Origin: Patescibacteria group bacterium
GTDB taxonomy: Bacteria > Patescibacteriota > Minisyncoccia > Phycocordibacterales > Phycocordibacteraceae
Direction of reading: 5' to 3'
Assembly: GCA_018971045.1 (NCBI GenBank)
Contig: JAGWVF010000003.1
Coordinates: forward strand, 42,793 to 106,792
DNA length: 64,000 nucleotides
Below the pieces are notes generated by a model that ran no database searches, was not told the DNA's origin, and saw only the letters and a list, made by a program, of their open reading frames with translations. Positions 1 to 64,000 of the stretch are shown piece by piece. The translations under genes and the position numbers were made by a program. The number at the start of each line of letters is the position of its first letter. The stretch's first letter is position 1.

Positions 1-103
1 CGCTTACGAGATACGCAAACGCTTCTTCGAGCGCCCGTTCGGCATTGCTCCCCACGATACCGACCTCGACGGGCATGCCCATAATCAGCCGGCGGTTTTT
101 CAT
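1..103 (-). CDS. partial CDS (N-terminal 34 aa only; gene continues beyond window start); weak resemblance to the N-terminus of ApbE-type FAD:protein FMN transferases
   Basis: Manual reverse-complement translation of 103..2 gives MKNRRLIMGMPVEVGIVGSNAERALEEAFAYLVS with no stops; the MG(T/M)-x-V-x-V block followed by A-rich helix resembles ApbE N-termini but only 34 aa are visible. Confidence 0.25.
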   Translation of the reverse strand, partial: MKNRRLIMGMPVEVGIVGSNAERALEEAFAYLVS

Positions 104-161
104 ATCCCCATATTACGCTCTTCGAGCGCTTTTTCATTCAGGCATGTTTTAGAATACCGGT

Positions 162-722
162 ATGACCACCTATACCCTCGAACAATCCCGATTCGCTCAT
201 TTCTTTACAGCCAATAAAGCAAGCGCTCCGCTTTGGTTCGTCATACGCCTCTATCTCGGATACGAGTTCCTTATGGCCGGCTGGGAGAAACTCGGCAGTG
301 CGGCGTGGTTCGGGAGCGGCGCAGGCGCCGCCCTGACCGGGTTTATACATGGAGCAGTCGCCAAGACCGTATGCGCTCCGAACATCGCCGCAGCAGCCTG
401 CCATCCCGACGTGCAGATGTGGTACGCATCATTCCTCCAGAATGCCGTACTTCCGAACGTGACAGTGTGGTCGAATGCCGTCGTCATCGGCGAGCTGGCG
501 ATCGGCCTCGGTCTTATCGTCGGCCTCTTCACCGGCGTTGCGGCGTTCTTCGCTTTCTTTATGTCGCTAAACTTTCTCTTCTCGGGCGCCGTCAGCGTCA
601 ACCCCATCATCATCATTCTCGCGTTGCCGCTTATCGCGTCGCGTCGCGTCGCGGGCTATTGGGGTCTCGATCGCTTCGCTCGCCCGTGTCTCCGCCGGAA
701 ATTTCACCGCTTCATTTCCTGA
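162..722 (+). CDS. DoxX-family small membrane protein
   Basis: 186 aa, 4 predicted TM helices, N-terminal pattern (YAL/FAL...RLYLGYEFLMAGWEKL) typical of DoxX/TQO small subunit family. Confidence 0.5.
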   Translation: MTTYTLEQSRFAHFFTANKASAPLWFVIRLYLGYEFLMAGWEKLGSAAWFGSGAGAALTGFIHGAVAKTVCAPNIAAAACHPDVQMWYASFLQNAVLPNVTVWSNAVVIGELAIGLGLIVGLFTGVAAFFAFFMSLNFLFSGAVSVNPIIIILALPLIASRRVAGYWGLDRFARPCLRRKFHRFIS

Positions 723-2138
723 TCACGAAACTCTGAAGTTTTCAAACTGCCACGGATCCGAAGCGTCAAAATGCTCCGGGAAGAGAATGCCGCGTCCCTC
801 AATCGGCGTCCAATCGGTATACACGCCCAGAATCTCTCCGAGATACGGCCGCGCAACGCTCATTAAAAGCTGGTGATCGATTTCATCGGCATCGACTAGC
901 CCTCGGCGCGGATTCCGTATCGCCCACACCATCGCTCCGATAATGCTCGCGGTCACCTGGAGCCCGGTCGCGTTATTGTGCGGAGCGGCGGCGCGCGCCT
1001 CGTCAATCGAGAGGCGCGAACCATACCAATAGGCGTTCTTCTCGTGTCCCATGAGGAGCACGCCGAGTTCATCGACGCCTCCGGGGAGAATGTCGGCGCC
1101 GATAAGCCGCTGTTCCTTTTGGAGAACGTCGTTATTTTCGGCGAGTTCTTCAAGCGAGAGCACCGCGCCGTCGCAGGGGCGGTAGGCGTAATGCACGGTC
1201 GGGCGATACACCACCTTCCCGTCTTCCCGGAGAGAGAGGTAGTCCGCGATAGAAATGGATTCATGGTGCGTCACGATCCATCCGTGCTGAGCCCCGGCAA
1301 TGGGCGTCCAGCTGCGCGCCTTCGTGAGAAAGCTCGGCTGGTCCAAATAGATCGCAGCGCCGCAGCCGAAGTCATGTTCATGTCCGTCTGGCGGCAACCG
1401 TTTCTCGTGCGTCCCCCATCCCATTTCTGACGGCTGGCTACTTTCTGAATGGAATCCGTCGATTGACCATGTGTTGACGAATTCGCCGATCTTCTTCGGC
1501 TGTACCGATTCTTGGGTATCGCGCTCAGCGATGTGGATGACTTTTATTCCGAGCTCCCGGGCGAGCTGCGCCCATCCTTCCCGGGTCGCGGGGATCTCGT
1601 TCTTCTTCCCCGTGTCGGCCGCAATATTGAGAAGCGCCTGCTTCACGAAGTGAGAGACGAGACCCGGATTCGCGCCGTGCGCGAGCACCGCAGTCGGGCG
1701 CTCTCCCGGCAACGCAAGCGATCGGAGCTTCAACACTTTCTCGCGCAATGCGTAGTTTGAACGATCCGATATGGAAAGCGCGGCATCGGTATAGGTCCCC
1801 GCCCAGGGTTCGATGCATGTGTCGAGATAGAGAATGTTATGGCGCTGGCAATGCTCGATCAGCGCCGCCGAGGAAACATCGACCGAAACATTCAGCAGAA
1901 AATCACCCGGACCGATATGCGAGAGAATGATGTCTTGATGATTATGCGGCAAGAGCGGATCAATGATGAATCGGACTCCATACTCGCGCGCCACGTCCTC
2001 GCCGCGCGTATCCGCCGTAACGATCGTGATGCGATCAGGCGTGACCGTAAAATGGCGCAAGAGAAGAGGCAGCGCGCCTTGTCCGATGCTTCCGAAACCT
2101 ACAATGAGAATCTTTCCCTCAAACGAATGCTTTTCCAT
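723..2138 (-). CDS. homospermidine synthase-like / saccharopine dehydrogenase family NAD(P)-binding protein
   Basis: 471 aa; N-terminal Rossmann motif ILIVGFGSIGQG; size and architecture match bacterial homospermidine synthase. Confidence 0.55.
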   Translation of the reverse strand: MEKHSFEGKILIVGFGSIGQGALPLLLRHFTVTPDRITIVTADTRGEDVAREYGVRFIIDPLLPHNHQDIILSHIGPGDFLLNVSVDVSSAALIEHCQRHNILYLDTCIEPWAGTYTDAALSISDRSNYALREKVLKLRSLALPGERPTAVLAHGANPGLVSHFVKQALLNIAADTGKKNEIPATREGWAQLARELGIKVIHIAERDTQESVQPKKIGEFVNTWSIDGFHSESSQPSEMGWGTHEKRLPPDGHEHDFGCGAAIYLDQPSFLTKARSWTPIAGAQHGWIVTHHESISIADYLSLREDGKVVYRPTVHYAYRPCDGAVLSLEELAENNDVLQKEQRLIGADILPGGVDELGVLLMGHEKNAYWYGSRLSIDEARAAAPHNNATGLQVTASIIGAMVWAIRNPRRGLVDADEIDHQLLMSVARPYLGEILGVYTDWTPIEGRGILFPEHFDASDPWQFENFRVS

Positions 2139-2261
2139 TTCGGATATGAAAACGAGAATCTAGTAAGATGAGCTTTGTATACGGGATTATGACACACCTG
2201 TCAAGACTCGCTGTGCATAAAAGCGTAGGGAGAAGATAGCGGCTAAGGTACTCTAGGAGTA

Positions 2262-3548
2262 ATGCATCGGATACGGAACTTCACCGAACTTGCGGCGACG
2301 CCGCTCCGCGCGAACGCGCTCGCGATCGCCGAGGCCGGCTACGGTGCCGTGAACGTCGGCGCGGCGCTTGCGCGCGACCTCCGCGTAGAGAACGGCGCGC
2401 TCCGCGTCGGCGAGAAGGAGTACGCGCTTACCAATCGGCGCGTTTATTTTGTCGGCATCGGAAAATGCGCTTTCGCAGCCGCTCAGGCGATCGAGAAGAT
2501 TCTCGGCGACTCTCTCACTGCGGGAATCGCGTTTGGCATCGGCGACATGCCCGAGAGAAGCGCGTCGATCGAGTTCCACTCCGGCACGCATCCGCTTCCG
2601 AGCGCAGTGAACGTTGCGGCGGCCAATCGCCTTCTCACTCTCCTCTCCGGACGCGAGGAGACCGATCTCGTACTGATGCTCATTTCAGGCGGCGGGTCGA
2701 CGCTTTTGTGCGCTCCTCACGATCCGATGACCTGCGTCGACGAGAGCGCTCTCTTCCACACCCTCACCGACCACGGCGCGTCGATACAAGAATTGAATAC
2801 GGTTCGAAAACATATTTCGCGCGCGCGCGGCGGCGGACTCGCGGTCGCGAGCTATCCTGCCGAAGTCGTCTCGCTCATTGTCTCGGACGTTCCCGGCGAC
2901 GATATCGAATACATTTCATCCGGCCCGACGCTGCTCGATTCCTCGACCGTTGCCGATGCTCGCGCCGTCCTTGAGAAATACGGCGTGCCGACTATCGCTC
3001 CGCTCACGCTCGTCGAGACGGAGAAAGAGCAGAAATATTTCGACCGCGTTACCAACCTTCTTTTCCTCACCAATAAGAACGCCCTCGCGGCGATGCAGAC
3101 TGAAGCGGCCGCGCGCGGCTACGCCGCCGAGATCGTCGACGACAAGATCGAGGGCGAAGCGCGCGAGGTCGGCCGCACGATCGCTGAGAGACTCCATGCC
3201 GCCGAATCGAAAACGGCGTTCCTCTATGCCGGCGAGACCACGGTAACGGTGGGCGGCGTGGGCGGCGCGGGCGGACGCAACCAGGAGATGGCGCTCGCGG
3301 CCCTCGCCGATATCGCCGAGGGCGAGCTCATTCTCGCCTGCGCCTCGGACGGTCACGACAACACTGATCACGCCGGGGCTATCGGCGATGCCGTTACGCG
3401 AACGCATGCGCACGAGCAGAACCTCTCGATTCCCGAATACCTCGCGGCGCATCGCTCCTACGATTTTTTCGCCGCGACCGGAGATGCCCTTATCACCGGG
3501 TATACTGGATCAAACGTGTCGGACTTTATTATTGCCTTAAAAAAATGA
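2262..3548 (+). CDS. glycerate kinase (MOFRL family, glycerate 2-kinase type)
   Basis: 428 aa; DUF4147-like N-domain plus C-terminal MOFRL block (GGETTVTV...GGRNQEMALAA...ASDGHDNTD); 4-bp overlap with downstream ppsA. Confidence 0.7.
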   Translation: MHRIRNFTELAATPLRANALAIAEAGYGAVNVGAALARDLRVENGALRVGEKEYALTNRRVYFVGIGKCAFAAAQAIEKILGDSLTAGIAFGIGDMPERSASIEFHSGTHPLPSAVNVAAANRLLTLLSGREETDLVLMLISGGGSTLLCAPHDPMTCVDESALFHTLTDHGASIQELNTVRKHISRARGGGLAVASYPAEVVSLIVSDVPGDDIEYISSGPTLLDSSTVADARAVLEKYGVPTIAPLTLVETEKEQKYFDRVTNLLFLTNKNALAAMQTEAAARGYAAEIVDDKIEGEAREVGRTIAERLHAAESKTAFLYAGETTVTVGGVGGAGGRNQEMALAALADIAEGELILACASDGHDNTDHAGAIGDAVTRTHAHEQNLSIPEYLAAHRSYDFFAATGDALITGYTGSNVSDFIIALKK

Positions 3549-5977
3549 GCATGAACGATTCTTTTATTTTGTGGTTTCAAGATATCTCCATGGACAACGT
3601 CGCCGAAGTCGGCGGGAAGAATGCGTCTTTGGGCGAGCTTATTCGCGCGCTCGAGCCGCAGGGCGTGCGCATCCCGCACGGATTTGCGGTAACCGCCGCG
3701 GCGTATTACCACTATTTGAAAGAGACGGGGCTCGATATTTTTATAGAAGCTACCCTCAAGGGACTCAATACCCGCAACCTCAAAGAGTTGTCTCGGCGCG
3801 GCAAGCTCGTCCGCGAGAAAATGCGGGCGACGCCGCTCCCCAAAGAGCTTGAACAGGCGATCGCTCTCGCTTATGCGCGTATGGAACAACAGTACGGCCG
3901 CCATACCGATGTGGCAGTACGTTCTTCGGCCACGGCTGAGGACTTGCCCGGCGCCTCTTTCGCAGGCGAGCAGGAAACGTATCTCAATATCCGCGGCGCG
4001 AAGGATGTGGCGCGCGCGGCTGTCTGGACGATGGCATCGCTGTTTACCGATCGGGCCATTTCTTATCGCGCAGACAAAGGATTCGACCATATGAAGGTCG
4101 CTCTTTCGGTCGGGGTACAGAAAATGGTCCGCTCCGATAAGGGCGCCTCGGGCGTAATGTTCACGGTCGACACCGAGAGCGGGTTCCATGACGTCGTGGT
4201 GGTGAATGCGACCTACGGCCTCGGCGAGATGATCGTGCAAGGACACGTTACTCCCGACGAATACCTGGTGAGAAAGTCCGCCATCGGCAATACGCGATCG
4301 CCCATCATTCTCAAAAAGATCGGCACCAATCTCAAGAAAATGATCTACGACACCGGAAAAAGCGGCGTAATCCAGACAAAGATCGTCTCCACTCCCGCAA
4401 TCGACGCGGCGCGCTTCGTTTTGACTGACGATGAGATCGTCACGATGGCCGGCTGGGGCGCTATCGTTGAAAAGCATTACTCCGAACGCGCGCAGAAGTG
4501 GACGCCGATGGATATGGAGTGGGCCAAGGACGGACTCACCGGCGAGTTGTATATCGTGCAGGCGCGCCCCGAGACCGTACAGGCCGAACGCGATTACACG
4601 AAACTCGTAGAGTACGCCGTCTCGGGCCAAGGCAAGGAACTCGCGCGGGGCATCTCGGTCGGCTCGAAAGCGGCTTCAGGCAAAGCGCATCTCATTATGA
4701 ATCCGAGACAAATTCGAGAATTCAGACAAGGGGAGATTCTCGTTACCGCGATGACTGATCCCGACTGGGAACCGATCATGAAAATGGCGAGCGCGATTGT
4801 TACCGATAAGGGCGGCCGCACGAGCCACGCGGCGATTGTCTCGCGCGAGCTCGGGCTTCCGGCGATTGTCGGATCCGGTAATGCGACCAAGGTGTTGAAA
4901 ACGGGCATGAGTATCACCGCCGATGCCTCGGGCAGCACGGGCGTCATTACCGCCGGTAAGGCGAAGATCATCGTGAAGGAGCACTCGCTTGGCACGCTTC
5001 CGAAAACGAAAACCAACATCATGGTGAACATCGCCTCGCCGGATATCGCCTTCGAGAACTCCTTCTTACCCGTCGAAGGCGTCGGGCTCGCGCGCGAGGA
5101 GTTCATTATCGCGTCAACGATCGGCATGCATCCGATGGCGCTCCTGAACTACAAGAAGCTCGACTCGAAGCTGAAGGCGGAAATCGCCAAGCGCATCCGG
5201 GGATGGAAGAGCCCCGTTGACTTCTATGTCGATAATCTTGCCTACGGCATCGCCAAGATCGGCGCCGCCTTCGCTCCAAGGAAGGTGATCGTCCGCTTCT
5301 CCGACTTCAAGACAAACGAATATTCAACGCTTCTTGGCGGCGCCGCATACGAACCAAAAGAAGAGAATCCGATGATCGGCTGGCGCGGCACCTCCCGTTA
5401 TTACGATCCGAAATTCAGAGACGCCTTCGCGCTTGAATGCCGAGCGCTCGTAAAGGTACGCGACGACATGGGGCTCGATAACGTTATCCCAATGCTCCCC
5501 TTCTGCCGAACGGTTCACGAGGCCGAGCAAGTGCTCTCGGTGATGGCCGCCCACGGCCTCACGGCGAAGTCGCTCGCAAAAGAGGGAGAGAAGGCGACGC
5601 CCGTCTATATGATGTGCGAGATTCCCTCGAACGTTCTCTTGGCCGAAGAGTTCCTCGATCTTTTCGACGGCATGTCGATCGGCAGCAATGACCTCACCCA
5701 GCTTACGCTCGGGCTCGACCGCGACTCGGGTATCGTTACCCATATCGGCAATGAAGATGACGAAGCGGTGCATGCACTCATCTCGATGGTAATCCGAAAA
5801 TGTAGCGCGCGCGGAAAATATATCGGCATCTGCGGCCAAGGACCCTCGGATCTTCCCGGTTTCGCTGAATTTCTCGTGAAAGAGGGTATTGAGAGCATGT
5901 CGCTTAATCCTGACTCGGTGGTAAAGACGATCGAGCATGTAGCCGAAGTCGAGGAGCGCATCGGCCGCTCGGTATGA
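3545..5977 (+). CDS. ppsA: phosphoenolpyruvate synthase (pyruvate, water dikinase)
   Basis: 810 aa; ATP-grasp N-domain, phosphohistidine swivel motif GGRTSHAAIVSRELGLPAIVG, C-terminal PEP-utilising TIM barrel. Confidence 0.85.
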   Translation: MSMNDSFILWFQDISMDNVAEVGGKNASLGELIRALEPQGVRIPHGFAVTAAAYYHYLKETGLDIFIEATLKGLNTRNLKELSRRGKLVREKMRATPLPKELEQAIALAYARMEQQYGRHTDVAVRSSATAEDLPGASFAGEQETYLNIRGAKDVARAAVWTMASLFTDRAISYRADKGFDHMKVALSVGVQKMVRSDKGASGVMFTVDTESGFHDVVVVNATYGLGEMIVQGHVTPDEYLVRKSAIGNTRSPIILKKIGTNLKKMIYDTGKSGVIQTKIVSTPAIDAARFVLTDDEIVTMAGWGAIVEKHYSERAQKWTPMDMEWAKDGLTGELYIVQARPETVQAERDYTKLVEYAVSGQGKELARGISVGSKAASGKAHLIMNPRQIREFRQGEILVTAMTDPDWEPIMKMASAIVTDKGGRTSHAAIVSRELGLPAIVGSGNATKVLKTGMSITADASGSTGVITAGKAKIIVKEHSLGTLPKTKTNIMVNIASPDIAFENSFLPVEGVGLAREEFIIASTIGMHPMALLNYKKLDSKLKAEIAKRIRGWKSPVDFYVDNLAYGIAKIGAAFAPRKVIVRFSDFKTNEYSTLLGGAAYEPKEENPMIGWRGTSRYYDPKFRDAFALECRALVKVRDDMGLDNVIPMLPFCRTVHEAEQVLSVMAAHGLTAKSLAKEGEKATPVYMMCEIPSNVLLAEEFLDLFDGMSIGSNDLTQLTLGLDRDSGIVTHIGNEDDEAVHALISMVIRKCSARGKYIGICGQGPSDLPGFAEFLVKEGIESMSLNPDSVVKTIEHVAEVEERIGRSV

Positions 5978-7158
5978 GAATTGATCGGCTCGAGGCCGTT
6001 ATGATTACCGACTCGCGCGGCAAGCCAACTCTCGAGACCACGATCTCGGCGAACGCGCTTTCGGCGACCGCCTCGGTGCCTTCGGGCAAGAGCACGGGAA
6101 TTCACGAAGCCGTCGAGCTTCGCGGCCCCGACGGGAACGTCGCGGAAGCGATAGCGAACGTCAATGGGGAGATCGCTCGCGCGATTGTCGGCAAGCGATT
6201 CTCGCTTGACGAACTCGACGCCGCGCTTATCAAGCTCGACGGCACGCCAAATAAATCGCGTCTCGGCGCCAACGCAATCCTCTCAGTCTCGATTGCGGCA
6301 CAGCGCCTCTTAGCGATGCTCGAGGATATTCCGCTGTGGAAAGCCATCGAGAAGCGGGCCGGAACGACTGCGGGCGCGCCGCGGCTCTTTATGAACGTGA
6401 TGAACGGCGGCGTGCATGCGGACTTCAAACTTCCGTTTCAGGAGTACCTCGTCGTCGTCGACGGCACGACTCGCGAGGCATTCGCGACCGCAAAAGAAGC
6501 GTTCGAGAAGCTCGGCGAACGGCTGGATGGCGTGCCAATGGGCGATGAGGGCGGCTACGCGCCCGCCTTCGATCAGCTTGAGGAACCATTCGAGATCCTC
6601 GCCGAGCTTGTCGCGCAGTTTCCGCACACCTCCATTGCGATCGATGCCGCGGCGAGTGAGTTCTATCGGGACGGCCAGTATCATATTTTGGATGCTTCTT
6701 ATTCAGCCGATGATCTCGCGCGGATCTACAGCGGCTTAGTGGAAAAATTTCCCTTTCACAGCATCGAGGATCCATTCGATGAGGAGTCCGCGGGCGACTT
6801 CACGCGATTCACCGCGTCTGTGGGGGAGAAAATTCTCGTGATCGGCGACGACTTCACGGTTACCAATCCGGATCGTATACTGAAAGCGCGCGAAGAACGG
6901 GCGATTAATGCGGTGCTTATTAAGCCGAACCAGATCGGCACGGTGAAAGAGGCTATCGAGGCGGTGCGGGCGACGTCCGCTGCCGGATGGAAAAGCGTAG
7001 CTTCGCACCGCTCGGGAGAAACGAATGACACCTTCATCGCCGACTTCGCGTATGGCGTCGGCGCGCACGGAATCAAAGCCGGCGGCCTCGGTCAGAAGGA
7101 ACGGATGGAAAAATACTACCGTCTGCTCGCTATCGAACGCGAGGCGGAACATAAATAA
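5974..7158 (+). CDS. eno: enolase
   Basis: Signature blocks SGKSTGIHEAVELRG, LGANAILSVS, GDEGGYAP, IKPNQIGT, SHRSGETND. Confidence 0.9.
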   Translation: MRIDRLEAVMITDSRGKPTLETTISANALSATASVPSGKSTGIHEAVELRGPDGNVAEAIANVNGEIARAIVGKRFSLDELDAALIKLDGTPNKSRLGANAILSVSIAAQRLLAMLEDIPLWKAIEKRAGTTAGAPRLFMNVMNGGVHADFKLPFQEYLVVVDGTTREAFATAKEAFEKLGERLDGVPMGDEGGYAPAFDQLEEPFEILAELVAQFPHTSIAIDAAASEFYRDGQYHILDASYSADDLARIYSGLVEKFPFHSIEDPFDEESAGDFTRFTASVGEKILVIGDDFTVTNPDRILKAREERAINAVLIKPNQIGTVKEAIEAVRATSAAGWKSVASHRSGETNDTFIADFAYGVGAHGIKAGGLGQKERMEKYYRLLAIEREAEHK

Positions 7159-7167
7159 CCTATCATC

Positions 7168-8169
7168 ATGAACATACACTATTTTTCAGGAGAGGCGTGG
7201 GAAGAACCGTTCGTGCGGGGGAAACTCCCGAACGACGAGATCACTTTTCATGACGGACCGTTTTCAGCGTACGCCGACCTTACCGACCTCGCCGCCGAAG
7301 CGCTCTGCACCTTTATAGAATCCAAGATTACTGATGCGGACATGGCGCGCTTCCCGTCTCTCAAGCTGATCGCGACGCGCTCTACCGGCTTTGATCATAT
7401 TGATCTTGCGGCCGCCAGCGCGCGCGGAATCTGCGTGGCGAATGTTCCCTTTTACGGAGAGAACACGGTCGCCGAATTCGCCTTCGCACTCCTCCTCGCG
7501 CTTTCCCGCCGCGTGATTGATGCGGACGAGCGCGTGCGCGAGGGAGTTTTCTCGCCGAAGGAACTGCGCGGCTTCGACCTCGCGGGCAAAACGATCGGCG
7601 TCATCGGCTGCGGACATATCGGCATGCACGTCATTAAGATGGCGAACGGCTTCGGGATGAAGGTGCTCGGCTTTGAGGTCCACCCGGATCCGAAGCGGGC
7701 GCAGGAAGGAGGCTTTACCTATGCGACAATGCCCGACCTTCTTGCGCAGTCTGACATCATTACCCTTCACGTCCCCTACAACGAGCACACCCACCATCTT
7801 ATCAACGCCGACACTATTAAAAATATCAAGAAAGGCGCGTACCTCATCAATACTGCGCGCGGCGCGGTTGTCGATACCTCCGCACTTGTCGGCGCGCTTA
7901 AAGACGGAACGCTCGCCGGCGCCGCGCTTGACGTTCTCGAAGAGGAAGGTGATCTCGCCGATGAGGTGGCGCTCCTTACGAACCCGCACCCGAACGCGGA
8001 GGAGCTTCGCGTAACGCTCGAAAATCATTATCTCATCGAACATCCGCGGGTAATCGTCACGCCGCACGTCGCTTTCAACACGATCGAGGCCGTCGAACGC
8101 ATCGTCGCGGCCACGATTGACAATATTAAAAACTTCGCCGCCGGCGCACCGACGAATGTCGTTTCTTAA
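7168..8169 (+). CDS. D-isomer-specific 2-hydroxyacid dehydrogenase (glycerate dehydrogenase/hydroxypyruvate reductase-like)
   Basis: 333 aa; NAD-binding GxGxxG (GVIGCGHIG), catalytic domain order typical of D-2-hydroxyacid DH family; sits in glycerate-PEP operon. Confidence 0.7.
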   Translation: MNIHYFSGEAWEEPFVRGKLPNDEITFHDGPFSAYADLTDLAAEALCTFIESKITDADMARFPSLKLIATRSTGFDHIDLAAASARGICVANVPFYGENTVAEFAFALLLALSRRVIDADERVREGVFSPKELRGFDLAGKTIGVIGCGHIGMHVIKMANGFGMKVLGFEVHPDPKRAQEGGFTYATMPDLLAQSDIITLHVPYNEHTHHLINADTIKNIKKGAYLINTARGAVVDTSALVGALKDGTLAGAALDVLEEEGDLADEVALLTNPHPNAEELRVTLENHYLIEHPRVIVTPHVAFNTIEAVERIVAATIDNIKNFAAGAPTNVVS

Positions 8170-9482
8170 AGATCGCTTCCAGGCTCGTAGGTAAACAGAT
8201 CATCGCTCGTTGTCGCCCATTTTTTCTGCAGCGGCGCGAGGATGCGCCACGATTCCAGAACCTCCTCGCTCGAAACGAAGAGGTCATGATCGCCGCGCAT
8301 CACGTCAACCAATACTTTTTCATACGCGTCCGGAAGCGCCGTATAGTAGTCAGCGTACGCGAAGCCGAGCGTCTGCTTCTCGACTAATCCCTCGTAGCCC
8401 GGGCGCCCTGACCAAATCGCGAGCGCCATTCCCTCATTCGGCTGCAGATGCAACACCAGCTCATTCGCCTCCTGATCCCGGTCTCTTTTGTAATAGACGC
8501 GAATCTCGGTCGTCTTTTTTGACAGCCTCTTCCCCGTCATAAGGCGAATCGGGACACCTTTCCATTGCGGCGCCGTTGATTCGAGCGTGAGATCGACATA
8601 CGTCTCGACCGTACTCGCCGGATTACCGACTTCCGTGCGGTATCCCGCGTATTGCCCGCGCCGCGCCGCGCCTGAAAGCCGAACGCGCTGGAGCGCGGCG
8701 TGGCGCCGTTTCGGGATACTCTCGATCTCCTGACCGTTCGGCAAAGCCATAAGGGTAAGCGCGGCGAGTTGAAGCAGGTGACTCTGCATCACGTCGCGGA
8801 GCGCGCCGGTCTGTTCGTAGAAGCGAGCGCGTCCCTCGATACCGATCGTTTCGCTCGCGCGGATCTCGATGCGCTCGATGAAATCTCCGTTCCAGGTTCG
8901 CCGAAACAGCGAATTGCGCTCGCGAAATACGATCAAATCTTGCGCCATGTGCTTCGCGAGATAATGGTCGATCCGATACACCTGCTCAGACGCGAAGTGC
9001 GCGCCGATATGTTCGGCAAGATCGGCGGCTGAGGCCAGATCGGTTCCAAATGGTTTCTCGAGCAACAGCTTCGTCTCCGGAATCCGCGCGAGACCCGAGA
9101 CGCCGAGATGTTCGACGATAGGTCGCACGGCGCGCGGCGGCACTGACATATAAAAGAGCCGCTGAGCGCGCGTGCCGAGCTCTTGCTCGATCAGGGCGAG
9201 TCTCGCCTTAAGACGCGCATAGGCTCGAGGATCATCGGTATCCATCGTAAAGAATTGGAGGCGATCGCGCACATGCGGCATCGTCGCCGCATTGACCCTT
9301 TCAACAGGTATCGATCCCTGGCGCGTGGTGCCGATAATGCGAGAATCCTTGGGGAGCGCACCGGCCCGGGCGATCGCCTCGATCGCGGGAAGGAGTTTCC
9401 GTCCCGCGAGGTCGCCCGTGATGCCGATGATGACGAGTAGGGCGGGAATCGCCGAGTCCATAGGTTTTCCAGTATACTGCAT
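8166..9482 (-). CDS. zwf: glucose-6-phosphate 1-dehydrogenase
   Basis: NADP-binding GITGDLAGRKLLPA near N-terminus, RIDHYLAKHMAQDL (G6PD active-site motif variant). ORF track extends to 9812 but the G6PD N-terminus begins at Met 9482 or 9461; the upstream extension overlaps the divergent sigma gene. Confidence 0.8.
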   Translation of the reverse strand: MQYTGKPMDSAIPALLVIIGITGDLAGRKLLPAIEAIARAGALPKDSRIIGTTRQGSIPVERVNAATMPHVRDRLQFFTMDTDDPRAYARLKARLALIEQELGTRAQRLFYMSVPPRAVRPIVEHLGVSGLARIPETKLLLEKPFGTDLASAADLAEHIGAHFASEQVYRIDHYLAKHMAQDLIVFRERNSLFRRTWNGDFIERIEIRASETIGIEGRARFYEQTGALRDVMQSHLLQLAALTLMALPNGQEIESIPKRRHAALQRVRLSGAARRGQYAGYRTEVGNPASTVETYVDLTLESTAPQWKGVPIRLMTGKRLSKKTTEIRVYYKRDRDQEANELVLHLQPNEGMALAIWSGRPGYEGLVEKQTLGFAYADYYTALPDAYEKVLVDVMRGDHDLFVSSEEVLESWRILAPLQKKWATTSDDLFTYEPGSDL

Positions 9483-9485
9483 CCC

Positions 9486-10037
9486 ATGGATACGCCGCTC
9501 GAGCAAAAGACGGACGAGGAGCTCGTGCGGCTGGTGCAACGAAAGAATGAGACGGCATTCGGTGTAGTAATGAGCAGATATCAGCCGAAATTGCTTCGGT
9601 ATGGGAGAAAGTTCTTGTCGGATACGGCGCCTATCGAGGACGTGGTGCAGGAGGTGTTTATTAAAGCGTATCAAAATATCCAGAGCTTCGATACCGCGCG
9701 GCCATTCTCGCCATGGATCTACCGCATCGCCCATAATATGTTCGCCAATGCGCTGCGAGCCCGCGACCGCCTTCCGTTCATCACCGTCGATCTGGATATG
9801 TTTTCGGCGCACACCGCCTACGAGATCGATCCGGCAGGCGATGAAGAGCGCGGGCAGACGCGCGCGCTCGTTGAGCGCGGCCTCGCCTCGCTTTCGCCGC
9901 TCTACCGCGAAGTTCTGGTACTGTATTACATCGAACAGTTAAGCTATCAAGAGATCACCGAGGTTCTCCATGTGCCGATAGGGACGGTGGGCATCCGGCT
10001 CCGCCGCGCCCGCGAAGCTCTAAAAAAATATGTCTGA
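9486..10037 (+). CDS. ECF-type RNA polymerase sigma-70 family factor
   Basis: 183 aa; region 2 (AFGVVMSRYQPKLLRYGRKFL...VQEVFIKAY) and region 4 HTH (LSYQEITEVLHVPIGTVGIRLRRAREALKK). Confidence 0.8.
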   Translation: MDTPLEQKTDEELVRLVQRKNETAFGVVMSRYQPKLLRYGRKFLSDTAPIEDVVQEVFIKAYQNIQSFDTARPFSPWIYRIAHNMFANALRARDRLPFITVDLDMFSAHTAYEIDPAGDEERGQTRALVERGLASLSPLYREVLVLYYIEQLSYQEITEVLHVPIGTVGIRLRRAREALKKYV

Positions 10038-10743
10038 GGAACATAACATTCAGAAAAAGGTGCTCGATAAAATCCGCGCCGGAAGCGTGGGGATGCGTTC
10101 GCATGCCTATTTTGTCGCGCGCGCGTCACTCATTGGCATTACGGCGGGACTCGTCCTTATCTTCTCGCTCTTTGTGTTAAGTTATGTCTTTTTCAGTATC
10201 CGCGAGAGCGGCACCCATCTCCTTCTCACGTTTGGCGCGCACGGCGTCGCCACGTTCGCCGCGCTTTTCCCGTGGGCTTTTTTCATACTATGTCTTCTTC
10301 TGCTCTTTTTCTTGGGTGAAATGATCCGCCGCCATACATCCGCGTATCGACTCTCGCTCATCCGCCTGTTTGGCGGGATTCTCAGCGGCTCTATCGCTCT
10401 CAGCGCGCTTATCATGCTAACGCCGCTTCACTCTTCGTTTCTCTCGGCGGCGGATCACGATCGTCTGCCCTTCTTGAAATCATGGTATGACCAGATACAC
10501 AGGTCTCACACCGACCGCGGCATCTATCGAGGAACCGTCGTGACGGTCGCCACTTCGAGCTTCACCATTGCGCATAACGAGACCGACCCCGACTCCGACG
10601 AAGGCACCTGGACGGTTGAGCCGCCGACCAATTTCAATATCCGCGCGCTTGCCGTCGGAGAAAAGGTATACGTGGCTGGTACGGCCGCCGCCGGCACCAT
10701 ACGCGCGTTCGGCATCCGCGTGGTACCGCCGCGGCTCAAGTGA
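10030..10743 (+). CDS. putative membrane anti-sigma factor (hypothetical membrane protein co-transcribed with ECF sigma)
   Basis: 8-bp overlap with sigma gene; short cytoplasmic N-terminus then 3-4 TM helices and an extracytoplasmic C-domain; no recognisable family. Confidence 0.4.
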   Translation: MSEEHNIQKKVLDKIRAGSVGMRSHAYFVARASLIGITAGLVLIFSLFVLSYVFFSIRESGTHLLLTFGAHGVATFAALFPWAFFILCLLLLFFLGEMIRRHTSAYRLSLIRLFGGILSGSIALSALIMLTPLHSSFLSAADHDRLPFLKSWYDQIHRSHTDRGIYRGTVVTVATSSFTIAHNETDPDSDEGTWTVEPPTNFNIRALAVGEKVYVAGTAAAGTIRAFGIRVVPPRLK

Positions 10744-10797
10744 AAGAGAGGCCGCATCGATCGTGTATCTAGACTGTACTCTTAAAGCGATTCCTCT

Positions 10798-11319
10798 ATG
10801 CCTATCGGTAAAAAACTCATGCTCTCTGCCGGACTGATTGTTGTATCCGCGGCCTATGCGGTCTATCTGCGAGTGGTCAGTCCCGCATCTTCTGCCGCCG
10901 CGGTGCTACCCTCGGTAGCGAATCAGTCCGGAGTGGTTCAAATCGAACCGGCGCCCGCGCCCGCGCAACCGACGGCGGCAGAACCGGCTCCGACACCCGT
11001 ATCGGCGGCGGCGCCCGTCAAAAAAGCGGCCGGACAATACGCCGACGGTTCCTACACCGGAGGCGCCGTTGACGCCTATTACGGCATCGTCCAAGTAAAG
11101 GCGATCGTATCGGGCGGGAAGCTCACGGATATCCAGTTCCTCCAGTATCCGAATGATCGCGACCACACGCGCGAACTCAGCTTCTACGCGATGCCGCTCC
11201 TGAAGCAGGAAGCGATTTCGGCCCAGAATGCTCAGGTTGACAGCATCTCGGGAGCGACCGCCACGAGTGAAGGATTTTCTCAATCGCTCTCATCCGCGCT
11301 CGCTCGGGCGAAAAATTAA
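10798..11319 (+). CDS. extracytoplasmic FMN-binding domain protein (NqrC/RnfG-like) with flavinylation motif
   Basis: N-terminal membrane anchor, Ala/Pro-rich linker, C-terminal FMN_bind-type block ending DSISGATATSEGFSQSL (D-x-x-S-G-A-T is the ApbE flavinylation consensus). Confidence 0.65.
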   Translation: MPIGKKLMLSAGLIVVSAAYAVYLRVVSPASSAAAVLPSVANQSGVVQIEPAPAPAQPTAAEPAPTPVSAAAPVKKAAGQYADGSYTGGAVDAYYGIVQVKAIVSGGKLTDIQFLQYPNDRDHTRELSFYAMPLLKQEAISAQNAQVDSISGATATSEGFSQSLSSALARAKN

Positions 11320-12831
11320 ATGAACTTCATCGACTCATTCCTCAACAAAATAACGATGTACCGCCTCGTTCTGTATTACCTCGCGGCAATACTCGGCATA
11401 GCGGCGATCTTAAGCCTCTTCGGGATTCTCTCCGTCAATCCCGCCGATCTCGCTTTCTCGGCGTTTATCATTCTTGGCGCTTGCTGGAGCAGCAATTGGC
11501 TTTTCGCGAAGACGTTCGACGCGACCGCAAACGTTGAATCATTCTTCATCACCGCGCTCATTTTAACGCTTCTTATCTCACCGGTCGCGCCGACCGATCC
11601 GGCCGGCATCGGCTTCCTCATCTTCGCTTCCGTGTGGGCAATGGCGTCGAAATATATCCTCGCTCTCGGGAAAAAGCACGTCTTCAATCCCGCGGCATTC
11701 GGCGTCGCGCTCTCGGCGCTCGCAATCGGCCGGTCGGCGAGCTGGTGGGGCGCGAGTAACGCGGCGCTTCTTCCGATCATCCTTATTGGCGGACTGCTCG
11801 TCGTGCGCAAGATCCGCCGATTCGATCTCGCGCTTTCTTTCGCGATCGTCTCTTTCCTCACGATCGCCCTCACGGCGACCGGTAACGGCTTTACCGCGAT
11901 TGTGCAGACTGTCCTGCATTCTCCCTTTTTCTTTTTTGGACTCGTGATGCTCACCGAGCCGCTCACGATGCCGCCGAGCCGGCTCTTGCGCTTCTGTTAC
12001 GGCGCTCTGGTCGGCTTCCTCTTCGCGCCGAACATCCATATTGGAACGCTCTACTTTACTCCCGAGCTTGCACTCCTTATCGGCAACATCTTCGTCTATG
12101 CGGTAAGTCCCAAAGGCCGGTATCAGATGGCGCTCGTGGCGAGAAATGAGTTGGCCGCCGGTACGTATGAATTCGTATTCGCTCCGGATCGCCTCTTTCA
12201 TTTCCGTCCTGGACAATATCTCGAATGGACGCTCGGCCACAATAATCCCGACAGCCGCGGCAATCGCCGCTTCTTCACGATCGCTTCGTCGCCGACTGAA
12301 GCAGACGTTCGGCTGGGCGTGAAGTTTTACGGATCGAAAAGCAGCTTTAAGCGCGCGCTCGCGACCATGAAGGCGGCCGAGACGATTTCAGTCTGCCACC
12401 TCTCCGGAGACTTCGTACTGCCGAACGATAAAACAAAGAAACTCGTCTTTATCGCAGGCGGCATCGGCGTCACTCCTTTTCGCAGCATGGTACAATACCT
12501 GATCGATACGAAAGATACGCGCGCCGTCACCCTTCTCTACTCGAATGCTACCGCATCAGAAATTGCGTATAAGGAAGTGTTCGATCGCGCGGCGCGCGAG
12601 ATCGGCATGAAAACGCTGTACGTTCTCACCAACGAGCCGGCTTCCGTTCCTGGCGCCTACCATGGATTCATCGACGGCAAGGTCATTCGTCAGGCTGTTC
12701 CGGAGTACGAAGACTGCACGTTCTTTATCTCCGGCCCGCACGGCATGGTCGAAGCGTTTAAAAAGATATTGACGGACATGGGCGTCTCGCGCTTCAAGAT
12801 CAAGACCGATTATTTCCCGGGTTTCGCATAA
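11320..12831 (+). CDS. fusion protein: RnfD/NqrB-like polytopic membrane domain + FNR-like FAD/NAD(P)H oxidoreductase domain
   Basis: Residues ~60-280: LLISPVAPTD...KKHVFNPAAFGVALSAL and LTEPLT blocks parallel RnfD/NqrB (PPLAP...NPFNPAM...LTDPVT). C-terminal 220 aa: RRFFTIASSP (RxFS FAD motif) and KLVFIAGGIGVTPF (NAD(P)H motif). Starts 1 nt after upstream stop. Confidence 0.6.
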   Translation: MNFIDSFLNKITMYRLVLYYLAAILGIAAILSLFGILSVNPADLAFSAFIILGACWSSNWLFAKTFDATANVESFFITALILTLLISPVAPTDPAGIGFLIFASVWAMASKYILALGKKHVFNPAAFGVALSALAIGRSASWWGASNAALLPIILIGGLLVVRKIRRFDLALSFAIVSFLTIALTATGNGFTAIVQTVLHSPFFFFGLVMLTEPLTMPPSRLLRFCYGALVGFLFAPNIHIGTLYFTPELALLIGNIFVYAVSPKGRYQMALVARNELAAGTYEFVFAPDRLFHFRPGQYLEWTLGHNNPDSRGNRRFFTIASSPTEADVRLGVKFYGSKSSFKRALATMKAAETISVCHLSGDFVLPNDKTKKLVFIAGGIGVTPFRSMVQYLIDTKDTRAVTLLYSNATASEIAYKEVFDRAAREIGMKTLYVLTNEPASVPGAYHGFIDGKVIRQAVPEYEDCTFFISGPHGMVEAFKKILTDMGVSRFKIKTDYFPGFA

Positions 12832-12841
12832 TTCCTACCTT

Positions 12842-14683
12842 ATGAATGCCATCCTCACTCATATAACCGACACCGCAAAAATGATACCGACATGGTTCAT
12901 ATCACTGAAGAAAAAGATCGCGGCCCACAAAGTGATTTCTACCGTCATTATTCTTGTACTGCTCTACGCACTTTATTTTCTTTATGGCGTAATGACCGCG
13001 CCGTCAACCGCTATCCGCTACGTGACCGCTACGGTCGCCACGGGCACCGTCGTCGCGACAATAAGTGAAACCGGCCAAGTCTCGGCAAGCTCAAACGTAA
13101 GTATCCAGTCCCAGTCCTCCGGCGAAGTACTCTCGATCCCGGTGAGCGCCGGACAGCATGTCGTCGCCGGCGCGGCGCTCGCCTCTATCGATCCGACAAG
13201 CGCGCGACAAAACGTTACGAGTGCGCAGCAGGCGCTTCAGTCGGCACGGCTATCTCTCGCTAAACTCCAGGAGCCCGCCACTGCGGTGTCGTTAACTTCG
13301 GCACAAAATGCCGTCGCATCTGCACAGGCAAATCTCGTGCAGATACACCAAGCCGGCTACAACGATGTTTCTACTGCGTTTCTTGCACTTCCGGGAGTAA
13401 TTACGAATCTCGACGCGATCTTGCATGGGTTTGTTGTCCCCGGCCGCACGAGTGAACAAAACGAGTATGCCTATAACGATATGGTGATTCCCTACGATAG
13501 TAGCGTCATCCAGTACCAACAGACGGCCGAGAACGCCTATCAGACTGCCTATTCGGCGTATGCGCAAACGCTTGCTGATTTTAAATCAACACCGCGCACC
13601 GCGAGCGACTCCACGATCGAGGCGCTGATCGCCGAATCATATAAGACTGCCGCGAGTATTTCTGATGCGCTCAAAGCGGCCTCGAATTTCCTTAACTTCG
13701 TCAACTCGACGCTCACGAACCGCAACCTCTCGGTTCCTACCATCCTTACGACGCACCTCTCCACCCTTACCGCCTACACGACATCGACGAACGCGAGTGT
13801 CGCGGCGCTGTCGGCAGATACAGCAAACGTAACCAGTAATGAGCGCGCTCTTGCCGCCGCTCAAGCGGCGCTCACACAGGTAGAGGCTGGCGCTGATCCG
13901 CTCGACATTCAAGCGAGCCAGCTCTCGATCCAGATGAAGCAAGATGCCCTTATCCAGGCCGAACAGGCGCTCGCGAATACGGTCGTTCGGGCGCCGTTTA
14001 GCGGCACCCTCGCCAAACTCGCGGTGCAACAGTACCAGACTATCAGCAATGGAACGGCGGTTGCGACGATGGTAAGCGATAATCAGAGCGTTGCGCTTTC
14101 GGTTAATGAAGTCGATGCGGCGAAGCTTGCGGTTGGCCAGAAAGCGACTCTTACGTTTGACGCGCTTCCAAACATCTCCATTGCCGGAACAGTTTCGTCC
14201 GTCGATACTATTGGCACCGTCTCCTCGGGAGTCGTATCGTACAATGCAGTCGTCACCTTCGACACGCCAAACCAAGCCGTAAAGCCTGGTATGAGCGCGG
14301 CCGCGAGCATCATCACCGGTACCGAGACGGGTCTTCTCGTACCCCAAAGCGCGGTAAAAACCTCAAACGGCCAGAGTTACGTGCAGATCTTCTCGCCTCC
14401 GCTCGCCAATAGCTCGGGAACCACTGGCGCCACTTCATCGACTGCGCCGATACGCGCCTTCGTGACCACCGGTCTTTCGGACAACACGAATATCATCGTT
14501 GAAAGCGGGCTTCTTGACGGCGCACAAGTCGTTATCAAAACAATCGCCGGTTCATCGGCAACAGCCATGTCAAGCGCGGCGCAAAGCACCTCGATCTTCG
14601 GTATCGGCGGCAGCCGGATAGGAGGCGTCCCGGGCTCCACAATCCGTACGACCGGAAATACGGGGAATCGCGCCTCGCCATGA
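12842..14683 (+). CDS. HlyD/MacA-family periplasmic adaptor (membrane fusion protein) with long S/T/G-rich C-terminal tail
   Basis: 613 aa; N-terminal TM, biotin-lipoyl-like and coiled-coil segments, beta-barrel region (KATLTFDALP...), low-complexity tail; 4-bp overlap with downstream ABC ATPase. Confidence 0.6.
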   Translation: MNAILTHITDTAKMIPTWFISLKKKIAAHKVISTVIILVLLYALYFLYGVMTAPSTAIRYVTATVATGTVVATISETGQVSASSNVSIQSQSSGEVLSIPVSAGQHVVAGAALASIDPTSARQNVTSAQQALQSARLSLAKLQEPATAVSLTSAQNAVASAQANLVQIHQAGYNDVSTAFLALPGVITNLDAILHGFVVPGRTSEQNEYAYNDMVIPYDSSVIQYQQTAENAYQTAYSAYAQTLADFKSTPRTASDSTIEALIAESYKTAASISDALKAASNFLNFVNSTLTNRNLSVPTILTTHLSTLTAYTTSTNASVAALSADTANVTSNERALAAAQAALTQVEAGADPLDIQASQLSIQMKQDALIQAEQALANTVVRAPFSGTLAKLAVQQYQTISNGTAVATMVSDNQSVALSVNEVDAAKLAVGQKATLTFDALPNISIAGTVSSVDTIGTVSSGVVSYNAVVTFDTPNQAVKPGMSAAASIITGTETGLLVPQSAVKTSNGQSYVQIFSPPLANSSGTTGATSSTAPIRAFVTTGLSDNTNIIVESGLLDGAQVVIKTIAGSSATAMSSAAQSTSIFGIGGSRIGGVPGSTIRTTGNTGNRASP

Positions 14684-15420
14684 TCGAGTTTCAGAACATA
14701 TCGAAGATCTACAACCCGGGGACTCCTGAAGCATACACTGCTCTCCATAACATCAGCTTCGCCGTCAAAGACGAAGAATTCGTCGCCATCATGGGACCGT
14801 CGGGAAGCGGCAAGTCAACCTTGATGCATATTCTCGGGTGTCTTGATACGCCGACATCGGGTACGTATACACTCGATAACAAGGATGTCTCAACGATGAC
14901 CGACAACGAACTTGCCGAGATACGCAAGGATAAAATCGGTTTTGTCTTTCAGTCGTTTAATCTCCTTCCTCGAACGACTGTCCTCCGTAATGCGATGCTG
15001 CCGCTTGTCTACGCGGGCATCGCACCGCGGGAACGCGAAGCGCGTGCGATCGATGCGCTCCATGCGTCCGGCTTGACCGAAGAACACTTCTCGCATCTCT
15101 CGAATCAGCTCTCGGGCGGCGAGCGCCAGCGCGTCGCGATCGCGCGCGCGCTCGTGAACGAGCCGACTCTTATTCTCGCTGATGAGCCGACCGGCAATCT
15201 CGACTCGCACACGAGCCTGCTCGTCCTCGAGACGCTGCAACGGCTCAACCGTGAACATGGCGTCACTATCGTTCTCATTACGCATGAATCGGACATCGCT
15301 GGCCATGCGGCGCGCATTATCCGCGTTCGCGACGGAATCATTCTATCCGATGAAAAAAATGAGACGGTGCGCGATGCGGCTACTGAGACTAGACTCTATG
15401 ATGATCTCAAACGCTTATGA
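14680..15420 (+). CDS. ABC transporter ATP-binding protein, MacB/LolD family
   Basis: Walker A GPSGSGKST, signature LSGGERQRVAIARAL, Walker B ILADEPTGNLD. Confidence 0.9.
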   Translation: MIEFQNISKIYNPGTPEAYTALHNISFAVKDEEFVAIMGPSGSGKSTLMHILGCLDTPTSGTYTLDNKDVSTMTDNELAEIRKDKIGFVFQSFNLLPRTTVLRNAMLPLVYAGIAPREREARAIDALHASGLTEEHFSHLSNQLSGGERQRVAIARALVNEPTLILADEPTGNLDSHTSLLVLETLQRLNREHGVTIVLITHESDIAGHAARIIRVRDGIILSDEKNETVRDAATETRLYDDLKRL

Positions 15421-16652
15421 GAAACCGGGACCTTATTGACGAGACCTATTTTGCCTTGTCAGCGAACAAGGTGCGTTCTGGATTAACCGTCCTTGGTATC
15501 GTGATCGGCATCGCGTCGGTCATCGCGCTCACGGCGATTGGCCAAGGTGCGCAAACCTCGATTCAGACATCGATTCAATCAATCGGTTCCAATCTCATTG
15601 AAGTACTGCCGGGTGCCGCACGGCAATTCGGCTTTGGCGCCTCCGGCGGGCGTGGTACGGCCCGCTCGCTCACGGTCGATGATGAGAACGCGATTCTACA
15701 GGTTGCGAACGTCGCAGCCGTCTCCGGTGAGTTTACCAACCGGTACCAAATCGCCGCCGCGGGCGCGAATACCAATACGATGGTCACTGGCGTCAACGCT
15801 TCCTACGCTGCGATACGGAACCTTACCATTGATCAGGGGTCGTTCATCACGGACAATCAATCCTTATCGCTTGCCAAGGTTGCGGTTATCGGTCCGACGG
15901 TGGTTACGGATCTCTTCGGCGCAAGTGCGGTTTCAAGCGACGCCATCGGCCAGAATATCCGCATCAACAATATTCAATTCCAAATTATCGGCGTGACGAA
16001 AACCAAAGGCGGTTCGAGTTTTGGCAGCCAGGACACGATGGTGTTTATCCCGCTTGGCACCGCGCTCCAGTACTTTGCTGGTAATGGAAACGCTTACCTC
16101 TCGACCATCGATATCCAGGCGACCGATCAAAGCGCGATGACGCAAGTACAGAATGACGTCACCGCGCTCTTGCTTGCTCGCCACAACATGAGCGATCCAA
16201 CCAAAGCTGATTTCAGTATCCTTAATCAAACGGACTTGGTGACCGCCGCGTCAAGCGTCACTTCCACCCTCACGATGCTTCTCGCGGCGATCGCTGGGAT
16301 TTCGCTTATCGTCGGCGGCATCGGAATCATGAACATGATGCTCACGAACGTCACCGAGCGCATGCGCGAGATCGGGCTGCGGAAGGCGATCGGCGCAACC
16401 GAAAAGGACATTAATAATCAATTTCTCGTAGAAGCGATCGCGCTCACCTTTTTGGGCGGTATCTTCGGCATTGCGCTTGGCTGGGGAATATCCTTCGTCG
16501 TTACGCTCTCCGGACTCCTTACCGCACAGGTTACGCTTTCATCGATCCTTCTCGCCTCCGGCGTCTCTGCGGCGATCGGAATCGTTTTCGGCTGGTATCC
16601 CGCTCGCCAAGCGTCGAAACTCAATCCGATCGATGCCCTGCGCTACGAATAG
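15417..16652 (+). CDS. ABC transporter permease, FtsX/MacB family
   Basis: 411 aa; N-terminal TM, large periplasmic MacB_PCD-like domain, C-terminal FtsX 3-TM bundle (GIGIMNMMLTNVTERMREIGLRKAIGA). Confidence 0.85.
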   Translation: MRNRDLIDETYFALSANKVRSGLTVLGIVIGIASVIALTAIGQGAQTSIQTSIQSIGSNLIEVLPGAARQFGFGASGGRGTARSLTVDDENAILQVANVAAVSGEFTNRYQIAAAGANTNTMVTGVNASYAAIRNLTIDQGSFITDNQSLSLAKVAVIGPTVVTDLFGASAVSSDAIGQNIRINNIQFQIIGVTKTKGGSSFGSQDTMVFIPLGTALQYFAGNGNAYLSTIDIQATDQSAMTQVQNDVTALLLARHNMSDPTKADFSILNQTDLVTAASSVTSTLTMLLAAIAGISLIVGGIGIMNMMLTNVTERMREIGLRKAIGATEKDINNQFLVEAIALTFLGGIFGIALGWGISFVVTLSGLLTAQVTLSSILLASGVSAAIGIVFGWYPARQASKLNPIDALRYE

Positions 16653-16723
16653 CATAGATTGAGAAGTGAATGAAAAAGTGTACCGCGGTGTACTAGAGAT
16701 ATAATCAACAAATAAATAAATGT

Positions 16724-17128
16724 ATGAATAAAAAGAATAGCATTTTAGTCGCCATCGCTTTGGTCGTCGGTTTTGGCGCGGGCTACGCTCTCCATACCGT
16801 GCCAGTAGCGCCGACGGAGCCAACCGCGACAAGAATGGGCGGCGGCACATACAATGGTATGCGCGGAGGTATGAACGGCGGCGGATTCCTTTCAGGAACC
16901 GTAGCCGCTAAGGACTCGGGAAGCATCACTCTCGATACTCGTGACGGTAGTTCGCATATCATCATTCTTACGCCCGCGACTGTCGTCTCAAAGAGCGTCA
17001 GCGGCGCGCTTACCGATGTCACCGTCGGCTCAACGGCGATGGTATCGGGTACGACCAATAGCGACGGAAGCGTTTCCGCAAATATCATTCAACTACGTCC
17101 GACTTTTCAGCCATCCACAGCGCCTTAA
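16724..17128 (+). CDS. secreted/anchored Gly-rich hypothetical protein (DUF5666-like beta domain)
   Basis: Signal/anchor MNKKNSILVAIALVVGFGAGYA, Gly-rich linker, Thr/Ser/Val-rich beta-strand region. Confidence 0.4.
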   Translation: MNKKNSILVAIALVVGFGAGYALHTVPVAPTEPTATRMGGGTYNGMRGGMNGGGFLSGTVAAKDSGSITLDTRDGSSHIIILTPATVVSKSVSGALTDVTVGSTAMVSGTTNSDGSVSANIIQLRPTFQPSTAP

Positions 17129-17145
17129 CGACGGTTCCGTCGATT

Positions 17146-17598
17146 CTATTCAGCCGCCTTCTCTTTCAGGCGTTCGAGCGTCTTCGTAAAGACCGCGAGC
17201 TCGCGCGGCGACAGTACGGAAAAGAGCGCGCCGAGCAGTCCGATGCCCCGCGTGATGGCCTTGGCGAGCTCCGCCTTCCCCTTGAAGGTCAGGCGCAGGC
17301 GCAACATGCGCCGATCTTCGCGATCCGGCACATAGGAAACGAGCCCGTTTTTTACGAGTCCGCGTATAAGCGCGGTCGCCGATGGAGCCGAGATAGATAA
17401 GTAGTCGGCAATGTCTTTCATCTTCGGTTCAGGATGGTCGGAGATAAACTTGAGCGTCTCGATGCGCGGCCATGTCGCGGGATCAAGATGCGTGTCGCGC
17501 GCGAGTGTCGTACGCATGATGCGCCTGACCGCGAAGAACAGTGATATCGCATAGGCGACATCGTGAGACGAGTGGCGTCGTGTAAGCGTGCGCGGCAT
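17146..17598 (-). CDS. MarR-family transcriptional regulator
   Basis: 150 aa; winged-helix block DIADYLSISAPSATALIRGLVKNGLVSYVPDREDRRMLRLRLT. Confidence 0.75.
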   Translation of the reverse strand: MPRTLTRRHSSHDVAYAISLFFAVRRIMRTTLARDTHLDPATWPRIETLKFISDHPEPKMKDIADYLSISAPSATALIRGLVKNGLVSYVPDREDRRMLRLRLTFKGKAELAKAITRGIGLLGALFSVLSPRELAVFTKTLERLKEKAAE

Positions 17599-17610
17599 GG
17601 ATATATGGTA

Positions 17611-19134
17611 TCAGCCCGCGGCCGCTTCGGCGCGCGCTTCCGCCGATAGTTCCGCGTCGCCCGCATTCGTTCTGAGGAACACGAGCGCGACAATCGCGCC
17701 GATCAGCATCGCCAGCGCGGCGTATCCGAAAACGGATCCGTAGGCCAAGAGATCCGCTTTCAAGATGATGAGCTGAGCCGCTTCGGCAAGGATGGTCGGC
17801 GTTGAACCGATGATGTGGGAATTTTGCGCGACTCTCAGCACATCGGCATTGGTCGCATTCGCGAGCAGTGTCCCGAAAATCGCGATACCGAAAGCGCCGC
17901 CGATATTGCGCGTCAGATTCAGGAGCCCCGAGGACATGCCGACTTCGCTAATCGGCACGGCCGTAGTCGCCGCAGTCGTAAGCGGCGCCATTCCAAGCCC
18001 GAGTCCGGCGCCGAAAAGAACGAGGGGGAGAACGAAATTCCACGAGGTCATGGCGGGATCGAGATGCATCATGCGGTACAACCCGAACGCGGAAAGCGCC
18101 ATACCGAAGGCGACCGTATAGCGCGGATTGATCGACGCCGCGAGCCGACCGCCGAGCGGCGCGAAGAGCGGCAAGGCGAGCGCCATCGGAACAAAGAGGA
18201 GTCCGCTCTCGGTCGCCGAATAGTGCAAGAACGTCTGGGTGAATACAGGCAAGAGGAACATCGCGCCCATCATGCCTCCGAAGGAAATAAACGAGACCGC
18301 GAGTACCGACACGATGATCGGATTGCTGAAGAATTTGAAGTCGATAATCGGATGCGCATGTCGCGTCTCGAACCGATATACTAAGAACCCGAATACTGCC
18401 GTGCCTGCATAACAGAGCAGGCTCGCATTCGAGAGCCACCCCCACTCTTGGCCGCGGTCAACCACAAGCACGAGGCTCGAGATCGCGCCGGAGAGGAGCA
18501 GTGCGCCCAGCCAATCGAAAGCGCCGCGCTCGCCCGGACGGTCGTGCGGAAGAAAGAGGAGCGTCATAAGGAGACCCATGATGCCGATCGGCAAATTGAT
18601 GAAGAAGACCCAGCGCCATACGTAGTTATCAACAAGGTATCCGCCGAGCAACGGTCCGATGACCGCCGAAACGGCGAACGAGGACGACCAGATGCCGAGC
18701 GCCTGCGCGCGCGCTTTTTGATCGGTAAATGATTTCGCGATGAGAGACATCGCCGTTGGATATATCGCCGCTCCGACGAGCCCCTGCAACACGCGGAAGA
18801 AAACCATCGAGCTGAAATCCCACGCGAATCCCGCGAACATCGACACGATAATGAAGCCGGCAAAACTCCAGAGATAAATGACGCGATTGCCGAACAAGTC
18901 GCCCAGCTTGCCGAATACCGGCACGAAGATCGCGTTGCTGATGATGTAGGCCGTCGCAATCCACGCGGCCGTCGACACCGTGATGCCGAAATCGCTGATC
19001 ATCTTGGGCATCGCGAGATTCACCACGGTGCGATCGAGGCCGATGAGCAACGTGCCGACCATCACGGTCGAGAGCACGAGCCACGGATGTCCCGTGAGCC
19101 GGTGCGCCGATGACTGCTCAAGCGTCCGTTCCAT
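17611..19134 (-). CDS. MFS transporter, DHA2 (14-TMS EmrB/QacA-like) drug:H+ antiporter
   Basis: 507 aa, ~14 TM helices, MFS motif A GxLxDxxGxR (GKLGDLFGNRV). Confidence 0.85.
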   Translation of the reverse strand: MERTLEQSSAHRLTGHPWLVLSTVMVGTLLIGLDRTVVNLAMPKMISDFGITVSTAAWIATAYIISNAIFVPVFGKLGDLFGNRVIYLWSFAGFIIVSMFAGFAWDFSSMVFFRVLQGLVGAAIYPTAMSLIAKSFTDQKARAQALGIWSSSFAVSAVIGPLLGGYLVDNYVWRWVFFINLPIGIMGLLMTLLFLPHDRPGERGAFDWLGALLLSGAISSLVLVVDRGQEWGWLSNASLLCYAGTAVFGFLVYRFETRHAHPIIDFKFFSNPIIVSVLAVSFISFGGMMGAMFLLPVFTQTFLHYSATESGLLFVPMALALPLFAPLGGRLAASINPRYTVAFGMALSAFGLYRMMHLDPAMTSWNFVLPLVLFGAGLGLGMAPLTTAATTAVPISEVGMSSGLLNLTRNIGGAFGIAIFGTLLANATNADVLRVAQNSHIIGSTPTILAEAAQLIILKADLLAYGSVFGYAALAMLIGAIVALVFLRTNAGDAELSAEARAEAAAG

Positions 19135-19136
19135 CG

Positions 19137-19751
19137 TTATTTCGTATAAATCTGCATGCGCGCCGACATTCCGTTTCTGAGCTCTTGAAAGGCGTTCGTG
19201 TCGAAACGCGCTTTGATATCGAACTGCTGTATCTGGCGCTGATCTGAAATATTAAACACGATACCCGATTGATTCGAGGTTGGCGCGATCTCGTCGATGA
19301 TGCCGGTAAACTGCCGCGATCCGAAAGCGTCAACGGTAAATGTAACCGGATCGCCGACGCGTATCTCGGCGAACCCCTTCGTCTCGTCGATGCGTCCTAC
19401 GACGCGCAGATCCGTTGGGTCGATCATCGTGACTACCGGCACGCTCGAGGTTATCTGCGATCCGATCGCGCCGTTAATGGAAACGATAAGGCCGGCGACC
19501 TTGCTCGTGAGAGTCTGCGTCCCTACTTCAGCGAGCGGCTGATTCGCGGTAACGGTATCTCCCGGCTGCACATACACGGCATCGAGCCGTCCCGATGCCG
19601 CAGGTGTGAGCGCGATAAGCGGGGCTTGGATGCTCGCCGTGTCAACCGACACGCGGCCATTCGTCGCGATACCATACGCGGCAGTGAGGCCGGCCGCTAT
19701 GATGAGCAGAGCCGCTCCTCCGACATAGAGCTGTTTCGTGTGATTTTTCAT
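19137..19751 (-). CDS. short HlyD-family membrane fusion protein
   Basis: 204 aa; N-terminal TM, lipoyl-like hairpin (VQPGDTVTANQPLAEV) and beta-barrel segment; no coiled coil. Confidence 0.5.
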   Translation of the reverse strand: MKNHTKQLYVGGAALLIIAAGLTAAYGIATNGRVSVDTASIQAPLIALTPAASGRLDAVYVQPGDTVTANQPLAEVGTQTLTSKVAGLIVSINGAIGSQITSSVPVVTMIDPTDLRVVGRIDETKGFAEIRVGDPVTFTVDAFGSRQFTGIIDEIAPTSNQSGIVFNISDQRQIQQFDIKARFDTNAFQELRNGMSARMQIYTK

Positions 19752-19752
19752 A

Positions 19753-21042
19753 TTATTTCGCCGTGCCGAATGTAAGCACTGCCGTTCCCGCCGAAATGCC
19801 CGAGACGATTTCCGTCATGCCGTTTGCGCCCGCGAGACCGGTCGTAACGAGCGTCTTTATCGGAGCGCCTTGGCCGTTCTGCACATACACAAAGGACTGG
19901 CCGGCGTCCTGGATAATGCTACTTGTGGGCACGATGAGCGCGCTTGCCTTACTTCCTCCCGCCGTCTCGATCGAGACGATGATCTGTCCCGGCGCAACCG
20001 TCTGTCCCGGGTGCGCATTGAGCGCGGTAACCGTGCCAGCGACCGGCGCCGAGAGCGTCGATTCTCGGAGCGTTACCTCGATGCCGCGAAGCGCCGCGGC
20101 CGCGGCATCAACCGCCGCCCGCGCCGCCGCGATATCGTTATCAGTCGGTCCGGCCTTGGCGAGCGCCAAAATACCCTGAGCACCCTGCACCAGAGTCATG
20201 CCGTTCGTGAGAGCGCTTACTGACCCCGAGACTGCTAGGCGCGCCGCGGTGATGTTCGCTTGATATCCTTGAAGGACTGCCGTCGGCATCACCGAAGACG
20301 CCGATGTCTCGGCAAGAAGCGTGGAGATATCGTTCAGTAGCGTCGAAATGCGCGTAAGACGCTGTTCCGCAAGAGCCGCTTCCGCGAGCGGGTCAGAAGC
20401 CGCGCCGCTCTGCCCCCTATTCGCAGTCTTCAATTGGAGGCTCCAATCGTTCATCATCGATTCCAGATCGCTTCGCTCCGACAAAACAACATTTTGTAAC
20501 GCTTGATCCGAGGGGGTGAACGCGAGCGTCGGCCACGCGGTCCGAGGATTGATAAACAGCTGATCCGCTTTGTTATGAATGGCGTCATCGGCGGTGATGT
20601 ACGCGTTGCGGATAGTGTCGTAAAGCGCCGCCTCAGCTTGGCGTACGTTCGTCTCATCAATCGCCAATTGCTCGGGGCGCGTTCCCGCAAGCAACGCGTC
20701 GAGCCGCGCTTGGGCCGCCTCTGTATTCGCCACGGCGCCCGCGCGCGTCGCCCGGAGCATCGACTGATCGAGCTCGACAAGCGGCGCGTGCGCGACGACC
20801 GTCTCTCCGATTGACGACGAGAGAGCCGCGACCTGACCGGGGATTTGGAACGAGAGGTCAATATTCGCGCCGCCGACGGCGGTAATCGGCGCGAGGGCGG
20901 CGCGCGTGTACGCCCCTGACGGAGTCACGGCGCTCGTCTTCCACGCAACGCCTACCATGACAAGCGCGATAAGCGCCGCGCCGCCGAGCGCTATTTTCGG
21001 CTTCGCCAGAAATGCCAATACCGACTTCGAAAGCTCCCGCAT
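19753..21042 (-). CDS. HlyD/EmrA-family membrane fusion protein
   Basis: 429 aa; TM anchor, long Ala/Leu/Gln coiled coil, C-terminal beta-barrel/MP domain (VAPGQIIVSIE...). Confidence 0.55.
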   Translation of the reverse strand: MRELSKSVLAFLAKPKIALGGAALIALVMVGVAWKTSAVTPSGAYTRAALAPITAVGGANIDLSFQIPGQVAALSSSIGETVVAHAPLVELDQSMLRATRAGAVANTEAAQARLDALLAGTRPEQLAIDETNVRQAEAALYDTIRNAYITADDAIHNKADQLFINPRTAWPTLAFTPSDQALQNVVLSERSDLESMMNDWSLQLKTANRGQSGAASDPLAEAALAEQRLTRISTLLNDISTLLAETSASSVMPTAVLQGYQANITAARLAVSGSVSALTNGMTLVQGAQGILALAKAGPTDNDIAAARAAVDAAAAALRGIEVTLRESTLSAPVAGTVTALNAHPGQTVAPGQIIVSIETAGGSKASALIVPTSSIIQDAGQSFVYVQNGQGAPIKTLVTTGLAGANGMTEIVSGISAGTAVLTFGTAK

Positions 21043-21113
21043 AAATACTTAGGTAAGCGAACTATATCACCGCGACGCGGGCGGCGCAACCCCCCCCCGC
21101 GCCGCACCCGCGC

Positions 21114-22106
21114 TTAACAGGCGATATTCTGATCGACCGCGGTCGGACTCGCCTCGTACTGGATAATCCAGACGGGACTGCCGGGAATGAGCATGCTTCC
21201 CGTGAGACAGGCATTCGTCGCTTTCACCTGCGAGGCGACGCCGATCGGAAACCACGTCGGCGTGGTGATGTTCTCTTTCGCTATCGTCTGCGCAGGCACG
21301 AAGGCGGTACCCGCGATGCGGCGCCACATATACGGCATCGAATAGATACCGGCGCGAACCCCCTCCGTATTCAGAAAATCGATCGCGCCCTGGATAACCG
21401 CGTCGTTGACCGCCGTGTCGATTGACCAGCTGTTCTCTTCTTCGATATCAAGCCACCAGAAGAACGAGGAGACGCCGACGCTATTCGCGTGCCGATAGGC
21501 GCTTTTCGCCGCATTGTAGCCGTAATTGTAGCTCGCGCACGCGCTCGGCTCCGGATAGGTGCCGCCGGACGCCCGAGACGTCGTGGTCGCGCCAAAGAGT
21601 ACGTCGCAGGTCCGCGGCGCGCTCATGTGCTCGCTCGTCGCCGTACTTCCATAGGGCGCATTCAGATTAAGATACAGCGTGGGGAGCGTCGCGCCGAACT
21701 GCGCAAGCGCGTATTCGGAATGAAGACGATTATTGTAAACGTATGCTTTCCCGGCGGTAACGCCGACGACCATGAACCCGCCCGAGGCGTCCGGATAACT
21801 CCGCGTATTAAAGGAGAGGTCGTAGCCGAGACTGCCCGAGCGGTAGGGACTGCCTGTCGTGTCCGGGCGCGTAAGCGGCGCGGGAATCGAGGATGTAGCC
21901 GCCGAGTTCGGGAGAGGATCAGAGATTGACGAGCCGCCGAGAGCACCAGCGACGCTCGCGATAACCGTCTCGGGTGCGCTGAAAGCGCGCAGGAGGCCGA
22001 GAATGGCGCCCACCTGCGACGATGTCAGACCGGCGGCAGACGCCAGAGAAGGCGCCGCCATCATAAGCGCGAACGCCGCCGTCTGAACGAAACTCCTTCG
22101 CCGCAT
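21114..22106 (-). CDS. Tat-secreted glycoside-hydrolase-like protein (DUF1906 / GH25-like TIM barrel)
   Basis: Twin-arginine signal MRRRSFVQTAAFALMMAAPSLASAAG; C-terminal region with WWLDIEE and WIIQY blocks reminiscent of the Rv2525c/DUF1906 family. ORF track extends to 22532 but upstream part overlaps the divergent gene and lacks signal logic. Confidence 0.45.
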   Translation of the reverse strand: MRRRSFVQTAAFALMMAAPSLASAAGLTSSQVGAILGLLRAFSAPETVIASVAGALGGSSISDPLPNSAATSSIPAPLTRPDTTGSPYRSGSLGYDLSFNTRSYPDASGGFMVVGVTAGKAYVYNNRLHSEYALAQFGATLPTLYLNLNAPYGSTATSEHMSAPRTCDVLFGATTTSRASGGTYPEPSACASYNYGYNAAKSAYRHANSVGVSSFFWWLDIEEENSWSIDTAVNDAVIQGAIDFLNTEGVRAGIYSMPYMWRRIAGTAFVPAQTIAKENITTPTWFPIGVASQVKATNACLTGSMLIPGSPVWIIQYEASPTAVDQNIAC

Positions 22107-22155
22107 AGACTTCAGTATAACTCGAGGAAACCCATTTTGTGATAGACTTCTAGTC

Positions 22156-22551
22156 ATGGAAGGTTTATTCGCCAAGAAGAAAGCAATTTCCGTCTTTGCG
22201 GGCGTCTTCTTTCTGACGATAAGTATCGGCGGCGTGTATATGGCGGCCATGCCGATGCAGGACGGCATCATGCACGAATGTCCGTTCATGGGCGTACCTG
22301 CATTGTGCCACATGAGCCCACTCGAACATCTCACGCAGTGGCAAACAATGTTTGCGGCTACGGTACAGCAAGCACTGATCCTGTTCACTGCGCTGGCACT
22401 CATCGTCGCCCTTGGGTGGCATTTCATACGAGACCTCCTCTTACCTGAGCGCGCCAAGGCGTTCTCACCGAGATATCGGAAAAGAGAACCGATAGTGGAC
22501 CCCTTACGGCTTGCCTTAGCCAAAGGAATCATTCACTCAAAAGCATTCTAA
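22156..22551 (+). CDS. small membrane protein with Cys/His/Met-rich periplasmic loop (possible copper-binding accessory protein)
   Basis: 131 aa; two TM helices flanking MHECPFMGVPALCHMSPLEH; immediately upstream of copA. Confidence 0.35.
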   Translation: MEGLFAKKKAISVFAGVFFLTISIGGVYMAAMPMQDGIMHECPFMGVPALCHMSPLEHLTQWQTMFAATVQQALILFTALALIVALGWHFIRDLLLPERAKAFSPRYRKREPIVDPLRLALAKGIIHSKAF

Positions 22552-22597
22552 CGGAAGATGGTTGCGTCTTTTGGCGCGTTATATCTAACCATCTCCT

Positions 22598-24838
22598 ATG
22601 AATCAAACTCAAACCTACACAATCAAAGGAATGCACTGCGCCTCGTGCGCGAGCATCATAGAAAAAACTTTTAGAAAATTACCCGGCGTGAATTCTGTCG
22701 AGGTTAATTACGCGACCGAGACCGCCAAAGTTACACACGGGGTGCATGTGGATCGCGCCCGGCTCTCGAAGAGTATCGAACCTTTGGGCTACTCACTCGC
22801 ACAAACCGCCGAGGAGATGGGCATGTCTCCAGAGGAGCACGCGGGTCATCTTGGGCTTAATCAAACGAAAGAAGAGAAGCTTGCTGAGCTCAAGGCGATG
22901 CGCACCAAGGTGGTTATCTCTCTTCCGCTTGCAGTGGTGGCGGCGCTGAACATGGTGCTTGGCATCGTGCCTAACAGTTTGCTGTGGCTTATGGCCACCG
23001 TAATGCTCTTTTGGGTCGGCCAGCCGTATCTCATGGGCTTTTGGCGCTTCTTGCGCTATGGAGCGGCCAACATGGACACGCTCATCGGCATCGGAACTTC
23101 AGCCGCGTACCTCTACAGCGCAATTGTAAGCGTATTCGCGTTACAATTAAAAACGTATCTCGACGTGACCGGCACCTACTGGGACGCCGCTATCGTAGTC
23201 ATCGCGTTCATCACGCTCGGTAAGTATCTTGAAGCGCGCAGCAAACTAAAAACCGGCGACGCGATAGAAAAACTGCTCACTCTTCAGGCAAAAGTCGCGT
23301 TGGCGGTGCGCGATGGCAAAGAAGTTGAAGTGCCGATCGCAGACATCGTGCAGGGCGACATGATCGTAGTGAAGCCTGCGGGCAAAATCCCCGTCGACGG
23401 TGTTATCGCTGAAGGTTCATCGTTTGTCGATGAGTCGATGCTCACAGGCGAGCCGATACCGGTTGAAAAAAATATCGGCGACACAGTTGTTGGCGGCACG
23501 CTCAATACGACCGGCGCCTTCACCTTCCGCGCTACGAACGTGGGCGGCGATACTATGCTCGCGCACATCATCAACATGGTCGCCGAGGCGCAAGGCAGCC
23601 GGGCGCCAATTCAAGCTCTAGCCGATAAAATCAGCAGCGTCTTCGTGCCTATTGTGCTCGTGCTCGCGTTCCTGGCGCTTGGCGCGTGGCTATTGATCGG
23701 CGGGGCGTATCTCGGCTTTGCGCAGGCGCTTAGCCTCGGACTCGCTTCCTTCGTTGGGATACTGGTTATTGCGTGCCCGTGCGCACTCGGCCTCGCTACG
23801 CCGACCGCCATCATCGTAGGAGTCGGCAAGGGCGCCAAGGAAGGCATTCTCATCAAGGACGCCGCGACGTTACAGAAGCTTGCCCAGGTCGACATTGTCG
23901 TGCTCGACAAAACAGGTACGCTCACACAAGGCCGCCCCGAAGTTACGGCTCTCAATAACTACTCTAAGCTCACTGACGATCAGATACTTGCCATCGCCGC
24001 CGCGCTTGAAAGCAAATCAGAGCACCCGATAGCGCACGCGGTCGTGGGCCACGCTAACGCTCGCAAGCTAGCATTGCCGAGTGTAGACCGCTTTGAGGCG
24101 CTCAATGGCAAGGGGCTTAAGGGATTGGTAGACGGTGTTGAATACTACGCCGGCAACTTAAAGCTGTTACGCGATCTTGGCCTCGTGGCTGACGCACAAG
24201 CAGTTGCCGCAGGAACGGAGGCTGGGAATACGCCCGTCTTCCTTGCGACGAAAGATACTATTCTTGCACTCATATTGGTGGCGGATGCGCTTAAAGAAAA
24301 TGCAAAAGATGCCATTAACAAACTTCATGCTATGCGTGTCCGCGTCATGATGCTCACGGGCGACGACAAGCGCACGGCCGCCCACATAGCGCGGCTTGCG
24401 GGCATCGATGAAGTGGCAGCCGAGGTTCTTCCCGAAGACAAACTCACCACCATCAAGAAATTGCAGACTGAAGGCCGCGTGGTTGCGATGGCGGGCGACG
24501 GCGTTAACGATGCCCCCGCCTTGGCGCAAGCCGATGTCGGCATCGCCATGGCCACAGGTACCGATGTTGCTATCGAGACCGCAGGTATTGCGTTATTGTA
24601 TGGCGATCTCGGTAAACTCGTTAAAGCCGTCTCGCTCAGCAAACTCACGATGCGCGGCATCAAACAAAATCTCTTCTGGGCGTTCATCTACAACATCGTG
24701 GGTATTCCGCTCGCAGGCGGGCTCTTCTACCCTCTGCTCGGTTGGGCGATAAGCCCGGTCTTTGCCGGTGCCGCTATGGCGCTCTCGAGCGTCTCAGTTA
24801 TCAGCAACTCGCTGCGCATTAAAGCTAAAACTCTCTAA
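22598..24838 (+). CDS. copA: copper-translocating P1B-type ATPase
   Basis: N-terminal HMA domain [11 protein letters not shown] motif [14 protein letters not shown], phosphorylation site [17 protein letters not shown] hinge. Confidence 0.9.
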
Positions 24839-24843
24839 AAACT

Positions 24844-25866
24844 ATGAGCACTCAAACACTTGCCTTGCACATACAGGGCATGCACTGCAAAGCGTGCACG
24901 ATCCTTACCGAATCCGAAGCGCAGGAGCTGCCGTACATCACTCGTGCGAAGGCGGATCTCAAGCATCACACCGTTACCGTCGAAGGCGCATTGGAGTCGA
25001 AATTGCCGCAAGAAATCGCGGCAGAACTTACCGAGCGTCTGCGCTCTCACGGCTATACGGTTTCAGTCGAACGCCGGCGCCAGCCCGTGAAGTGGAGCGA
25101 CTTCAAGTTAGCTGTTCCCATCGCGCTGGCGTTTGCGGCGCTGTTTGTCCTATTGCAAAAACTCGGTCTCGTGAACTTTGTCGGGGGAGGGTCAATGACA
25201 TACGGCACCGCATTCGCTATTGGCGTAGTCGCATCGCTCAGCACTTGCATGGCAGTCGTCGGCGGCCTCGTGCTGTCGATGTCTGCCACCTTCGCCAAAG
25301 AAGGCGACCGCGTGCGCCCGCAGGTTCTGTTCCATGTTGGCCGGCTACTCTCGTTCGTGCTCTTAGGCGGCGTGATCGGAGCGATAGGCTCTGCGTTCGC
25401 GCTCAATACGACTGCGACCTTCGTACTTACGGTCATCATCGGGCTCGTGATGCTCCTTCTGGGCATCAACTTGCTCGATATCTTCCACTGGAGCAAGCGC
25501 TTGCAACCTGCCATGCCGGCTTTCATGGCTCGACATACCTACGGCATAGCGCAGGTCAATCACACGCTTACGCCGTTTCTTGTGGGCGTGGCGACCTTCT
25601 TCTTGCCATGCGGATTCACCCAGGCGATGCAGCTCTATTCGCTCGGGACCGGCAGCTTTGTCGCGGGAGCGCTCACCATGGGCTCCTTTGCGCTTGGCAC
25701 CCTGCCCGTACTTGGCCTGTTATCGTTCAGTTCGTTCAGCATCCAGCGCAGTTCGTGGGCAGGCGTATTCTTCAAGACAGCGGGACTCGTGGTCATCCTC
25801 TTCGCGCTCTACAATCTGCTTAACGCGCTCGTTATTATCGGCCTCATCCAGCCCCTCGGCCTGTAG
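24844..25866 (+). CDS. HMA-domain protein fused to polytopic membrane domain with intramembrane Cys pairs (DsbD_2/TauE-like)
   Basis: N-terminal GMHCKACT heavy-metal-associated fold; 6-8 TM helices with conserved LSTCMAV and FLPCGFTQA. Confidence 0.5.
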   Translation: MSTQTLALHIQGMHCKACTILTESEAQELPYITRAKADLKHHTVTVEGALESKLPQEIAAELTERLRSHGYTVSVERRRQPVKWSDFKLAVPIALAFAALFVLLQKLGLVNFVGGGSMTYGTAFAIGVVASLSTCMAVVGGLVLSMSATFAKEGDRVRPQVLFHVGRLLSFVLLGGVIGAIGSAFALNTTATFVLTVIIGLVMLLLGINLLDIFHWSKRLQPAMPAFMARHTYGIAQVNHTLTPFLVGVATFFLPCGFTQAMQLYSLGTGSFVAGALTMGSFALGTLPVLGLLSFSSFSIQRSSWAGVFFKTAGLVVILFALYNLLNALVIIGLIQPLGL

Positions 25867-25869
25867 CAT

Positions 25870-26262
25870 ATGAAATCAACAACTATATCGATTGTGTTCG
25901 CAGGACTGCTTATTGCTGGAGCAATCTTCTACACGGGAGCAAGTAGTACACCGGGAAGCAGTGGCACACCCGTTGCCAACAATGTCAGTGTGGTGAACGG
26001 TACGCAGATCGTGGAGATAAGCGTGCGCGGCGGTTATCATCCGCAACGCAGCCAGGCTAAAGCAGGCATTCCGACTGTGCTGCGATTTGAGACCAACGGC
26101 AGCTTTGACTGCTCGTCCTCGGTCCGTATTCCAAGCCTTGGTATCGCTCAAAGTCTGCCGTCGTCGGGCAACACAGACATAAGCGCCGGCACACCGTCTG
26201 CAGGCGTTCTGCGCGGCACCTGTGGCATGGGCATGTACAGTTTTGAGATAGGCTTCAGCTAG
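25870..26262 (+). CDS. cupredoxin-like (Cupredoxin_1) copper-binding exported protein
   Basis: Signal anchor; VRGGYHP...GTCGMGMYSFEIGF matches the V-K-GGYSP...C-x-MGMY pattern of CopA-associated cupredoxin_1 proteins. Confidence 0.65.
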   Translation: MKSTTISIVFAGLLIAGAIFYTGASSTPGSSGTPVANNVSVVNGTQIVEISVRGGYHPQRSQAKAGIPTVLRFETNGSFDCSSSVRIPSLGIAQSLPSSGNTDISAGTPSAGVLRGTCGMGMYSFEIGFS

Positions 26263-26279
26263 CTTCAAAGTTATAAATC

Positions 26280-27158
26280 TTGATTATAAAAACTAAGCAC
26301 GTTGTCCCCGCTCTCTATATAAATGGTGATTGTCACGACTTGCTTAAGACGCGTGAATTTAAGGTTAGAGTATGCAATGATGCCCTCATGTACAAAGAAT
26401 TGACTCCCGGAGGCGTTCGGAAGATGTTTGGTGTCTCTGAGAACTATACGGTGGAGGCCCTTCTCACGTTCGGTACACATCCGAAAACGAAGGAGTATCC
26501 CTTCTTCGAGGAGGCCTTGCGCACGCAAGGTATCGAACCGATTTACGAAACGATTCCAAGTGTTTTTTTCGGCGACATACGGAGCATCATGACGCCGCAT
26601 GGGAGACTCTGGTTTGACGTCATCTATGGGAGCGCGTACGGGAGCGAAGTCGCACATATCGCTTCCCTACTCGGAGCAAAGGCTATCATTCATATCGGGA
26701 AAACCGGTGGCTTGCAGAAAGATCTCAAGACCGGGGACATTGTCGTTCCTTCTCGTGCGGACGCGGATGACAGCGCACCACGCATGTATGCTCGTCCAGA
26801 GACTGCGAAAGTGTTTCCGAGCGATGCTCAGCTCAGCGAAGAACTCACAGAAAACATTGGTGCGCCGATCGACCGCCGACCTATCATATCGATTCAAGCG
26901 ATGCTCGCTGAGACTCGCGAGGACGTCGTCGCATGGGAGAAAGAAGGCTACGCTGGTGTCGATCTTGAGTGCGCAACCATATTTGCTGTCGCGAATCATT
27001 TCAAGATCCCAGTCGCGGCGGCGGTCTACACCGCCGACAATCTTGCGAATGAATCGCTTGTGACCGATACGGGCTATGCTGAATCAAAAGAACATCGTCA
27101 GGAGGCAAAACGCCAGATCTATGCTGCAGCAGTAAAGACTCTTTTCGGGCGTATGTAA
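26280..27158 (+). CDS. nucleoside phosphorylase, PNP/UDP (PNP_UDP_1) family
   Basis: 292 aa; phosphorylase-fold blocks HIGKTGGL, DLECATIFAVANHFKIPVAAAVYTADN. Confidence 0.55.
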   Translation: MIIKTKHVVPALYINGDCHDLLKTREFKVRVCNDALMYKELTPGGVRKMFGVSENYTVEALLTFGTHPKTKEYPFFEEALRTQGIEPIYETIPSVFFGDIRSIMTPHGRLWFDVIYGSAYGSEVAHIASLLGAKAIIHIGKTGGLQKDLKTGDIVVPSRADADDSAPRMYARPETAKVFPSDAQLSEELTENIGAPIDRRPIISIQAMLAETREDVVAWEKEGYAGVDLECATIFAVANHFKIPVAAAVYTADNLANESLVTDTGYAESKEHRQEAKRQIYAAAVKTLFGRM

Positions 27159-27200
27159 AAGAACGAGGCCAGGAGTGTATCCTGGCCCGTTGGAGAAGGA

Positions 27201-27527
27201 TTAATTGGTAATTTCTCTCTGATCCGGACCGGAATCGGCCGGGCCGCTCTCGGCTTCGTGCTGGACGTTCGCGTTCACGTCCGTGCCCGCGTCGTCAGCC
27301 GTCTCGCCATCGAGCTGCTTCGGATCTTGGGCGGAGGTTTGCACCTGCGCACCGGAGTCGTCTGCCTGCTCCCCGTCGAGATTCTGCGGATCCTGTGCGA
27401 CCGCCTGCGCCTGTGTCGTCGGGCCGGCCTGGCTCATGCTCGCGGCATGGACGGCATAGCCCGCGGCTCCGGTGATGCCGACGATGAAGGCGGCAAGGAT
27501 CGGAAGATATTTCTTGGTTGAAAACAT
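27201..27527 (-). CDS. small secreted acidic protein with tandem 19-aa repeat
   Basis: Signal MFSTKKYLPILAAFIVGITGAAGYAVHA; repeats AQDPQNLDGEQADDSGAQV / AQDPKQLDGETADDAGTDV. Confidence 0.4.
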   Translation of the reverse strand: MFSTKKYLPILAAFIVGITGAAGYAVHAASMSQAGPTTQAQAVAQDPQNLDGEQADDSGAQVQTSAQDPKQLDGETADDAGTDVNANVQHEAESGPADSGPDQREITN

Positions 27528-27602
27528 AACGTTCGATTAGATTACTGATAATGAGGTCGCCCTCGTCAACCACTACGCAACCCATCCCAGATTCCTTACA
27601 AA

Positions 27603-28094
27603 TCAGTCCGCGCCGTCACTTGGAGCCGTGAATACGCCCTGAAGAGAGACTCGATGCGGCAAGTGCCTGTACACGCGCTGCCCAAAGTCGAAGTGGTTGA
27701 GGATGATGCCGAGCGATATGCTGAACAACACCACGACAAGCACGAGCGTGGTCGTAGCGTACGTATAGCCGCGGCGCGTGCGACGGAGGCCGCAGTATGC
27801 GACGACCGTGAAGAAGGCCGTGATACCGAGCCACACGAAGGGGATGCTCTGCGCTATATCCTGGATCGACGAACCTTGAAGCTTCGCGATGCCGTCGTTA
27901 TCAAAGAAGACGAATTCGGCAATGGCGAAGGCAATACCGCCGATGACAACTGATGCGACAGCGAGAAACCAGATCATGCCGCGGCTCACGAGAAACTTCC
28001 ATCGCGCAATGGGCACTGCGCCGCGCGCCTCAAGCTCTTTCACGAGCTCCTGTGGGAATGCGTCGCTTGTCTCCATATTAGGTGTGTTCATCAT
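27603..28094 (-). CDS. putative membrane anti-sigma factor (hypothetical)
   Basis: 163 aa; overlaps upstream sigma gene by 17 bp; cytoplasmic N-terminus then 3 TM helices; same architecture as 10030..10743. Confidence 0.4.
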   Translation of the reverse strand: MMNTPNMETSDAFPQELVKELEARGAVPIARWKFLVSRGMIWFLAVASVVIGGIAFAIAEFVFFDNDGIAKLQGSSIQDIAQSIPFVWLGITAFFTVVAYCGLRRTRRGYTYATTTLVLVVVLFSISLGIILNHFDFGQRVYRHLPHRVSLQGVFTAPSDGAD

Positions 28095-28650
28095 ACCTCT
28101 TTAGTTTTTCTTTTAGTTTCGACTTCGCCCGATTTATATAAACAGCGACCGTTCCAGACGGCAATTCCAAGATGTCCGAAATCTCATCGTAGCTCCTTTC
28201 TTCAAAGAATCGGAGGTACAGAACGTCACGGTACTTGAGATCGAGCGTTTCGAGCGCCTCGCGTACAGCTTTGGCGTTAATGGCGGTATCAACCTCGCGA
28301 GCAACGTCGAGATCGTCGGCGATCCTATCGAGCGCCTCAAGATTATCTTCGAACTTTGATGGTCGGGGACGATTCTTTTGCCTTCGGAAGTGATTGAAGG
28401 TCTCGTTGCGAGCGATGCGATACAACCAGGCGCTGAATGAAAGCGTGGAGTCGTAATCATTCAGGTGGACGTACGCCTTTATAAAAGTCTCTTGAAGAAT
28501 GTCCTTCGCTATCTCTGCATCGAGCGAACCGAGACGAACAATGTAGCGGAGAAGGCGCACATCGTATCGAACAACGAGCTGGGCGAACTCCTCGCGATTC
28601 GCGAGGGCCGCCCTTACCAGCTCAACATCCGTACGTGCGTCATCAGCCAC
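28078..28650 (-). CDS. ECF-type sigma-70 family factor (second copy)
   Basis: 190 aa; region 2 (LLRYIVRLGS...ILQETFIKAYVHL) and region 4 (RSYDEISDILELPSGTVAVYINRAKSKLKE). Confidence 0.8.
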   Translation of the reverse strand: MADDARTDVELVRAALANREEFAQLVVRYDVRLLRYIVRLGSLDAEIAKDILQETFIKAYVHLNDYDSTLSFSAWLYRIARNETFNHFRRQKNRPRPSKFEDNLEALDRIADDLDVAREVDTAINAKAVREALETLDLKYRDVLYLRFFEERSYDEISDILELPSGTVAVYINRAKSKLKEKLKRYDEHT

Positions 28651-28662
28651 CTGTCAACCATA

Positions 28663-29298
28663 TCACAGGGAAAAGAGCGACGCTTCTCCAAACAACTCGG
28701 TTCCCGAATCAGTAACGTGCATTCCGGCACCGTCCTTGCACGTATAGATTTCCCGTCCGTGCTTCTGTTTATACTCTGCTAGCCACGCGCGCTCGTCAGG
28801 CGTGTCAGCGAAATGCGGTTGGAATTCGAAATCAACAAAATCGAAACCGGTGAAATCAGTCATGCCGACTTCATTCTCGTCTTCAGAGGCCGCAATCTCG
28901 ATAGATGGCGTGCATATGATGCTTCCGGCACTCGCGCCGATGAGTACGCCACCGTTCGTGAGATGCTGTTCAAGAATCTTCTCGAGTCCGCGCTTGCGCG
29001 CACCGTCCATGAAAGTGAAGGTGTTCCCTCCAGAGAGATAGATGGCAGTATAGCTCGGGAGCGTTGCTAGCATCTCGTCGGTGAACGCGTCTGAAAGGTC
29101 GAAGTAGTCGACACCCAGCTCTGGACTGATCGCGGCATAATCGGCGATAGTAGATCGGTAATACGGACGATCGCCAATCTGTGGGCTCGAAGAAACATAC
29201 GCGACCTTTGTCCCCCGCTTGAGAATCTCTTGCGCGAGCGCTTCGCGCAGCTTCTCGTCGAGCGGGCTCATCATGCTGAGCAGGAAGATATTCTTCAT
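28663..29298 (-). CDS. peptidase S51 family (dipeptidase E / cyanophycinase-like, Asp-specific)
   Basis: YLSGGNTFTFM and GASAGSIIC (catalytic Ser) blocks; probable start MKNIFLL at 29298 (ORF track extends to 29373). Confidence 0.65.
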   Translation of the reverse strand: MKNIFLLSMMSPLDEKLREALAQEILKRGTKVAYVSSSPQIGDRPYYRSTIADYAAISPELGVDYFDLSDAFTDEMLATLPSYTAIYLSGGNTFTFMDGARKRGLEKILEQHLTNGGVLIGASAGSIICTPSIEIAASEDENEVGMTDFTGFDFVDFEFQPHFADTPDERAWLAEYKQKHGREIYTCKDGAGMHVTDSGTELFGEASLFSL

Positions 29299-29305
29299 GA
29301 TCTTC

Positions 29306-30160
29306 TTACTTACGAACAAGCTCCGTATCAAACCATTGCTCCTGAAAATGAATAGCCGCCATAATCTCACCATCCGTCATGGCCACGCCGCTTGGTACGA
29401 CGATGAGTTTGTCGTCGTCATTATCTTTCCTATGTGCAATAGCTATGCAAATACCGGACGCTTTTGCGAGCGGTTCCTGCACACCGAGATAATAAGCATC
29501 GAGCTCTTCGCCATCGGGTGCCTTGGTGTCAGGCACATAGCCGTAGTTCGCCTCATAGACGAAACCGTGCTTCGGATGTTTTGATCCAAGCGGTCGATCC
29601 ATCACCACTTCGACCTCCTTGCCGAGATAGTTATGGGCGAGTGCAAACGATCCTGACGGCTGTAGTTCAGCCTTCAATGCGAGAGCGCGCCGCATGAGGT
29701 GCTCGCCTATCTCTCCCCAGTCGAAATACTGTTTGATATCTGCCGGATTGATGAGCCGCATCTCTGTAACACCTTCGCCATCGCTAGAATCGGCATCCTC
29801 AACGAAAGGTCCGACGGGTTCGACGATGCAGACTGCGCGAACCTGCACCGAGAGGCGGTGCGGTTCTGTTACTTCTTGGTAGCCGATAATGCGCTGTTTG
29901 AGCACGCGCATGTTCGTCTCTTCGAGCACTTCCCGTACAATCGCTTCTTCTGCCGTCTCTCCCGGCTCTACCCCGCCGCCCGGCGGCGTCCAGTATCCCT
30001 TCCCTTCTGAATACACGATGACGAGCTGATCATCGACAAAGCAGAACGCGTGCACGCCGTGCGCCATCCGGTCACCAAGCTCTTCAAACGAGTCAAGATC
30101 CCGGTACACCACAGGCACCGTACCCAGCTTTCGCGTCTGCATCGTTGATCTGATTTCCAT
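29306..30160 (-). CDS. NUDIX hydrolase fused to family-I inorganic pyrophosphatase-like domain
   Basis: Nudix box GGGVEPGETAEEAIVREVLEETN in N-half; C-half has DRPLGSKHP...EANYGYVPDTKAPDGEELDAYYLG and GICIAIAHRKDNDDDKLIVV paralleling PPase DRP...NYGFIPxT..DGDPLDVLV / VIGVLxMxDEGExDxKIIAV. Confidence 0.6.
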   Translation of the reverse strand: MEIRSTMQTRKLGTVPVVYRDLDSFEELGDRMAHGVHAFCFVDDQLVIVYSEGKGYWTPPGGGVEPGETAEEAIVREVLEETNMRVLKQRIIGYQEVTEPHRLSVQVRAVCIVEPVGPFVEDADSSDGEGVTEMRLINPADIKQYFDWGEIGEHLMRRALALKAELQPSGSFALAHNYLGKEVEVVMDRPLGSKHPKHGFVYEANYGYVPDTKAPDGEELDAYYLGVQEPLAKASGICIAIAHRKDNDDDKLIVVPSGVAMTDGEIMAAIHFQEQWFDTELVRK

Positions 30161-30163
30161 ATC

Positions 30164-30748
30164 CTATTCTTTCGCCTTCAAGTATCCCTTGAATCCTTCC
30201 TCGTCTTTCACGCCGTGTCGCATGACAGCCTTGTAGAAATCGGTACTGATGACGCCGTCGCGATACCCCTTCCCGTCTCTCCACTTCTCCTTAAGACGGA
30301 GGATGACGAGACGTTGCTCGTCGGTACTCGCGTCGAGCTCGGAAGCGTCATAATCTCCGATCTCTCCTCGCTTCCCGAACCACATATCAACTTTCCATTC
30401 GCCAGAGGGCTGTACCGTGCGCACGCCGACGTAGTACGCATGAGGGAAATTGATACGGTCTTTCCGGAAATCTCTCCGCAACTCGCGATAATTATTGAAA
30501 TGCACCATCTGAATGATTGGCATTTTCGCGAGCACCGGGAGAAGATCTACGACTGCTTCAAGACTTGATTCTTTCATCCAAGCATGAATATCAATATCGG
30601 GCATAACCATAAGCCCGCTCTTCACGCTTCCGACAATTTCCGGTTCAGAGATTCTCCCGATAATCGAGAGCAGATCGAGGTCTTTCAAAATCCGCTGCGC
30701 CTCCTCTTGCAAAGATTGTGCCCTGACGATCAATTGTCCATCGGTCAT
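30164..30748 (-). CDS. nucleotidyltransferase-fold protein (pol-beta-like NTase superfamily)
   Basis: GSVKSGLMVMPDIDIH = GS-x9-D-x-D NTase signature near N-terminus; 194 aa. Confidence 0.45.
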   Translation of the reverse strand: MTDGQLIVRAQSLQEEAQRILKDLDLLSIIGRISEPEIVGSVKSGLMVMPDIDIHAWMKESSLEAVVDLLPVLAKMPIIQMVHFNNYRELRRDFRKDRINFPHAYYVGVRTVQPSGEWKVDMWFGKRGEIGDYDASELDASTDEQRLVILRLKEKWRDGKGYRDGVISTDFYKAVMRHGVKDEEGFKGYLKAKE

Positions 30749-31227
30749 TCAAGTATTCTACTCAAAATAAGCCTGGTCGTCTCTTCTGGTGTTTGCTTCG
30801 TAGTATCTATAGTCTCTCCAAAACTCGGGTTATGGATGCCTATATTGTAGTGATGCTTGATCCTTTCTTTTTCCCAATCATCGAGTTCCCGTGCACCTCT
30901 GTTAGTCAGAGCTTTCTCAAGCTGCGGCGCGAACGTGAACACTCGAATATCGACATTCAAATCTCTCAGATTTTCCATTAGGAAATCATAGTTCTTTTGT
31001 GAGAGCGGATATGGAACAATGACATTAAGGTCTCTTTTTACGAAATTCGTAATGATCGATATCGCATTCTCAAGATTGAGCGGGATGCTCTGCTCGAGCG
31101 GCATCCAACCAACCATCTCACGTAACGCATCAATTTCGACCACGGCGGTATGTGGCAATTCTTTGAGGAGCAACTTTGCAACCGTGCTCTTCCCGGCGTT
31201 GATTGAGCCATTGAGGAAAATGATCAT
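30745..31227 (-). CDS. P-loop NTPase/kinase (AAA_33/zeta-toxin-like small kinase)
   Basis: Walker A GSINAGKST at residues 7-15; 160 aa; 4-bp overlaps with both neighbours. Confidence 0.5.
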   Translation of the reverse strand: MIIFLNGSINAGKSTVAKLLLKELPHTAVVEIDALREMVGWMPLEQSIPLNLENAISIITNFVKRDLNVIVPYPLSQKNYDFLMENLRDLNVDIRVFTFAPQLEKALTNRGARELDDWEKERIKHHYNIGIHNPSFGETIDTTKQTPEETTRLILSRILE

Positions 31228-32279
31228 GGCGAGAAAGTAGCATATATTTTCCGTGCTTTTCCGTCGATGCGAATACGTCCGCCGTACGGTAATGATATCT
31301 GCGGACTGGTATGGCCTATGTCGAGATTCTGTATCATGGGGATTGTCGGGTTGTATGCGCGGACAGCCTTGAGGATGGTCTCACGCTGTTCTGCACGATA
31401 GGCGGCCTGCCAAGCTTCGTCGTGCTCGTTGCCGAACTCCCACGCTTTGGGTCTTCCCACAAGTACACCCTTAACGCGCGCAAGAATACCTCGTTCCCCA
31501 AGCGCTCGGTATACGCGAAAGACATAGTCTGCTGGCGGCATCTCTTCCGACGTCTCGGTAAAAAGGATTATGTTCTCGAACTCATCAAGCGACGGGGTAG
31601 TCGTACCGTGTCGGAGCATCTCATCGATGGATTCGAGACATCCTCCCCAACTTATACCGTCAGCATCCTTTCCTCCGTCCCAGTACCACCCCTCGTTCGG
31701 CAGAAATGTCTCGAACTTCTCAAGATTCGCGGGATCGTTCCAATCGAGTCCCATATCCGAGAACGTCGGGCTCGATTCGAGCTCGTATTCTCCTGATTCA
31801 AAGAGGGCGATATTCAAGTATTTCAGCGTGAAGTCGTCAATCTTCCCCTCCATCGCGAATTGAGTGAAGAGCGCGCCACCGTAGTACGACGCGATTCCCT
31901 GTTGCCAGAGGAAGTTCTCGAGATGCGTGTTGTCGCTGTAGCCGAACACCGGCTTCGGATTGTGCGCAAATGGTTCAGGCGGAAGATTCTTGATGTAGGT
32001 CACCTGGTCGTCACCGCCAAGCGAGGTGATGATCCCTTTGATCGTCGAATCCTCAAACGCGGCGACTAGGTCGGCCGCGCGCTCCTTGCCAGACGCGCCG
32101 AGCTTGGCTGTTGTTGGAAATGCAACTGGCTCGAGGCCAAAATCTTCTCGCAGACGCTTAAGCCCGAGTTCATACACGTGAGGGAATCTGCCGGGCGCAG
32201 CGAACGAGGGCGAAAGGATGGCAACCCGATCACCTCGTTTCAGCTTGGGCGGTGTAACCAGCTTTTTCATGCAATTCAT
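31224..32279 (-). CDS. S66-family LD-carboxypeptidase (MccF-like)
   Basis: 351 aa; RGDRVAILSPS N-terminal block, nucleophile motif FGYSDNTHL, two-domain size typical of S66. Confidence 0.7.
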   Translation of the reverse strand: MNCMKKLVTPPKLKRGDRVAILSPSFAAPGRFPHVYELGLKRLREDFGLEPVAFPTTAKLGASGKERAADLVAAFEDSTIKGIITSLGGDDQVTYIKNLPPEPFAHNPKPVFGYSDNTHLENFLWQQGIASYYGGALFTQFAMEGKIDDFTLKYLNIALFESGEYELESSPTFSDMGLDWNDPANLEKFETFLPNEGWYWDGGKDADGISWGGCLESIDEMLRHGTTTPSLDEFENIILFTETSEEMPPADYVFRVYRALGERGILARVKGVLVGRPKAWEFGNEHDEAWQAAYRAEQRETILKAVRAYNPTIPMIQNLDIGHTSPQISLPYGGRIRIDGKARKIYATFSP

Positions 32280-32386
32280 TATACTTCGTATCGAAGATTT
32301 CGTACCATACTGCCCCTAGGGCCGACCAGTACCGGTTCTTGGTGTCACAATCGCACTGCGCTGGTAGCATGAGATCTCGCAACCTA

Positions 32387-32977
32387 CTACCGACGGGCGA
32401 GAAATGGGTTTGGCTCATCAAAAGTGAGATGTATGACAGTGTCTTTGGAAAGATTGTCAGGATGAATACCGTAAACCATCTCATATATCTCACCTGCTCC
32501 ACAGAATTTCGCACTTTCCCAATCAAAACCTAGTTTCTCGGCGGCGGATCTCACCTGTTCTTCGTCAGGTCCTTCGATTTCAACATATGGCTTTAAATGC
32601 GGCCACGTATCGATGTCGACCTCCACGCCATCGAGTTCCCATCTCTCTCGAAGAGTCTCCGAATAGTTCGTCATCCGCGCTCCAAGCGCTTTCATAAATT
32701 CAGCACCGCGTTCCATATCTGAGATTGTAAATTCAACTTCTTTTTGTTGGTCTATGGTCGCCTCGGGCGGGATCTTCTTATACGCCATAGTCACCTTATC
32801 GCCTTCGTCCCGTACTCGCACCCATTCCCAAAAATCTCGACCGAGACTTTGCAAATCGAAATTCACGCGGCGCTGCTTGTATTCGTTGCGTAAAAGATTC
32901 GCGCCAAGCGCTTTAAGCTTATTTCTGAACGCGTCCTTATCGACATCTAGAAATGTCGCCTCGTATTCCGTCTGCAT
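32387..32977 (-). CDS. CYTH-domain protein (class IV adenylyl cyclase / triphosphate tunnel metalloenzyme-like)
   Basis: 196 aa; N-terminal EYEATFLDVD (ExE tunnel motif), alternating charged beta-strands typical of CYTH. Confidence 0.5.
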   Translation of the reverse strand: MQTEYEATFLDVDKDAFRNKLKALGANLLRNEYKQRRVNFDLQSLGRDFWEWVRVRDEGDKVTMAYKKIPPEATIDQQKEVEFTISDMERGAEFMKALGARMTNYSETLRERWELDGVEVDIDTWPHLKPYVEIEGPDEEQVRSAAEKLGFDWESAKFCGAGEIYEMVYGIHPDNLSKDTVIHLTFDEPNPFLARR

Positions 32978-33077
32978 GGTGCAATAGTATCATTTCATAC
33001 TGTTAGGGATGGGTCGGCCTTCTAGTATTTGCGGCCTTTGGCCGCTTTCGTAGCATAAATCGGTATAGAATAGGATT

Positions 33078-33989
33078 ATGAACATCTTCCGAAGTCAGCT
33101 CGTCACATATCTGCGCACACTCCTTCCTGCTATGGGTGAAGCGAACGTGTCGTTCCCACCGCAAGGCATGAGTAGCCATGTGTTTTTCTTAACCTCCGGC
33201 GATACGGCGTACGCGGTGAAATACGGTCCTGATGCAACCAAAGACGTGCCCACCCTCACGCTTATTCACGAGTGCGGTACCCGGGTGCCGGTGCCCGAGG
33301 TGGTAACCGAGTTCGTTTTCGAAAGCGTACCCGTTTTGGTTATGACATGCATTCAATTTCCGCTACTTGATACGGTGGCAGTGACCGAGCTTCCGCTCTA
33401 TATTCCGAGCATGGTATCCGTGATGCGCAAGCTCCACACGATTACGAATCCGGTGCCACGCGTACTCTCCGCGGCAAAAGATCTTCCCTCGTGGCAAGAG
33501 TATCTGCTCGCGCAATTCGATGGCCGGACGATCGATTGGACTGAAGTACTCGACCGCCCAACGCTCGATCGCGCGCTCGTCGCCGAAGCGCTTGCACGGC
33601 ATCACGCCACACTCTCCACCTTCGAGCTCAAGCTGCCCGAGTATGCCCTGCTCCACACAGACTTCAATCAGCGCAACTTGTTTGTCAATTCAACAACAAG
33701 ATCTATCAGCGGTGTCATCGACTGGGAAGATGCCGTGTTCGGCGATCCGATATATGATTTTTCCCGCATACGCATGCTCCTTTGGCACTTCGATCTTCCT
33801 GATTCGGTCGTGCGGACATACGACGAGCTCATGCGCTATACCGATGCCGAGCACAGGCGCGAGCGTCTCTACTGGACCGGACGAGTCATCCAATATCTCG
33901 CGTGGTATTCCGAGGAGGATACGCCGTTTAATACCGCACGCATTGCATTGCATCAAAAATACTTGCACACATTGCTGAATAACCCATAA
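33078..33989 (+). CDS. aminoglycoside/choline-kinase-type phosphotransferase (APH family)
   Basis: Brenner motif HTDFNQRN and VIDWEDAVFGDPIYD (DxE...GDP) block. Confidence 0.65.
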   Translation: MNIFRSQLVTYLRTLLPAMGEANVSFPPQGMSSHVFFLTSGDTAYAVKYGPDATKDVPTLTLIHECGTRVPVPEVVTEFVFESVPVLVMTCIQFPLLDTVAVTELPLYIPSMVSVMRKLHTITNPVPRVLSAAKDLPSWQEYLLAQFDGRTIDWTEVLDRPTLDRALVAEALARHHATLSTFELKLPEYALLHTDFNQRNLFVNSTTRSISGVIDWEDAVFGDPIYDFSRIRMLLWHFDLPDSVVRTYDELMRYTDAEHRRERLYWTGRVIQYLAWYSEEDTPFNTARIALHQKYLHTLLNNP

Positions 33990-34011
33990 AACACATGATT
34001 ATCGTCAGTAG

Positions 34012-34371
34012 TCAGCCAACTTTCGCAATCCGTATCCCCACGACGCCGTACTTCTGCTCGTCTTCCTTTGAATAGAACTGTCGTATCTGATTGAGCAGAA
34101 ATTCTCGGCTTTCACCACCGAAAAGAGAAGGATCGAGGTCTGCAAAAAGCTCTTTGAACGATTGATGCCGAAGAAGTCCTACGACCTTCGCGCGTACCTT
34201 ATTCTCGGGATGCTTGCTCTCGCTGAATTCAATCTCGTCGCCGAGCGCGATCTGCTGGCGCTTTTCGTCGTAGAGGCGCGACTCAACGACCTTCGTGCCA
34301 GAAGCAATCTGGTTGAACGGCTCTGTCGATAATTTCATCTCGTGTTGCATACGTTTTTTATCAGACTCCAT
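34012..34371 (-). CDS. ASCH-domain protein
   Basis: 119 aa; EPFNQIASGTKVVESR...GDEIEF pattern of ASCH/PUA-like fold. Confidence 0.5.
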   Translation of the reverse strand: MESDKKRMQHEMKLSTEPFNQIASGTKVVESRLYDEKRQQIALGDEIEFSESKHPENKVRAKVVGLLRHQSFKELFADLDPSLFGGESREFLLNQIRQFYSKEDEQKYGVVGIRIAKVG

Positions 34372-34700
34372 GGTGGTTGCAGGGGGCCGACATATACTTT
34401 AGGACCCCCGAATTGATCTGCAGTAATATCAATAACGGTTTTGTCGGCGACTAAGAACGTATGATCATACTCTCCATACTTCCCTTGGGTAACTTCTCCT
34501 CCCAATCTCTTTTGGAGATACAAAGATGCAAGACCGCAGTTCCCATCTGGGAAGATATCTTTTGCTTTGCTTACAAAACGCGCAGTATCACCAACGTCTG
34601 TATAATTTCGATATAGCTCAATGAGCAAGTCTTGGTTGATCGATCCAGCCTCGAACTGTCTTCGAGCCTCAAACGCCGCCTTTTTATTGGAAACGCTCAT
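34335..34700 (-). CDS. hypothetical protein
   Basis: 121-aa ORF, codon usage consistent with neighbours, 37-bp overlap with ASCH gene; no recognisable motif. Confidence 0.3.
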   Translation of the reverse strand: MSVSNKKAAFEARRQFEAGSINQDLLIELYRNYTDVGDTARFVSKAKDIFPDGNCGLASLYLQKRLGGEVTQGKYGEYDHTFLVADKTVIDITADQFGGPKVYVGPLQPPWSLIKNVCNTR

Positions 34701-34788
34701 AAAATGATGGCCTCATCGGAAACCCGATGAGGCCATTTTAACATACCGCTCGCGTTTATCTTTTCAAGACCCTTAGAGATTCTGATTT

Positions 34789-35451
34789 TTGCTATACTTA
34801 CAGGACTACATGAAAAGAGTATATTTCATACGTCACGGAGAAAGTGAAGGGAACGCGGGACCCTTACGACGAGGGGCTGACGCTCCCTTGACTGAGCGGG
34901 GCAGAAATCAAGTATTGTCAGTGGTGAGCCGCCTTGCGACACTTCCCGTCGAGACTATTATCATCAGTAGTACCGATGTTCGTGCAAAAGAGACCGCAGA
35001 AATCATTCAGGATGCGTTACATAAAAACGTGACTGTATCCGAGCTATTTGTTGAGCGGCGGCGGCCTTCGGAGGTTTTTGGGCAACTTAAGAATTCTCCC
35101 ATATCGCGTCGTGTGGGTGATGCCATTAGAATAAATTTTCATATACCCGGATATCGCTTTTCCGATGAGGAAAACTTCGACGATCTAAAAAATCGAGCAC
35201 ACAAAGCGCTCACATTTCTATCTGAACAATCAGAATCTTCTTTAATTTGTGTAACGCATGGGTTTTTCATACGCATCCTCATCGCGTATGCACTACACAG
35301 CGAAACTTTGACGAGCGAAATTTGTGAACATCTCATACGCGCTCTAAATATGGAAAATGCGGGGATAACGATCCTTGATTACAACGAGGAGGACACTTCA
35401 TGGAAGCTTTTGACTTGGAATGATCACTCGCATTTATCAGAATCCGTTTAG
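34789..35451 (+). CDS. histidine phosphatase (phosphoglycerate mutase-like) family protein
   Basis: RHG catalytic motif VYFIRHGESEGN near N-terminus; CVTHGFFIR second His block. Confidence 0.75.
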   Translation: MLYLQDYMKRVYFIRHGESEGNAGPLRRGADAPLTERGRNQVLSVVSRLATLPVETIIISSTDVRAKETAEIIQDALHKNVTVSELFVERRRPSEVFGQLKNSPISRRVGDAIRINFHIPGYRFSDEENFDDLKNRAHKALTFLSEQSESSLICVTHGFFIRILIAYALHSETLTSEICEHLIRALNMENAGITILDYNEEDTSWKLLTWNDHSHLSESV

Positions 35452-35596
35452 TAATTAGGAACCTTGATCCCTTACGCTCGCCAATCGTTAAACAGATATT
35501 TGAAAATATCGGCAACGACAGGTGGAGTGGCCGCCAGGTATATGGGTGGCCTGGAGGCGCAACATACGCCGCGACTTTTGCGCACGTGATGCCGAG

Positions 35597-35661
35597 CGGT
35601 ACCGTACTCGTCCCGACGGGGGACGGTATTGGTTCCTGGCGTCACAACCGTGTTGCGGGGG
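35597..35661 (+). repeat. intergenic hairpin repeat, copy R1 (family of three)
   Basis: cggtaccgtactcgtcccgacgggggacggtattggttcctggcgtcacaaccgtgttgcggggg; 63/65 identical to R2; imperfect palindrome GGTACCGTAC...GTCCC/GGGAC...GGTA; lies between convergent genes. Confidence 0.7.
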
Positions 35662-35696
35662 TCATAGACGAATCGGACTTTCTACGACCTAGATGC

Positions 35697-36257
35697 TCAA
35701 GTTCGATTCCTGTCCCCATTTTCGCGTATCATTTCTTCATATTCATGAATAGATGATAGTCCCATCTCTGCTCGCCGCGTGTCGATCTCTCGCGGATCTT
35801 CAAAGGGAAAGAATGATATGGATCCATCCTCGTTTATCGCGCTGTATTGCGTCCCGTACCGTTGCGGCCTCCCTTCCCGCACCAGCAATTTGTCGGTGAT
35901 AAATGCCGCATGAGACGTGTCAACGTCCTCTGTCTCAGAGGCAAGGATGGCATTTGCAACTTGATCCATAAATCCAGGATCGTCGGAATGCAAGACGAGC
36001 GCAATGAATGCCCGGTAGGCATCCTCACCAACAAGTCGTATCTTTGGAAATTCGATTTCAAATATCCTGCGCGCCTCTTCTGTGCGTGCATGAATCGCGT
36101 TATTTATATCTTCAAGACTTAGCGTCCCTGCTTTATATTGTTTTAAGTCCTCCTGATCCTCCGCGAGCAACTGGAGAAGATGCTCAGATAATCCAAAGTC
36201 TCTCATGTTTCGATTCTCGTGCTCGTTATTTTGATATTGAGCTTTGGTACTCAGCAA
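35697..36257 (-). CDS. hypothetical protein
   Basis: 186 aa, acidic; overlaps upstream NTase gene by 32 bp; no family recognised. Confidence 0.35.
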   Translation of the reverse strand: MLSTKAQYQNNEHENRNMRDFGLSEHLLQLLAEDQEDLKQYKAGTLSLEDINNAIHARTEEARRIFEIEFPKIRLVGEDAYRAFIALVLHSDDPGFMDQVANAILASETEDVDTSHAAFITDKLLVREGRPQRYGTQYSAINEDGSISFFPFEDPREIDTRRAEMGLSSIHEYEEMIRENGDRNRT

Positions 36258-36639
36258 TAAGTTCTATGTCGCGGAAGTCTTTCGGTCTGGCGAGTATGCG
36301 CTTTATTTCGACGAGTTTCTCGAGCGGCAGAAATGGTATGCCGTCAATCATCTGTGAATCGGCAATAAGCGCGGCGGGGTCAGGATGATGGCCGCCGTAC
36401 CAGAAGTCCCTATAGACCTCCACTTCTCCACGACTAAGCCGTTCCCGTATCCGTCCTTCTATCTCGATTTTCTCAAATGTCCAACCCGCAACGCGAAGCT
36501 CATCGAACACGCGCGGCGACACGATCAGGTCTATGTCGCCGATTTCTCGAATACCGAGCGCTCCAAGAATTCCACTTCCAAACACAAGATACTCTCCGTC
36601 TGGCAGATTGAGCTCCCTCACTTTTTCAGACACGTTCAT
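36226..36639 (-). CDS. nucleotidyltransferase-fold protein (minimal NTase/MNT-like)
   Basis: 137 aa; GSGILGALGIREIGDIDLIV = GS...D-x-D NTase motif. Confidence 0.5.
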   Translation of the reverse strand: MNVSEKVRELNLPDGEYLVFGSGILGALGIREIGDIDLIVSPRVFDELRVAGWTFEKIEIEGRIRERLSRGEVEVYRDFWYGGHHPDPAALIADSQMIDGIPFLPLEKLVEIKRILARPKDFRDIELIAEYQSSISK

Positions 36640-36756
36640 ATGATGAATGTATCATCAAAACAAAGGAAAAGCTCGCCACTTTTTTATAGTGCGCAATAAC
36701 CGCTTGACTAATCGGATACTTTCGGATAGTATCGGATATATAGTCAATATACACAT

Positions 36757-37803
36757 ATGGAAGATCGCCTCTCAAAACGCATCAAGCTCACCCCGAGCAT
36801 TCTGAAGAAAATCGCCTTCATCGACGAGTTCAAAGGCCGCTGGCGCGGCACGGCTGAGATGAGCCCGAAGATACTCGACCGTCTGCGCGCCTCGGTCATC
36901 ATCACCTCGACCGGATCCTCAACCCGCATCGAAGGTTCGGCTCTAAGCGACGAAGAAGTCGCGCGGCTCCTACGAGGGTTAAAATCGAAGCCGCCGGTCG
37001 GTCGTGACGAAGAAGAGGTTGCCGGGTATGCCGATCTTCTTGGTCGGATATTCGATCACTATTCTGACCTTTCACTATCCGAGAGCCGCATTCTCCAGTT
37101 CCATGAGATTCTCCTCCACTACGCCAAGAAGGACGCGCTCCACAAGGGCGCGTACAAGACGACCGACAATGTCGTCGTAATGCGCGGCGAGAAGGGCGAG
37201 GAGATTGTCCTCTTCCGTCCCACTCCACCGTACCTCGTGAAGAAGGAGATGGATGACTCCATTGCATGGTTTGATGACGCGCACGACCAGCATCCGCTTC
37301 TCGCCATCGCCAACTTCATCTTCGAGTTTCTCGTGATCCACCCTTTCCACGACGGGAATGGGCGACTCTCGCGTGCGCTCACGAATCTGTTCCTCTTGCG
37401 CGCCGGATACGGCTATACTCCCTCTGTTTCGCTCGACGAGATTATCGAAGAGCGCAAGACTGATTATTATCTCGCCCTCCGCCAGACACAGAAACATCAC
37501 AAGACAGACAACGAGGACATTACGCCCTGGACTGAGTTCTTGCTCGATGCGCTCCTTGAGCAGTCGATGCGCGCCGAGAAGCTCCTCGGAGAGAAACATC
37601 CGGAGATGCTTCTCTCGTCCAAGCAACTCGCTGTTTTTGAGCTCTTCGCAGGTGGCGAGGAGCTCTCGGTGCGCGAGATATACGATCGCCTCGATGGCGC
37701 TATCGCCGTGCCGACCATCAAGAAGACTCTTCTGCGTCTTATGAGCCATCTGCTTATCATGCGTCTCGGCCAAGGTCGCGCAACACGGTATCGTAAGATA
37801 TAA
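36757..37803 (+). CDS. Fic/DOC family protein (AMPylator-type)
   Basis: Canonical Fic motif HPFHDGNGRLSRAL; 348 aa with C-terminal winged-helix-like segment. Confidence 0.85.
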   Translation: MEDRLSKRIKLTPSILKKIAFIDEFKGRWRGTAEMSPKILDRLRASVIITSTGSSTRIEGSALSDEEVARLLRGLKSKPPVGRDEEEVAGYADLLGRIFDHYSDLSLSESRILQFHEILLHYAKKDALHKGAYKTTDNVVVMRGEKGEEIVLFRPTPPYLVKKEMDDSIAWFDDAHDQHPLLAIANFIFEFLVIHPFHDGNGRLSRALTNLFLLRAGYGYTPSVSLDEIIEERKTDYYLALRQTQKHHKTDNEDITPWTEFLLDALLEQSMRAEKLLGEKHPEMLLSSKQLAVFELFAGGEELSVREIYDRLDGAIAVPTIKKTLLRLMSHLLIMRLGQGRATRYRKI

Positions 37804-37805
37804 AT

Positions 37806-38282
37806 ATGAACTTAAATCTGACCAAAGAAGAGTTCGTCGAATTGCTCCAGGTCGTGTATTTAGGTACCTATGTCCGCAACGCGGTACGCGAGCAAGAAGG
37901 AGAATACGACCACGCACGAGATGAGGCGCTGGGAAATAGGTTATATCGCATTGCTCTCGAACTCGGAGTACCGGGGATTGAACAGGATGAAAAGTACAAG
38001 TATGTCGGACCATCAAACGCTCTCGAGAAGGAATGGCACGATATCATCGAAGCGTATGAGGAGGATGAATTCTGGCACGAGCTTGAGGTTCTCCTTGGGA
38101 AACGCGACTTCTATCGAACGATGACACGAGAGGATTCCGAGACTCTGGAGAAAACCGGCTGGCTGCCTGAAAGAATTCACGACCTTTATGAGAAATATGC
38201 CGATGAATTCGAGAAATTCGGAATTGAGCGTCTCGAGATTAATAAAAATGCTCCGATCTCAGACGTGCGGGACTTGCTGTAG
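37806..38282 (+). CDS. hypothetical acidic protein (co-transcribed with Fic)
   Basis: 158 aa, starts 3 nt after Fic stop; Glu/Asp-rich; followed by strong terminator. Confidence 0.35.
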   Translation: MNLNLTKEEFVELLQVVYLGTYVRNAVREQEGEYDHARDEALGNRLYRIALELGVPGIEQDEKYKYVGPSNALEKEWHDIIEAYEEDEFWHELEVLLGKRDFYRTMTREDSETLEKTGWLPERIHDLYEKYADEFEKFGIERLEINKNAPISDVRDLL

Positions 38283-38290
38283 TATTTAAA

Positions 38291-38330
38291 CACGAAAGCC
38301 GCGGCATACGTCGCGGCTTTCGTGTTCTTT
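38291..38330 (+). terminator. Rho-independent terminator
   Basis: cacgaaagccgcg-gcatacgt-cgcggctttcgtg 13-bp GC-rich stem followed by TTCTTT, 9 nt after stop of 37806..38282. Confidence 0.6.
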
Positions 38331-38347
38331 CGGAGCCAGATGCCTGT

Positions 38348-38463
38348 CGGTACCGTACTCGTCCCGACGAGGGACGGTATTGGTTCCTAGCGTCACAACC
38401 GTGTTGCCCGAGACGATACCGTACCAGACCATACAAGGTATATAAGGGTTCCTTGGTGACACT
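38348..38463 (+). repeat. intergenic hairpin repeat, copy R2 plus a degenerate tandem second unit
   Basis: 38348..38408 near-identical to R1; 38412..38463 (gataccgtaccagacc...gggttccttggtgacactcc) is a diverged second copy of the same unit. Confidence 0.65.
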
Positions 38464-38639
38464 CCTCCCTCTTTATTTTATGGGGGTCGGTATGGCTCGG
38501 CTTTCAAACATTTGCAACGTCTTCGCTTGCTTTAAGCGGCCGAATAAGGGCGGCAGTACCGTACCCAGCAAATACATAGGACTACCCTATGTAGACCTCG
38601 ATACTACAATCGACTCAAGGATAGATTTCTATACCTTCA

Positions 38640-39236
38640 TTAACGCTTGGAAGCAATAATATCAAATACGTGCCAAAACTTATCCGGGCCAGTTGCCGTG
38701 GGACGAATGCCTTTCTTTTCGAGAAGCTTGTGTATCACATAAGAAGAAAAAAGTGACTTGACTTGCTCTCTTGTATGGAAGCTCATATCTGTGCGCTTTG
38801 ACCATTCGTCCTCTGGACCAAATAACTGACCCACAAACACACCATCTTCTTTTAGGGAAGAGGTCATACTCGCAAATACATCTGCAAAAGTCTCGGGGTT
38901 ATTAAATGGTAACGAGTATCGCGCGTTTATCAAAATAAAATGATTGGGAGGAAATGGAAAATTATCGAACTTGGTTATTTCAAGATCAATAGGATCCCTG
39001 TCTTGAAGCAAATATTGCTTAACGTCTGGATTTGAATCCACAGCTGTAACTGTGTATCCAAGACTTGAAAGATAATAGGCTTCATTCAACGCTCCGGCTC
39101 CCAAATCGAGTACCGGACCGTCTCCTTGAACATACAATAACGCCTCGACCAATAATTTGCTTGGTTGATTATTTGCGGTTTTTGCGAGATATTCTTTCCA
39201 CACCACTACTACAATTCTATCCGAAAATCGGAGCAA
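38640..39236 (-). CDS. class I SAM-dependent methyltransferase (TehB-like small MTase)
   Basis: Motif I VLDLGAGALNEAYYLSSLGYTVTAVD; 198 aa. Confidence 0.65.
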   Translation of the reverse strand: MLRFSDRIVVVVWKEYLAKTANNQPSKLLVEALLYVQGDGPVLDLGAGALNEAYYLSSLGYTVTAVDSNPDVKQYLLQDRDPIDLEITKFDNFPFPPNHFILINARYSLPFNNPETFADVFASMTSSLKEDGVFVGQLFGPEDEWSKRTDMSFHTREQVKSLFSSYVIHKLLEKKGIRPTATGPDKFWHVFDIIASKR

Positions 39237-39295
39237 AAAGAAGCCCTCGCAACAAGCGAGGGCAATTACCTAAGACTCTCTGAAGAAATGTGTGT

Positions 39296-39730
39296 TCAGT
39301 TGTTCGTCACGGATGTCGGTCTTGAGTCAAGTTCATCCGGCGACCACCACGCACAGGATGACTGGGAGCAGCAATCGGCATTGAGATTTCCGAAGCGCTT
39401 CACATTCATCGCCGGATCGGGATTCGGCACATGATGCAAGAACTGGCCGAAATTTTCCTTGCAGAACGCCTCGTATTCGCGAGTGTGCAGGATATGGGCA
39501 TGCCATACCTCGTCACCATCAAGCGGCGGCAGAACGTACAGGTTGCGGTTCGCGCTGATGTAGGCCAGGTATTCCCGATATTCAGCGAGTGCCGCACCGA
39601 TACGCTCTTGCGACCAGTCTGGGTGGTCTTTCGCAACACGGACCGCCACAAAAGAAAGATCGGCGGACATGATGGCAGCTGCAGAACTTCTGGCGCTACT
39701 GATAGACGCCAATGAGATTTCGCTTTTCAT
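39296..39730 (-). CDS. hypothetical protein
   Basis: 144 aa; His/Cys/Trp-containing C-terminal half (WHAHILHTREYEAFC...CCSQSSCAWW); no family recognised. Confidence 0.35.
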   Translation of the reverse strand: MKSEISLASISSARSSAAAIMSADLSFVAVRVAKDHPDWSQERIGAALAEYREYLAYISANRNLYVLPPLDGDEVWHAHILHTREYEAFCKENFGQFLHHVPNPDPAMNVKRFGNLNADCCSQSSCAWWSPDELDSRPTSVTNN

Positions 39731-39923
39731 AACAAAGATCCTTTTCTAGCTAGAGTTGAAGAGAACGGTCTGGAGCACGTCTACTCCAGAGACAACAATA
39801 GCACAGAAGTTACCTATGAATCAACTGTACGGAAATCATTTTGCGCATAATTGCAACACGGAACTGAGCCGAATACGAGAATAGGAATCGAACTGGATAT
39901 ATGTTGTAAATGCTACGTAGCAG

Positions 39924-39957
39924 AAAAAGCGCTCTACGTATGTAGGCGCTTTTTCTG
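39924..39957 (-). terminator. bidirectional Rho-independent terminator downstream of tRNA(CAT)
   Basis: aaaaagcgc-tctacgtatgtag-gcgcttttt: 9-bp stem with A/T tracts on both sides. Confidence 0.55.
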
Positions 39958-40026
39958 GTGATTATGGGGACCGGTACAGTACCCGTTTTGACGGGCGTCG
40001 GTACTGGTTCCTGGCGTCACAACCGT
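39958..40026 (+). repeat. intergenic hairpin repeat, copy R3 (diverged), overlapping the 3' end of tRNA(CAT)
   Basis: ggggaccggtacagtacccgttttgacgggcgtcggtactggttcctggcgtcacaaccgtgttgcggggg; 3' 30 nt identical to R1; hairpin arm shows compensatory changes relative to R1/R2. Confidence 0.65.
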
Positions 40027-40088
40027 GTTGCGGGGGCCGGAATCGAACCGGCGTCTGGAGGTTATGAGCCTCCCGAGGTACCTCTCCT
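40018..40088 (-). tRNA. tRNA-Met(CAU), initiator-like (fMet) features
   Basis: Manual cloverleaf: acceptor AGCGGGG/CCCCGCA with A1xA72 mismatch, U8 A9, D-stem GAGG/CCTC with A11:U24, anticodon stem GGAGG/CCTCC, loop CUCAUAA, 4-nt variable, T-arm GCCGG-TTCGATT-CCGGC, discriminator A; CCA not encoded. Confidence 0.65.
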
Positions 40089-40471
40089 CTACCCCGCTTT
40101 ATACGCCGCGGATTTCCGCAGCTTCTTCATTATACACAGCGGCACCCTTGCGGCAACCTGAGACACACGGAGCGGCGACTGCAGTCGCCGCTCTTTTGTC
40201 ACGCCTCTTCAAGTTTCCTCCTTGATTTCTCCTCTTCCTGAATGGCTTTGTTCAACCGCTTCAGCGAATCGCAGAAGGGCGAGACACACAAGAGGATGAC
40301 GAATCCTAGAGCGATCACGAATGGCGCGAAACAAATCGCCATGACTAAACCGATATACTTGAGAGCCTTCACTACCGTCTCCTTTCAGGCGAATAGACAT
40401 GCGCTGTCATCAACGCATACGCGTACAGTACAATGGAGTCGCGAGCGCGTCAAAGGCGCGGCGGCTCGAGA

Positions 40472-41065
40472 TTATGAAACGACTTTAAACTCCCGAAAGA
40501 CGGTCTCGTAGCGGGCGATCGTGCGTCGCGCGAGCTGTTCGGTAAGGTCGAACCGCGATCCCTCGTGCGCGATCTGGTTACGTACCTTATGCGCCTCCCA
40601 GGCGTCTTGGATCGAGCTGAAGTTCACGTGATCCGCGTTCTTGAGCTTGTCGCTTACGCTCTCGCCCGCATAGCCCGCGCGAGTGAGCGTCTCGTCGAGA
40701 AGGATATCGGCCTCGATGATCGCTTCGCGCCACTCGCTCGGACTCGAGCCCTCGGAGAGTTCCTTGATGTGCTCCCATCGCGGGTGGCCGCCGGCCTCGG
40801 CATCGGGCGCTAAGATAACGGTGCCGTAATATTCCTCTTCGCGCTTTCGCAATTCGAAGATCCGGACGGTCGAATAGATAATCATAAAAAGCCCGATGAT
40901 CGAGAGCGCGTATCCGATATAAATAATCCACATCCAGATCTGCGCGAGAAGCGCGAGAAGCGGCGCGAGGTTTGGCGAGCCGTAACAGCCGCCGTGCATG
41001 CAGTCATACAGCAGGCGGAAAAAGTACTCGACGTTCGCCTGTTCAGCCGTCGTTCCAGAATTCAT
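40472..41065 (-). CDS. hypothetical membrane protein
   Basis: 197-aa ORF in high-GC host-like composition; 2 TM helices then a charged cytoplasmic domain; true start may be internal. Confidence 0.3.
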   Translation of the reverse strand: MNSGTTAEQANVEYFFRLLYDCMHGGCYGSPNLAPLLALLAQIWMWIIYIGYALSIIGLFMIIYSTVRIFELRKREEEYYGTVILAPDAEAGGHPRWEHIKELSEGSSPSEWREAIIEADILLDETLTRAGYAGESVSDKLKNADHVNFSSIQDAWEAHKVRNQIAHEGSRFDLTEQLARRTIARYETVFREFKVVS

Positions 41066-41088
41066 CGTATCCAGTATAATCGATAGAT

Positions 41089-42537
41089 CTACGCCGTGCG
41101 GAGTTTCTCAACTGCCGCACCCGCCGTAAAGAGCCTCTCTTCAGCCTGATGCGGCACCGTGAAGTGAATGCCGATCGGAAGCGGCTTCCCTTCCCGTGGA
41201 AGGGTGCCCATGGGAACCGAGATCGCCGGCATCCCCGTGAGATTGGCCGTAACGGTAAACACGTCTTCAAGATAGAGCGAGAGCGGATCGGCCTTCGCTC
41301 CGATCGTGAATGCGGGCGTCGGCATCGTCGGCGTCGCGATAATATCAACCGACTCGAAGGCCTGTTCGTATTCGCGGCGCAGAGCGGCCCGCGCGGCGTG
41401 CGCCTTGCGGTAATACGCGTCAATGTATCCCGACGAGAGGACGAAGGTACCGAGCACGATGCGCCGCTTCGTCTCTCTGCCGAACCCTTCGGTGCGCGAG
41501 CGCAGATAATCGTCAAGCAGCGTCTCTCCGCGCACGGAGCGTCCGTAGCGGATACCGTCGAAGCGCGCGAGATTGGCCGACACTTCGGCGAAATTGATGA
41601 TGTAGTAAGCGGCGAGCGCCGGCTTCGCCGACGGGATATCAATGTCCTTGACGGCGTATCCGAGCGATTGGATCGTCGTCCGAAATCGCTCGAGCATGTC
41701 CGCGTCGATGCCTTCTGCGAGAAATCTCGCGGGAATACCAACGGTCTTGATTCCCTCCGATCGTCTCGGATAGAGTTCATCGGGGATGCTCGTCGAATCC
41801 ATCGGGTCGCGTCCGCGGATCGCGTCAAGAAGAATGCGCGCATCGGCGACGCTCTTCGCGATCGGTCCGACTTGATCAAAGGATGACGCGGCGGCGATAA
41901 CGCCCGATCGGGAGACTGCGCCATAGGTCGGCTTCAAACCGACGACGCCGCAGAAGCTCGCCGGATTGCGAACCGAACCGCCGGTGTCGGTGCCGAGTCC
42001 CGCGATCGCCATATGCGCCGAGACGGCCGCCGCCGAGCCTCCCGAGGTCCCGCCCGCTACCCGCGTCACGTCATGCGGGTTCTTCGTGACGCCGAAGGCG
42101 GAATGTTCGGTCGATCCGCCGAGCGCGAATTCGTCCATATTCGTGCGTCCGACAAAGAGCGCGCCTGCCTGCCTCAATTTCCGGATAACCGTCGCGTCGT
42201 AGGTCGCCCGATAATTCTCGAGCATCCTGGAGGCCGCGCTCGCGATCTTCCCGTCTATTAAAATATTGTCTTTGACGGCGAGCGGAATGCCGCAGAGGAG
42301 CGGCGCGTCCGCGCCTTCGGTGTCGATGCGCCGCTGTGCCGCGGCGATGGCCGCTTCATCGGCGTCAAAAATCTCAAGAAAAGCGTGAAGTAACGGATTC
42401 TTCTCCTGCGCGGCCGCCGCGCACGCGTCCCAGAGCTCGCGCACCGTCACTTCGCGCGCGCGGAGCAAGCGCGCCGCTTCAGCGATCGTGAGTTCATTCG
42501 GCCGGAGGTTTCGAGTTTTTTCTGGGAAATCAGTCAT
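41089..42537 (-). CDS. gatA: aspartyl/glutamyl-tRNA(Asn/Gln) amidotransferase subunit A
   Basis: 482 aa; amidase signature family (GGSSGGSAAAVSA..., catalytic Ser-cisSer-Lys layout). Confidence 0.9.
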   Translation of the reverse strand: MTDFPEKTRNLRPNELTIAEAARLLRAREVTVRELWDACAAAAQEKNPLLHAFLEIFDADEAAIAAAQRRIDTEGADAPLLCGIPLAVKDNILIDGKIASAASRMLENYRATYDATVIRKLRQAGALFVGRTNMDEFALGGSTEHSAFGVTKNPHDVTRVAGGTSGGSAAAVSAHMAIAGLGTDTGGSVRNPASFCGVVGLKPTYGAVSRSGVIAAASSFDQVGPIAKSVADARILLDAIRGRDPMDSTSIPDELYPRRSEGIKTVGIPARFLAEGIDADMLERFRTTIQSLGYAVKDIDIPSAKPALAAYYIINFAEVSANLARFDGIRYGRSVRGETLLDDYLRSRTEGFGRETKRRIVLGTFVLSSGYIDAYYRKAHAARAALRREYEQAFESVDIIATPTMPTPAFTIGAKADPLSLYLEDVFTVTANLTGMPAISVPMGTLPREGKPLPIGIHFTVPHQAEERLFTAGAAVEKLRTA

Positions 42538-42823
42538 GGGAAATGATCTGCTTTACCGAAAGAGCATCTCCCTTGCGCGCCGGAAATTGTTCGGCGATTT
42601 TTTCCGTATACGCCCTCGCCTCGTGCGGACGCTCGTCATCGCGCAGCACGTTATAGAGCGCCGGCTTCTCAGCGCGCCCGTCAAGCGCTATCTCAAGCGA
42701 CTCGAGCTGTCCGACATACGCCACGATCGCGTCGAATTCACGAGTAAACGCTTCCAGTTCGGCTTCGTCGACTGAGATCCGCGCGAGAGCCGCGAGCTTC
42801 TTCACCTCTTCTTTCGTCGCCAT
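42530..42823 (-). CDS. gatC: aspartyl/glutamyl-tRNA amidotransferase subunit C
   Basis: 97 aa; KEEVKKLAALARISVDEAELEAF N-terminal GatC pattern; 8-bp overlap with gatA. Confidence 0.85.
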   Translation of the reverse strand: MATKEEVKKLAALARISVDEAELEAFTREFDAIVAYVGQLESLEIALDGRAEKPALYNVLRDDERPHEARAYTEKIAEQFPARKGDALSVKQIISHD

Positions 42824-42835
42824 GGCTAGACTGTA

Positions 42836-45358
<2,523 letters not shown>

Positions 45359-45368
<10 letters not shown>

Positions 45369-45937
45369 GGCGTGAGATGATCGCTCGTGGTTACGGAATA
45401 GGGCGATCCGTGAAAATTCCACGTTACGGTTGACGTAATAAGCTCATCGGTCGGCGTCACCGCGGCCGCCTGAATCGATCGGGTAAAGAACGGCTGGACG
45501 TCCGCAATAATTTTTTGCGTGTAGACTTGTGTGTCTGGATCCAAATACAAGGGACCGCAGGGCTGGTTCAAGCCACAACTGGCAATTTGCTGTGCCAGAG
45601 GAGCTTCCGGATCAAGGGTACACATTCCTGGACTGATACACGGCTCGATCGAGTTCGGATCGCCGAGCCCGCCTGTAAGGAAACCGGAATTTCCGTTGTT
45701 ACTCCACGCGTCCGCGGACGCGTTCGGATTTCCCGATACGTACTGCCTCAGGTATTCATTATCGCGCATCATGCGCACGTACTCGATGCCCTCTTGGGCG
45801 AGATACGACGCGACAAGCTGATTCTTCGCGTTACTCGCGACGATCATACTGCGGCTCGCGGTATAGAGTGGCGCGCTGATCGCGATCGCGATAATCGCCA
45901 CCGCGACGAGAGCTTCGATGAGAGTAAATCCTTTCAT
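45359..45937 (-). CDS. type IV minor pilin (prepilin-type N-terminal domain)
   Basis: MKGFTLIEALVAVAIIAI class III signal with Gly-1/Glu+5. Confidence 0.65.
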
Positions 45938-45944
45938 ACGCTCA

Positions 45945-46496
45945 TTATAGGTCAGAACCGCGCATCGCCGCCGACGTCTCGAGATAGAGAGTCAATGGCG
46001 GAGTCGAAGGGCCGGTCGACACGCTGCCCTTGATAAGGATAAGAACATAGGGCTGTCGGGCATCGCGCGATGCCGCCGGAGCCGTACCGGATACGTAGAA
46101 CGTGAGCGATTTCACATCGACGGTCGTCGTATCAGTCAGCGGATTGCCGTTCTGCGTGATATATCCAATGCCATTAGCAACGGTTCTTCCAAAGGTAACG
46201 TCCTGTCCGACGCCGCCAATGAAGCTGTGAACCTTGAATACGGTGCCCGATGGGTTGTTGCAATCTCCGACTCCGTTACAAGAATACTGGGTTCCGCTAC
46301 GGATCGTGCGCGTCATCGTCTCAAGCGCGAAGGAGAGATTATCAATGCCGACTGCCTCCGCCTGGGCCTGACGATTCAAGTTAATCATGATGAGATACGC
46401 GCCTGCGGCGAGCAGAAGCACGATGGCGAAGAGCCCGAGCGAGACGATGAGCTCGACCAGCGTGAACCCCTTCGATTTTCGTGAGGCTATTGACAT
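45945..46496 (-). CDS. type IV minor pilin (PilW/PilV-like)
   Basis: SKGFTLVELIVSLGLFAIV prepilin signal. Confidence 0.65.
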   Translation of the reverse strand: MSIASRKSKGFTLVELIVSLGLFAIVLLLAAGAYLIMINLNRQAQAEAVGIDNLSFALETMTRTIRSGTQYSCNGVGDCNNPSGTVFKVHSFIGGVGQDVTFGRTVANGIGYITQNGNPLTDTTTVDVKSLTFYVSGTAPAASRDARQPYVLILIKGSVSTGPSTPPLTLYLETSAAMRGSDL

Positions 46497-47128
46497 ATGT
46501 TGTTAGGCGCGGTATAATTAACATTAATAAGTCCGGAAGCGCTCACCTTAATATACCGGCTATTCCCTTGCGGCGCCGTAAGCCTCAAACACGCGGAAGT
46601 ATCCTTGTGCGACGTATCGCCATTCACCACAACCGTCGTGACCATATTCGGCCGCGCGAACGAGATGTCGAGCGTATTAACGGCATCCGTACTGCATTGA
46701 CCGGAATCGGTGTCGCAGAACTTGTCTATGGTGATATTGTTCCCGAGCGTGTAGGTTTGATACCTCACATCCGCTCCGTCAGTGTACGCGCCGTCTCCCG
46801 GCCTACAGGTGGGCAGGCTCCCAGCGTTGCACGACTGACCTCCCGCCGTATCGGCAAAGATGAAAAAGGTGCTTGTATTTCCATTTCCTCTAACAAAATG
46901 AAGGCCGAAGGCGACGTTCGGATTCGAGCTGGCGAATCGGCTGCTGATCCCGAACCCCTCCGCCGAACGAATCGTGAGCGCCACGTCGTAGGCGGTGTTG
47001 GCGAGTATCAGCGTCTTATTAAACGTGCCCTGATTCACCATCGCGATGACGGTGATGATGCCGATGATCCCCAGCACCACCAGAAGTTCGATCAGCGAAT
47101 AGCCGCGACGAAGAGAAAGGGATTCCAT
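46487..47128 (-). CDS. FimT/GspH-like pseudopilin
   Basis: RRGYSLIELLVVLGIIGIITVIAMV prepilin signal; size and Cys pair typical of GspH/FimT. Confidence 0.6.
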   Translation of the reverse strand: MESLSLRRGYSLIELLVVLGIIGIITVIAMVNQGTFNKTLILANTAYDVALTIRSAEGFGISSRFASSNPNVAFGLHFVRGNGNTSTFFIFADTAGGQSCNAGSLPTCRPGDGAYTDGADVRYQTYTLGNNITIDKFCDTDSGQCSTDAVNTLDISFARPNMVTTVVVNGDTSHKDTSACLRLTAPQGNSRYIKVSASGLINVNYTAPNNICQ

Positions 47129-47856
47129 TGGGTGAAATAGGCGAGGAGGAAGCCGGCCGCGAGAAAGGGCGCGAAAGGAACCTCAACTCCCATTCTAGAT
47201 CCTCGAGGCCTCCTCGCCAAGATCGCGATACCAACAGCCGCTCCGATCCAAAACGAGAAGAGGAAGCCCGCGGCGGCGGCCGGTCCGACCAGGAGCGCAC
47301 AGCCGAGAACAAACGGCGCATCCGCGAAGCCCATCGCCCGCCCTCGCGAGAAAAAATGGATGCTTCCGATAAATAACGCGAGGAAGGAGGCGATCTCGAT
47401 AGCCGTGATAAAGTCTTCCAACGACGGCGTGAGCATCCAGCCGGCCGCGGCGCTCGCCGCCACGAAGAACCAGAGCGGCAGGGTCGGCAGAATCTGGTGC
47501 CTGCCGTCATAGAGCACCAAGAGCGCCATGAGAGATAAAGCGATTAAAAAGAACGGGAGCGCAGGCGAGAGGCCGATCCGCAAATAGGAAAGAAGGAAGA
47601 GTCCTCCAAGTAAAATCTCGGAAAACGGGGCGTAGAAAGACATTAAGGCTCCGCAACAGCCCGCCCGCCCGCCCGCGGCAATAAAGGAGACTATCGGCAC
47701 CAGCGAGCGGGGCGGCAATATCGCCGAGCACGCGTCGCAACGGGATCGCCCATATACAAAGCTCTGGCCGGTATGCATCCGCGCCGCAACGACGCCGATG
47801 AAGCTCGCCGCAACAGCGCCGAGAAGAAAGAATACCGCGGCGAGGAGGCCAGTCAT
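47092..47856 (-). CDS. pilD: prepilin peptidase (A24 family)
   Basis: 254 aa polytopic; N-terminal Zn-binding CxxC pair (CDAC), DGR catalytic Asp region. Confidence 0.75.
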   Translation of the reverse strand: MTGLLAAVFFLLGAVAASFIGVVAARMHTGQSFVYGRSRCDACSAILPPRSLVPIVSFIAAGGRAGCCGALMSFYAPFSEILLGGLFLLSYLRIGLSPALPFFLIALSLMALLVLYDGRHQILPTLPLWFFVAASAAAGWMLTPSLEDFITAIEIASFLALFIGSIHFFSRGRAMGFADAPFVLGCALLVGPAAAAGFLFSFWIGAAVGIAILARRPRGSRMGVEVPFAPFLAAGFLLAYFTQWNPFLFVAAIR

Positions 47857-47900
47857 CTCTCAATCATAGCAGACCTTCTCGGCAAAACCGCCCGCGCTCA

Positions 47901-48401
47901 TTAATTAGTCGAATCGCACGCCCCGCACGAGGCTCCGACAAGCAAATTTGAATTTACGCCGCAGTTATGATTCTCACTGTCAACGCACCAATAGGTCGAG
48001 GGCGGCGCCGGATTTATCGGGCGAGTAACCGCTACGGAAAATCCGGTATCATTAGCAAGACACATCGCGGTACCTCCTCCAGAATCAACCACTGCGGCCG
48101 CGATGGCATTCTCGATCGTACTGTCATAAACTACGCTCGGTCCTTGGGCTCCGGGCAACGGACACTGCAGGGGAATCCCGTTCCCGTCTCCGAACGTTCC
48201 GAATGAACTGCCGTTGTCCGAATAATAAATCGCTCCCTGCGTCTGCACCGAGTGCAGATTTGATTTAATGCCGGCGTCGCTCCCCTTCCCTCGAGCGGAA
48301 TTAAGAGATGCGAGCACGACTGCCGCAAGGATGCCGATAATCGCGATCACGACCAGAAGTTCGATGAGCGTAAAGCCTCGATGGAAGAGAGTCCTTCTCA
48401 T
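47901..48401 (-). CDS. pilA: type IV major pilin paralog 1
   Basis: HRGFTLIELLVVIAIIGILAAVVLASLNSAR; C-terminal Cys pair. Confidence 0.75.
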   Translation of the reverse strand: MRRTLFHRGFTLIELLVVIAIIGILAAVVLASLNSARGKGSDAGIKSNLHSVQTQGAIYYSDNGSSFGTFGDGNGIPLQCPLPGAQGPSVVYDSTIENAIAAAVVDSGGGTAMCLANDTGFSVAVTRPINPAPPSTYWCVDSENHNCGVNSNLLVGASCGACDSTN

Positions 48402-48442
48402 ATGCCGTGGATTATATCATCCCCCTACGGGGGGGAGATCGC

Positions 48443-48937
48443 TTACGAACATCTGATATTGTTCTGAAAAAGGCTCGGATCACCGCTGTAGACGCCGGAA
48501 AATCCGGTCGAGTCGATGCACCAGTAGGTCCCGTCTGAAAGCTTCGCCGCGACGACATACGCAGGCTTGGGCGCTAGTGCACTGTAACAATACATCTGGC
48601 CAACAGTCGGGCCGGAGATATTCGAGACCGCCGTAAGCGCATTCGCTATCGTGGGGTCTTTAAAAAGCGAATTATTGGCCGGACCGCCCCCTTGAACGAG
48701 AACGCACTTCCCCACCATCGACGAGCTCCCGTAGGTGTTGGCATATTGCCCGATAGCAGAGCTGGAAAAGACCTCTGCCTGTATGCGAATAGTAGCCAAA
48801 TTCGCTTTAATAGCCGTATCGTTCGCTCGCGAGCGGGCGACACTAAGAGAAGCGAGAACAATGGCAGAAAAAACACCGATGATCGCGATGACCACTAGAA
48901 GTTCAATGAGGGAGAACCCGCGTGGTGATGATTTCAT
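48443..48937 (-). CDS. pilA: type IV major pilin paralog 2
   Basis: PRGFSLIELLVVIAIIGVFSAIVLASL; start taken at MKSSPRG. Confidence 0.75.
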   Translation of the reverse strand: MKSSPRGFSLIELLVVIAIIGVFSAIVLASLSVARSRANDTAIKANLATIRIQAEVFSSSAIGQYANTYGSSSMVGKCVLVQGGGPANNSLFKDPTIANALTAVSNISGPTVGQMYCYSALAPKPAYVVAAKLSDGTYWCIDSTGFSGVYSGDPSLFQNNIRCS

Positions 48938-49034
48938 AATGCTTCTACTATACCCTGTTGACGCCACGCACTATATAGAAAGAAGTCCCCAGATGGGGAC
49001 TTCTTTGGGAAACCGTAAATGAGATGAGGTGGTA

Positions 49035-49544
49035 CTATTGGCACGTCTGGCCGTTGAGTACGGCGCCCTCTTGCTTCCCTTGTCCACTACTATCTACGCA
49101 CCAATAGGTATTGGCTGCTGACAGCGGGACCTGGATAGCCCATTGGGTTATTCGTGCGGCACCGCCACCATCATTGCCGCATCTGACATTGGTCGGAGTA
49201 GCACCTCCTGCACCACCTGACGCTTTGTCGGCAGAAGCGATAGCTTGAGCAACGGTCGTATCCGTAAAGAGGGTCTGCGCGACTGCGCACGCGGCAGCCG
49301 TACCAACCGAGGTGGCCGGGGTTGTACCGGTTTCGCTGTAGTACACACCATTACCTTTTTGATCAATGTAGATAGCTGCTTGGCTACGAATAGTATCTAG
49401 ATTCGACTTAACCGCCGCATCATTACCCTTCTGCCGCGCGCTGTTGAGCGACGCGAGCACGACCGCCGAGAGAATGCCGATGATCGCGATGACCACCAGA
49501 AGCTCAATGAGGGTGAAACCTTTGGAACGATTGTTATATATCAT
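49035..49544 (-). CDS. pilA: type IV major pilin paralog 3
   Basis: SKGFTLIELLVVIAIIGILSAVVLASLNSAR. Confidence 0.75.
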   Translation of the reverse strand: MIYNNRSKGFTLIELLVVIAIIGILSAVVLASLNSARQKGNDAAVKSNLDTIRSQAAIYIDQKGNGVYYSETGTTPATSVGTAAACAVAQTLFTDTTVAQAIASADKASGGAGGATPTNVRCGNDGGGAARITQWAIQVPLSAANTYWCVDSSGQGKQEGAVLNGQTCQ

Positions 49545-49613
49545 ATTTTATTTAGCTAATGCCTCTATTGTACGCTCTCCTGCTCTCCTCTAGGGAGGAG
49601 GGTGTGGATAAGG

Positions 49614-50819
49614 CTAGATCGCGCCGGCGAGATTGTAGATCGGGATCAGCACCGCGGCGACGAGAATACCGACGCCGAGGCCGAGGAGCACGATCATCAA
49701 GGGCTCGATGAGCCCGACGAGCGTATCAACGGCGTTCGCGACTTCACGATTATAGAACTTCGCGAGCGTGCTCAAGATCTTGCCGAGCTCGCCGGTCTCC
49801 TCGCCAACCTTCGCCATCGCCACCAAAATGCCCGGAATTTCCGGATTCTTTCCAAAGGCGTCCGCGATCGACGATCCGCCCTTCACGCTCGCCGTCACGT
49901 CGCGCAAGACGCGCTCATACACCGCATTTTCCACGACCGAGCTCGTGATCTCGAGCGCTTCGATAACCGGCACGCCCGCGAGGAGCATCGTCGCCAAATT
50001 GTCCGAGATGCGCGCGAAATAAAGCTTCTGATAGAGCGTCCCGATGTAGGGCACGGAGATCTTGACCCGATCGAGGATGAGCTTTCCATTTTCAGTCTTT
50101 CCGAGACGATACACGTAAAACGCGAACGCGATGAGCGCGATTAAGATGAATATGCCGTAATTCACGATGAAGTTCGACGCGCCGATGACGATCTGCGTAT
50201 AGAGGGGTACCCCTTGTCCGGAATCGGTAAGAATAGCGCTTATCTTCGGTATCACCAGCGTCAGCATCAGCGCCATCACGGTGACGAAGACGACGAGCAC
50301 GAACGCCGGGTAGATGAGCGCGTTCTGCGCTTTACTCATGAGGTCGTAGGAGCGGTCGAGATAGTCGGCGAGATAATTGAACGTCTCGGAGAGACGGCCC
50401 GACTCCTCGCCGGCGCGTACCATATTCACGTAAAACATGCTGAAAACGGTGGGGTGGCGCGAGAGCGCCTTGCTGATCGGACTGCCGCCTTGCAGATCGT
50501 CGCCGATCGTCGAGAGGATGATGCGCAGCTTTTTATTTTCGACTTCAGTCGCGAGAAGCCGGAAGACGCGGAGCGCCGGCACCTGCGCCTCAAAGAGAGT
50601 CGCGACTTGGCGCGAGAGAATCACGACGTCCTTGTTCTTCACGCGGCTGAAAAACGGGATATCCATCTCAAAGAACGATTTCTTATCGGCGGAGTCTATC
50701 GCCGAGATGATGAGATTGCGGCGCTGAAGCGACGAGATCGCGACTTCCTTCGATGAAGCTTCGATGGTTCCGTCGCGCTCGAATCCGTCTTGATCAACTG
50801 CGTGGTATTTAAAGAGCAT
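49614..50819 (-). CDS. pilC: type IV pilus platform protein (GspF family)
   Basis: 401 aa; two T2SSF repeats, 3 TM. Confidence 0.85.
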   Translation of the reverse strand: MLFKYHAVDQDGFERDGTIEASSKEVAISSLQRRNLIISAIDSADKKSFFEMDIPFFSRVKNKDVVILSRQVATLFEAQVPALRVFRLLATEVENKKLRIILSTIGDDLQGGSPISKALSRHPTVFSMFYVNMVRAGEESGRLSETFNYLADYLDRSYDLMSKAQNALIYPAFVLVVFVTVMALMLTLVIPKISAILTDSGQGVPLYTQIVIGASNFIVNYGIFILIALIAFAFYVYRLGKTENGKLILDRVKISVPYIGTLYQKLYFARISDNLATMLLAGVPVIEALEITSSVVENAVYERVLRDVTASVKGGSSIADAFGKNPEIPGILVAMAKVGEETGELGKILSTLAKFYNREVANAVDTLVGLIEPLMIVLLGLGVGILVAAVLIPIYNLAGAI

Positions 50820-50824
50820 GGGAG

Positions 50825-51886
50825 TTAGAGATAGTGCTCGAGCGTCTTAATATCCATCGCATAATCGTACGCGCTGTCCACCGTGATCTGCCCCTGCCGC
50901 ACGAGTTCGGCGAGAGAGCGATCCATGTCGATCATTCCCTCTTGCGACGACGTTTGGACCACGGTGTCGATTTCGTGCGTGCGGGCGTCGCGGATGAGCG
51001 TGCTGACGGCGTTATTATTAATGAGCAGCTCGTACGCCGGCACCAGTCCTCCGGAAACGCGCGGAATGAGCCTCTGCGAGAAGATGCCGGCGAGACTTCC
51101 GGCAAGCTGAATACGAACCTGCATTTGCTGTTCCGCCGGGAACATGTCGATGATGCGGTCAATGGTCTGCGCCGCGTTATTGGTGTGCAGGGTCGAGAAA
51201 ACCAGGTGTCCGGTCTCGGCGGCGGTAACCGCCGCCGATATGGTCTCGAGATCGCGCATCTCGCCGACCATAATGACGTCCACGTCTTCTCGAAACGCGG
51301 ATTGGAGCGCGGTGTGGAAGTTCGGCGTATCGATATGCACTTCGCGCTGATGGATGAGCGATTTCTTCGGCGTGAAGAGATATTCGACCGGATCCTCGAT
51401 GGTGAGAATATGCTCCGTCCGGGTGTCGTTAATGCGGTTGATCATCGCCGCGAGCGTGGTCGACTTCCCTTGCCCCACCGGACCGACGCAGAGGAAGAAC
51501 CCCTGTTCGCGCTGCGTAAAGACTTCAAGGATCGACGGGAGATTGAGCTCGGCGAACGTGCTCGCCGCGCGCGGGATGAGGCGGAACGCGAGCGCAACGG
51601 CTCCCTGCACGCGGTAACCGTTCACGCGGAACCGGTCGGATTGGCCGTGCGCGTAGGAAAAGTCGATGGTCTGATCCCGCTCGAATATGCCCCACCGCTC
51701 GGTCGGCACGACGCTCTTCAGCATTTCTTCGGTCTCGGCGGCGTCAAATGCCTTATACCGGCTCACGGCCAGAAGCGAGCCCGACACGCGGATCATCGGC
51801 GGGCCTCCGGCGAAGATGTGGAGATCCGACCCTGCTTGCGAGATGACGAGATCGAGAAGTTCGTTGAGATTTTTTTCGGCAGACAT
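50825..51886 (-). CDS. pilT: twitching-motility retraction ATPase
   Basis: 353 aa; Walker A GPVGQGKST, Asp box, His box, short N-terminus typical of PilT. Confidence 0.85.
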   Translation of the reverse strand: MSAEKNLNELLDLVISQAGSDLHIFAGGPPMIRVSGSLLAVSRYKAFDAAETEEMLKSVVPTERWGIFERDQTIDFSYAHGQSDRFRVNGYRVQGAVALAFRLIPRAASTFAELNLPSILEVFTQREQGFFLCVGPVGQGKSTTLAAMINRINDTRTEHILTIEDPVEYLFTPKKSLIHQREVHIDTPNFHTALQSAFREDVDVIMVGEMRDLETISAAVTAAETGHLVFSTLHTNNAAQTIDRIIDMFPAEQQMQVRIQLAGSLAGIFSQRLIPRVSGGLVPAYELLINNNAVSTLIRDARTHEIDTVVQTSSQEGMIDMDRSLAELVRQGQITVDSAYDYAMDIKTLEHYL

Positions 51887-51898
51887 GGCAGTAAAGAG

Positions 51899-52288
51899 TT
51901 ATTCCGGCGCCGCTTCGATGGTGCGAACCGTCTCGGCTAACACCTCGGAAGGAATGGCCGAGGCCTTGACGATGTAGCCGTCCGCGGCGAGCTGCTTCGC
52001 ACGCTCGATGTCCGAGTCCTGTCCTTGATTCGAGAGGATAATGATCTTCGTATGGGGGATTAAATTCTCCTTCCGTATTTCCTCGATCGCCTCGAATCCG
52101 CCCATACCCGGCATAATAAGGTCGACGAGAATCGCGTCCGGATCTTTCGTATCGGCCTTATGCAAGGCGGCGAGGAGCTCTTCTCCGCTCGCGAACGAGT
52201 ATACGTCGTGCCCGGAATTTTTAAACTTCACGGCGTACAAGTCGAGAAGGAACTTATCATCATCAACAAGATAAATGCGGTATATCAT
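51899..52288 (-). CDS. single-domain response regulator (CheY/PilH-like receiver)
   Basis: 129 aa; DD pair (YLVDDD), phospho-acceptor Asp (ILVDLIMP), Thr/Lys (ILSNQG...YIVKA). Confidence 0.75.
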   Translation of the reverse strand: MIYRIYLVDDDKFLLDLYAVKFKNSGHDVYSFASGEELLAALHKADTKDPDAILVDLIMPGMGGFEAIEEIRKENLIPHTKIIILSNQGQDSDIERAKQLAADGYIVKASAIPSEVLAETVRTIEAAPE

Positions 52289-52316
52289 TGCCGATCAGTA
52301 TACTACAGTTCCCGCG

Positions 52317-54104
52317 TCAATTGACATCTTCTTCGGGGAAAAGCTCTCCGCCGAGCGTATTGATCTCTTCAAAAGGAATCTCCCCGGCGAGCGCCTTCAG
52401 GATAGCGTTCTCGCGCATCGTGAGCATGCCGCTCGCGCGAGCCGCGGCATAGACTTTTTCTTCGACCGGTTCTTGCAGAATGACCTGTTCGAGTTCCTTA
52501 TTCATGCGCAGAATCTCGAATACGCCGGTTCGGCCCCGCACGCCGCTCGGACATTCATCGGTCGGCATCGCGTGATAGAATTGTTTAAACTCGGGAAGCG
52601 AGCTACGGTACTCCTTCGGCAAGTCGGCAAAATCCTGTTCCAAAAGGAGTTTGATGCTGTCGTTGATGACAAACGGCTTGCCGGCCCCGGGACACAACTT
52701 TTGCACCAGTCGCTGGCCGATCACCGCGATCAATGTCGGAGCGATAAGGAATGGATCCACCCCCATGTCAATAAGACGCGGGATGGCGCCGGCCGCCGTA
52801 TTGGTGTGCACCGTCGTGAAGACGAGGTGGCCGGTGAGCGCCGCCTGTACCGCGAGCGCGGCGGTCTCTTTGTCGCGAATCTCGCCGACCATAATGATAT
52901 CGGGGTCCTGGCGCAGGATCGAGCGCAGACCGCTCGCGAAGGTGTAGTCAATCTCCGGCCGCACCTGGCTCTGCGCGACGCCGGAAATCTCATATTCCAC
53001 CGGATCTTCAAGCGATACGACGTTTTTTGTCTCCCGATCCGTCTCCGAGAGCATTCCGAAGAGCGTCGTCGATTTGCCGGATCCGGTTGGGCCGGAAATG
53101 AGGATGATGCCGTACGGGACCTTCATCATCGCGCGAACCGCCGCAAGCTGTACGGCCGAGAACCCGACAGAATCGAGCGTTACGGTCGATCCCGATTGAT
53201 CGAGAATGCGCATCACCACCTTCTCGCCGAATTCGGTGGGAAAGGTCGATACGCGAAAATCGATTCGCCGCTTCTCGACGACCGCCGAGAAACGCCCGTC
53301 TTGCGGCTTGCGCTTTTCGTCGAGGCGGAGCTTCGCCAGAATCTTGATGCGGGCAACCACGGCCTCGTGCACCTTGTTCGGCAGTTCGAGCGATGTGTGG
53401 AGCTTGCCGTCGAGACGGAAACGCACCCGCGTTTTCGTCGGCGACGGCTCGATGTGCACATCTGATGACCGACCTTCGATCGCGTAGCGTAATATCGTGG
53501 AAACGATCTTCGTAACCGGAGCATCCTCCTTCAGCGTTTCGCGCGGACCGCCAAGATTGAGCGTCTCTTCCGCAAGAGCGATGGCGGCTTCATTCTGTTC
53601 AGACGCGCCCGGCTGCGCGGACGCTTCCGACGGCGGCTTCGCGATAGTCTCGTATTCGGACAGTGCCTTCCCCACCTCGCCCGAGAGATTTTGATATGTC
53701 TGCAACACCCGATCAAAGTCTTCTTGGGTAATGAGAACGATCTTGTACGGCATTCCGATCTTCCCGGAGATGAATTGCAGCGCGTCGAAGGCTTCGATAT
53801 TGTCCGGATCGACCATTCCGACTTCGAGCGCGCCGTCAACGACCGAGAGAGGAACGAAGCCGTAGTGCCGCGCCGAATCGAGCGGTATGTAGCCGAGCGC
53901 CTCATCTTGAGCCGGCGGATCGCCGAGAATCCGAGTCGGTAGCCCATACGCCTCGCCGACGAGTGCGAGCGCATCCGAGAGCGAAATGTTGCGCTCGGCA
54001 AAAACTTCCGACATGGGTCGCTTCTTCGCGAGTTCGGCCTCTATGACTGCGCGGTCTCCGGAAGAAATAAGGCCTTTGTCAACAAGTAGTCCAAGAAGAT
54101 TCAT
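52317..54104 (-). CDS. pilB: type IV pilus assembly ATPase (GspE family)
   Basis: 595 aa; N-terminal T2SSE_N domain, Walker A GPTGSGKST, tetracysteine/His box region. Confidence 0.85.
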   Translation of the reverse strand: MNLLGLLVDKGLISSGDRAVIEAELAKKRPMSEVFAERNISLSDALALVGEAYGLPTRILGDPPAQDEALGYIPLDSARHYGFVPLSVVDGALEVGMVDPDNIEAFDALQFISGKIGMPYKIVLITQEDFDRVLQTYQNLSGEVGKALSEYETIAKPPSEASAQPGASEQNEAAIALAEETLNLGGPRETLKEDAPVTKIVSTILRYAIEGRSSDVHIEPSPTKTRVRFRLDGKLHTSLELPNKVHEAVVARIKILAKLRLDEKRKPQDGRFSAVVEKRRIDFRVSTFPTEFGEKVVMRILDQSGSTVTLDSVGFSAVQLAAVRAMMKVPYGIILISGPTGSGKSTTLFGMLSETDRETKNVVSLEDPVEYEISGVAQSQVRPEIDYTFASGLRSILRQDPDIIMVGEIRDKETAALAVQAALTGHLVFTTVHTNTAAGAIPRLIDMGVDPFLIAPTLIAVIGQRLVQKLCPGAGKPFVINDSIKLLLEQDFADLPKEYRSSLPEFKQFYHAMPTDECPSGVRGRTGVFEILRMNKELEQVILQEPVEEKVYAAARASGMLTMRENAILKALAGEIPFEEINTLGGELFPEEDVN

Positions 54105-54409
54105 TACTTAGTAGCGGTCGTGCCGGAAATGGGGGCAAGCGGATCGGCTCGACCGGCCGGCTCTTGCTGTATCGGCTGCGTGATATCGACAAGCGCGATG
54201 AATCGGGGGTCCGAAAAGATGGAGGTGTCGAAAGAAACGGGCAGTTGACTGCTGAGCGAATCGAACTGCATTTGAGTGCTCGACGGTTCCGGTACGGCCG
54301 TGAGCGGCGCTTGATTCCCCGCATTCATAAAGAAATACCAATAGGCCGCAAGGGCGACAAGGAAGGAAACGGCTACAAGAATGAGAGTGTTTTTTTTCAT
54401 AGATGACAC
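54104..54409 (-). CDS. small membrane-anchored hypothetical protein (possible PilP-like component)
   Basis: 101 aa; N-terminal TM then Pro/Ser-rich periplasmic tail; sits between pilO and pilB. Confidence 0.35.
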   Translation of the reverse strand: MSSMKKNTLILVAVSFLVALAAYWYFFMNAGNQAPLTAVPEPSSTQMQFDSLSSQLPVSFDTSIFSDPRFIALVDITQPIQQEPAGRADPLAPISGTTATK

Positions 54410-54411
54410 GA

Positions 54412-54963
54412 TTAGCGCAGCCAGTAGAGGCGTATCTTCAGTTTATAGGTATACACGCCCGTGTCGGATCCTTGGATGGAGAGATCCTGCACGTCAAGCA
54501 GGCGCTGGCTCTTCTCAATGCCCGCAAGGAACGTCTTAAACGCCGAATACGTGCCGACGAGCGTCAGTGAAAAGTCCATCGACTGTTCCGGAGACTGGAT
54601 CCCGGGTCCCGTACCCGGGACGGTTGCCGAGGCCTGCGCAATCGGTGATACGTCAATAGCCGAGACCGAGATGGAACTCTTCGCGGCAAGCGCATTCAAG
54701 TCGAGGATAAGGCCGATATTGTTGACCGAATCAGGAAGGAGCAGCATGAGCCGCGCGAGGTTCGCCGAGCCAATGGTGTTCTGCGCGTCGGTCAGTCGCT
54801 TGACTTGAGCCGCGAAAGAGCTCGCCGCGGCAAGCGCCTTGTCATCTGATGCGATTTTCGTCTTGGTATCGGCAATGGAGCCTGACAGAGTCGGGTTTAT
54901 GTACCCGAAGAATATGCCGAGGGCGACAATAACGGCGACAATGGAGAGAGTTCGGCTGTTCAT
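54412..54963 (-). CDS. pilO: type IV pilus assembly protein PilO-like
   Basis: 183 aa bitopic; N-terminal TM, coiled coil, position after pilN. Confidence 0.5.
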   Translation of the reverse strand: MNSRTLSIVAVIVALGIFFGYINPTLSGSIADTKTKIASDDKALAAASSFAAQVKRLTDAQNTIGSANLARLMLLLPDSVNNIGLILDLNALAAKSSISVSAIDVSPIAQASATVPGTGPGIQSPEQSMDFSLTLVGTYSAFKTFLAGIEKSQRLLDVQDLSIQGSDTGVYTYKLKIRLYWLR

Positions 54964-55565
54964 GGAGTAAAGGCGATGACTTTCGGATCGAGCGCCGCAG
55001 ACATCGTGAATGCGACGGAGCCGTCTTTCTGGTTGAGGACGATACCTGAGAAGATCGCTCCCTTGAAACGATTGTCCGCGGCAAATGCCGCTGAAGTCGC
55101 CGCAAGCGCGTTGAAGTTTTGCGCGGTGCCCGCCGCATCCAGCGTCGCTTCATGCTTGTCATTAAACGAGATCCGAATCGTGTTAAAGCGCACCGGACCG
55201 GGCGTTATCGCTTCAAGAATCGGGAAAAATCCCGACAGGGCGACGTGATTATTGACCAACGTCATTCCTGTCACGAGACGATCGTGCAGGCGCACAAAGG
55301 CAGGGACCGTGGAAGTGTCGAGCGCCGCGACCGCCTTAGCGAGCTGCGCATCTTCCGCGTTTTTGGTCATCAAGAGCACGCGGCCGTATAAAAACACGCC
55401 GATCGCGAATACGAAGATCGCTCCCGCGACCACATAACCGAGAAAAGCGAGTACGCCGATAATCGTTTCGCTCGCGTCGTGCTTGGGTGAAGAAGCGGAT
55501 TGCGGAAGAAACGACGTCGGAAGTGTCGGAGGAGCCATTGACTGTAGTATACGATACGCGCGCAA
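54960..55565 (-). CDS. pilN: type IV pilus assembly protein PilN-like
   Basis: 201 aa bitopic; 4-bp overlap with pilO, follows pilM. Confidence 0.5.
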   Translation of the reverse strand: MRAYRILQSMAPPTLPTSFLPQSASSPKHDASETIIGVLAFLGYVVAGAIFVFAIGVFLYGRVLLMTKNAEDAQLAKAVAALDTSTVPAFVRLHDRLVTGMTLVNNHVALSGFFPILEAITPGPVRFNTIRISFNDKHEATLDAAGTAQNFNALAATSAAFAADNRFKGAIFSGIVLNQKDGSVAFTMSAALDPKVIAFTP

Positions 55566-55595
55566 GGAGCGCTTGAAACCAACTGTGCAAAACCA

Positions 55596-56696
55596 TCAAC
55601 GCACTTCGTCGAGTTTGCGCAACGCGAGACCGACCGCTACGGCGAATTCCGGACCGATCTCTTCGAGAATCGGACGCATGAACGCCGGCGCCTGAACTTT
55701 TTTAAAAGGATTCGCAACGTGCACGTCAATTGAAAAAATATGTTTCGCATAATCGCTCAGCTGTTTCGTCACCCCGCCGCCGCCCGTAAGAACGATCGCG
55801 GTAACGGGTTTCTTGTGCGCCGTTTCAAACTGGATAAGCACGCGGCGCGCTTCCGAAAATATGCGCGAGAACACCGCCTCCGAACTGCCGAGCGATCCGC
55901 CGCTTTGCAGTCCCCGCTGCTTCTTCAAGATCTCCGCCTGCTGTATCGGCACATTGCTCGCTATCGATATCGCCCGGGTAATATCCTGACTCCCGGTGCT
56001 GAGCGCATGAGAGAGCGCGACGACTCCATGCTCAATAATGTATATCTTCGTCGACGCGGCGCCGATATCGAGCACCATAACCGGCCGCACGGGCTCGTCG
56101 ACTACCGCGCGGATCGTGCTGAATATTTCAATCTCGTAAAAGGTTGACGCGAGGCCGACATTCGCCACGATATTTTGAAGCAATAAGAGCTCGTCATTGT
56201 GAACTGCGACTAAGAGCGCCTCGATGGTCTCGCGCGACGATCCGACCGCCGGCGTAAGGATATTGCCGACCTGTTCCTGTTCGGGCTTCGGCAAGATAAA
56301 CCAGTCGAGCTGTACCTCGGATACGGGAATCGGAATGTATTTGCGGGCTTCAAGCTCGATGACGGTCTTCTGCTCCTTAGGATCCTTTCGGTAGGGGAGC
56401 TTCACCATGATCAAGAGCGATCGCGCGTACGGAATCGAAACGCCACAGTTCCTGGTCGTCACTTTCGATTCGCGCAAGAGATCGCGCAACGTCTCGGTAA
56501 TCTGTTCGACGGAGAGATTGGTCGCCTGCCCCACTTCTGATCCGCCGTAAGGTCCGAGTGCCATTTCGCCGTACGTCTCAAGCACCGCTTGATCATGATC
56601 CTTGCGCAACTGAACAACCTTCAGCGAAGACGAACCGATATCAACCCCAAGGACACTCTTTTCCTTTTTCTTAAAGAGAGAATCGAAGAACGACAT
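55596..56696 (-). CDS. pilM: type IV pilus assembly ATPase-fold protein
   Basis: Actin-like fold; N-terminus MSFFDSLFKKKEKSVLGVDIGSSSLKVVQL; ORF track extends to 56810 but start taken at MSFFD. Confidence 0.8.
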   Translation of the reverse strand: MSFFDSLFKKKEKSVLGVDIGSSSLKVVQLRKDHDQAVLETYGEMALGPYGGSEVGQATNLSVEQITETLRDLLRESKVTTRNCGVSIPYARSLLIMVKLPYRKDPKEQKTVIELEARKYIPIPVSEVQLDWFILPKPEQEQVGNILTPAVGSSRETIEALLVAVHNDELLLLQNIVANVGLASTFYEIEIFSTIRAVVDEPVRPVMVLDIGAASTKIYIIEHGVVALSHALSTGSQDITRAISIASNVPIQQAEILKKQRGLQSGGSLGSSEAVFSRIFSEARRVLIQFETAHKKPVTAIVLTGGGGVTKQLSDYAKHIFSIDVHVANPFKKVQAPAFMRPILEEIGPEFAVAVGLALRKLDEVR

Positions 56697-56710
56697 GCGA
56701 CAATAATAGC

Positions 56711-57355
56711 ATGATACGCCTTCTTGACCTTCTTTTTCCACCACGCAACGACGAGACACGCCTGCGCGACGCGGCCGGCGATGAATTTCTTTCTCTGCTT
56801 TCTCCCGCACTCGCGCCTGATACGCGACCCGCGGCGACGATTCTCTTCTCCTTCGGCGATCCGCTCGTGCGAAGCGCCATCCATGAAGCGAAATACCACG
56901 GCAACCGCCGCGCCTTTCAGTATCTCGGGCTCGCGCTCGCTGAGTATCTTCGCGGTCTCGGAGATGATTGGGTGGCCTCGAGCCACGTCGTACTGGTCCC
57001 GGTCCCTCTTGGCGCGAAGCGACAGAAAGAGCGCGGATTCAATCAGGTAACGGAAGTCATACGCGCCGCGCTCGCCCATCTTCCGCTCCAGTCGTTTACG
57101 CTCGACGCTTCCCTTCTCAAGCGCGTTCGGGAAACGGAAACTCAGGTGTCGCTCACCCGCGAGAAGCGGGAGCAAAATATGCGCGGCGCGTTTACGGCGT
57201 CAGTGAGATCGGCCGAACAGGGGCGGATCAATCCCTCCGCCACGTATGTGCTCATTGACGACGTCCTCACGACGGGCGCCACTTTGCAGGCCGCGATCGA
57301 CGCGCTTCGCGCCGCAGGCGCGGTAACCATCAGCCCGCTCGCTCTCGCGCACTAA
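56711..57355 (+). CDS. comF: ComF family protein (phosphoribosyltransferase-like competence protein)
   Basis: 214 aa; C-terminal PRTase block YVLIDDVLTTGATLQAAIDALRAAGA; divergent from pilM with 14-bp spacer. Confidence 0.7.
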   Translation: MIRLLDLLFPPRNDETRLRDAAGDEFLSLLSPALAPDTRPAATILFSFGDPLVRSAIHEAKYHGNRRAFQYLGLALAEYLRGLGDDWVASSHVVLVPVPLGAKRQKERGFNQVTEVIRAALAHLPLQSFTLDASLLKRVRETETQVSLTREKREQNMRGAFTASVRSAEQGRINPSATYVLIDDVLTTGATLQAAIDALRAAGAVTISPLALAH

Positions 57356-57376
57356 ATTTGGTATTCTGCAGTTCAC

Positions 57377-57465
57377 GGAGACGTGGCTGAGTGGTCGAAA
57401 GCACCTCGCTGCTAATGAGGCAGGGGAGAAATCCTCTCGTGGGTTCAAATCCCACCGTCTCCGCC
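57377..57465 (+). tRNA. tRNA-Ser(GCU)
   Basis: Acceptor GGAGACG/CGTCTCC, D-arm GGCTGAGTGGTCGAAAGC (Ser-type), anticodon loop CUGCUAA, long variable arm CAGGGGAGAAATCCTCTC, T-arm GTGGG-TTCAAAT-CCCAC, discriminator G. Confidence 0.85.
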
Positions 57466-57508
57466 GGATCGGCGACTTTGAACCTTAGATAATCGTAGTT
57501 ATATTAAT

Positions 57509-58210
57509 ATGCAAAAACGAACACTAAGCCAAATCAAAAAGGCGCTTCAAGAACTTTCAGAAAAAGGCTGGATTAAGTCTAATCGCAGTCACAACACTGG
57601 AATAGGTAAAACCCTAGAGGACTATCTTGGTATTACAGAAAACAATATTGCTCTGCCGGACTTTGGGGTAATGGAATTGAAATCGCAAAGAATCAATACT
57701 CTTTCAATGATGACATTATTCACAAAGAGCCCCGAAGGAATTACAAATTCTGAGATTCGAAAGCGTTTCGGTTATCCTGACCCAGAATTTCCAAAGATTA
57801 AGATCTTGCATCAAACAATCAGCGATGGTGAAAGGAACAAAATGGGTTTTCAAGCTACTGTCGATGAAAAACAAGGTAAACTTCTTATTCTCAAAAAGGG
57901 CAAGTTGCTAGGTTATTACAGTCTAGATTTTTTAAGGAAAAAAGCTTTGGAGAAAATAGGAAATGGTCTTATATTGGTTCGCGCAGAAACAAAGAAAATC
58001 CGCGGACACGAATATTTCCACTACAGAGACGCATATTTATTGAAAGAAATTGATCCTACTAAATTTCTTGACCATTCAAAATACGATATTCGTCTAGGTG
58101 TATATCATAGCGGTAAAAACGCTGGTAAACCCCACGATCATGGTTCTGCTTTCCGTATTACAGAAAAGTCCTTACCTCTCTTATTTAAAATTCAGAAAAA
58201 GATTCTCTAA
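57509..58210 (+). CDS. MvaI/BcnI-family type II restriction endonuclease-like protein (MutH-like PD-(D/E)xK)
   Basis: 233 aa (size class of R.MvaI/R.BcnI); N-terminal DNA-recognition-like block then PD...ELK motif (ALPDFGVMELKSQ); convergent with and 4-bp overlapping the MTase gene. Confidence 0.5.
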   Translation: MQKRTLSQIKKALQELSEKGWIKSNRSHNTGIGKTLEDYLGITENNIALPDFGVMELKSQRINTLSMMTLFTKSPEGITNSEIRKRFGYPDPEFPKIKILHQTISDGERNKMGFQATVDEKQGKLLILKKGKLLGYYSLDFLRKKALEKIGNGLILVRAETKKIRGHEYFHYRDAYLLKEIDPTKFLDHSKYDIRLGVYHSGKNAGKPHDHGSAFRITEKSLPLLFKIQKKIL

Positions 58211-60072
58211 TTCTTTCTTAGCACAACAATACTTTCTTTATTCATTGTTTCCTCTAAAGCACCTACAATATTCGTCGGGGAATTTTTGATTGGCATTCTT
58301 TTGCCCGGGATATTTCGAACAACTATATCCTCGCAAGTAAAACCGATTTTTTCTGCCAGTTCAGCAATAATAAAATCGGTTGGAATTCTAACTTGTTTTA
58401 CTAATCTATTGCCCACAACAAGACAAAAATATTTTTTAGGTTTTAAGATTGTATGTGCTTGTTTCAAACAGTCATTCAATCCAATATAAAAACTTAAAAC
58501 ATCCTTGGCTCTTACTTCATCCTGCTTTGCTATCTTCTCTAAAGATTCTTTAAGAAAGTCGGACGAAAGCATATGTGATAGGTTTTTGGTGGCTCTACCG
58601 CCAAGTAGTTCATTATCCACGCCAGAGGCATCGTTTGGGTCATTAAAAATATCAATCCACTGTGCCGAAAGACGAGAAAATTGTCCGTAAGCAACCGTGG
58701 TTCTACTATCTCCATATGGTGGAGAAGTAATAACGCAATCAATTGAATTTGGCTTTATGCCGGTTGTTTTTGATGAATCTCCATAAATAATTTTTGTCCA
58801 CGAATCTTTGTCGGCATCTTTATAAAATTCTGCCATTCCCGCTATATTTTTCTCGGCATTTTTGCGGAAGATCGCTAAGACATTCGGATCGTGTTTTTCA
58901 AGTTTCTCTCCTTTTACACGCACAAGTTTGAATTCTCCAGTTTTTGTGTTGGAGGAATAGCGAACAGTCTCACTAAAAGCAACCATTAAGAAACTTTGAA
59001 TTGATTCGTCTTTTATATCGCGTATGACTTTTTTCAACTTGGCAAGCTGAACAATTACTTTATCTTTAAACCAAAAATCTATATTCTTAAAATCTGGTCG
59101 CTTTATTTCATTATCTTTGATTTTTTCTACTCTATCAAGCAAAGCTAAATATACTTTTGTTAGTTTTTGTGGATTGATCGGGACTGTCTTTGCGTGAGCA
59201 AGAAAAATAGCCAAAGGATTAAGATCAATGCCGTAAGCATTTCTACCTATTAATCTACTTTCAACAAGAGCAGTGCCTGAACCGCAAAAAATATCACAAA
59301 TAGTGTCGCCCTTTTTGCTGTAAGTTTCTAATAATCTTCTGCCGACCTGCGGAATGAACATTGCGGGATAGGTGTGTATTCCGTGTGTATACGATTTTGT
59401 TTTTTCGCCTCTATAATCCCACGAATAATCTATTTTACGGACATATTTTTCAGTTCTTGATTGCCCTCGATCAAGTTGTGATTCAAGATTGCGAATTATT
59501 TTTACGACAACACCCCTAACTTCTACTTCGTCGCGATATATCGGGAATAAAGTCGGGTTTGCAGGTTGTAATCTAAACTTTCCATTCTCACGATAAAGTT
59601 TTTTTAGAGTTGCTTCGTTGTCATCAATTACGGCGACAACTGTTTGGCCGTTCTCTGCTACTTCTTGTTTTCGTATAACAACAATATCGCCATCAAAGAT
59701 ACCCTCATTAATCATACTGCTACCTAGAACGCGCAAAGCATAATGTTTGCCTTGCTGTCCAATTTCATCTTTTGTGATTGTGATAGTCTCGTCTGGAATT
59801 TCTATAGCTTCAATTGGCTGACCAGCGGCGATTACTCCAAGGATAGGAATCTCTATCATCTGTTTTGCCTCAACTGTCGAAACAGCACGAGGTTGGTTGT
59901 GTTCTTTGTTCAGAAATCCTGCCTCTTGTAACTTCGTGATGTAATAGTGGGAAGTAGAGACAGAGGCAAGTTTAAATTTTCGCTTGATTTCCTCAAGAGA
60001 GGGAGCATAGCCCCTCTTTGTCCTATAGGTTTTGATGAAATCAAGGACTTGTGCTTGCTTTTTTGTAAGCAT
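58207..60072 (-). CDS. fusion protein: LexA-like repressor (wHTH + S24 autopeptidase) N-terminal domain + SPPY-type (probable N4-cytosine) DNA methyltransferase
   Basis: Residues 1-195 align block-for-block with LexA: VLDFIKTYRTKRGYAPSLEEI (HTH), IPILGVIAAGQPIEA (cleavage-site region, AG), ALRVLGSSMINEGIFDGDIVVIRKQ (Ser nucleophile/Lys), VEVRGVVVKIIRNL (C-terminus). Residues ~250-621: motif I DIFCGSGT, motif IV CVITSPPYGD; single uninterrupted 621-aa frame. Confidence 0.7.
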   Translation of the reverse strand: MLTKKQAQVLDFIKTYRTKRGYAPSLEEIKRKFKLASVSTSHYYITKLQEAGFLNKEHNQPRAVSTVEAKQMIEIPILGVIAAGQPIEAIEIPDETITITKDEIGQQGKHYALRVLGSSMINEGIFDGDIVVIRKQEVAENGQTVVAVIDDNEATLKKLYRENGKFRLQPANPTLFPIYRDEVEVRGVVVKIIRNLESQLDRGQSRTEKYVRKIDYSWDYRGEKTKSYTHGIHTYPAMFIPQVGRRLLETYSKKGDTICDIFCGSGTALVESRLIGRNAYGIDLNPLAIFLAHAKTVPINPQKLTKVYLALLDRVEKIKDNEIKRPDFKNIDFWFKDKVIVQLAKLKKVIRDIKDESIQSFLMVAFSETVRYSSNTKTGEFKLVRVKGEKLEKHDPNVLAIFRKNAEKNIAGMAEFYKDADKDSWTKIIYGDSSKTTGIKPNSIDCVITSPPYGDSRTTVAYGQFSRLSAQWIDIFNDPNDASGVDNELLGGRATKNLSHMLSSDFLKESLEKIAKQDEVRAKDVLSFYIGLNDCLKQAHTILKPKKYFCLVVGNRLVKQVRIPTDFIIAELAEKIGFTCEDIVVRNIPGKRMPIKNSPTNIVGALEETMNKESIVVLRKN

Positions 60073-60243
60073 AAGAATATTATAGAAAATAAATAGAAAG
60101 TATACAAATTTAGTTATTCACAACGGATGAACTTTGTAATACACTCTTTAATTGCTGTATATTTTTATCAAAAATCGCGAAGTTAAGCCGTATTTTCGGT
60201 TCAAACTTCCGGAAATCGTCACCACACTTGATCCTGCACTCGC

Positions 60244-61725
60244 TTATATCGACGCGATGTTGTCGTAAAATTGAACGTCCTGGCGATAGCCTCCGTGTCC
60301 GTCGCCGATCGTTCGCAGGTCATCCACGAATTCTATCGATTTCAAATATTTCACCATCTTGAAGCCGAGCCGCGATTCGGCTCGTACTCTGAGCGGCGCG
60401 CCGTGCTCGAGCGGGAGCGGCTTTCCGTTCATTTCGTAAGCGAGAATTGACTGCGGCATCATCATCTCTTTAAGCGTGAAGCTCCCATAGTACTTCCGGC
60501 CTTCGACGCCTTCCGTATCGTACTTCGTATCGTACGCGTAAAATACCATGTACCGCGCCTTCGAAAACGGCTCTACCCTTTTTATAAGATCGGACACGGA
60601 CACTCCGCCCCACTTGGCGACTCCCGACCATCCCTGGATGCAATTATGCTTCGTGATTTGCTCGACTTTCGTGAATTCGCGCTTTAGATCTTCAAGCGAT
60701 AAGCTACACGGCCGCTTCACGAGCCCGCCGATCTCGAGCTTCCAGTCCTTGAAGTCATTCTCCTTAAGCGTCTGCCAATCCGCGTCTCTTGGCGGCGGGC
60801 CGTTCACGATGAAGTAGGGGGAAATATCCTTCTCCGTGTACGCTTGGCGCGAAGGAAGCCGTCCGAGAATCCGCATAAATACGTTTACGAACGGGTCGAG
60901 GATATCCTGAACGCGGCGCTGGTGGCGCAGGGTATACCACGTGATGGCTACATTCAAAAGAATCATAAAGAGGATCGCGAGCCAGAAAATGGTGATGGCG
61001 AGATTCCAGTTACCCGTCGGTCCGCCGACGGTGATATTCATGATGAGCGTTCGGCTATGCACGAACGCGACCAGCGTTACGTGGATGATGACGAAGACGA
61101 CGAAAGAAACAAACCCCAAAAAATGCAGACTGCGCGCCGCCTGCTTGCCGCCGAGCATTTTGGAGTACCAAGGGAAGCGTCCGATGAACGACGGCGACAT
61201 TCCGAGTCCGGTGATGATCTGGAGCGGCGAGAGGATGAATATGATGATGAAATAGGTAAGCTGTTGCAGAGGATCGAACGGATTGTAAGCGGCAAGAGGC
61301 GGGACGTGGAAACTGGCGTACGTGAGAAACGTGTGCCACGCGTCCGGAAAGATAGACCAGCTGACGGGCACGTACCGCAACCACTCGCCGGTTGCGAAAA
61401 GGAGCGTTACGTAGATGAAGCCGTTCGTTACCCAGAGAATCGCCGTGAAGAAATGCCAGCGCCGCGCCGCGCCGAGATTATGGCGTCCGCCGGTAATTCC
61501 CAAAACCGGATTGATCGCTTCCGCCTGATCGAGAGACGTCCAGAGCTTATCTTTGGGCATCACTTTCTTGCCGAATTTTATCCATTCGCTCCCGGGAGCG
61601 CAGTCGTCGTTCCAATACAGCATCGGGTGGTCGGCGAGAATCTGCATGCCGCTCCGCATAAGGAGCGTCATAAAAATGATATTCAAATAATGGCCGATCC
61701 GTAACCAGAGCGGGAATCCGAGCAT
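60244..61725 (-). CDS. fused b-type cytochrome membrane domain + molybdopterin-dependent oxidoreductase (sulfite-oxidase/MsrP-YedY family) domain
   Basis: N-terminal ~6 TM helices with conserved His (HYLN, WHFF, HTFLTYASFH, HFLGF, IIHVTL); C-terminal Moco domain with conserved Cys block HNCIQGWSGVAKWGGVSV. Confidence 0.55.
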   Translation of the reverse strand: MLGFPLWLRIGHYLNIIFMTLLMRSGMQILADHPMLYWNDDCAPGSEWIKFGKKVMPKDKLWTSLDQAEAINPVLGITGGRHNLGAARRWHFFTAILWVTNGFIYVTLLFATGEWLRYVPVSWSIFPDAWHTFLTYASFHVPPLAAYNPFDPLQQLTYFIIIFILSPLQIITGLGMSPSFIGRFPWYSKMLGGKQAARSLHFLGFVSFVVFVIIHVTLVAFVHSRTLIMNITVGGPTGNWNLAITIFWLAILFMILLNVAITWYTLRHQRRVQDILDPFVNVFMRILGRLPSRQAYTEKDISPYFIVNGPPPRDADWQTLKENDFKDWKLEIGGLVKRPCSLSLEDLKREFTKVEQITKHNCIQGWSGVAKWGGVSVSDLIKRVEPFSKARYMVFYAYDTKYDTEGVEGRKYYGSFTLKEMMMPQSILAYEMNGKPLPLEHGAPLRVRAESRLGFKMVKYLKSIEFVDDLRTIGDGHGGYRQDVQFYDNIASI

Positions 61726-61853
61726 AGATCCAGTATACTCCTATTCCGAATGTCGTTGTCAATTCTCACTCTACGGTGTAGTGTTGATTTGGATTGTAGT
61801 ACGGCAAATGCACAGCCGAGAAAAATGTGCATGTTCACAAACGGAGAAATAGA

Positions 61854-62210
61854 ATGGCTAGGAGTGTTATTGTGGTGTGCGATTCAATCGAAAATCGCCG
61901 GCGCAGTCTCGTTGAGCTGCTTTTATTTTATAATCATGCTGTTCACGAGGTTGACAATCCGCGCGACGCGCTTCGTGCCTCCGCGCAGTACGAGTCTGAC
62001 CTCGTGGTGATGGACGACCATATTCCGGCATCCGGGATGACCGGCCGGCAAGCCGCGAGCCTGCTCGCCAAGCGCGAGGCCGCGGTACTGATCATGACTG
62101 ATGACCCCACGAAGGCTTCCAGTCGCAGCTGGATTATGCGGCCATTTGAGCCGCAAACATTTCTCAATAAGATCAACGGACTTCTTTCGCCGGCTTTCGC
62201 GGCGAAATAA
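61854..62210 (+). CDS. atypical receiver (REC)-like domain protein
   Basis: VIVVCDS...DLVVMDDHIP...AAVLIMTD pattern of CheY fold but lacking the N-terminal acidic pair; start taken at MARSV (ORF track starts 61827). Confidence 0.4.
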   Translation: MARSVIVVCDSIENRRRSLVELLLFYNHAVHEVDNPRDALRASAQYESDLVVMDDHIPASGMTGRQAASLLAKREAAVLIMTDDPTKASSRSWIMRPFEPQTFLNKINGLLSPAFAAK

Positions 62211-62275
62211 ACAGAGAGTTCACACGGTCGCCGGCGCTTCGCGCCGGCGGTTTTCTTTCTGTGAGAGGACGGCCG

Positions 62276-62950
62276 CTACGCCTTCGCATCAGCGATGATT
62301 CTCCCGTCGTCAATCTTGACGAGCCGCTCCGCGTATCGCGCATACTCTTCCTCGTGCGTTACCATGATGATCGTTTGTCCGCCCTCGTGAAGCTCTTTAA
62401 AAATATTCATCACGACCCCTGAAGACTCTTTATCGAGATTCGCGGTCGGCTCGTCGGCGAAGAGAATCGCGGGCGCGTGAGCGATCGCCCGCGAGATGGA
62501 GACGCGCTGCTGCTCTCCTCCCGAGAGCTGGCTGGGAAGATTCGAGAGCCTTTCTCCGAGACCGACTCGATTGAGCGCCTCCCGCGCCTTCTCATTGGCG
62601 ATCGCCCGCGGGATATTTTGCATATACAGCGGAAGAGCCGTGTTCTCAAGCGCCGTCAGCTCGGGAAGAAGCGCGTAATCCTGAAACACGTACCCGAACT
62701 CGGAAAGACGGAACCGCATCTTCTCGCGCTCGCTCATGCGGCTCGTCTCCTTGCCGTCTATAACGATTTCTCCCGAAGTAGGTTCGTCAAGAAGAGATAT
62801 TTGATACAAAAAAGTGCTCTTCCCCGCCCCCGAACGGCCCATGATCGCCACGAATTCTCCTTGATCGGCCGCAAACGTAATGCCTTTCAATACATGCGTT
62901 ACGACGGTTCCGTCGGTAAACGATTTTACGATATCCTTTGCTTGAATCAT
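62276..62950 (-). CDS. ABC transporter ATP-binding protein, MacB/LolD family
   Basis: Walker A GRSGAGKST, signature LSGGEQQRVSISRAI, Walker B LFADEPTANLD; start taken at MIQAKDIV. Confidence 0.85.
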   Translation of the reverse strand: MIQAKDIVKSFTDGTVVTHVLKGITFAADQGEFVAIMGRSGAGKSTFLYQISLLDEPTSGEIVIDGKETSRMSEREKMRFRLSEFGYVFQDYALLPELTALENTALPLYMQNIPRAIANEKAREALNRVGLGERLSNLPSQLSGGEQQRVSISRAIAHAPAILFADEPTANLDKESSGVVMNIFKELHEGGQTIIMVTHEEEYARYAERLVKIDDGRIIADAKA

Positions 62951-62952
62951 GG

Positions 62953-64000
62953 CTAGTTGCGTCCGAGGATCGAATTGAGGGTATTCTTCCGAACGATCAT
63001 CCGCGACGGAAGGTACCCCGCGACGATTGTCGCCGCGACGAGGAGCACGATGCGGATGAGCGTGCCGTTCCACGGAGCTACGATGATCGCATTGCTGATC
63101 GGAAGTACGATCGGATGAGCTCCGACATAGGGCACGAGAAATCCGTATAAAAAGAGGAGTCCGACTCCGGCTCCGATCGCGGCGTAAAAGAGCGATTGAA
63201 AAACATACGCCGACTCAATCGCCGCGCCGGAAATCCCGATTCCCTTAAGAATGCCGATGAATTTGCGCCGCGTAACGGCGTTAATAAATATCACGATAAA
63301 GATCGTGATGGCCGCGACCACGAGCCCGACCGAGCTGATCGCGTCGCCGATCAAAGCGAAGGTGTTTTTCACATCCGCGATACCGTTCGGCATCGCGTCG
63401 TCAAAGGTGCGGATTTTCGCATTGGCGCCGATCCCGCTTCGCTTCAAGACGTCGCGGAACGCGGACGGATCGGTTCCGCGGGTAAGGAGAATCGCGATTT
63501 CATTCACGGCATAATCGGTACGCCCCATGAGCATCCGTACCTCCTCGGACGGCATAAACGCGCGCATGGCCAGCGGCGAGTTCGCCGGAACCGAAAGAAT
63601 GCCTTTTACGATCACTTCGCGAGTGTTTCCGTTGATAACCAGACGGACCTTCGTACCTGGATACACATTCCTCAGCGGCGTCAACCCGGGGAATTGTCCG
63701 AATGAATACCGGTCTATCAACTGCGGCCCGAGTAGCACCTCGTCGTAATCTCCGGGAGATAAATACGCGCCCTCGTGCACGTATTTAGATAAATCGGAAA
63801 AAGAATTCTCGGCTACGGCGTCTATGCCGCTTATGACCACTCCCGTTTTATTCGGTTTCGCATTTACGTCGCGAGAAAGATAGTTGGCTTCGAGCGTGCC
63901 GTTCGCCACATACCGCGCAGTAACGCCCGCGACGCCCGGCAAAGACTTGATAAACGCGATGACCTGCGGGCTGTTCTCTATGAAATCTTTTTCATCGAGC
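62953..64000 (-). CDS. ABC transporter permease, FtsX/MacB family (5' end beyond window)
   Basis: C-terminal FtsX bundle (GILKGIGISGAAIESAYVFQS...); reading frame stays open to the window edge, so the N-terminus lies outside. Confidence 0.75.
   Translation of the reverse strand, partial: LDEKDFIENSPQVIAFIKSLPGVAGVTARYVANGTLEANYLSRDVNAKPNKTGVVISGIDAVAENSFSDLSKYVHEGAYLSPGDYDEVLLGPQLIDRYSFGQFPGLTPLRNVYPGTKVRLVINGNTREVIVKGILSVPANSPLAMRAFMPSEEVRMLMGRTDYAVNEIAILLTRGTDPSAFRDVLKRSGIGANAKIRTFDDAMPNGIADVKNTFALIGDAISSVGLVVAAITIFIVIFINAVTRRKFIGILKGIGISGAAIESAYVFQSLFYAAIGAGVGLLFLYGFLVPYVGAHPIVLPISNAIIVAPWNGTLIRIVLLVAATIVAGYLPSRMIVRKNTLNSILGRN

Follow-up and report, generated by a model that had tools for sequence, protein, structure and literature searches.

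Analysis of a 64,000-nt stretch of the Patescibacteria contig JAGWVF010000003.1 (here called the window) revealed four direct, co-oriented copies of an element of about 60 nt, here named E, all within a low-GC accessory region that terminates at a tRNA-Met(CAT) gene. In the most likely reading, a large serine recombinase (LSR) inserted small mobile gene islands one by one beside tRNA-Met, and the repeats are the conserved ends of these islands; we think it probable that E is the conserved element-side att arm of small integrative islands targeting the extreme 3' end of this tRNA gene. A sequence-only reading of the region had proposed att-site remnants of stepwise cassette acquisition, a REP/terminator-like family, or a small structured RNA. 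The first of these is favored: all copies lie in a single tRNA-Met-linked, low-GC, non-syntenic region, run in the same direction, have a common sharp boundary within the tRNA 3' end, and are linked to an LSR gene or LSR remnant. Taken as a whole, the sequence-only reading is supported in part. The region is organized as follows.

32302 to 32358, plus strand: E4 (R4), diverged fourth copy between S66 peptidase and CYTH genes (nhmmer family model, E = 1.1e-9; degenerate pattern match)
32387 to 35451: cassette E4-E1, with CYTH, APH kinase, ASCH, YunG-like and His_Phos_1 genes (Pfam)
35463 to 35549, plus strand: LSR remnant of 29 aa, equivalent to aa 197 to 225 of the L024 LSR (tblastn, 58.6% identity, E = 2.8e-8)
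35551 to 35596, plus strand: degenerate "class A" flank (compared with L028 and L024; blastn to L010, L011 and L013)
35597 to 35656, plus strand: E1 (R1), a GGTAC hairpin region and conserved 33-nt core ending in ...GTGTTGC
35657 to 35725, plus strand: right flank of E1, pseudo-tRNA-like (GGGGGTCATAGACGAATCGGACTTTCTACGACCTAGATGCTCAAGTTCGATTCC...), also following E in L013, L020, L033 and L044
35697 to 38282: cassette E1-E2, with DUF6624, NTase-like, Fic and hypothetical genes (Pfam)
38290 to 38325: bidirectional terminator-like hairpin resembling the LSR-gene terminator (class A; fold, blastn)
38348 to 38407, plus strand: E2a (R2), with two mismatches to E1 and similarity stopping at ...GTGTTGC
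38408 to 38540, plus strand: E2b, degenerate second unit (class 3 flank), also following E in L011, L027, L030, L031, L039, L045 and L046
38640 to 39730, minus strand: cassette E2-E3, with a methyltransferase and a 144-aa hypothetical gene (Pfam)
39835 to 39971: "class B" module accompanying E in many genomes (blastn, 75 to 90% identity to >30 loci; alignment; fold)
39972 to 40031, plus strand: E3 (R3), tRNA-proximal copy whose final 4 to 5 nt are tRNA positions 70 to 74 (antisense)
40028 to 40098, minus strand: tRNA-Met(CAT), the proposed integration target (ARAGORN; Rfam, 58.9 bits)

Three copies had been described from the sequence alone. These are real, but the count is four, since the diverged copy at 32302 to 32358 had been overlooked; it was recovered by nhmmer with E values of 7e-4 (three-copy model) and 1e-9 (family model). 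The reported identity of about 97% between R1 and R2 was confirmed (2 mismatches in 60 positions), as was the exact 30-nt core common to R1 and R3 (35631 to 35660 equals 40006 to 40035; 0/100 shuffles matched). R1 to R3 can also be delimited as 35589 to 35676, 38340 to 38427 and 39964 to 40051, direct repeats with 81% identity across 88 nt. R3 does not end at 40026, as previously given, but at about 40031 to 40036, and since the tRNA gene occupies 40027/8 to 40098 on the minus strand, R3 overlaps its 3' end as described. R1 has 10 nt in common with the tRNA 3' end (40027 to 40036, nine of them inside the exact 30-nt match) and additionally carries a degenerate T-arm-like stretch, and R2 has 5 nt of the tRNA 3' end. 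The degenerate tandem unit behind R2 is likewise real and is kept in other genomes. A position between convergent genes had been assigned to all three copies, which is not the case for R3, flanked by the tRNA and the gene at 39296 to 39730, both on the minus strand. Nor is the hairpin in front of R1 a clean terminator; it is a degenerate relic.

The flank at 35551 to 35596 is, judging from its sequence, a relic of the terminator and TACGTGATGCC spacer with which L028 and L024 continue behind the stop codon of the LSR. Furthermore, 38288 to 38407 matches positions 2306 to 2418 of L024 and 608 to 712 of L028 in blastn. Within the class B module are a GGAATCGAACTGG motif resembling a tRNA T-arm and, at 39922 to 39956, a bidirectional terminator, and we propose that the pseudo-tRNA-like right flank of E1 represents an element-side P' arm. 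GC content is 46 to 53% between kb 30 and 40 of the window (48 to 50% in the accessory region with the four copies), compared with about 57% in the surrounding genome, and the gatA/ligA side of the locus is syntenic in 17 to 25 loci whereas the opposite side is variable. An intact tRNA gene at one end, direct repeats with a tRNA 3' fragment and this foreign composition with broken synteny agree with the Islander-type definition of a tDNA-integrated genomic island; of an integrase gene, the window retains the 29-aa LSR remnant. Homologues of the E4-E1 cassette genes occur in other arrays in varying gene order, Fic homologues lie between E copies also in L017 and L041, and the content of the E2-E3 cassette recurs in the independent contig L051.

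An exact-pattern scan found E in 47 genome stretches, all from Patescibacteria (Paceibacteria, Kaiserbacteria and Parcubacteria); the pattern used for the scan explains part of the invariance of the core (ascertainment). E is typically present in one copy, which adjoins this tRNA-Met at its 3' end, and 29/65 copies directly adjoin the tRNA-Met 3' half. Co-oriented arrays exist in about 14 contigs, with a spacing of about 0.8 to 7 kb (mostly 1.3 to 3.4 kb) and a single orientation for all copies inside every array. The module to the left of E reaches 92% identity between genomes in which the neighboring core proteins share only 38%, and across 253 pairs its identity is unrelated to that of the core protein (r = 0.06), which indicates horizontal mobility of this module. 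Accessory genes such as Fic also reappear between E copies of other genomes in differing orders.

Similarity between copies ends abruptly past ...GTGTTGC, 4 to 5 bases within the tRNA 3' end. Among copies that are not tRNA adjacent, the information content is near maximal across CGGTACTGGTTCCTGGCGTCACAACCGTGTTGC and collapses one base later. The proposed crossover would lie at or adjoining the GC that closes ...GTGTTGC, between tRNA positions 69 and 70, so that the final four bases of the tRNA, its trailer (E) and a terminator would come from the inserted element. LSR att sites have an imperfect inverted repeat of about 40 to 50 bp centered on a dinucleotide; around the proposed site only a weak dyad was seen by eye, with TCnnnnCCG on each side (TCACAACCG ... 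CGGAATCGA, spaced 12 nt).

A 445-aa LSR gene was found upstream of E in six loci (L013, L015, L020, L024, L025 and L028), and the L024 protein contains the domains Resolvase (PF00239), Recombinase (PF07508) and Zn_ribbon_recom (PF13408) in Pfam; by sequence, the closest solved structures are the SPbeta and TP901-1 integrases. In L028, the LSR stop codon, terminator, E and tRNA are directly joined in this order. Intact LSR genes also lie beside E in L052, L054, L056 and L057, and remnants in L023, L033 and the window (35463 to 35549). An LSR or fragment thereof occurs in only 8/47 genome blocks, each block covering only 8 kb, and many E copies with an "LSR terminator" flank lack an LSR trace. 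In the window, tblastn recovered only the remnant and no intact recombinase was seen among the roughly 40 open reading frames, a subset, scanned with Pfam.

tblastn confirmed 486 metagenomic relatives of the LSR, 80 of which were examined at the locus level. Where a downstream tRNA was detected in these 80, it and the LSR gene were convergent in nearly all cases; the tRNAs were Met, Ser, His, Arg, Lys and Gly, with a gap of sometimes only about 95 to 140 nt. At tRNA-Met, the E core is matched in 33/33 positions at 100% and 93% LSR identity, and in about 28, 26, 22 and 15 of 33 at 80, 73, 64 and 63%. The tRNA end is constant while the E core diverges with the LSR in most LSR-adjacent tRNA-Met loci compared. 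The exception is L028, with an identical core and an LSR of only 70% identity (the C-terminal 198 aa alone being comparable).

The enzyme acting on these sites would be the 445-aa LSR, the intact gene of which reads toward the tRNA and is followed by the bidirectional terminator, E and the tRNA, and we infer that it cuts at E, for which the divergence of E along with the LSR in most loci gives indirect support. Newcomers would enter at the tRNA-proximal junction and displace older elements outward, and such serial insertion would leave co-oriented E copies, each followed by the left arm of the next element (pseudo-tRNA or degenerate E). The window would then represent at least three stacked units, E4...E1, E1...E2 and E2...E3-tRNA. 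Its array is now probably a decayed, immobile relic, since the sole recombinase trace is the 29-aa remnant beside E1. Long direct repeats do not arise in canonical LSR integration, and attL/attR are not reused; arrays of whole E copies would therefore need promiscuous (Ccr-like) action or the help of homologous recombination. Circular and empty-site forms were not seen. Transcripts of the tRNA and of the cassettes may, in addition, terminate at the GGTAC hairpin and the terminator, but selection on RNA structure was not detected.

Alternatively, E could be common to the chromosome and to recombinase-less cassettes of 1 to 3 kb, which one LSR, encoded either by merely one of the cassettes or by a platform gene, captures, excises and shuffles in trans at tRNA-Met; we regard this as unlikely. 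The short E spacing noted above, cassettes of one to five genes without recombinases, Fic standing alone as a one-gene unit between two E copies of L041, the same cassettes in differing order among genomes, an orientation as the tRNA for the majority of cassette genes, and class A terminator-E modules behind non-LSR genes (e.g., window R2 and L011) would fit such a platform. However, neither excision products nor circles were seen, and no repeated site occurs in the 3- to 6-kb LSR-to-tRNA intervals of eight related loci. The LSR trace in the window is internal to the array, away from any fixed platform end, and the remnants in the window, L023 and L033 are equally compatible with decay of once-autonomous units. 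It is doubtful that Paceibacteria carry a serine-recombinase analogue of integrons, in which E would be the shared recombination site at a fixed tRNA-Met 3' position and an LSR acting in trans would gather, stack and exchange across species recombinase-less 1- to 3-kb cassettes of defense, toxin or resistance-type genes. The arrays do resemble integrons in that small cassettes are split by co-oriented, hairpin-capable sites of about 60 to 130 nt and carry accessory, toxin and resistance-type cargo. In contrast to integrons, no match to Phage_integrase, as expected of an IntI-type tyrosine recombinase, was found among the open reading frames scanned in and around the array, the associated recombinase being of the serine type. 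The attC core sites R'' (RYYYAAC) and R' (GTTRRRY), which bound an imperfect palindrome, are not present, since the fifth base of the end GTTGCGG is a C; ACAAC and GTTG in E are separated by only 3 nt, as read from the sequence. The cassettes here are also often multigene, in both orientations and terminator separated, the array is tRNA anchored, and the site is conserved in sequence, beyond structure alone.

It is improbable that E is chiefly a functional RNA or transcription element, i.e., a tRNA-Met 3' trailer and terminator module or a small RNA, with the extra copies as duplication by-products. The tRNA-Met gene does have its own promoter-like site (40129 to 40156, minus strand, promoter scan) and a strong bidirectional terminator past E on the tRNA strand, E folds somewhat better than shuffles (mean z of about -2 on the plus and -1.7 on the minus strand), and the inner hairpin retains its pairing although R1/R2, R3 and R4 have different sequences there. 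The differences of R3 from R1/R2 had been taken as compensatory changes implying structural selection, which fails over 54 copies: 81.9% of cells pair compared with 82.5% in shuffles, and 7 double changes were observed versus 13 expected. This covariation check is hence negative, with the reservation that the variable inner loop is imperfectly aligned and weak support could be missed. RNAalifold gave no consensus for the large hairpin, and on the tRNA-antisense strand pairing depends on G:U. Rfam cmscan of the window (E ≤ 1) and of eight loci (E ≤ 0.1) yielded no matches other than tRNA, group I intron, LOOT and sub-threshold ones driven by terminators; with neither an Rfam match nor a promoter-like site at the copies, the small-RNA proposal found no positive support. 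Furthermore, the core is kept equally well in non-tRNA copies, and the E sequence follows the LSR, not the host.

A REP/MITE-like dispersed repeat, or segmental duplication by homologous recombination without a site-specific recombinase, is hardly credible: the repeats (60 to 200 nt) would suffice for RecA-mediated Campbell insertion, palindromic GGTAC motifs are present, and short internal repeats flank a deletion difference between L011 and L047, but every window copy lies at one locus, all copies have the sharp right boundary, and the copies of one array fall into different flank classes and are therefore not local duplicates. Nor is E dispersed in a REP-like manner, as the complete 993-kb chromosome OY969413.1 contains one exact-pattern match and a 754-kb contig another one, a pattern that diverged copies would escape.

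As att arms of tRNA-Met islands, the E arrays are, in our best reading, comparable to the Dehalococcoides ssrA islands, SCC elements and tycheposons. At Dehalococcoides ssrA, tandem islands with a serine recombinase (DsiB), some units being integrase-less, have been described (PMC3146451). Both systems are tandem, lie downstream of a single tRNA-like gene, have as boundaries direct repeats that comprise the 3' end of this gene and some further conserved bases beside it, and have an LSR gene beside the repeat and some units without integrase ("cis-mobilizable", accretion). They differ in the target (tRNA-Met instead of ssrA), in the proposed crossover (4 to 5 nt from the tRNA 3' end instead of the T-loop), in the repeat (mostly extragenic and 60 to 200 nt instead of 20 bp), and in the far smaller units (1 to 3 kb) and host phylum (Patescibacteria) here; the second small serine recombinase and six-gene integration module were not seen. 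SCC/SCCmec elements (CcrAB; partly general knowledge, partly PMC3146451) likewise use a serine recombinase to enter a single conserved gene at its 3' end and form composite stacks, including recombinase-less pseudo-SCC units split by repeated integration-site sequences, but their target is the protein gene rlmH (orfX), their repeats are about 15 to 20 bp, and they use two recombinase subunits and measure 20 to 60 kb. In Prochlorococcus, newcomers displace older elements at tRNAs (bioRxiv 10.1101/2020.12.28.424599). These tycheposons share hypervariable, tRNA-adjacent islands from serial integration, in which fragmented integrases and partial tRNAs remain, and a minority use a large serine recombinase. 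Unlike E islands, most have tyrosine recombinases and replication modules, and their repeats are partial tRNAs, whereas E is chiefly a non-tRNA trailer element.

In Patescibacteria (CPR), with genomes of about 1 Mb, mobile elements and sources of accessory genes are poorly charted, and the repeats show how such tiny genomes gather accessory and defense genes. E beside tRNA-Met provides a phylum-wide, easily spotted marker of a hot spot for defense, toxin-antitoxin and modification genes, tied to one LSR clade whose relatives each lie beside a particular tRNA. It also yields natural sequences that are candidate att sites of a large and so far untested serine integrase family; enzymes of this class are employed in genome engineering. 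Finally, E arrays account for assembly breaks at the tRNA-Met locus in these genomes.

Repeat searches of the window returned a single family with 81% identity over 88 nt, including an exact 30-nt core at 35631-35660 and 40006-40035 that had no match in shuffled sequences. The three copies described in an earlier, sequence-only reading (R1 to R3) are thus real, but a further, diverged copy (R4) had been missed:

32302-32358, + strand, R4, diverged fourth copy
35589-35676, + strand, R1
38340-38427, + strand, R2
39964-40051, + strand, R3
40027/8-40098, - strand, tRNA-Met(CAT)

Since the tRNA-Met gene lies on the minus strand, R3 is located downstream of it on the tRNA's strand and covers its last bases. 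This agrees with the overlap proposed earlier; R3 itself ends ~9 nt further right than claimed and does not sit between convergent genes. The hairpins said to precede each copy are strong at R2 and R3 but degenerate at R1.

Alignment of 54 distinct copies of the ~60-nt repeat (here named E) revealed three parts: the block CGGTAC-W-GTAC, which is conserved; ~16-20 variable nt, usually able to pair; and the almost invariant CGGTACTGGTTCCTGGCGTCACAACCGTGTTGC. In copies not adjacent to a tRNA, information content is maximal through ...GTTGC and collapses one base later, a boundary that corresponds to the position between tRNA nucleotides 69 and 70. The sequence to its right falls into recurring classes, namely the tRNA itself, a pseudo-tRNA-like arm (common to R1, L013, L020, L033, and L044; L numbers denote genome or metagenome stretches fetched for relatives of E or of the recombinase described below), a degenerate second E unit (R2 and at least seven other loci), and a small number of others. 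Left of E, a bidirectional terminator is always present, and the left flanks likewise group into classes; in class B, the conserved module grows to ~200-330 nt irrespective of the neighboring gene. Two inverted motifs resembling a tRNA T arm, CCAGTTCGATTCC and GGAATCGAACTGG, lie within the conserved left-hand module, at 39851-39897 and 35697-35724 of the window and in the class B modules of L003, L020, L021, L041, and L044, and are accompanied further left by a TTCCTGCCCC...GGGGCGGGAA hairpin; together, these are probably relics of older junctions. A variant E at tRNA-proximal positions of arrays (L013, 3028-3097; L033, 316-385) has its distal core half swapped (CGGTACT-TGACACAAGC-TCACAACCGTGTTGC) with the proximal 15 nt retained and may mark a different half-site type.

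A degenerate pattern built to cover all four window copies was searched against species-representative genomes and matched 47 stretches, all from Patescibacteria (labeled Paceibacterota, Kaiserbacteria, Parcubacteria, or Minisyncoccia). Of 65 copies of E, 29 directly border one and the same tRNA-Met at its 3' half, and beyond this tRNA, on the side away from E, a synteny of genes for a 197-aa protein, gatA, and ligA is conserved; the same core genes are found to the right of the tRNA-Met in the window. Arrays of two to four co-oriented copies, spaced ~0.8-7 kb apart (mostly 1.3-3.4 kb), were present on ~14 contigs.

The Resolvase, Recombinase, and Zn_ribbon_recom domains of a 445-aa ORF linked to E identify its product as a large serine recombinase (LSR); among solved structures, the SPbeta and TP901-1 integrases are closest to it in sequence. 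The gene is located upstream of E on the same strand in L013, L015, L020, L024, L025, and L028, and in L028 the LSR stop codon is followed directly by the terminator of the LSR-associated left flank (class A), E, and the tRNA. In the window, R1 is preceded by a degenerate class A flank and, before that, by a 29-aa LSR fragment (35463-35549); R2 has a class A-type terminator and no LSR. A metagenome scan confirmed 486 LSR relatives. Among the 80 loci fetched, nearly every tRNA detected downstream is oriented convergently to the LSR gene. Close relatives adjoin tRNA-Met, and those with 55-60% identity adjoin tRNA-Ser, His, Arg, Lys, or Gly; the distance from stop codon to tRNA is just ~95-140 nt in some loci. 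Beside tRNA-Met, 33/33 positions of the E core are identical at 100% and 93% LSR identity, ~28/33 at 80%, 26/33 at 73%, 22/33 at 64%, and 15/33 at 63%. The core thus mostly diverges along with the LSR while the tRNA end is unchanged; as an exception, L028 has an identical core despite a 70% identical LSR. Two tRNA-Ser-linked relatives, L104 (12432-13584) and L078 (12846-13417), carry 63-nt and 30-nt direct repeats ahead of tRNA genes in small arrays similar to the tRNA-Met case, and L104 also contains a second LSR fragment.

The best-supported reading, based on LSR linkage, the sharp boundary, and tRNA-Met anchoring, is that E represents the element-side arm of a candidate att site of LSR-mobilized islands aimed at the tRNA-Met 3' end. 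A single insertion would give the order LSR...terminator, E, tRNA, as seen in L024, L028, L054, L056, and L057, and later insertions at the tRNA-proximal junction would leave E followed by the left arm of the next element, which is what R1 and R2 show. Serial insertion follows a similar logic in the Dehalococcoides ssrA islands (PMC3146451) and in tycheposons (bioRxiv 10.1101/2020.12.28.424599). The E module would join the class of tDNA-linked serine-recombinase islands. The window array is probably a decayed stack with no working recombinase, and among ~40 ORFs scanned there, no intact LSR or tyrosine recombinase was found. The earlier idea of att remnants from stepwise acquisition therefore stands as the leading explanation, although many E units lack any LSR trace. 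Further points against LSR islands are that canonical LSRs are not known to reuse occupied sites, that the site shows only faint dyad symmetry, that the intervals between LSR and tRNA in eight related loci contain no repeated site of ≥30 nt, and that no consistent distal direct repeat marks the other element end within 10 kb upstream of LSR relatives. An integron-like mode, in which an LSR would mobilize cassettes that lack a recombinase of their own, is considered unlikely; here the enzyme would work in trans. Identity of E with integron attC was rejected, as core sites are absent and no IntI was seen among the ORFs scanned.

The earlier reading also proposed a small structured RNA and took compensatory changes to imply selection on structure. 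Hairpin potential is real, and the E region folds somewhat better than shuffled sequences (mean z of about -2 for the plus and -1.7 for the minus strand), but the compensatory-change argument is unsupported: RNAalifold gave no consensus for the large hairpin, an explicit 16-pair model paired 81.9% of cells compared to 82.5% in shuffles with double changes below expectation, a known RNA family was rejected for want of an Rfam match, and no promoter-like site was found at E copies. Pairing derives from the conserved GTAC palindromes and pyrimidine-run/G-run composition, and much of it is G:U when the strand opposite to the tRNA is read; E is not a demonstrated RNA. In L041, a LOOT RNA (RF03000, 85 bits; 1311-1429, - strand) lies ~800 nt from an E copy, with no connection found.

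The REP-like family put forward for the copies in the window failed, since a complete 993-kb chromosome contains the exact E pattern once and E is therefore no dispersed repeat; being restricted to one locus, it is not a REP or MITE. A viral origin was dismissed, as the pattern had no match in IMG/VR. E is a genuine, phylum-wide putative recombination-site module and neither a chance repeat nor a REP element. As for strain variants differing in cassettes, exact-protein look-ups gave same-organism contigs only, broken at E. These independent assemblies have breakpoints exactly at E copies (L048 ends ~20 nt beyond the tRNA; L051 is a 4403-nt contig running from R1 to R3), and the E locus fragments short-read assemblies.

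How similar two loci are over the 160 nt left of E does not correlate with the identity of their neighboring core proteins (r = 0.06, 253 pairs), a sign of horizontal mobility; L026 and L038, for example, have 92% identical flanks versus 38% identical core proteins. The accessory genes of the window array are also found elsewhere, in arrays with other gene orders; L017 and L041 both have Fic flanked by E copies. Cargo near LSR relatives is rich in defense genes (Shedu, Type ISP restriction-modification, DNA methylases). The GC content of the window is ~57%, falling to 46-53% between positions 30 and 40 kb, where the accessory genes are small (NUDIX, CPT-like kinase, S66 peptidase, CYTH, APH, ASCH, YunG, His_Phos_1, DUF6624, NTase-like, Fic, and methyltransferase). 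The candidate lysS anchor at the island's far side was rejected, as the window has no lysS homolog. A separate two-gene restriction-modification island with 36-38% GC (57377-60072) lies directly 3' of tRNA-Ser(GCT); neither an LSR nor a repeat was seen there, although LSR relatives adjoin metagenomic tRNA-Ser genes. It comprises:

57509-58210, + strand, MvaI/BcnI endonuclease
58207-60072, - strand, unusual LexA_DNA_bind, Peptidase_S24, and N6_N4 methyltransferase fusion

Half-tRNA flanks considered as displaced att fragments proved to be whole tRNA-Met genes split by group I introns (RF00028). In several genomes, the intron lies in the anticodon loop of the E-adjacent tRNA-Met(CAT), and ARAGORN calls no tRNA at such genes:

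L006, 6671-6885
L029, 1027-1280
L045, 6544-6746
L015, 4965-5196

tRNA introns have been described in Patescibacteria (PMC13011429). Near intron-containing tRNA-Met genes, L012 (2203-2970; also L025 and L032) harbors an ORF of 255 aa that combines an HTH at the N terminus with a LAGLIDADG-like motif, LGLGLYWGEGYK, and may encode a homing endonuclease. The tRNA-Met of the window (40028-40098, - strand) may be of initiator, elongator, or Ile2 identity: its acceptor stem begins with an A1 x A72 mismatch, and its anticodon stem contains only two of the three G:C pairs that usually mark initiators.
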